From the NCBI GenBank assembly GCA_040143965.1, contig JASJQH010000063.1, positions 1 to 35,538 of the forward strand: a stretch of DNA of 35,538 nt, read 5' to 3'. Every line of letters begins with the position of its first letter. Within the stretch, counting starts at the first letter, position 1. The notes under the pieces are model-generated. The model saw nothing but the letters and a program-made list of their open reading frames with translations. It did no database searches and had not been told where the DNA came from. The stretch comes from Basidiobolus ranarum. Lineage: Eukaryota. Positions 1 to 35,538 of this stretch are shown one piece after another. A program made the translations under genes and the position numbers.

Positions 1-837
1 TGTACCTTGGGGTACTTCCTAATATAAGGAGTAGACGTGAACCCGGATGATAAATACAATTAGAATGGTGCGAAACCACATGGCATATGTTCAACATATG
101 TACTTACCATGGCCTATATGATCCATAGCGTCATAATGGATAAAGAGATAACGAGTGTCAACTCCCTTGGTTTTGATGAAGCTAACTACGCTGTTAGTAA
201 GGTCTTCATCGCCTTGGAATACTTTGGTAACATTTAGAGAGCGCTCTACCATTCCATCGGGGATTGCCTTCCATGCAGAATATACAGCCAACTTGACCGC
301 TGGACGCTCAGCAAGAAGAAGCTTAAAGATGGTGGGGTAAGCAGAGTTCTCAGGATAAACAGAGATAGCGGCGTTGGTATTGGTGAGTTTGTGTTTATCA
401 GGGTTGACACCAGTAATCATTGAGCCCCAATTTTGCGCGCTAATAGTTGGTAACATCGCAGCAGCATTTAGCGTAGAAGCACCTGAGGCCAAAAACTTAT
501 CGAGGACGGGAGTGTTAGCCCACTGAAGGAAATTACCACCACCATCAATTCCAATGAATACAACGCGCTTGAACTCGGACTTGGGGAATTGGCGAATACG
601 ATCGTTGACAAGATCTACATCCGCTTGATTCACTTGACCATCGCCATTGACATCTGCGGATTTCGCATTTTTCCAGTTGGGACTAGTCTCGCTCAAGCCC
701 AAGAAACCTTTGATAAAGGTAACATCATCACCATTCACCAAGCCATCGCTGTTAGCATCCGGATGGACTACGGCTTGGGTTATGGTAACCTGAGCAGCAA
801 GGCATGCCAAAGTAATGAGAAACAATGATTTAGACAT
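1..837 (-). CDS. Secreted bacterial-type dockerin + alkaline phosphatase superfamily (nucleotide pyrophosphatase/phosphodiesterase-like) protein; 3' part runs off the left edge
   Basis: ATG at 837 and a hydrophobic signal peptide (MSKSLFLITLACLAAQVTITQA). Residues 27-81 carry two Ca2+-loop repeats, DANSDGLVNGDD and DVNGDGQVNQAD. AP-superfamily motifs follow: VVFIGIDG, PTISAQNWGSMITG and HYDAMDHIGH. A probable intron at 107..19 (GTAAGT...TATTAG) lets the frame continue as G-S-T-P-R-Y. Confidence 0.8.
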
Positions 838-886
838 AGCAAATATGGTTATCAGTATGGAATTATTGATGCATGTTAGTTGTCAC

Positions 887-893
887 TTTTATA
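887..893 (-). promoter_or_regulatory. Putative TATA box of the dockerin-phosphatase gene
   Basis: TATAAAA on the minus strand about 50 nt upstream of ATG 837. Confidence 0.45.
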
Positions 894-1721
894 TGGTTGA
901 AGTCTGATAGAGACGCTGATTATAGAAGTAACCCTCGTAGACAAGTCCTTATATTCGTACAACAGTAGGTCTATCAATTACTCTTTTCCCTTGAAGCTAC
1001 TTCTCTATTGTCAACTCATTAGTAATATTGGCCATGAAGTTTACCGAGAAAACCGGGATGGAGTTACAACTCAATTCAAAGCTTTATTACATTAAATTTG
1101 TGAATGTGGGGACTAAGAGGTCTTTAATTTGAACAGTCCATGCCTTGCAAAATAACTTCGATTGGTAAATGGTGACTGAGATTTACCCATTAGCGTAGAA
1201 ATAAGCAGATCATTGGTGAATTGATAAAGCGAATAGAATCCATTAACCGACATGTGTTGTGTAATATATTAATAACCAGAACAATGCACTTGGCGCAGAA
1301 CTCAACTTGATGCAAGGTGAGCTGCTAATAGCGTACAGAAACCTACTACCTCAATCATAATCTGACTCTTGAACAACTTGTGATTATTTAGCGATGAAGG
1401 CCTATTCAAGTTTACCAGTACACCCTTGATTAATGATGTTATAGCACTACCTACCTTAATCATGGTATTTACATTCTTAATTTCCACAACACTTCCACAT
1501 CTCTTGGCAACAAGTGAGGCATTTGAATTCTGATGGTAGGTAACCAAATTTTAATATTACAGAAGATACATGATAACGGAATGGTGATTAAGAGAGATCA
1601 TATGATACTAACACAATAATAAGGGATGTTTTTCAGAAATATCAAATAGCTATTCTCAAAGTGATGAAGAAAGGGTTGAGGGTGTGATTTCTCAGCAAGA
1701 AATACTAATTATAACATTCCA

Positions 1722-3273
1722 TTACCATCCAAATATCACGTCCAACGCTTTGCCCCATGTATTATTCTCGGATTTTACTCCGTCTGATGAAGACTGAGCT
1801 TGTGCAGATGGAAGGATTGTGGCAGGTTTGATATTAAGTCCGGCAGCTCCATTTCCTCTTCTCATGGTTGAAGTGGAGGAGTCGAGTAATGAAGCACTTG
1901 GAATATCTTGAGTGATTTGTTGAGGTACACGGTTGGCCATTGAGGACCCAGCAAGTGTAGAGATTCGATTACGCTCCTCAGTCACCGATTGAACTGGTGG
2001 TGGAGTGTTGTAGCCATTTGTAGTAGCATTCATATCGGATACTACTTCACCCGATCCATTGTCAAGATCTTGAGCAACTGGTACAACACCGATCATTACC
2101 GAATTATTAAAGATCTTGCCATTTTTCGCGAGAGCTCGATGAGCTTGCCAACGAGATGTGTATGTGATGGTCATCCAGTTACCACCAGATGGAGACATTT
2201 CGTAAGAGACTACATCACCATAACTACGAAATTGTGACAAAATGAGGGAAGTTGCTGATGGAGGGAAACCGAAGACAACGACTGAGTTAGAAGTCAACGG
2301 CATTGAACGACTAAATTTAGAAATTGAATATAAGTCATCACACTTCATCAAAATTTTCCCCGAGTAATATACTCACTCTTGGTCCATACGGGAAGTATGA
2401 GAGAACTCATTTTCACGAGCAATAGTACTAGCAGAATTGGAAGCTGACATGCTAGTGGGGCGAGCAGTACTAGTTCCTGGATAAAATCCGTTCTATAATA
2501 ATATTTAAGGTTACTACTTGGTTAATTTGATTAAAATAATATTCAAAGCAAAATATCTACATCTCTGGGCCCTTGAGGTGATGCCTCCATATCGTAAATA
2601 GATTCCGAAGGTGGGACATCCTCATTGTTGGAGTAAGCACTCATAGATCTTAAGTAAACGAATCGTGAATTTAGTAAATATGTTGTGGGTTGATTCGAGT
2701 TGATTTATGAAAATGTCTCACCTGGACTCATATAAATCGCGTGTGGTAGATCCTGAAGTGGGTTTTTGTGGGCTACAGATAGAGATTATGAGTTTCATGT
2801 GAAATATAAAGAGTACCCAGTGATAAAAATATACCTTGTCCAACCAGAAGTTCTTGTATTGGGCGTGGCAAACTCGGTATTATATGAAGTGGCCGGCTAA
2901 AAACAAAGGTAAATATGAGCTTCCTGAACGGTATGAGGTCCTTTGAAGTTTCCATTACCTGTCCTTGAGCAGCATTCATTAAGAATGAAGGTAAATAATT
3001 TGATTTTGGACTTTGTGATACGTTGGGGGTAGAAGGTGATCTTTGGGTTACTCCATCAGAACCCATAAAAAATTGGGAACTAGAGTAACTGTCTTCTCTG
3101 ACAAGAGAATTCTGTCTATTTTGTAGTTGACTAGACTGACGTAACGAACCATAAGGGTTGGTGTTGGCGTTGGATCTAGGTGGATTCCCAGCTGGCGTAC
3201 TTGAGACTTGGGAAGCGTTTGGGTTGTTGAAAGAGATTCGACTACCAGCAACTTGAAGTGGTGTTCCGTACAT
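1722..3273 (-). CDS. NUP53: Nucleoporin Nup53/Nup35 (multi-exon)
   Basis: Last exon encodes the Nup35-type RRM (VVVFGFPP...GNWMTITY...AHRALAKNG...MIGV) and the characteristic C-terminal amphipathic helix WGKALDVIFGW. N-terminal YLPSFLM motif. Likely ATG at 3273 (MYGTP...), with GT-AG introns between about 2340 and 2960. Confidence 0.9.
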
Positions 3274-3487
3274 ATTGAAAGAAGTATTGGCAAAGAGAAA
3301 AGTGTTGGAATAATAAGAACCCTCTATGTTTCCTGCTTTCGAATCAACCACTTCATGCTCGGTTTTTTTTATCTTCATTTTAAGTTCCAATATTTTCCAT
3401 GATTTCGTTGTTTAGATATCACGTGTTGGGTAGGAATATCAAAACAACTATGATCAACGCACAAAAAAATTGGATTGAAATGATCAT

Positions 3488-3583
3488 CTAACCCTAACCC
3501 TAAACCTAAACCCAATTCATGATGCGTGGTAATCCTAACAATAACGATCGAGCAGAACCCCCAGAAGAGCACCTAACCCTAAA
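3488..3583. repeat. Short interstitial telomere-like repeats (CCCTAA/CCTAAA units)
   Basis: CTAACCCTAACCCTAAACCTAAACCC at 3488-3513 and CCTAACCCTAAA at 3572-3583, upstream of NUP53. Confidence 0.75.
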
Positions 3584-4048
3584 TGTGGACGGACTGACTT
3601 CATGGTGATATATGATAATGTTTATTTTTATACCCAACATGGCAGCTCTTAATTGATAAATTACAGAAACTACGTTGAATTCATAATTAATAATATGAGA
3701 ATTAGGGGGAATGTCGTTTGAGAGAGAAAGTGGCGTCTATTAGAACGTACTTCAATCCAATCTTTTCTTTATACAAGGATGAAAGTTGGGTGGGTAGGTT
3801 GTAGGCTGTGGATAACCCAAGTGAGAAACATGAAGCATGGCTCTCAGTCTATGTCACGTGTGAAAAAGAAGCTACAATATGCGAATATGTTGAATGGGCA
3901 GGGGAGGGAAGAGGGAAGATGGAGATTGAATGATGGTTGCAAAATAGTAAGGAAAAAACTCTATAGATTATATAAAATGGATATGGTAACAATGGCGACA
4001 AAGGTATAGATAGGATTGTGACGATCTAAGATCCCCCTTAATTCGTTC

Positions 4049-5600
4049 TTAATTCATGCAACCTTCTTCATAAGCTCGCCACAATTCCTTTTTGATCGCC
4101 TCGAGCTCTTGATGGAGACTGCAATATTGCTTGGCCCATTTGGTGACCTCGTTGGCGTTGTGTTTGGCAAGCTCCATGTCGATTTTACGCTTGAGTTCCG
4201 ATTCTTGGGGTGTCCCGATGGCAGTTTGAAGCTGTTCATTGAGTTTCTCAAAAATCGGACGTCTCTTGGACAACTTTTCATTCAAACGAATGTAATTGCT
4301 GTACTTGATACGGAATAGCGCAGTAAGATCTTGGTAATCCGTGGCAGTCTTGACCGCGGGGATACGGAACCCTTTCGACTTTCGAATGGAAGCAGTTTTT
4401 TCGCGAACCATGGTAGAACGCTTGGGAATCTTGATGTTATAAATGGATGATGTCTCCTTGACCACTCGTGCTTTCTTCAGAGAAGTAGCAGTACTTCTGG
4501 AGATTTTGGTGGTGAGCTGAATCTCATTTGAACGTACAGCCGACTTATGCTTGATTCCTTCGGGGGCAGCAAATACTGAAGTTCTAATTGGAGTTGGTTC
4601 ATCATCCACCGAAATGGGCGACTCTGCTTTGCGCTTGTGAGTAACATCAAGCTCGCAGGGGATTTGAGATGTAGGCATTGCTTGTTTAGATGGAAGGGTT
4701 GTCTGGGAAACCTCAGTAGCTGCTTTGCTAATAAGGCTCTCTTGTACATTACGTGCGACGATCTCACGTTGTTCAGGCGTGTACAATTCCCAACTTTCTA
4801 TCTGAACTTCACTATACAGCTCTGGTTTGAGAGACCAAATACCACCTGAAACTGTCCCAACCTATATATCAGTGCAAAAATATTCAGAACTGGATAACGG
4901 TCATTAAGCATCAATAAATATCTCACCTGAATCAGAGTTCGGACAAGCTCATCCTTGGGTTTTTTCACTGCCATGGCTATCTGGGCTTGAGCCATGGATT
5001 TAAGGGCAAGCATGTGGAGGATTCTCGTTCTTAAAGCGATACCCTGTTCGATATTAGAATTCGATCCATTCGTACTCTCAAGAGAGAGATGGGTACCAAG
5101 CTTCTGTGCTATTATTGAAGAAAAAAATATCATTAGTAACAGTGAAATCAACCGAAAAAGGGGGTGAAAATAAAAGAAAACCCACAATCAACTGTTGCTA
5201 AACGAGTGCGATTCCTTGGTCTGGGTTTTTCGGGAATTTTACGTTGAACAGCCAATCTGTGGGACATTTCTCCAACGAGATCAAGTTCTGAACTTTCGGA
5301 ATCTCGCTTATAAATCTGAACTCGCTGAAGTTCGTCGACTTTATCGAAACCAAAAGGAACAGAGCCAATAGTGATTTTCTATAAACAAAAAGTACAAATA
5401 AGCACTTGGTAAATAAATGGCCAAAAGTATTGTGTATCAATGAATAAGCCACCCACTTGGTCAGCGCCGAATTGAATCTTTATGGGACCATTAGTTTGGT
5501 TTTGTAGTGATTTCAAAAAATCTTCTGATAATTTAAGGGCCATTACACGGCGACCCGAAGAGTTGGCCGCATTAAGGCACAATTTGGTGTCTGGATTCAT
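4049..5600 (-). CDS. ELL: RNA polymerase II elongation factor ELL family protein (multi-exon)
   Basis: N-terminal VMALKLSEDFLKSL...IKIQF. Central LRTRILHMLALK...WSLKPELYSEVQIESWELYTPEQR resembles the ELL winged-helix region. C-terminal occludin/ELL-like domain PAVKTATDY...F...KYSNY...LHQELEAIKKEL. GT-AG introns join the ORF fragments. Confidence 0.75.
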
Positions 5601-6675
5601 GTTGAAGTTCTATGCAACGAAGGAAAGAGCGAAGAGGGATATACTTGGTGCTATAAAAGAACTAGATAATGTAACAAACAACACGTAGCTTCAGAATGAG
5701 GTCAGTGATATTGTTAGGGACGAGTATGTATGTATAGCTGTGTTATCTAACTTCTTACTACAAAGTTCCTTCAACTTTTACCAGAGCAAAAAGGCAAAGC
5801 TCCTACGTCGGCCTTCGAAAATATTTATCTTACTTTTTGCAGAACCATGAGAGATTAGGATTCTATTTTGGCTCAGAGAGAGGCGATTCTATTGGTTCAA
5901 CTGGATACTTGTATAAATCGGCATGAAATCCTTAATTAACATAGGAATTTTTTTCATAGAAGCCCATTGTTTTTGTTAGGATCTGAACTATCTCGCACGT
6001 TTTTTTTCTTTTTTTCCGATCACAAGGATTCTTTTTTTTTCTTCCCATTAAAGCCAGTCCCTTTTTATGTAGTGTAGAGTCGCAAAGAACGATTTAATTT
6101 AGTTGTGTGACTGTGGTCGTTTTTATATGGAGTCGCAGTATTATGCTTCAGAGAATTCCCCGTCTCAACTTACAAGGGCAGAATGGGATGGTTATCTGGA
6201 TTTCTCGAATTTAGTGCTGCTTCTGTCGCTAGTTCCTCAGACCATTAGCCTGATTATCGCATGCTGATTGACTATTTGCGTAAGCGATCTTCCATTTACC
6301 CAATTCTTATGGATTTTCATCAACTGCTAGGCCTGATCTAAGCGCCTAGGACCTAGGACATGGAAAGAATCGGTATCCAAGCTGCAAGCCTGTCGATGTT
6401 TTTTTGCTGCCAACCCACCCTGGTCTGAGTGAGAGATCTGGAGTTGGCTTTGATCTTGCAAACATCTAAATTGGATGCTACACATCTATTACATGCCTAC
6501 AATAACAAGGATGTGTGGCCCAGAGGGAATCCTCATTGCGAGGTTGTTGATGAAAGTTATTTATTGTCTTGAGAGAGTAACGTAGATACACATGTTCAAA
6601 TACAAATGAGAGTGATGGTTTGACGCTGGGGAGTGATTCGCCTGTAAGAAATTGGCCAGTTTCGGAAGTAATGGC

Positions 6676-8054
<1,379 letters not shown>

Positions 8055-8350
8055 TGTAGATATTAGTTAGTAGAGAGTAGTTTGACTTGACTGAAGTGAT
8101 ATCGACACCTTGCGGAGTGCTGAGTTTCTCATAAGTCGGATCCAAGTCACTAATTCTTGCATAAATCCTTAATAATTGGCACCCGAATATATTATTGGAT
8201 AATGGTCAAATCAGATCTAATAGACTGGTAACCATTCAGAGCTGACTCACCAGTAGTTTGATGTATGAGCGATACGCAATTATCACTGGTAAGATATAAT
8301 AATAACTTCGCGTGACAGCTCGTTTTTGGGACCACAATATTCTTTTACAA

Positions 8351-11300
8351 ATGTCTATGCGCCAATTTCGAGACAAAGGTGACCAAGAGCTCGCTCTCAT
8401 CATCAAGAAAGCTGTAAGTCCCGAGGAGACTGCACCTAAACAAAAACATGTTAGAAGTAAGGGTTTTCTTAAAGAAATAGCCCTTTATATGCTATTGTAT
8501 TGATTTATTTTTCTTGTCCTTAGGCTGTATAGTTTACACTTGGGATCACAAATCCTCCCAGATGTTTTGGGCTGGATTGAAAGCTCAACCACTTTTGTCG
8601 GATGAAGTACAGTGCTTTAAAGCACTCATCACCATCCACAAAGTAATTCGAGGAGGTCATCCAGTGGTAATTTCTTACATTCCAGGATTGATTTGTTCTA
8701 CATAATAGTAAACTTATACGGATATTGCTTATAAGACCTTAAGGGAAGCAGTGAATGAATTTGGTTTTCTTGATTCCTTAGCGCAATCTGCGCCCGGGAG
8801 CGGTGTCCGAGGTTTGTATTTTATGCTGATTTTCACTAGACAAAAGGCTAACTGACGATTATTCACTAGGTTATGGTGTTCTCATTCGTGGTTATGTATC
8901 TTTTCTTTTGGCAAAGTTGGATTACCATCGTCTTCATCCTGAATTCAACGGTAACTTCGATTATGAAGAATATGTTAGTCTTAAGGGGATTAGTGACCTA
9001 AACGAAGGGTACCGATAATTAACATTTTCCTTTCATTTGTAACAATATTTATTGAATTTCTTTCTACTTCAGTTATGAAACTATTGGCGACTTGTTAACT
9101 CTTCAAGATCGTGTTGATGAGCTTCAAAAGTTAATCTTCAAGAATTTCCAGGCCTCTTCTAACAATGAGTGTCGTATTGCTGCATTGGTACCTCTCGTAG
9201 AAGAAAGTTACGGCATTTATGAGTTCTCCACTAGAATGCTAATGGCAATGCACGGAAGTAAGTTTATCAGTTGAAAATCAAATTAATATTTTATAATACA
9301 TATATAATTTATATTATGAAGCATTTGACGATTCACTTTTTTAACAATTTTTAATGGAATATTTGTAGGTGTTGAGGCTCATGAAGCATTAGAAGCGCTC
9401 AGGTCACGGTTTAACTCTCAGCATTATTCTCTTAGAAAATTTTATTATGAGTGTTCCAACCTCAAATACTTGACAAGTTTGATTCCAGTGCCTACACTTC
9501 AACAGGTAAGTCATACATTGTATGACTTTTCACTGTAGTGTGTTACTTATTTGATTGAATCAATCTTGATAGGATCCTCCCAACTTTTTGGAAGCAGGTT
9601 TAGATTCAACAACTCCTCCACCCGTTGCCTCGAGAGCTGTGTCGGAGAGTCAAAGTACAGGTGATCTTTGGGCCCAGCAACAACAAAATCAACTTGATTT
9701 ACAGAGAGAGCAGCAACGTCAACAAGAGCAGCAGCGCCAACAAGAGCTTTTGCGACAACAAGAGCAACAACGCCAACAGGAACTTTTGCAACAGCAAGAA
9801 ATGCAACGTCAGCAGGAACTTTTACAACAACAAGAACTACAACGCCAACAGGAGATTATTCGTCAACAACAACTGGCTGAGCAACGTCAACAAGAGTTTT
9901 TACGTCAGCAAGAGCAACAGCGTCAAGAGGAACTCCAACGTCAACAACAAATGGAGGCTCAGCTGGCCCAGCAACATCGTGAGTATGAAGAGCAACAAAG
10001 ACAATTGATGGAGCGTCAACAACAGGCCCAAGAACAATTGGCTCGTCAGCAGATGCAACAACAAGTTGTTGGAAAGTTACAAGAAATGGAGCAAGAATTA
10101 CTCAATTATCGTGGACAGCATGAACGAAACCAAATGACCCTCTCCCAGTATGATCGTCGAGTCAAAGCTTTGGAAAATGAATTATCCAATTTGAACTTCA
10201 CACAACAACAAAGGGATGGAAATAAGGAGGCATTGATAAAAGCATTGAGAGAGGAGTTAGCCATGTGGAAATCTAAATACGAACAGCTGGCGAAGCTGTA
10301 CTCTCAATTAAGACAGGAACATTTAGATCTTTTAGGAAAATACAAGCAGGCAAGTGTCAAGGCGGGTTCCGTTGCAGAAGTCACGACCAAATTAGAAGGA
10401 CTACAGGCGGAACTTAAAACCAAGAATAGCGAGCTTGCAGAGAAAATTCGTGATCGCGACCGGTCTAGAGCTGATCTCGAAAAATTCAAGTATGGTCAAA
10501 GAGAAGGGCTTGCAAAAACCAGACGTGAACTTTCCTATGCTAAAAATGAGCTAGAACGTCTTGAAAAATCACAAATGGAAGAATCTGATTCACTTTTGTC
10601 CAACTTCAACAGTCAAAAAGAAGCATTGGAAAAAGGAATTTCTGATAGCCAAAGAAATATCGATCAAATGTTGAAACAGATTCAAGAGGCCCGCGACGAG
10701 CTTACCAGAGTAGGAGAAAGTAGGGAGGAAGAGGTGGCCATTTTGCAAGCTGGTATGGATCAAAGCCTAATGGCCTTGGCCGAGTTACAAAACAATTCAT
10801 CCAACTCCGAATCGGATATGCAGAGAAAGCTTGAAAATATGAAATCCACTCATCGTTCTAAACTCAACAAAATCCTCGACGCTATTCTTGAGAGTTGTGT
10901 TCGTAAAGTGGATGATTCCGTGTTTGAGTTGGATTCTGAAGTACATTTGGGTAATCAATCCGCTACTCCTGAATATGTGCTATCTATGATTGAAAAGGCC
11001 TATATTGCTAGTAGTGAGTTCGCCATTAACGTAATGAAATATCTATCCGGCGACGATGATCAAACAGAAGTTATCGCCTCCGCTACTGGCTTTGCTGAAG
11101 CCATCTCACAATTCTTGAACAACACCAAAGGTGTTTCTCGACTTGCTGAGGACAACAAGGTAGAGCCACTTATCCAAGCTGCCAAAACCTCTGCCCAAAT
11201 CTGCCAAAAATTCTTCCGTGATATGGAATCTGAGAATATTGCCAATGTCTCTGATAGTGACCGCCCTGATTTGATTGCTGAATCAAATCATAGCATGCAA

Positions 11301-12104
11301 GCCTCTCTTACTGCCGTTATTGAGCTTACTGAAGCACTTATTCCTAAAGCGTCTATCATTAAGAGCAGTGAGGAGGATTTAGGAGATGCCGTAGAGCGGG
11401 AAATGATGAACGCTGCTAGAGTTATCGAAGAAGCTAACGCGAGATTAGCCAACTTGATGAATAAGCCTCGAAACCCTGAAATTACAGCAACCGAGTATCA
11501 AGTTCATGCAGCCATTCTGGATTCAGCTATGGCAATGACAAGTGCTATTGCAAACCTTATTCGTCGTGCTACCATTTCCCAGCAGGAAATTGTTGCTGAG
11601 GGACAAGGTGCTAGTTCGACCACCGCCTTCTATAAGAAAAATAATCGCTGGACTGAAGGTCTGATTTCTGCGGCTAAAGCTGTCGCAGTAGCTACCAATT
11701 TTTTGGTCGAAGCCGCTGATGGTGTTATTAGTGGAACGCATATTCTTGAACAACTGATTGTAGCTTCGAATGAAGTCGCTGCTGCAACCGCACAGCTTGT
11801 AGCTGCTTCTCGTGTCAAGGCTAATATGTACTCTAAAACCCAAGAGCAACTCGAGTTGGCTTCTAAGGCGGTCACCGATGCCTCCAAAAACATGGTCAAG
11901 GCGGTAAAAGCCATTGCAGCCAAGCAACTTGAAGAGCAGGACACACAGTTAGATCTTGCGAATATGCCTCAGCATGAATTCAAGGTGAAGGAGATGGAAC
12001 AATTAATGGAGCTTAACAATCTTGAGATCGAGCTAACCTATGCTAGAAGAAAACTGGCTGAGATGAGAAGACATGGCTATCACAATGAGCAGGATGTTAT
12101 CTAA
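8351..12104 (+). CDS. SLA2: Sla2/End4 (HIP1R-like) endocytic adaptor: ANTH + coiled coil + I/LWEQ (THATCH) domain
   Basis: ETAPKQKHVR, CIVYTWDHKS, QCFKALITIHKVIRGGHP and NNECRIAALVPLVEESYGIY (ANTH). C-terminal FYKKNNRWTEGLISAAKAVA and EQLIVASNEVAAATAQLVAASRVKA (I/LWEQ). Six short GT-AG introns precede the large last exon. Confidence 0.97.
9717..9938 (+). repeat. Coding tandem repeat, about 36-nt/12-aa unit (RQQEQQRQQELL-like), about 6 copies, in SLA2
   Basis: Translation: RQQEQQRQQELL RQQEQQRQQELL QQQEMQRQQELL QQQELQRQQEII RQQQLAEQRQQEFL RQQEQQRQEELQ. Confidence 0.85.
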
Positions 12105-12809
12105 TTGATCACACTCACTTCCTTGTCCATTCACAGTTACAATTACAATTTCTTTGGCTGTCCACACTGCACTCTACTCAGGCTATTTACATTTTGTGAT
12201 ATTTTTTTGAAACATGTTCAGTAAAAACCCGCATAGGAACTACGTTTAATATTAAATAAAAGCCAATCTTTGTTGTATTATAATCCATGTTCTAAGCATT
12301 TCTATCTTGTTTCACATTGAAATTGTGAAGTAGCGGAAAGCCAGGTTCTGGCTCAGATCGATAAATATAGTCCCAAACGTGTATTAGAATATCGATCCAA
12401 TCAACGTTCGGAAATCATTGAGCAGAAATGGAGCGGAAATCATCACAGCAACATTGCTTGTTAGAAATGGCACATTCTCCATAACATGGTCGAGTATCAT
12501 AGATGGTGAGTGTTGAGTAGAAAGTGAGCATAATCTGAAATTCAATGTAATGTAAACCGTTCACCAACTGAGAAAATCCACGCTACTTGCTGAAAATTAG
12601 TTTGTATCATGCTGATTGAGTGGTTATTCTTGAAACTGTTTCTAGTATCCTCTATCGAGCAACTTATAAAATCGCTACAATCTCGATGGAGAATCCTGTT
12701 CTGAATATTCTATCTACCTCTCGTATTCAGTCCTGGTCCCATCACAAGAGTTGTATTTTCCAACTGAGCCTGTAAAACCAACCTCCTCACTTCGCCCTCC
12801 AGTTTGGAG

Positions 12810-14033
12810 ATGCCGATCGTATATGATGCATCAGATTACCAGGTCGGGATCAAGAGTATTCTTACCTCTATATTTAGTGGATTGTCTCTGCTTGGTGGGC
12901 TTTTCGTAGTCTCTACCATAACATACATAAGAGTGTACCGTCCTCAATTAGCGAATCGACTATCCCTGAAACTCACCTTCTGGATAGCTTTGGCCGATAT
13001 TGTCTATAGCATCTTTGTATTCGTGCTGCAGTGGAAGATCACTTCTAATCAAATATGTGCCTTTCTCTTGTGGGGCTACCTGGAGTTCACTTTATTGCCT
13101 ATCTTTTTGACAGCCACGATTGCCTTTAATTTACACGCCATCTTTGTTAGCGATATATACGACGTTGTTCGATATCAGAAGTATTACTTCCCATTTGCTC
13201 TAACGCTTGCAACCAGTATTAGTTTAATTCCACTGATAGCTGGTCAATTCGAGGCGGATCCTGTGGTTGGAACTTGTTGGTACAGTTCGACTTACACCAG
13301 TAAGACTATGATATGGGAGACCTGCACCCTATTTGGGTGGGTATTCATTGTTGTCCTGTATTGTATCTTCGCGGTATGCTTTATTGGATATAAACTACAT
13401 AAACACGACAAGAATTTAAGGTCGAACATCTCCGTAGACATTCAATTCGTGAGTCGTAAAACGAACAAAGCGATGAGGCGAATTATATTATACCCGATGG
13501 TTCCGATTTTCACTCAAACTTTTAATTGTCTTTGTGAATTTTATACTTTCATTCATAGAGAACTTTATTTTTCATTATATTTACTTTCGGCGGTATTACC
13601 CGCTTGTGTAGGACTTCTAAATGCAGTGGTGTTCATCTTCGATCCTGCGGTGAGGGAATTACTTTACCGAGGTACCCAAAGATCCACCAGTCAGAGTACC
13701 TCGGAAGAGATGTCATTTTATCTATCTAAATCATTGAGTGAATTGGATTCGAAACAATTGAAGCTCCCTTTAGAAGTATCAAGGCCTCCAGAGCGTTCCA
13801 GTGATCCCACCATCCTGGTACGAATAAGTCCGACATCTCAGTCGAATCATAGTCCAATGATCATAAGTAAAATGCCATCTAGCTATCAGGTCCAGGAGGT
13901 TATATCGGAACGGCCTAGTCGTCAAGTAACCTTCAGTGATGAGGAGTCATCAAATCAATCTGTCGCTACATCACCCGAGATGCATCCATCTCATTCTCGA
14001 CCAAGAAAAACCAAATTAATGTCGCTCATATAA
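12810..14033 (+). CDS. Seven-transmembrane GPCR, cAMP-receptor-like/Git3-like; intronless
   Basis: Seven hydrophobic segments. Motifs SLLGGLFVV, RLSLKLTFWIALAD, C in extracellular loop 1, CW in loop 2, RRIILYP and GLLNAVVFIFDP. Ser-rich cytoplasmic tail. ATG at 12810; TATAAAA at 12665-12671. Confidence 0.8.
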   Translation: MPIVYDASDYQVGIKSILTSIFSGLSLLGGLFVVSTITYIRVYRPQLANRLSLKLTFWIALADIVYSIFVFVLQWKITSNQICAFLLWGYLEFTLLPIFLTATIAFNLHAIFVSDIYDVVRYQKYYFPFALTLATSISLIPLIAGQFEADPVVGTCWYSSTYTSKTMIWETCTLFGWVFIVVLYCIFAVCFIGYKLHKHDKNLRSNISVDIQFVSRKTNKAMRRIILYPMVPIFTQTFNCLCEFYTFIHRELYFSLYLLSAVLPACVGLLNAVVFIFDPAVRELLYRGTQRSTSQSTSEEMSFYLSKSLSELDSKQLKLPLEVSRPPERSSDPTILVRISPTSQSNHSPMIISKMPSSYQVQEVISERPSRQVTFSDEESSNQSVATSPEMHPSHSRPRKTKLMSLI

Positions 14034-14503
14034 TTTATAAGATTCAAGTGATTTTCCGCTTTTTCACCTTTCTGCTTTTCTACCTTATTAATGATTCATT
14101 TCTAATCATTATCTTCATTTATTGGACATGCTTCTGTTGTAAATAATCCTTTCATAACCACATATACTGATACCCATCCTAATAAGTCTCAAACTCCTTA
14201 TCATGGGAGAACAATAATAAATCTTTATTCTTGGGAAGTAACGATCATCCAAGATCTAGAACATATTCTTGATACGTACCGGTTATAGGGTGGAACAAGA
14301 GTTTTGGTATTGAACCATATTATTAACTATCTCTGTAAATAACCAGGAGAGAGTATGTCATTAGTGCCTATATCATATATTACGTAAAGAACACGAGTGA
14401 CGGTAGCCGCGTCGATAAAGCTATGATACTGTGAAAGAGCTTGCTTTTATTATGTGTACTTCTAGAGATATATGGTGTGAAATCTATTTGAATTGGAAAC
14501 TTC

Positions 14504-16104
14504 TTATTTCTCTTTGTTAATCAATTTTGGTTGTTGAATAAATCTGATGATTACTAATACGATGATGGCCATAGCAAAGGAACCAAAAGCGTAACATTTC
14601 ATACTTCCGAAGATCCAATAGAATGAACTAGCTGCTATAGGTCCAGCTGCTCGTCCGATCTGACCATAGGAGCGAAATTTCCCTAATACAAGGCCACGGG
14701 CTAATTGATTATTCAACTCTTGATCACAATGTAGGGAGACCAAGGCAGTGAGACAATTCACTACCGTTGCTGAGGTAAACGCTAGAAAAGCTGCACCCAC
14801 GTACAATCCAAAAATTGACTTCTTTCCAACTGCAAAGAAGGCGATTGAAGCTAATCCTAAAGCACATCCAGTAACTCCCTGAATCACGATCCGTTTCTCA
14901 CCAACTTTATATGCCATTCTTCGAACATATCCACCTTGAAGCAAAGCCGATAAGATCCCGATAAAACCAAGTAACTTCCCTTGTTGCATATTGCCAAAGT
15001 CGAATATATCAAAGGTAAGAAAAGTGATGGTGTATTCCATACCAGCAAAGATAAAGATGAATACAAGGTGGGTCCAATTTAAGAGACTGATACTGCGAAC
15101 TTTTTGACGTATCATCGAATCTAGTTTAGCCTCATCTATCTTCACGGTTGTCTCGGTCGATTCAAGATTTTTTTTGTAATGAATGGTTTCTTCAAGGAAG
15201 AAATACAAATAGACGATCTCTATAAGTACTAAGAGCAAAGAGATAAAGGCTGCATACGAGTAAGGGTGGAGTCCCCATTCAGCGATATCTGGATAAAGTG
15301 TTGACAGGTCTTTAGAAGCGAAGAATGCTCCCGTAGCAGGCCCAAATGTAAAAGAAATTGCGAATGCCACTCCAATCAACGCCTATAATGCAGAATTAGT
15401 CTCAGTGTGAATTACTTTTCCAATTGATGACTTCCTTACCAAACCCTTGGACCGAGTTTCGGGGGTGGTTATATCTGAAATGATTGCATTAGAGAGTTGA
15501 ACATTCCCTTCACATAGTCCACCCACCACCCGAAACAATACGAATGTTTTGAAATCTTTAGCAAATACCCAAATAAGGCAAGAGATGGCGTTACCAAGCT
15601 GTAAAAAGATTTAAAATATAAGGTTGACACTTGCTTAAACTCGATAATATGCAAAAAAAAAGCTTACTGTCGTAATCAGAAGGATTTTTCTTCGACCGTA
15701 GGTATCCGACAAGCGACCAATAATAGGGGCCACTAGACTTTGTAAGAGTGAAAATAAGGAGCCAAGAACTCCACCTAATAGAACAATATCCACTCGAGAG
15801 ACAGTCGTTTTTCCAATTACGTTTTTTTTGAAGTGGCCGATATAGTACATTAGCGAGCCAAGTAATGTGTTCTAAGTTTACAGCGGTTTTAGAAAGAGGC
15901 TGAAGATAGAAAGAAAGCTTGAAGAAGAGACATTACCGCTTGATCAGCTTCAATTACTTCATAATACTCAATGAGTCTCGGTAGCAGTGGTAGAATGATG
16001 GTAAACGATAGGATATCTAAAAGCAATGCGAAAAACACCACCGTCAGAATGTTGTAAGGTACTTTCAGAGTCTTCATGTGAGGGTTCTTTTGCACTTCCA
16101 CCAT
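14504..16104 (-). CDS. MFS transporter, MFSD10/tetracycline-transporter-like (multi-exon)
   Basis: LLLDILSFTIILPLLP, GSLFSLLQSLVAPIIGRLSDTYGRR (MFS motif A), GVAFAISFTFGPATG (motif C-like), GMEYTITFLTFD and QGGYVRR. Likely ATG at 16104. Confidence 0.9.
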
Positions 16105-16846
16105 AACAGTTCTATTCAAATTCAAGCCAAGGCTACACTAGGCTTAGGAAAAGATGATGATTGAAATGCAGCATACGTGGTATATATATATATGTGGTAT
16201 ATTAAAATGCTATGTAAGGAGGGTCTCAGATATATGACTTGAATTTGCTCTGACATTTGGACCATATTAGTACGATTTTAATTACGGAATTATTATCAAC
16301 ATATCTAAACCAGTAATGTCCGACGATCATGATAATAAATGAAGACGTCAGAACAAACAACAAATTCAAACTGCCATAGTTTTCGGAATTGAAAAAAATG
16401 AATTAACCTTAACCAGTAGATTTTTTAATCCAATCTAAATAAGGGGATGACGGAGAAACTCATCCATATATGGGTTGGGATAGCCGGCCCAATTTTGCCT
16501 TCAAAGGAATATCAAGATCATTGACAGTCACCATCAAGGGTTGTGGCTGTGCTAAGACTATTCCATATGACAAAGGCAGCGCTTGTGGATTAGAATACTC
16601 TCAAATACTCTCAATAGACGGCATGTAGATTAGGCATAGAGGGGCGTAGATTATGTTCTGAGGCAGGTGAGTTCATAAATTACATTTAATAACAAGTTAG
16701 TAATACACATCTGACAGCAATGCCCTATAAACAATACATGTGCAAATCTCGATGTTGCTTGTAATGTATACAAACTTGATTATGGAGTGATGGTACAATT
16801 ATATGCGCCTACTACTTTACATGAAGCTGTAAGAGTCTGCTACAGA

Positions 16847-17942
16847 TTAAAAATAACTATGGGGTCTGGTTGATTTCCTAGGAGGGTTATATTCTCGACA
16901 AGAGGCCATTTCTTGTGGATACGGCGGTACAGCTGGCGGCGGTGGATAGTAGTATCTATCTCTGGGCAAGTAATCGTCAGGAATTGGCATGTACATTCCA
17001 GGCGAATATGGGTTCCCAGTTGGTAGAAAACCTATGGGGAACCCGCCATATAGTAGATTTGGTTGAAACCCATATGGAGCTGTTCCGTATCGTTTATGAG
17101 AGATCGGATACTGTGCTTGACTCTGAGACCAGTATGTCCGCTTAATAATCAGCATCGTAATTTATTAGTTCTGAAGTGCCCTGACCTTGGACCTAGCTTC
17201 TGATTCAACATACCTTAATTCGAGGATCCTTTGGTGGTACTGGTGGCTTTGGTGGCTTCACATCTTTCTCTTGAAGTTGATTAGGCTGTGGGATCGCTGG
17301 TAGTGGTTTGTTCGCTAAATAGGCAGGATTCAATGACAAATGTTTGGGAAACACCTTTGGGTTGGTGGTTTTATTGGGCTGCGAAACTGGATAGTGAGCA
17401 ATGTAGGACCCACGCGTAACTAATGGTCTTGGGTTGTAGGTACCATCCTAAGAAGAAGCGTAAGTATATCAATGAGCATCCCAAAACTACGGTAGCTCTT
17501 ACCGAAGGATAGAATGTAAGCTCCAAATAAATATCACCAGCGGGTGTATCTTTGTTTTTAATTTCAAACCAACCTAAAGAAGGTGTCAGGAAGCAAGAAT
17601 ACTGGAATGGAGAACTCAAGAACGGAAACGATACTAACCATCATATTGGTGATTTTCCAAAACTGGATCTAATTGTATTTCCGCTTGACCAATAAACGAG
17701 TTGTGAACAGGGTTTTTATCAATACATTTTACCAATAATTCTTTTTCGTTGTTCAAATCGAATTTGACTGCTTGTCCCCACATAGGCTTATGTCCACCAT
17801 TGTTATCTGTATGAGTGCGTTGATTCTCATCCCCCAATTGAAACTCTAGGTACGGGTCTTGTTTACCGATCTTCTGAACTACCGTTATATCTCGGCCACC
17901 ACAAGCTCGTACCACCAAAAGACCGGAGATATCCTTCGACAT
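16847..17942 (-). CDS. C2-domain, proline-rich protein, Inn1/Fic1-like (cytokinesis ingression)
   Basis: N-terminal C2 domain GLLVVRAC...KIGKQDPY...RTHTDNNGGHKPMW...FIG and next-exon GWFEIKNKDTPAGDIYLELTFY. Pro/Tyr-rich tail with PxxP motifs (KPLPAIP, PPKPPVPPKDP, PPPPAVPPYP). Four predicted exons. Confidence 0.7.
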
Positions 17943-18650
17943 ATGGTGAATCCGTTCGTCAAGTAACTAGCTTATATATCGATATTAGTACTGGTAAGAA
18001 ACTTTAATCCAGAGAACCTACTAGTTATTTTCCAACCAAGTCAATAGGACGGGTAGGATACCGGATTTCTTTGAATTCAGTAACGACAAGATGAGCCCAA
18101 ATGATTCACTTGGTTGTGAGGAACCTTTAAGTAAAGAAGTAATTCGGTTCGCTCAGTTTGAAGGAACGATTCAAGAGTTTTACCAGAAGCAATCAAGTGT
18201 GTGAACCGATTTTTACTGTACTTGAGAAATGAGGCGTAGCATTTGCGTTTGACTTAATGCCCTAATTCGAAACAGGTACCAAACAATTACTCAAATATTA
18301 TGTAAGAGATATGCATGAGCATCTACGGTGCAAAATTTAGCATGCCAAAATGAATTATTGATCCCAGGAATCCCCATCAAATATCTTAATATCATGAACT
18401 ACTGAATCTTTTATTCCACCTTCACAATAAAACTATCACCATTACAGTGCCTGATAACTGGAGATTAAATACTGGAATTAATAGTCAAGATGCTACAGGA
18501 GACAATTGTGAAAGCGAGGCTCGTGTGTTATAATCATAGGATTGTTAACTCAAAACTAGATGCTCCTTGAAATAGAATACAGGGGGAAAGGAAGAATACT
18601 GAACCAAGAGAAGATTTCCTTTGTCAATCAGGTGACTACCGATGCATTGA

Positions 18651-21600
18651 TTATGGGGTCGAATTGAGGACTTTTTGTGCTAGTGTCTGTACAATCGTCT
18701 CGGAAAGCTTATTTAATTTGGTATGTAACTGAGCGAGAGTGCTAATGAAACAATTTCATTTTAGAGGAGTTTTGTTGTTGATTGGTGATTATTATGGTGC
18801 TTACCTAGGGGGAGTATCTTGAAGTAAGTCTCTAGATTCCAAAACCTCGTTAACATACTCCAACAATTTATCGATATGGTGATTTTCGGCTTGACGGTGC
18901 GCGCTTAATTCTTGAAGGTCGAACTTCGGAGGTGGAAGGCGAGTTGGATTGGGAGTTTTGTCTACAATAAGAGGTGACTGGGTTTTGAAAATATAAGTGT
19001 CAACAAAGGTTCAAAATGGAACACATGATATTATTTACTGCATTGTCCGGGTTTGCGGGGGTATCTGCACTAATCTTAACGCGTCTTAGACGCTTAGTGG
19101 GGGTTTCCGGCTCGTCGTCTACATTTTCATAGAGATTTTATCAGATTCATAGCCTCTTGTTGGTTTACGAAGCTCAAATATACCTTCATCTAAGTGTGAA
19201 CCTCCCATAAATAGAGATGATTGGTCCTGAGCACAAGGAGTACCCATTGTGGGGCTTTTAAAAGGTGTGGAAGCCTTTCTTTTCCCTAGTTAAGAGAGTA
19301 ATATAATTAGCATGATAAATATAAAGTAACTAATTGCTTTCTTCCTCGAAATTTTTACCTTTCCAATATATCGGGGTTCCGTTACTATTGACATCAGACA
19401 TCGTTGGGATGGCTGAGTGTTTTCCTTTGCTCAGTTGTGACTTCTCTGGCTCTCGTCGAAATTGCTGCGAGAATTGTGTTTAGACAAAGTGGAGTTAGCA
19501 CAAAGATTAGAAGAAGTAACTCACCTCCATTTGGTTGATATTCGTTCGAGCACCATGAGATGGAGTTCCCTCCGAATCATTGTATTCGGCAATAGCTGCT
19601 GGTGAAGCTGTAGACGATTTTAGAATCACTGAAAACGGATAAAACTATTGAATGTATGCTAACCTAGTTTCTTTTTTGGAGTACTTGGTTTGGGGCGTAT
19701 GGCCGGGCTTTCTGGTGTGACTTCTCTTCTGAACTCAACTTTCTCACAAATCGGATCAGACTAAATACAACAAAGAATAAATGATCATTCAAAACCAATT
19801 AAACATATATAAGCTGTGTACCATTCCCGCTTCAACTGTAAGATTAAGGCACTAAATTAAAATATCATTAGTCAACTTCAAACAGTGGAGTTTCACAACT
19901 CTACGACTAACGTTTGATCGTAGGAGAGGCTGCAACGAGGGTGGAACATCATTTGGAGAGCACTGATCAAGAACTTTCTTCAAAAATCGAGCGGAGGTGG
20001 CTTTGATCTGCTCACGCTTGCTGTTGACTCCAGCAATGAGTAATGCAGATAAATGAAAGATGGCATCTTGAGAAGTTAGGTCTGGTAGACTATTCACTCG
20101 TTCAAGAGCAGCACACCAAAGTGTATCAATCTAAGTAAAAAATTGGCCATCAGATCGAAAATGACTGAGATAGAAATGAAACAGGAGATTACCATTTTGT
20201 AGTAGCTCTGTTGATTTTGAGTAGATTGGTTACGAATGTGTCCTCCTTCATCTTGAAGCCACTTGCTAAATCCTTGAGTCAAATAATCCATAACTGTGAT
20301 ATAGCTTGCTTTGCTAGCCCTATTGATTGTGCTGGCAATCGAGGAAAAAAGTCCTTCTGTTAGTGACACCATATTATGAGGCTCCGGGAGCGTTTGATCA
20401 AGAGACTCGTAAAGCTTCTGAAATAAGATTCCGCAAATGATACCAAGAATTTGAGAAGGGCTAAACAAGTAAATAGTTTAAGAAATGGTGATCCTATTCA
20501 AATTGGTTTTTTGATTAAAGACCTTAATTCTTTAGCTGAGTGCTTGTTATCAGGCATCGTCTTACGGAAAAGATGAACTCCGGGGAGTGTATTAGTCATG
20601 ATGCCATTTTCTATACTTAACGTATTGAGGAAATGGCAAGTGATATCCACATACATTATCACTACTCTAGTTAACAGAAATGCAGCTCATGTTAACGATA
20701 TACTTTGAAAGATAGCCAAAAAAACAGCTTACCCAAATGAACCAGAAGAGAAACTAGGGTCTTCCATCTGTAGCCAAAGCTGTGATACAAGATGATGTAT
20801 GTAAAAAACTTTATCGGCAGACTTGGCCTTTATCACACGATGGAAACAATCAAACATCTCCTTCCATAACGCAATATGTTCTATGTCCAGGTAAATAGAG
20901 TGCTCGCATGAAATTCTGAGAATGAAATCAGTCATCAGGAAGAAATAGGATTAGATATATAGAGGACTTACCTAATAGGAAACATAAAAGCCTCGTAGAT
21001 AACCTCATGGCTATCATCGGCAAAAGGGTTCAGGTCTTCGGTAACTGCGTTAGATTCGTCAATATGATAGCAGAGTCCCTTGACTGAATGAGATAGTAAG
21101 TAGTTATTCAAGAGAGCTTTAACGACGATCTAAAACGTACCAATACATGACCATGCTGTCAACACGTCCTTCTTTTGCAAAGTGACGTTTGTGTCGGGTA
21201 GTGATAACAATCCAAAAAATGAGGAAAACACATCCAATACGGCGGGACCATTCTGGGAAATTTCGATAAAGTGCTTGTACGTCTCCCAAAATGTATTTGT
21301 CAGTTGAGGACTTAATGCATGACTAAAAACGCTCATCCATATTTTAGTAATGAATACTGAAAAATGAAGTTAAGATTAATAACGATTGAAATGTGGTAAT
21401 TGTATGATGCAATGACTAGATACCAATAGGCGTAACCATGATACTATTTGACAATTGCTTGCACATCTTGTCACCAAGGATGGAGGAGGCATTTTCGGAG
21501 ATGATGGTAGACAATTTTCTTTCTTCTTCGCTCATTCGATACTTGGTTAAAACTAAAGTACGAGGCGTGAGAGATTGCAACAACCCTTTGATCATGTAAT

Positions 21601-24344
21601 GAACAAGCTCTAGCTTTTGGTCATCCAGGTTGCTTTGGTCTATATTGTATGATACTTGATTTAATAAAACCGTTTAACGGGACTTTCATAAGAATAAGCA
21701 CCAGACCTGTATCCATGGCAGAAGAAGAAATCAAACAAGAATTGTCCACCTTTGATACTTGAGAGATAAAGAATAGTGTTTGGTGAACACTTTGAATACC
21801 TTCTGAGGACGGGTTCACCTCTAAGATATAAAAGAGTTAGATCTTCTATATCGAAACAGCTGACCTTTCTGCTAAGGAAAACATACCCTTCTGAAGCAAA
21901 ACCTCCATGATGTGTAGTAGATGTATCCAAACACTATTAATGGATTTCTGGATAGTAGTTAGTAAACAAACTCGGCGCATGTAAAGCGGAATTGCTGAAA
22001 ACTGTATGCTCAAACCTACCACTATGATATTCTTATCGGTCAGCGAACTTCCGATCCATTCGACTGAGTGATTCCACTTTGCTTGATTCTCCAGCCCCAC
22101 GAACAACATATCTAAGAAATACTTGGTATGAGAACGAATCCATTTTGGATCTTTTCTACTGATCATGTCTGGAGTAATGTTCTCCATCTGTACGAAGGTT
22201 AATGGGTCGGGCAAAGCAGTGTTCGGAGCTAGCAACAAAGAAACCAAGGTTACCAACAGAAACAATGCCAGACTCTTTTTATCTAAACACTCACATCGGC
22301 CTTCCCAACTCAACAGGCTATCAACGATACTGAATCCCAATTGACGTATATCCTCGGCATCATCCGATAGAGTAAACTTAATCACAGGAACAAATACTTT
22401 GTCGAAAAACTAGATTCGAAATATAAAAACGGTAAATGATAGATTCGGTAAATAAAATAACAAAAGCTCTAGCACACCTTGGTCAAAGAATCCCCAAAAA
22501 TATATACAAGTCCAGTCCAAGTTTTTAAGCAAGATAATTTGACATTCTTGTTCTTTTCATAATTAAAACTAAGAAAACCCAGATTAGCCAGCATAAACAA
22601 GTCGTAAATGACGAACAAGGTCTAGGTACCAATTGAGCAACGGCACCATAATGAGTTTGATGCGCTTATCATGAAACAGATGGCCATTCAAAGAGAAATT
22701 ATATATGAGGTACCTGCAACACAGGCTATTAGTGAGCAGAGCATGTGAATCAATTATAATAAATCCAATTACTTCCAACTCTGAAAAGCAGCATATCTGA
22801 CTTCGGCTTTTTTCGTATTGAAACATTTCTAACATTGTGCAGCATTAGGAATACAAGTGTATTTCTCTCCAAAGATCATTGGTAAATTACCTCCATGACT
22901 TTCAGCAAAGAATTTAGAACTGTGGTCCGGTGTAGCTTTCTACCTAGAAAGGCCACTACAGCTCCCCACACTTGAATTACGTATATTTCTAGGATAAAAT
23001 TCAGAAAAGTTGAAACCCAATGTTGACTATGCGTTGTTTTAGACATCTGCTTACCTTCGTTGGAACTTAGCAACTCGTTCAGATTCATGACGAAATCCGA
23101 AAAATGAGTGTTCATAAATTCCTGATATAAACTATTAATACAGAAACATGCATTCGAACTCTAAGATACACTTTCATAGCTTACATCTAGAATAGACCCT
23201 ATTTTGTCATGGTTCTTAATCAAATCCATCAATGCTGTTTGGATGACCTGCAATGCCCTGGCTCTTAGGCCAGATATTGGATTAATCGAGTAGTTAACGA
23301 CGGGTAGAAGCCAAGATCTCGCTTCAGAAGATGCGGCATAAGGCACTTGCTTAAAAAGCACATCTAACGCCTTAGAACAAGGAATTTCAGCTATCGTTGA
23401 CGTTATAAAAGGTGCAAATTATTGATTACCGTTAATGCTTCGTTTTGGATTGTTACCGACTTGTGAGTAGATCTGCTTGCAAAAATCACGGCATCTACCA
23501 AGGTAGATGACATGGGAGCAATAATAGCAGGCGCCATTCTTTGTACAGCTATACACCAAACTGACAAGTTGCATACAATCTTGATGGAGGTGATTAATAT
23601 AAAGAGACTCTTCAGTATCTTACATATATGTCGAAACTAATGGATACCTTATCTTGTGAGGTGTAGATTTTTGACACTAAGATCTTCAACAAATCATAAA
23701 GGTCCGTAGCTATGTACATGAAGAGTTAGAGTTAATGCAACAAGGATTTCCCAGAAAAGAGTAGTAAAATATTCTTTCAATCTTACGGGAGAACAATGAT
23801 ACAATGACTGGGTGATATAAAAAGAAGCCTAAGCATCTAAGCGCAGCATGCGTCCTAAATGAAGTGAAATTCTTACAACGTCAGCGCTCCTGTGTAAAGA
23901 GGGAATACATCGATTGAAGAAATATAAATTCTACACGTACACACTCACGTCAGATGAATCTCCTATATCTCTCTTAAATACGGTTACGAATTCATCAATA
24001 TTCGCCTCAACTTTGCGTAGCTGTTGGTTTTCGTCTTTAAGACGAAACTTGTTATGTAGAGTTATATATGCATCAACGCAATCATTAATATCGCCAATCT
24101 TCAACGCTTCTAGAGCAGGTGTAACGAAATCTAAGACTGCAGTCGTCTGTGATTGTATCTCGTCCAATTCTAACAATTCCTTTTCCGTTGGTTTCGAAGG
24201 GGTTTTAAGTATACCTTTCGTTTTTCTTGGTTTCGAAGATTCAGGGGTAGAGGTCGCGGGACCAAGACACTCAGTACTAAACATGACATGTTTACGATTC
24301 TTACTACTTTCTGAGAGTGTCTCCTGTGTCATACTATGGTTCAT
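18651..24344 (-). CDS. RIF1: Rif1 (telomere length / replication timing regulator), many exons
   Basis: N-terminal PP1-docking motifs RKHVMF and KGILK. Helical-repeat exons match Rif1_N: DAYITL, ALRCLGFF, QVWGAVVAFLG...LNSLLKVME, YLIYNF and RIKLIMVPL. A low-complexity S/T/P region follows, then a final exon TLAQLHTKLNKLSETIVQTL... with stop at 18651-18653. Confidence 0.8.
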
Positions 24345-24913
24345 TAAACTTGACCGGTATTAACAGTCAGTTTCCTTAATGACGAACAAAAGATATTGGA
24401 GATGCGGCAAGATAGAAGCAGTAATGAGGAGTATATTTTTTTCCTCTACTGAACAATAAACGTCACAGGGAGTATGTAAAAAAAGTTCAAATAAAATTTC
24501 ACAGGATATACTATTGAAATATCAGCGAGAATTGAGGATAAAGTAAACAAACAAATTACCATTACAATATCTCAGCCTTGACATAAATAAATACAAAATC
24601 TGATTGAACAGCTATTAGCAAATCAATTGACCACCTCTTCAGTTTCAACCAGCCATAGCAATAACAAAAGTAATTTGACTAGTTTATTTAATCAATTTTG
24701 GAGATATTGTGAAGGGTATGAACCGAGGCTGGGCATCCACCCACCATTACAATTGATGTCACTGTATTTTGAAAGATAATCAAATTCATTTTTACTCAGC
24801 ACGTGTCATGAGTAAATTGATGTGACTAAAATCTAGTGAAAATTGCGGAAGAGTGATGATTTTTAACTACCAAGAAGAGGACTTGGTCTTTGAGAGCTAA
24901 ACACAATTCAATT

Positions 24914-25971
24914 ATGAAATTGAACATAAGTTTACCTTTTCGAATACAACTAGCAAAACGCTTGCTACCTGTATGTGAGAACAATTTAGACCATGCGCAG
25001 CAAGAAATTCGTTGGCTCACAGAATATGTAAAATTGAACTTGAGCAATGATCCTCAGCTTTCCGAACTTCCAAAAAATGAATTGGACCAAAAAGAGAATG
25101 AGAAACTGGAAGAACTAGTTAGTCAAAGAGTTGATTTACGAAAACCTTTGCAATATATCTTAGGTATTTGAGTACTTCATTTCTGTGATAGTTCAGGAGC
25201 TAAACAACCCTCATTCTAAGGAACCCAACCTTTCGGCGAACTAGACATTGTTACAAAGCCGCCAGTCCTTATACCTAGGTTATTATTTTTTTTCTTCGAA
25301 AATGTGCCCTTCTATTTACTCAAAAAATACTGTTTAGGTGGGAAACGGAGGAATGGGCTTTAAAAATTGTAGATAATTTGAACACACACATTGACGAATT
25401 CAAGACTCAGTACCAACGAAAATTCAAGATACTTGATATATGCTCTGGCTCTGGCTGCATTGCTCTAACATTTGCTTCTATGCTACCTAGTGGAACATGT
25501 GAAGTGGTGGGATTAGACAATGCAGAACATGCAATTGCTCTTTCACGACTCAACACCAGTCTTCTTTCTGAACAACTGCGCAATCCAGTCGAGTTCAAAC
25601 TTCTGGACATCCTCAACGATTCTTCAATGGCAAAGTTTATAGAGGGAGGTGCGTATGACATGATCATCTCGAATCCACCATATATCACTCGAGACGAGTA
25701 TAGAACACTTTCACCTGAGGTTAAATTATGGGAAGATTGTAACGCTTTAGTAGCTGACGACGATGGAATGTTATTTCACAAACGCTTAGCAGTGCTAGCA
25801 AAACAGCTATCTTCCAAAACTAAAATACCTTCGATTCCAAGACTGGCCATGGAAATTGGTGGAGAGCATCAGGTTGAACCGTTAGTCAATTTTTTGAAAG
25901 ATCATCAGTTTGAATCGGTACAGGTTTGGGCAGATTTGGCGGGACGTGATAGAGTTATTGCTGCACAATAA
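24914..25971 (+). CDS. MTQ1: HemK/PrmC-family release-factor N5-glutamine methyltransferase, mitochondrial Mtq1-like (3 exons)
   Basis: AQQEIRWL, KPLQYILG|TQPFGELDIVTKPPVLIPR|WETEEW, SAM motif ILDICSGSGCIAL, ISNPPYI and WADLAGRDRVI. Confidence 0.9.
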
Positions 25972-26331
25972 TCTGAAATCATCCCTTCATTTTAGACACA
26001 TTCGTGTTCAACTGTTATCTATATATTTTTAATTATTACGCTCCTAACCAGTGTACAATAAATAGATTGTTGCTAATAACGTGGCCTAGCCAACACAGTG
26101 CTAGACCAAATCATTATCAAGTGGCTTAGCTTTCTAATCAACTCATCGCTGAGGAATACTTAAAATAGAATGGGCCCTTTCATGGAGCATTTTGATCAAC
26201 AGGGATGCTAGTGATAAGTCTAGGGAGAAGTTGACAAGGAATAGTTGACATTGAATAGGAAAGCACTGAGAATGAATTACAAGGAAACGACATCCATACA
26301 TTTTATTGGGAATAAAAGGAACAAATAGGGC

Positions 26332-26373
26332 TGAACAGGTATGAAGAAAGATTGAACAGGTATGAAGAAAGAT
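26332..26373. repeat. Perfect 21-bp tandem duplication
   Basis: TGAACAGGTATGAAGAAAGAT at 26332-26352 and 26353-26373. Confidence 0.9.
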
Positions 26374-26492
26374 GATTCAAACTTTCGATACGCTTATCTG
26401 GTATAGTTAAATGAGGGTAAAGACATCAATACGAATTACTAGATCTGCTGCTTACGGTGATAGAATGACGCTACACGGGCATCAGGAGCACA

Positions 26493-28949
26493 TCAAGATT
26501 GTGCGAGTTTATCAGCAGCGCGGCGCAAATCAGTCAATGAACTATTCAAAGTGTCTCTAAAGACATCACTATCGGTTTCTTTACAACTCCTCCAACTTGA
26601 AATACTGAACTTCATATTGTTTTTGCCAATAGCATAGTTTACTCCGTATCCTTCAGGCACCACTGCACCAAAGCCGCCATAAAAATGATCACCAGGACTC
26701 ATGTTTGAAGTGGAGAGTTTGAAATACATGGACTTGATATAGGATGGATCGGAGAAAATGGTGGCGGCCTCACGCTCAGCATCTGTCTCAATTACTGATC
26801 GAAGTCCTAGAAGATGTCTATCCACCCCTTTGCCACCACTGGCAGCCTTCATATACTCCAAATGAGACGCTATAGCCTTATTGAATAGGATCAACTTCTC
26901 ACGCTCCTTCAGAAAAGAATGATGTTAGAGGTGCGGTTAAAAGGGAAATAAATGCGTATCTACAAACATCAATAGAATCGTCATCAAATGCCTCCACAAA
27001 AGCTACACTATCTGATGAGCATACACGAACTGTCTCGGTTCTGCCATATGCGAAAGCACGGGTTGATGCAGTTTCATAAGTGGGGCAGCTTTCGCCATAC
27101 TGTCTATAATATGCCAACTGAAGCGCCATCTGAACAAACGCATCCGGACTAACCTTAACTAATAAAACTTATTAGAAAACAAAGTCCCGGAAGTACGAGC
27201 AAATTGGAATCTTACTCTGCTTTATCCAATCTGCACCGTAGTTATTGTAATGAAGACAAAGACTTTGAATGCTCTTAATGAACTTTTTGGCATTCGACTC
27301 TGCTTCCTTGATTGCGTCCGTCACTTGATCCGGAACTGACCAACAGAGGTGTTCAGGAGGGGTCAATTCTACGGAAGTGTCGGTCTCATCCTTCTCATTC
27401 TCCCTATTATCACTTGTGAGAAATTGATTGTAGTTAAAGTAATCTGCATATAAGCCCTCACCTTGAAACAATATAATTGAAGATTCCACCGGGAACAGCA
27501 GCATCGACCGGTGAGTGCTAGATGTCAAGATATTTAGAATACACAATTGAAATCCGACCCATGTGTTTGATCTACCTCTCCGTTCACCCCAGCCACTCCA
27601 TTGTTAGCAACTATAAATTGGAGTGGTTTGTCAAACCATCTGTTTTTAGCATCGCCTCGATGAAAGATATGGTGATGGGCATGATCAGCATCACCGTCAG
27701 GGCCTATATCATCCAGACACAGTACAAATAGTGACTCGTCAATGTTTTTGAAAGTTTGCGCATTTTCAGGTGACTTGGAGAGCTCATTTCGAATCTTCAG
27801 TAATACAACACTAATTAGCAAGAGTTAAACGACCTTGACAATAATTCTATGTACCTTGCCCCAAACATCTCGATGCTCAGAAGTCAATATTCCGACTGAT
27901 GCCTGTTCCTCAGGTAAGTTTTGGACCGCATCGACTACTTTGTGAAGTTGACTGAAACAAAAATCATAAGCCATTAGTGGATGGAGTACGATGAGTTAGA
28001 ACTAAAAGGTATGTACTCTTTTATCTGCTTCGTTGATACCACTTGTCCATTTTCACCGAGAACGTTGACTTTGAAAAATTGATCCTTGGCCATAACAATA
28101 ATATACTTTGCAGTGGCAGGATAATTGTAGATCAGTCTGTCTCGAGTGGCGTCGGCAATTCTAGCCGTGCCAAAGATTCGTTTGTATTGGTTCATGCATA
28201 GGGGAGTCTTACGAAGCTGGTCTACAGGCAATTCCTGCCTAAACATTTGTCAGTACTTTAGTAGTAACATATGAGACTAGATGAATATTATGTACTTGTT
28301 GACTAAATCATTGAACTCTAGGACATTTTTGACAAAGCTGGAAGCTCTTTCAATTTGTGCATCAGAGAAACTTCCCTTCTTCGTTTCTACAATGCCTTGG
28401 GGTGGGTTGTTGAACGTACACCACCAATTGACATTAAGAAGAACTGGTTCACGATACTCCAGATAAGCTTTATTGACCCAAATATCTTCCAACCAAGAGA
28501 ACTATACAAAAAATATTGAGTTTAGGCGAAAGAAATTGAGTAGGAAATATCACACACCTCGGTATTTTTCTCCAGGGTAACGAGTCGTTTCTGGAGAGTC
28601 TCACCTAACCCATTTGGCTTTACGAATGCACCGACAGCCTGCGCAGCTCTTTCAAACTCTTCATTATTCTTTAATACGGGCTCTAAGCTTCTCAAATATC
28701 TATCGGCTGTTTCATGTAAATCTGGAATAGGTAATCTTGGTAAATTTTCTTGGTTTTGGAAAGTACCCTCGGTTTTTAGAGAAACAAATGTGCGGTAAGC
28801 TGGATATAAAACACTTTTAATGGATAAAGAAAAAAGGTGAATACTTGCACAATCAGGTTGTCAGAGTTCTAATAAAGCACTAACCGTAAACTTGTCCTTT
28901 TAGCTTGCAAAAGATTGCTTGAAAATGAGCGCAAAGCTAATACTGACAT
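26493..28949 (-). CDS. Carnitine O-acyltransferase (carnitine acetyltransferase-like) with mitochondrial presequence (multi-exon)
   Basis: Basic, Ser/Leu-rich N-terminus [22 protein letters not shown]. Motifs [26 protein letters not shown], catalytic [55 protein letters not shown] and [14 protein letters not shown]. Confidence 0.93.
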
Positions 28950-29477
28950 GGAGAGAGACTGCTATAAAACAAGCTAACAAGGAGCAACTTCAATGTGACT
29001 GGACATATAAAGGATTCCTAAATAGGTGGCATTTTCTAGGAGTATAGGTTTGTCATCAGAAATGACTTGTTACATTTGGGCTGGGAACAAATGCTCGCTA
29101 TTTCCATTATTGCGATGCTAAATTTGTATGTTCTTACAATTCTGTATCACCACATATATATATACTAACCATAACACAATTCCACATGAAACCTAGATAT
29201 TCTCATTCACGTGAATTCAATCCAACCTGCATGAACACGATAATCTAATTCATGCTTGTAACAAAACTCTGAATGATCATGATTTGGATATTCCATTATT
29301 TGAACGTCCGTCATGTCCTGTAAGAATACAGACCGTCATAGACGCACACTATTTTGAATTGTAATGATTTTATTACAAATGGAGAAATAATGAATGCCCA
29401 TCACCATATCAAGAAGCTATACGATTGTCCAATAGGATCAAAAAATTAAATAAGGAACAAAAATGTGTACATCTAAA

Positions 29478-31003
29478 TTATGGGATATATTGCCATACTC
29501 GAACAACTCCATCATCACCGCCACTTGCAAAGATATATCCGAATTCCTCTTTTGGGTTCCAGACTACGGAGTTCACGTCGTGTACTCCGTGTGCACTTTC
29601 AACAGACGCAACTACGTTGAGCTTCACTGACTCCGCGTCTTCCGCTGTTTTCTATGGGAAAGGTTAGCTCTCTTCGGTTGTTTTATAGAAGTTGGAAATA
29701 TCGCTAGTTACCTCCTCAAATACATGGATAGCATTGTCATCGCCCCCACTGATCAAATGTCCATGATGCTTAGACCATGACACGCTGTAAATGGCTCGTT
29801 TATGGCACCCTTTAAGTGTAGTAATACACCTCCAAGGGCAGGTGCTTTGATAGGTGTTGAGACCTTTGTTTAAAGAATAGGGAAGCGAAAAACATTAGCT
29901 TTGACTAAAAAAATTAAGCTGAGTTGATACTAACTGTGATCATTAGAGGAGCCTTCACGTTTCCAGATCTTCAGAGTTTTATCATCACTGGCAGAAACTA
30001 TACGTTTGACAAGTTGATAGGGTCAACAAGCGTCAAAGGACCAAAGTATACGTAAAAATTACCGAGTCGATTCCCTGTTGCATCAAAATCGATTGCCCAC
30101 ACTGTAGACTCGTGTCCCTCTAAAGTGGCAGTGCAATACCAGTCATCATCTTGCTCTGCCCAAATTTTGATTACATCGTCATAACCAGCAGAGGCCAAAA
30201 TCTAGATAATCTTTATATTAAGCAAAAATCATGTATATGGGCTTTTTTCAATCAATACCTCCTCGCTTGGATGCCATTTCACAGTTTTGACATCCTGGCT
30301 GTGCTCTTGAAGTACGGCTAAACATTCAAAGTCATCATGGGAAGCAGCTAAATACCAAATCAATATCAACAGAAATATACGTAATAAGATTGGTGATGAT
30401 GGTTGAATACCTTCCCAGATCCAAACACTCTTATCCCTACTACAAGTAGCAATCAAAGATCCTGTAGCTGACCAAGAGACACTTTTAACTTCGTTTTCGT
30501 GGCCTTCTAGAGTAGCCGCACAGTCGAATTCTTAAGAGAAAGAAAATACCGAATAATTTAGATATTACTAGAACACTATACATAAAAGGGCCGAAAGATA
30601 ATATTCTCAAATTTCCATACCCCCATTTTCACTTCTATCCCAAATACCAGTAGTTCCATCGAAACTTCCAGTAGCGATTACCTCGCCTGAAGGAGAATAT
30701 TGGACACTTCGAATAGTACGTTGATGAAAACCTTCAAGTAGGCTTACACAGTTCCAGCTAGGCTTCCCTGGATTAAACTCATCGGGTACCCACACTCTAA
30801 CTGTCTTATCACCACTACAGGAAGCTAATTGTGTTCCACTAGGATCCCAAGAAACTTGCCAAACGCGATCTTCGTGACCTGTTCATGAAATGGCAGATTA
30901 GTCAACAAGAAGTACACAGCAATAAAAGGCATTTCTTGGCACAAATAGACTCAAGCATATATCAAGTACCCTCTAATTCAGCGATTAATTCTAGTCTAGG
31001 CAT
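29478..31003 (-). CDS. CIA1: Cytosolic Fe-S assembly WD40 protein Cia1/CIAO1 (multi-exon)
   Basis: [74 protein letters not shown] and LEGHESTVW. Ends [16 protein letters not shown], stop at 29478-29480. Confidence 0.95.
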
Positions 31004-32711
31004 TCTTTCTTTATAACTATTTCACAAACAATCAATATTTCTGGAATAGTACAAACTATGAGGCTTCTTCAACTAATTACAAGAGTTGGTTAAACACGGA
31101 AATAAAGTAAAAGAAACGCTTCTATCAAATACGAGGTTACTTTTCAACGAAATTTTTTACTCCCAACGTGAGAATCAGATAATGTTCAATCTATAAGAAC
31201 CTGAGCTTTTTAACCTCTCCTAATCCATCTTGAGATATTTATCAGATTACCGAAAACCAACCAATTCCAACCATGCTTATTATGGAACAGGATTTCCGAA
31301 TTAAGAAATCTGATCATCAGATAAGGAAATAGGAATGGATAAACTCGAGACAATCAAACAAATTAATTCTTACCAAATTCTCAGCTCAGTGACTAAAATG
31401 TACGCAGAGTCACCCCTTATTAGCATGTGCTCAGCTCCCATATATAAACAAAGGCCCACTTTTTAGAATCCCTGATTATATGAGCTCAATCTCTCACTAT
31501 CCAAACTATAATACTATATACTAGAATGAAATCAGCTGCAAAGTGATTTTGATATTGAATCTACTGTTACTGTAGGGTTGGCCAGTGTTAGGACTAGGCA
31601 GTATGAAATCCATGCAACATGCACGTCATAATGACTTTCATATATTTACCACTTGTTGCACGTTGTACAGATGAAAATCTCCCAGTCGGAAACAAAACCT
31701 TTCGTGATTATCGTGGCAATCTGTCCTCAGGACCAAATTTAGTCATTTCACTATAAACTACTACTAATTGAGAGATGCGCTAATCAAGAGATGTGCTCAG
31801 TTGTCGTCGTCGCAACCATATTGGCAAGGTTCAAGAATAGTCAATCTTTCAAAGCATCTATATAGCTTGCCGCTCGCTACTCCGCCTTTATGAATTCTAG
31901 TGTCAACCCAATCAGTAGAGGTATTTCCGCTAGCATGCTGTGTCATGATTGGACGATAAACATCACAAGAATGATTAAATAATTTACTTTTTCTTGGTAA
32001 CCCGTCGATCAGCTTGCAAGTGAACACCAAATCTCGATTTTATTACATTGATTTGAGTAAACTAAAATACCTGAATCTTGAATTTCCGGTATTTTCTCTT
32101 GCTTAAACATGGGATGTTAAAGTACTGGCTGACCCCTCAAATTACATTTGCGATGCAGAATATTAAAATAAGCAAAAGAAAAACGTCATTTTCACGTCCA
32201 CAATCTCTATTTATTACTAATTTGAGCCTGAGGTCAAGTTAAATCCTACCATATCTGATCTTTGCAGCTCAAAATTCGTTCGCTACTATTTCAATACTTC
32301 TCTTTTTCATTTACCCTTTTGGTTCCCCTTGAGCTTCTGGTATTTCCCCCCTCATTTAGTCTTAAACTAATACTTCTTATCCTCATTTCGCCATACATTC
32401 TCCGACTGTTGCAACTGACTTATTTTGAGACAAACCTACCCACAAATTAACCCTCTTTCGTTGACGTTAAATATATACACCGGCAATCTCGATAAAAACA
32501 TTTGCCATTCACTTTATGGTATGAACATGGACTTATTTTGCTTATCTACTTATCAGTCACCTATATACGACCATTAACTCGATATATTTTTTATTCGCAT
32601 GCCAGGCATGACAAAACTACCTATTATTAAGCTAGTTTTGAATTGATACCTATTTTGAAGCAAGTCCATTTATATAATTCGAAAGATCTGCAAACAAGAC
32701 GCGACCCAAAT

Positions 32712-34190
32712 ATGTCGAAGGTCGAAAGTGGTACTTGTTTCTGATTGATTTTCCTTTTACTATATTCAACCCTCTTTACTTACCAAGTCCTTCGATATGT
32801 CTATTTTTAATGGGTTGACTTTAGATCGATCACGCCCTTCACCTACAGCTGAAATGTCTAACGATTTCCTAAATCCCAGTTCGAAATTGGATCAGGAACC
32901 AAATCCGTTTGAGCAGAGTTTTAGTACTATCGCTGGAACAGAGGACTCAGCAACAAACGATGTTACATCGAAAAGTATTTTACCTCCTATAGCTAATATA
33001 GATACACCACAGGCTCCTACCAATATTCATAGTTGGGGTCCTCAATCATTACGTTCAGGTCCTTTGTCACCTTCCATGTTACTGGGTCCACAGAATTCAC
33101 TTGTCTCGGGTGGTCGCAATAACTTCAGTCCATATGGCGCACAGCCATCCCCTATGACTGCAGCTTTGCTTGGTGCAGCGGCTCAAGTTAGCCCAAGTTT
33201 CCTAAGAAATGTACCTGAGACTACAAATCTACAATTAAACGTATCTAGTGTAGATAGAAAAGATGGCAAGGGTGCTGGTGTATCCGAGATAGCCAACCCT
33301 CAGACGCAGGCCTCAAATTCTTTGAACTTGCCTTCGAAAGAAACAACCACAAATTTATCTGCCAATACTGAAAATCACAGCCACCAGCAATTCAACGCTG
33401 TTGGTCAAGGGAATACTACTCGTCAAAAAGTCACACACAGAAAGAAAGAAGTCGATGGATCGAAGACACATCAAGACAAAGATAAAACAAAATTCAGCAA
33501 AAGAAGAAAGAGCACCGCTAGTGCTGCTTCTGGTGAAGGAAACGAGTTATCTGAAGATGAAGGATCAGACAATGATAAGAGTCAAGGTGACAGCAAATCT
33601 GATAAAAAATATAAAGCGGAGAGTTCAGATGATAAGAGGAAAAGCTTCTTGGAACGTAATCGTCAAGGTATTATTTAACATTGATGTTTTTGAAGCTATT
33701 AATATCTAAACTATTTAATTTAAAATCGTTAGCTGCCCTGAAATGCCGCCAACGCAAGAAACAGTGGTTGAACAATTTACAGGCCCAGGTTGAATACCTA
33801 TCTCAGGAGAACGAGACGCTTCAAAGTCAAGCAACAAGTCTAAGAGAAGAGATCATTAATCTCAAGACACTATTGTTGGCTCATAAGAACTGCCCCGTAG
33901 CTCAAGCTAATGGAGTTATTGGGATTGAAGGCCTTGTTCCTGTGATGGGTGGCCCTCCAGCACATATGGGATTACCGCAAATGAGCGCACCTATGAATAT
34001 GTTAGGGATGCCGCAGGGAATGCCCGGTGCTCCAGGTGGAATGAACCCGATCAGTGTACCACCACGGATCCAAGGTCAGGCAATACATCGGGCTCCCACA
34101 AATATAGGCATGGAAGGGAGTGGGGTTCATGATATACAATCTATAAACGGGAATTTACCGGCAGGGTCACACCCCATGATGAGGTTCTAG
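32712..34190 (+). CDS. ATF1: ATF/CREB-family bZIP transcription factor, Atf1/Sko1-like (3 exons)
   Basis: KLDQEPNPFEQSF (Aft1 OSA motif), SLRSGPLSPSMLLGP (HRA motif) and bZIP KRKSFLERNRQ|AALKCRQRKKQWLNNLQAQVE...LREEIINLKTLLLAHKNCPV. A probable 19-nt first exon at 32712-32730 splices in phase to 32825. Confidence 0.93.
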
Positions 34191-34659
34191 TAGTTGTTGG
34201 TTCTCTTACTGTATTTCTCACTCGATTTGTAGATATTATTTTATGTTCATCTTTGTTCCGTATTTTGCTCGAATTTTCTCTTTCTTATTCAAATTATTGC
34301 CACTAAGACAAAAAAAGTGAGGGTATGTTTGAATTCTTGCTTAATATCCTCTACTCTAGAGATCATCCTTCTGCATTGGCTCTAATACTTCCTTTTCTGT
34401 ATTTTCTTATATAAAGTTGTGAGAATATCTCAGCCTAATTTTACTTTCATGTTCGGGATGACCTCATATATTGGCTAATGATTCAATTCATATTTTACAA
34501 ACATCATTGAATATGAAAAGATGAATGAATTAATTTCGATCAAGAAATCATAAATTAATCAAATGATCGTCTTATCACGTGATTTTATTTTACACCATAA
34601 TCTCCCTATTCGTGACTTGACGATCTCTAAATCATTCTGCTAACAGTGTTTTACTCACT

Positions 34660-35342
34660 ATGTTGGCTAAAGCTCTAAAAGAACATAATGCCAAACAGGC
34701 ATCTATACGTAAACAAAATGGTAAAATAGAAGGATCTAAACCAAGTGTTAGTAATTATTTCTAACCTAATGAAATAATAACCTGTGGTTTACTTTTCTTC
34801 TTAGAGCAACTTCGACGAGAGGCAGTAAAATCTTTAAATGATTTGACCGACTGTCTATCAGATAACTTAAACGAACGGTATAGAAATTTGATTTTATTAT
34901 TAGACTTGCTCAAGTTGGTGACAACTTATTTAACCCTTTATTTTCTACTCCTCGTTATGACTTAGTGTAGCCCAAGTATATTCCAATCAGAAAGAACTCG
35001 AGCAATCGGCCAAAAAAATTAGTTTACAAGCTCATAAATATTCTAAACAAGCCAAAAATTGGTTACAACTCATTGACCAGTTCAATAGTGCACTTAAGGT
35101 AGCTTTCACTCTTATTTTGTATTAGTTCTTTTAGTAAATGATGTTTTGTTGGCTATCTTAGGAATTGGGAGATGTTCAGAATTGGGCGGAAGTCATTGAA
35201 CAAGACATGCGAGATGTGACTAAAACTTTGGAGCTAGTTGCAAGTAAAGTATCCCAGTATTCCAATCTATTTTTTATTCCTAAATTTGACAATATCCCCC
35301 TTTCATAATGTTGCAGGCTCTAGCGAAACCAATACTCTTTGA
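34660..35342 (+). CDS. BLOC1S1: BLOC-1/BORC subunit 1 (BLOC1S1/GCN5L1/Blos1), 5 short exons; not in the ORF track
   Basis: Spliced translation MLAKALKEHNAKQASIRKQNEQLRREAVKSLNDLTDCLSDNLNERVAQVYSNQKELEQSAKKISLQAHKYSKQAKNWLQLIDQFNSALKELGDVQNWAEVIEQDMRDVTKTLELV contains the family signature FNxALKELGDVxNWA. The last exon and stop are uncertain. Confidence 0.9.
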
Positions 35343-35538
35343 ATACAATGCACTGTACTTCTCAATATAAATGGAAACGTCTTACATTTGCCTTGTTTAA
35401 TCCGAATTTCAACTTGTATATACTTATCCTCTCGTTTCTCTAATAAATATACACTTGTTTATAGAGGATCCTAGAAGTATTGTCTGAATAATGTATTTAA
35501 ATAGGTTTATATCCGAAACAATTACATGAATTCCGAAA

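Follow-up and report, generated by a model that had tools for sequence, protein, structure and literature searches.

The gene and its genomic setting

The window (the whole stretch of DNA analysed here, 35,538 nucleotides in length) comprises positions 1 to 35,538 of contig JASJQH010000063.1 in the draft genome of Basidiobolus ranarum (GCA_040143965.1). Basidiobolus is a fungus of reptile and amphibian guts. At its very beginning the window holds, on the minus strand, the 5' part of a gene for a dockerin-bearing enzyme, the predicted phosphoesterase described below. The open reading frame (ORF) of 248 amino acids at positions 837..91 (minus strand) represents exon 1 with a read-through into intron 1, the gene being cut off by the end of the contig; the 248-residue protein catalogued for the window is an artefact of this read-through. 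Intron 1 (50..107, minus strand) has a GT donor and phase 1, and its position matches that of the intron in a paralogue (see below); its acceptor reads AT in the window and AG in the overlapping contig C483. The start of exon 2 (1..49, minus strand) lies at the contig end and overlaps the end of C483, where exons 2 and 3 are found together with the equivalents of Asp286, His287 and His295. The overlap of C483 (13324-13435) with the start of the window (1-114) extends over 112 bp inside the phosphoesterase gene at an identity of 89%, and where the two differ, C483 agrees with the protein of the homologues and the window does not. An assembly error at the contig end appears to be the more likely source of the AT acceptor. 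A truncated copy or pseudogene in the window was considered and is disfavoured by the mismatches along the contig-end overlap and by the fit of C483 to the protein of the homologues. Tail to tail with the phosphoesterase gene, C483 also carries a secreted-looking, low-complexity ORF of about 290 amino acids, rich in Asn, Ser and Glu and with no Pfam match (L123:8362-9237, plus strand).

The neighbouring genes in the window are fungal according to their Pfam matches (Nup53, ELL/occludin, Gtr1, Sla2, MFS, C2, carnitine acyltransferase and an Atf1-like bZIP), and the GC3 of the exon (0.44) lies inside the range of seven neighbouring ORFs (0.31-0.50). Between genes, a short interstitial run of telomere-like CCCTAA repeats was observed at positions 3488-3513. 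An intronless ORF of 407 amino acids at positions 12810-14033 (plus strand) looks like a seven-transmembrane protein with weak matches to Frizzled and GPR_Gpa2_C, and is probably a cAMP-receptor-like GPCR.

A complete paralogue with two GT-AG introns and 80% identity is located on contig C8187; its product (P0002, 352 amino acids) bears the automatic NCBI/UniRef label 'Dockerin domain-containing protein'. The homologue of B. meristosporus (ORY01472) has the same layout as the B. ranarum proteins and has kept the dockerin. Between the paralogues, the dockerin yielded a dN of 0.18 at a dS of 2.2 and the catalytic part a dN of 0.09 at a dS of 1.65, both dS values being near saturation and the dN/dS ratio of the dockerin therefore rough; the low dN of the dockerin relative to its dS argues that the module is maintained under purifying selection. 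Bacterial contamination is ruled out by the introns, the fungal neighbours over 35 kb, the paralogue and the homologue in B. meristosporus. The gene combines the features by which a bacterial xenologue is recognised, i.e., introns, fungal neighbours, host-like composition and bacteria as the nearest non-fungal relatives.

Domains of the predicted protein

A predicted signal peptide (residues 1-22; 772..837, minus strand), suggested by the hydrophobic N-terminus and by the low model confidence of residues 1-22 in the two AF2 models made for the paralogue, is followed by a Dockerin_1 module of the Bacillales Trp-linker kind (residues 27-81; 595..759, minus strand), which was recognised by Pfam, PDB and ESM Atlas searches and by the helices of the AF2 models. 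An earlier note on this DNA had described two Ca2+-loop/helix repeats joined by a linker behind a signal-peptide-like N-terminus, and this arrangement was confirmed in the ORF. Loop 1 (residues 27-38; 724..759, minus strand) carries Leu33 at loop position 7, which is common to the dockerins of Bacillales enzymes, and Asp at recognition position 11; the inter-repeat linker (residues 47-61; 655..699, minus strand) includes the invariant Trp55 (673-675), and loop 2 (residues 62-73; 619..654, minus strand) was identified by the loop pattern. The Ca2+-loop ligands of the window protein are D-N-D-N-D in both loops (positions 1, 3, 5, 9 and 12), and positions 1, 3, 5 and 12 are intact in all three fungal copies. 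The paired loop pattern occurred once in the real window and in none of 200 codon-shuffled windows. In the AF2 model of P0002 the module is predicted to form a three-helix fold (helices 36-43, 55-61 and 71-82, pLDDT >90).

Regarding the identity of the module, residues 27-81 of the ORF matched Pfam Dockerin_1 (PF00404) with 38.1 bits and the module alone with 42 bits (cut-off 22.9), whereas EF-hand_7 scored only 12.2 bits with the ORF and 16 bits with the module alone (cut-off 30). In a PDB sequence search the top 12 matches were entries named as dockerins or cellulosomal-type enzymes aligned via their dockerin part; the best match was 4fl4 (E 5.7e-8), and the first calmodulin ranked below the dockerins (E 0.027). 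The top matches of an ESM Atlas search with the module were Dockerin_1 as well. The sub-threshold EF-hand_7 scores and the rank of the calmodulins rule out a generic EF-hand, so that the comparison of dockerin and EF-hand profiles proposed in the earlier note came out in favour of its bacterial dockerin, whose best PDB sequence matches are cellulosomal dockerins. Its statement that the module is unrelated to the Cys-rich dockerins of the Neocallimastigomycota held as well: the module contains no Cys (those of the ORF are solely at residues 12 and 248) and the window protein has no Pfam match to CBM_10 (PF02013). A CBM_10 search of the Basidiobolus genome, run without a positive control, was likewise empty. 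On this sequence evidence, positions 759-595 (minus strand) are confirmed to encode a true bacterial-type Dockerin_1 module.

The catalytic domain, the exon-1 part of which is encoded at positions 109..576 (minus strand), belongs to the alkaline-phosphatase (AP) superfamily (Pfam Phosphodiest, 35.7 bits). An alignment to Xac NPP placed the catalytic residues at Asp98 (544-546), the nucleophile Ser133 (439-441), Asn153 (379-381), Asp239 (121-123) and His243 (109-111). These exon-1 residues, among them the metal ligands Asp98, Asp239 and His243 and the nucleophile, are invariant in all 26 rows compared; Asp286, His287 and His295 are invariant in all 25 rows that reach them. Fold searches, the match lists of which were filled by the catalytic domain and thus bear on this domain alone, returned SPAP, PafA, ENPP7 and Xac NPP as tied matches (Z 28-29, rmsd 2.1-2.5 Å over 252-265 residues); a whole-protein search of the ESM Atlas yielded solely generic AP-family clusters (0.79-0.80). 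The fold and the bimetallo ligands of Xac NPP, ENPP7, PafA and SPAP/PhoK thus align with those of the fungal enzyme, but the identity to these AP-superfamily enzymes is only about 20%. The hallmark of NPPs sensu stricto, a Thr nucleophile followed by Phe as in Xac NPP, was not found in the fungal enzyme, in which Ser133 is followed by Ala or Gly; the Phe after the nucleophile is the nucleoside-pocket residue of NPP. The PafA/PhoK equivalog of NCBIfam scored 28.6-32.6 bits against a cut-off of 650, and no NCBIfam equivalog fits. The term 'phosphatase' used in the earlier note is correct as far as a secreted enzyme of the AP superfamily is meant and too specific beyond that, monoesterase and diesterase being inseparable by NCBIfam score or structural Z. 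Its predicted ligands suggest that the gene product is an intact extracellular two-metal phosphoesterase of the AP superfamily, the role of which is probably to scavenge phosphate from organic esters outside the hypha.

Bacterial and fungal relatives

A protein library search yielded 1,582 proteins at E <= 0.001; among the best 150 of these, the top was occupied by proteins covering the dockerin and the catalytic domain together. When 28 matches were scanned for domains, six passed the Dockerin_1 cut-off beside a Phosphodiest domain and one more was just below it; the named bearers of both domains are from the B. cereus group, Paenibacillus, Litoribacterium and Brevibacillus. A search of GTDB contigs gave 200 confirmed loci, 80 of which were kept; 23 of the 80, all of them Bacillales, align with query residues 27 to about 347, and in the remaining 57 (Clostridia, Bacteroidota and other MAGs) the alignment does not begin before residue 58. 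The distance from the first loop Asp to the catalytic Asp98 amounts to 72 residues in the three Basidiobolus proteins and nine Bacillales rows, and to 73 in the other 14. A 23-residue inter-loop spacer and the linker Trp are common to the fungal and the Bacillales dockerins; the Trp is present in 23/23 enzyme dockerins of Bacillales and in 21/21 dockerins found next to cohesins (see below).

The typical bacterial architecture is LamG-Big_2-dockerin-catalytic, in some cases with further Big_2 or SLH domains. The Bacillales proteins of this kind (WP_440034155.1 from the B. cereus group, WP_211749231.1 from Paenibacillus and WP_165199356.1 from Litoribacterium) have the same block in the same register as the fungal protein, with identities of 43-51% in the catalytic domain and 26-42% in the dockerin, and share all metal ligands and the Ser nucleophile. 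The fungal protein differs by its lack of LamG, Big_2 and SLH, its fungal signal peptide, its two introns and a more canonical loop 1: position 3 of this loop is Thr or Ser in most Bacillales rows, whereas every one of the three fungal copies has two canonical loops. No relatives of LamG or Big_2 were found in the Basidiobolus genome, and a B. cereus-group query matched the dockerin and catalytic parts alone.

An HMM built from the 23 enzyme-attached Bacillales dockerins gave the Basidiobolus modules 50.8-55.3 bits, and one built from 19 cohesin-adjacent dockerins gave them 36.0-38.1 bits; the plain identity of the fungal modules is equal to both sets (0.31-0.34) and does not discriminate. In a dockerin tree, to be read with a long-branch warning, the fungal modules were placed outside the enzyme-attached clade and outside both sets. 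A fusion after the transfer, with a separately acquired dockerin, was also considered and is disfavoured by the identical register and linker. The homology of the fungal and Bacillales blocks is plain, and we regard it as very probable that dockerin and catalytic domain came from a Bacillales-related bacterium as one block, the transfer having presumably run from bacterium to fungus and being probably old. The earlier note had rightly placed a bacterial dockerin on a fungal enzyme and had overlooked that both would have arrived jointly as a Bacillales-type block. Among bacterial proteins, too, the block moves as a unit, as seen in Paenibacillus sp. MAHUQ-63 (L027), where it lies inside a protein of 2,536 amino acids. 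For Basidiobolus, 2-5% bacterial xenologues have been reported in the available text of a genomic survey, with 35-112 per genome from Firmicutes (PMC7466969).

Fungal homologues lacking the dockerin were found in Calcarisporiella, Conidiobolus, Racocetra and Entrophospora (Glomeromycota among them), and dockerin-less homologues also occur in many bacteria; the catalytic fold therefore does not need the module. Among the fungal homologues found, a dockerin is present only in Basidiobolus. The copies from Glomeromycota have no evident signal peptide. Trees of the catalytic domain were inferred with IQ-TREE, the second leaving out 17 rows of the first and adding 8. Basidiobolus grouped with Calcarisporiella (support 93/98 and 95/94), and nine named fungal rows together with three unnamed rows formed one clade (89/91), which is placed beside and not inside the Bacillales enzymes. 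The clade of fungi and Bacillales is weakly supported (48/85; 86/84 with other rows), and a grouping of Basidiobolus with Bacillales apart from the other fungi was not rejected (p-AU 0.19). A shared origin with P0034 and P0060, two dockerin-bearing homologues placed among clostridial and gut-MAG rows, was rejected (p-AU 0.0016). The placement of the dockerin-less fungal homologues P0004, P0005, P0021, P0220, P0033 and P0088 conflicts with the species tree: Basidiobolus is joined to Calcarisporiella, and Conidiobolus to Racocetra. This pattern suggests old paralogy or transfer from fungus to fungus.

Possible roles of the module and comparison with known systems

Among nine candidates scored in the Basidiobolus genome, two matched Dockerin_1 (41.2 and 39.5 bits), both of them paralogues of the phosphoesterase, a count that is a lower bound for a draft genome; a search with the dockerin region among proteins of 193-616 residues returned only the three known copies. 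Regarding cohesins, no match was found in the draft with Cohesin PF00963 (for which the control matched in 2 of 14 genomes), with a Paenibacillus cohesin or with the cohesin of a Bacillus S8 protease. As the draft consists of 13,754 contigs and was scanned exon by exon, this absence is of moderate weight. The genome-wide hunt for further dockerin fusions and cohesins suggested by the earlier note thus produced nothing beyond the two paralogues and zero cohesins in the draft.

Three sets of dockerins were compared at the recognition positions: the three fungal copies, the 23 enzyme-attached Bacillales modules and 21 cohesin-adjacent rows (from 24 loci, of which three were off-pattern; one row is a duplicate). 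The cohesin-adjacent dockerins have Ile10 (19/21), Gly11 (21/21) and Ala17 (19/21) in repeat 1 and Ile10 (16/21) and Ala17 (21/21) in repeat 2. At positions 10, 11 and 17, the residues of the enzyme-attached and fungal dockerins are mostly polar and variable. In the three fungal copies, positions 10-11 and 17-18 read GD/GD/ND and KG/NG/RS in repeat 1 and QA/ST/SA and ND/NA/TA in repeat 2, so at positions 10, 11, 17 and 18 the copies do not consistently follow the type I pattern of cellulosomes or that of Paenibacillus. Loop position 7 is Leu in 22/23 enzyme-attached Bacillales and 3/3 fungal dockerins, and Lys in 20/21 cohesin-adjacent ones. The earlier note was right about the type of the dockerin and had missed that its recognition positions are polar and variable already in the donor enzymes.

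In several Paenibacillus genomes (G019, G020, G021 and G016; loci L087-L118), between 23 and 30 cohesins were matched per genome, almost always within large secreted proteins that end in a cohesin-dockerin tandem; in the richest of them (G019), 26 of the 27 dockerins among the matches listed follow a same-strand cohesin at a distance of <=330 nt. The face of these tandem dockerins is highly conserved, and no multi-cohesin scaffoldin is evident among the matches listed. In one Bacillus genome, dockerins were matched 61 times, for the most part in proteins about 1,400 amino acids long; the sole scanned protein of this size class (L097), which comes from a different genome, is an S8 protease that carries both a cohesin and a dockerin. 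The Bacillales tandems could represent a scaffoldin-free, self-chaining multi-enzyme system, on which no literature was found by title or abstract.

The two AF2 models of P0002 have pLDDT values of 84.6 and 89.0 and pTM values of 0.86 and 0.88; the 22 residues of the signal are disordered in them, and the dockerin reaches a pLDDT of 90-98. According to our own arithmetic, a freely swinging module of 60 residues would hold the pTM to about 0.75; since the models exceed this ceiling, we infer a fixed packing of the dockerin on its own catalytic domain, a predicted arrangement based on this arithmetic and on one conserved Leu.

The presence of a dockerin on a secreted enzyme was read in the earlier note as a possible sign of docking onto a cohesin, either of the fungus or of neighbouring bacteria. 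For a cellulosome-like nutrient-scavenging complex of the fungus itself, that presence is the one point in favour; the several different dockerin enzymes such a complex would call for were not found, as both matches are the same enzyme (lower bounds), and with no cohesin recovered from the fragmented draft by family or by the two Bacillales queries this reading is extremely improbable. Docking across kingdoms, in which the secreted enzyme would bind cohesins that Bacillales living nearby in gut or soil carry on their enzymes or surfaces, gains something from the fact that the same Trp-linker dockerin family adjoins cohesins in Paenibacillus, that 19/23 donor-lineage genomes have cohesins, and that repeat 2 of one fungal copy (the paralogue P0002) shows the classic Ser-Thr at positions 10-11. 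The life of Basidiobolus among gut bacteria, as given in the available text of PMC7466969, points the same way. It is nevertheless hardly probable: the recognition face is unlike the hydrophobic face of the cohesin-adjacent dockerins and was polar already in the bacterial enzymes, 4/23 donor genomes carry the enzyme without a cohesin match, the bacterial dockerin-phosphoesterase gene has no cohesin among its conserved neighbours, and cohesin-dockerin pairing is said, in work by Pages from 1997, to be usually species-specific. Moreover, Asp11 is found in repeat 1 of all three fungal copies, and an Arg-to-Asp exchange at repeat position 11 shuts a binding site in C. acetobutylicum according to the available text of PMC7608827. 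Even in the broader form of a working dockerin that docks the phosphoesterase on cohesins of gut or soil Bacillales or on an unrecognised cohesin-like surface protein of the fungus, the idea is quite improbable.

An anchor for a target other than cohesin (a wall or surface protein of Basidiobolus, calcium-phosphate mineral, membrane or host mucus), which would retain the enzyme in the vicinity of the cell or of its substrate, is unlikely, yet agrees with several observations: purifying selection keeps the module only in the gut-dwelling lineage and other fungi are without it, in the donors it occurs among the surface modules LamG, Big_2 and SLH, and Phe15 and Phe19 of helix 1 are present in 3/3 fungal copies. 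The presumed outward positions 10, 17 and 18, however, differ among these copies. The dockerin might also be a functionless passenger with its loss still pending, as suggested by the fungal homologues without it and by a survey of 44 early-diverging fungi including B. meristosporus, in the available text of which 102 Dockerin_1 rows from one gene cluster were all classed as 'lost' in fungi (PMC11291939); ORY01472 is absent from the available supplements of this survey (Ciach 2024). The low dN of the dockerin at a dS of about 2.2 and the two canonical loops of all three copies, loop 1 being more canonical than in the Bacillales enzymes, make such a passenger very improbable.

The explanation we prefer, and consider somewhat probable as a whole, combines an old horizontal transfer of the block with a role of the dockerin as a Ca2+-binding structural cap. 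A secreted two-metal phosphoesterase with an NPP/PafA-like fold and a Ser nucleophile would have entered the fungus from a Bacillales-related bacterium in an old transfer, as a dockerin-catalytic block; the fungal form is without LamG, Ig-like and SLH domains, begins with a predicted fungal signal peptide, is interrupted by two introns and has been duplicated. The enzyme most likely acts outside the hypha and releases phosphate from organic phosphate esters. Its dockerin would bind two Ca2+ and pack on the catalytic domain via a short fixed linker, thereby acting as a Ca2+-dependent stabilising cap and not as a cohesin plug; taken by itself, a structural role of the dockerin is reasonably probable.

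A bacterial dockerin retained in a fungus is real and unusual, whereas the cohesin-docking mechanism is poorly supported. Enzymes that pass from bacteria into fungi appear to lose their bacterial dockerin, and the Basidiobolus gene is a clean counter-example. No paper describing a Basidiobolus dockerin was found in the openly accessible literature searched; the word 'dockerin' does not occur in the available text of Tabima 2020 (PMC7466969) and Chang 2022 (PMC9391592). As its donor block can be identified and fungal homologues without a dockerin occur naturally, the gene offers a ready test of the function of orphan noncellulosomal dockerins. If the module merely stabilises the enzyme, it adds modestly to the long list of xenologues already known from Basidiobolus; if it binds bacterial cohesins, it would represent a new kind of contact between fungus and bacterium in the herptile gut and, to our knowledge, the first cross-kingdom use of cohesin-dockerin pairing by a eukaryote.

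The non-catalytic dockerin of the Neocallimastigomycota (CBM_10, PF02013) is also a 'dockerin' on secreted fungal enzymes, but has an unrelated, Cys-rich fold. According to the available text of PMC11291939, gut fungi add CBM_10 to bacterial xenologues after the transfer; in Basidiobolus the bacterial module has been kept instead. With the type I dockerins of cellulosomes (C. thermocellum CelD, 4fl4/1clc; C. acetobutylicum, 6kg9) the fungal module shares the duplicated Ca2+-loop/helix (F-hand) layout, but the pattern of Ser/Thr at positions 10/11 and Lys-Arg at positions 17/18 is mostly absent, the module is N-terminal with a Trp in the linker, and no scaffoldin partner was found in the draft. 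We take positions 17/18 (Lys-Arg) to be recognition positions of type I. Positions 10/11 have been confirmed as such for type I dockerins in the available text of PMC7608827. The C-terminal cohesin-dockerin tandems of Paenibacillus have the 23-residue spacer and the linker Trp of the fungal module, but their hydrophobic face (Ile10-Gly11, Ala14, Ala17) is not kept in the latter, and no cohesin adjoins the module in the fungal protein. These tandem dockerins are presumably type II-like.

A further parallel is provided by noncellulosomal dockerins, which Peer and co-workers reportedly described in 2009, some of them in eukaryotes too. These resemble the fungal case in reportedly being lone dockerins on non-glycosidases in genomes without a detected cohesin; by analogy, the fungal module may work like such an orphan dockerin. 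In contrast to these, the Basidiobolus case comes with an identified donor block and with a xenologue gene that is spliced and duplicated.
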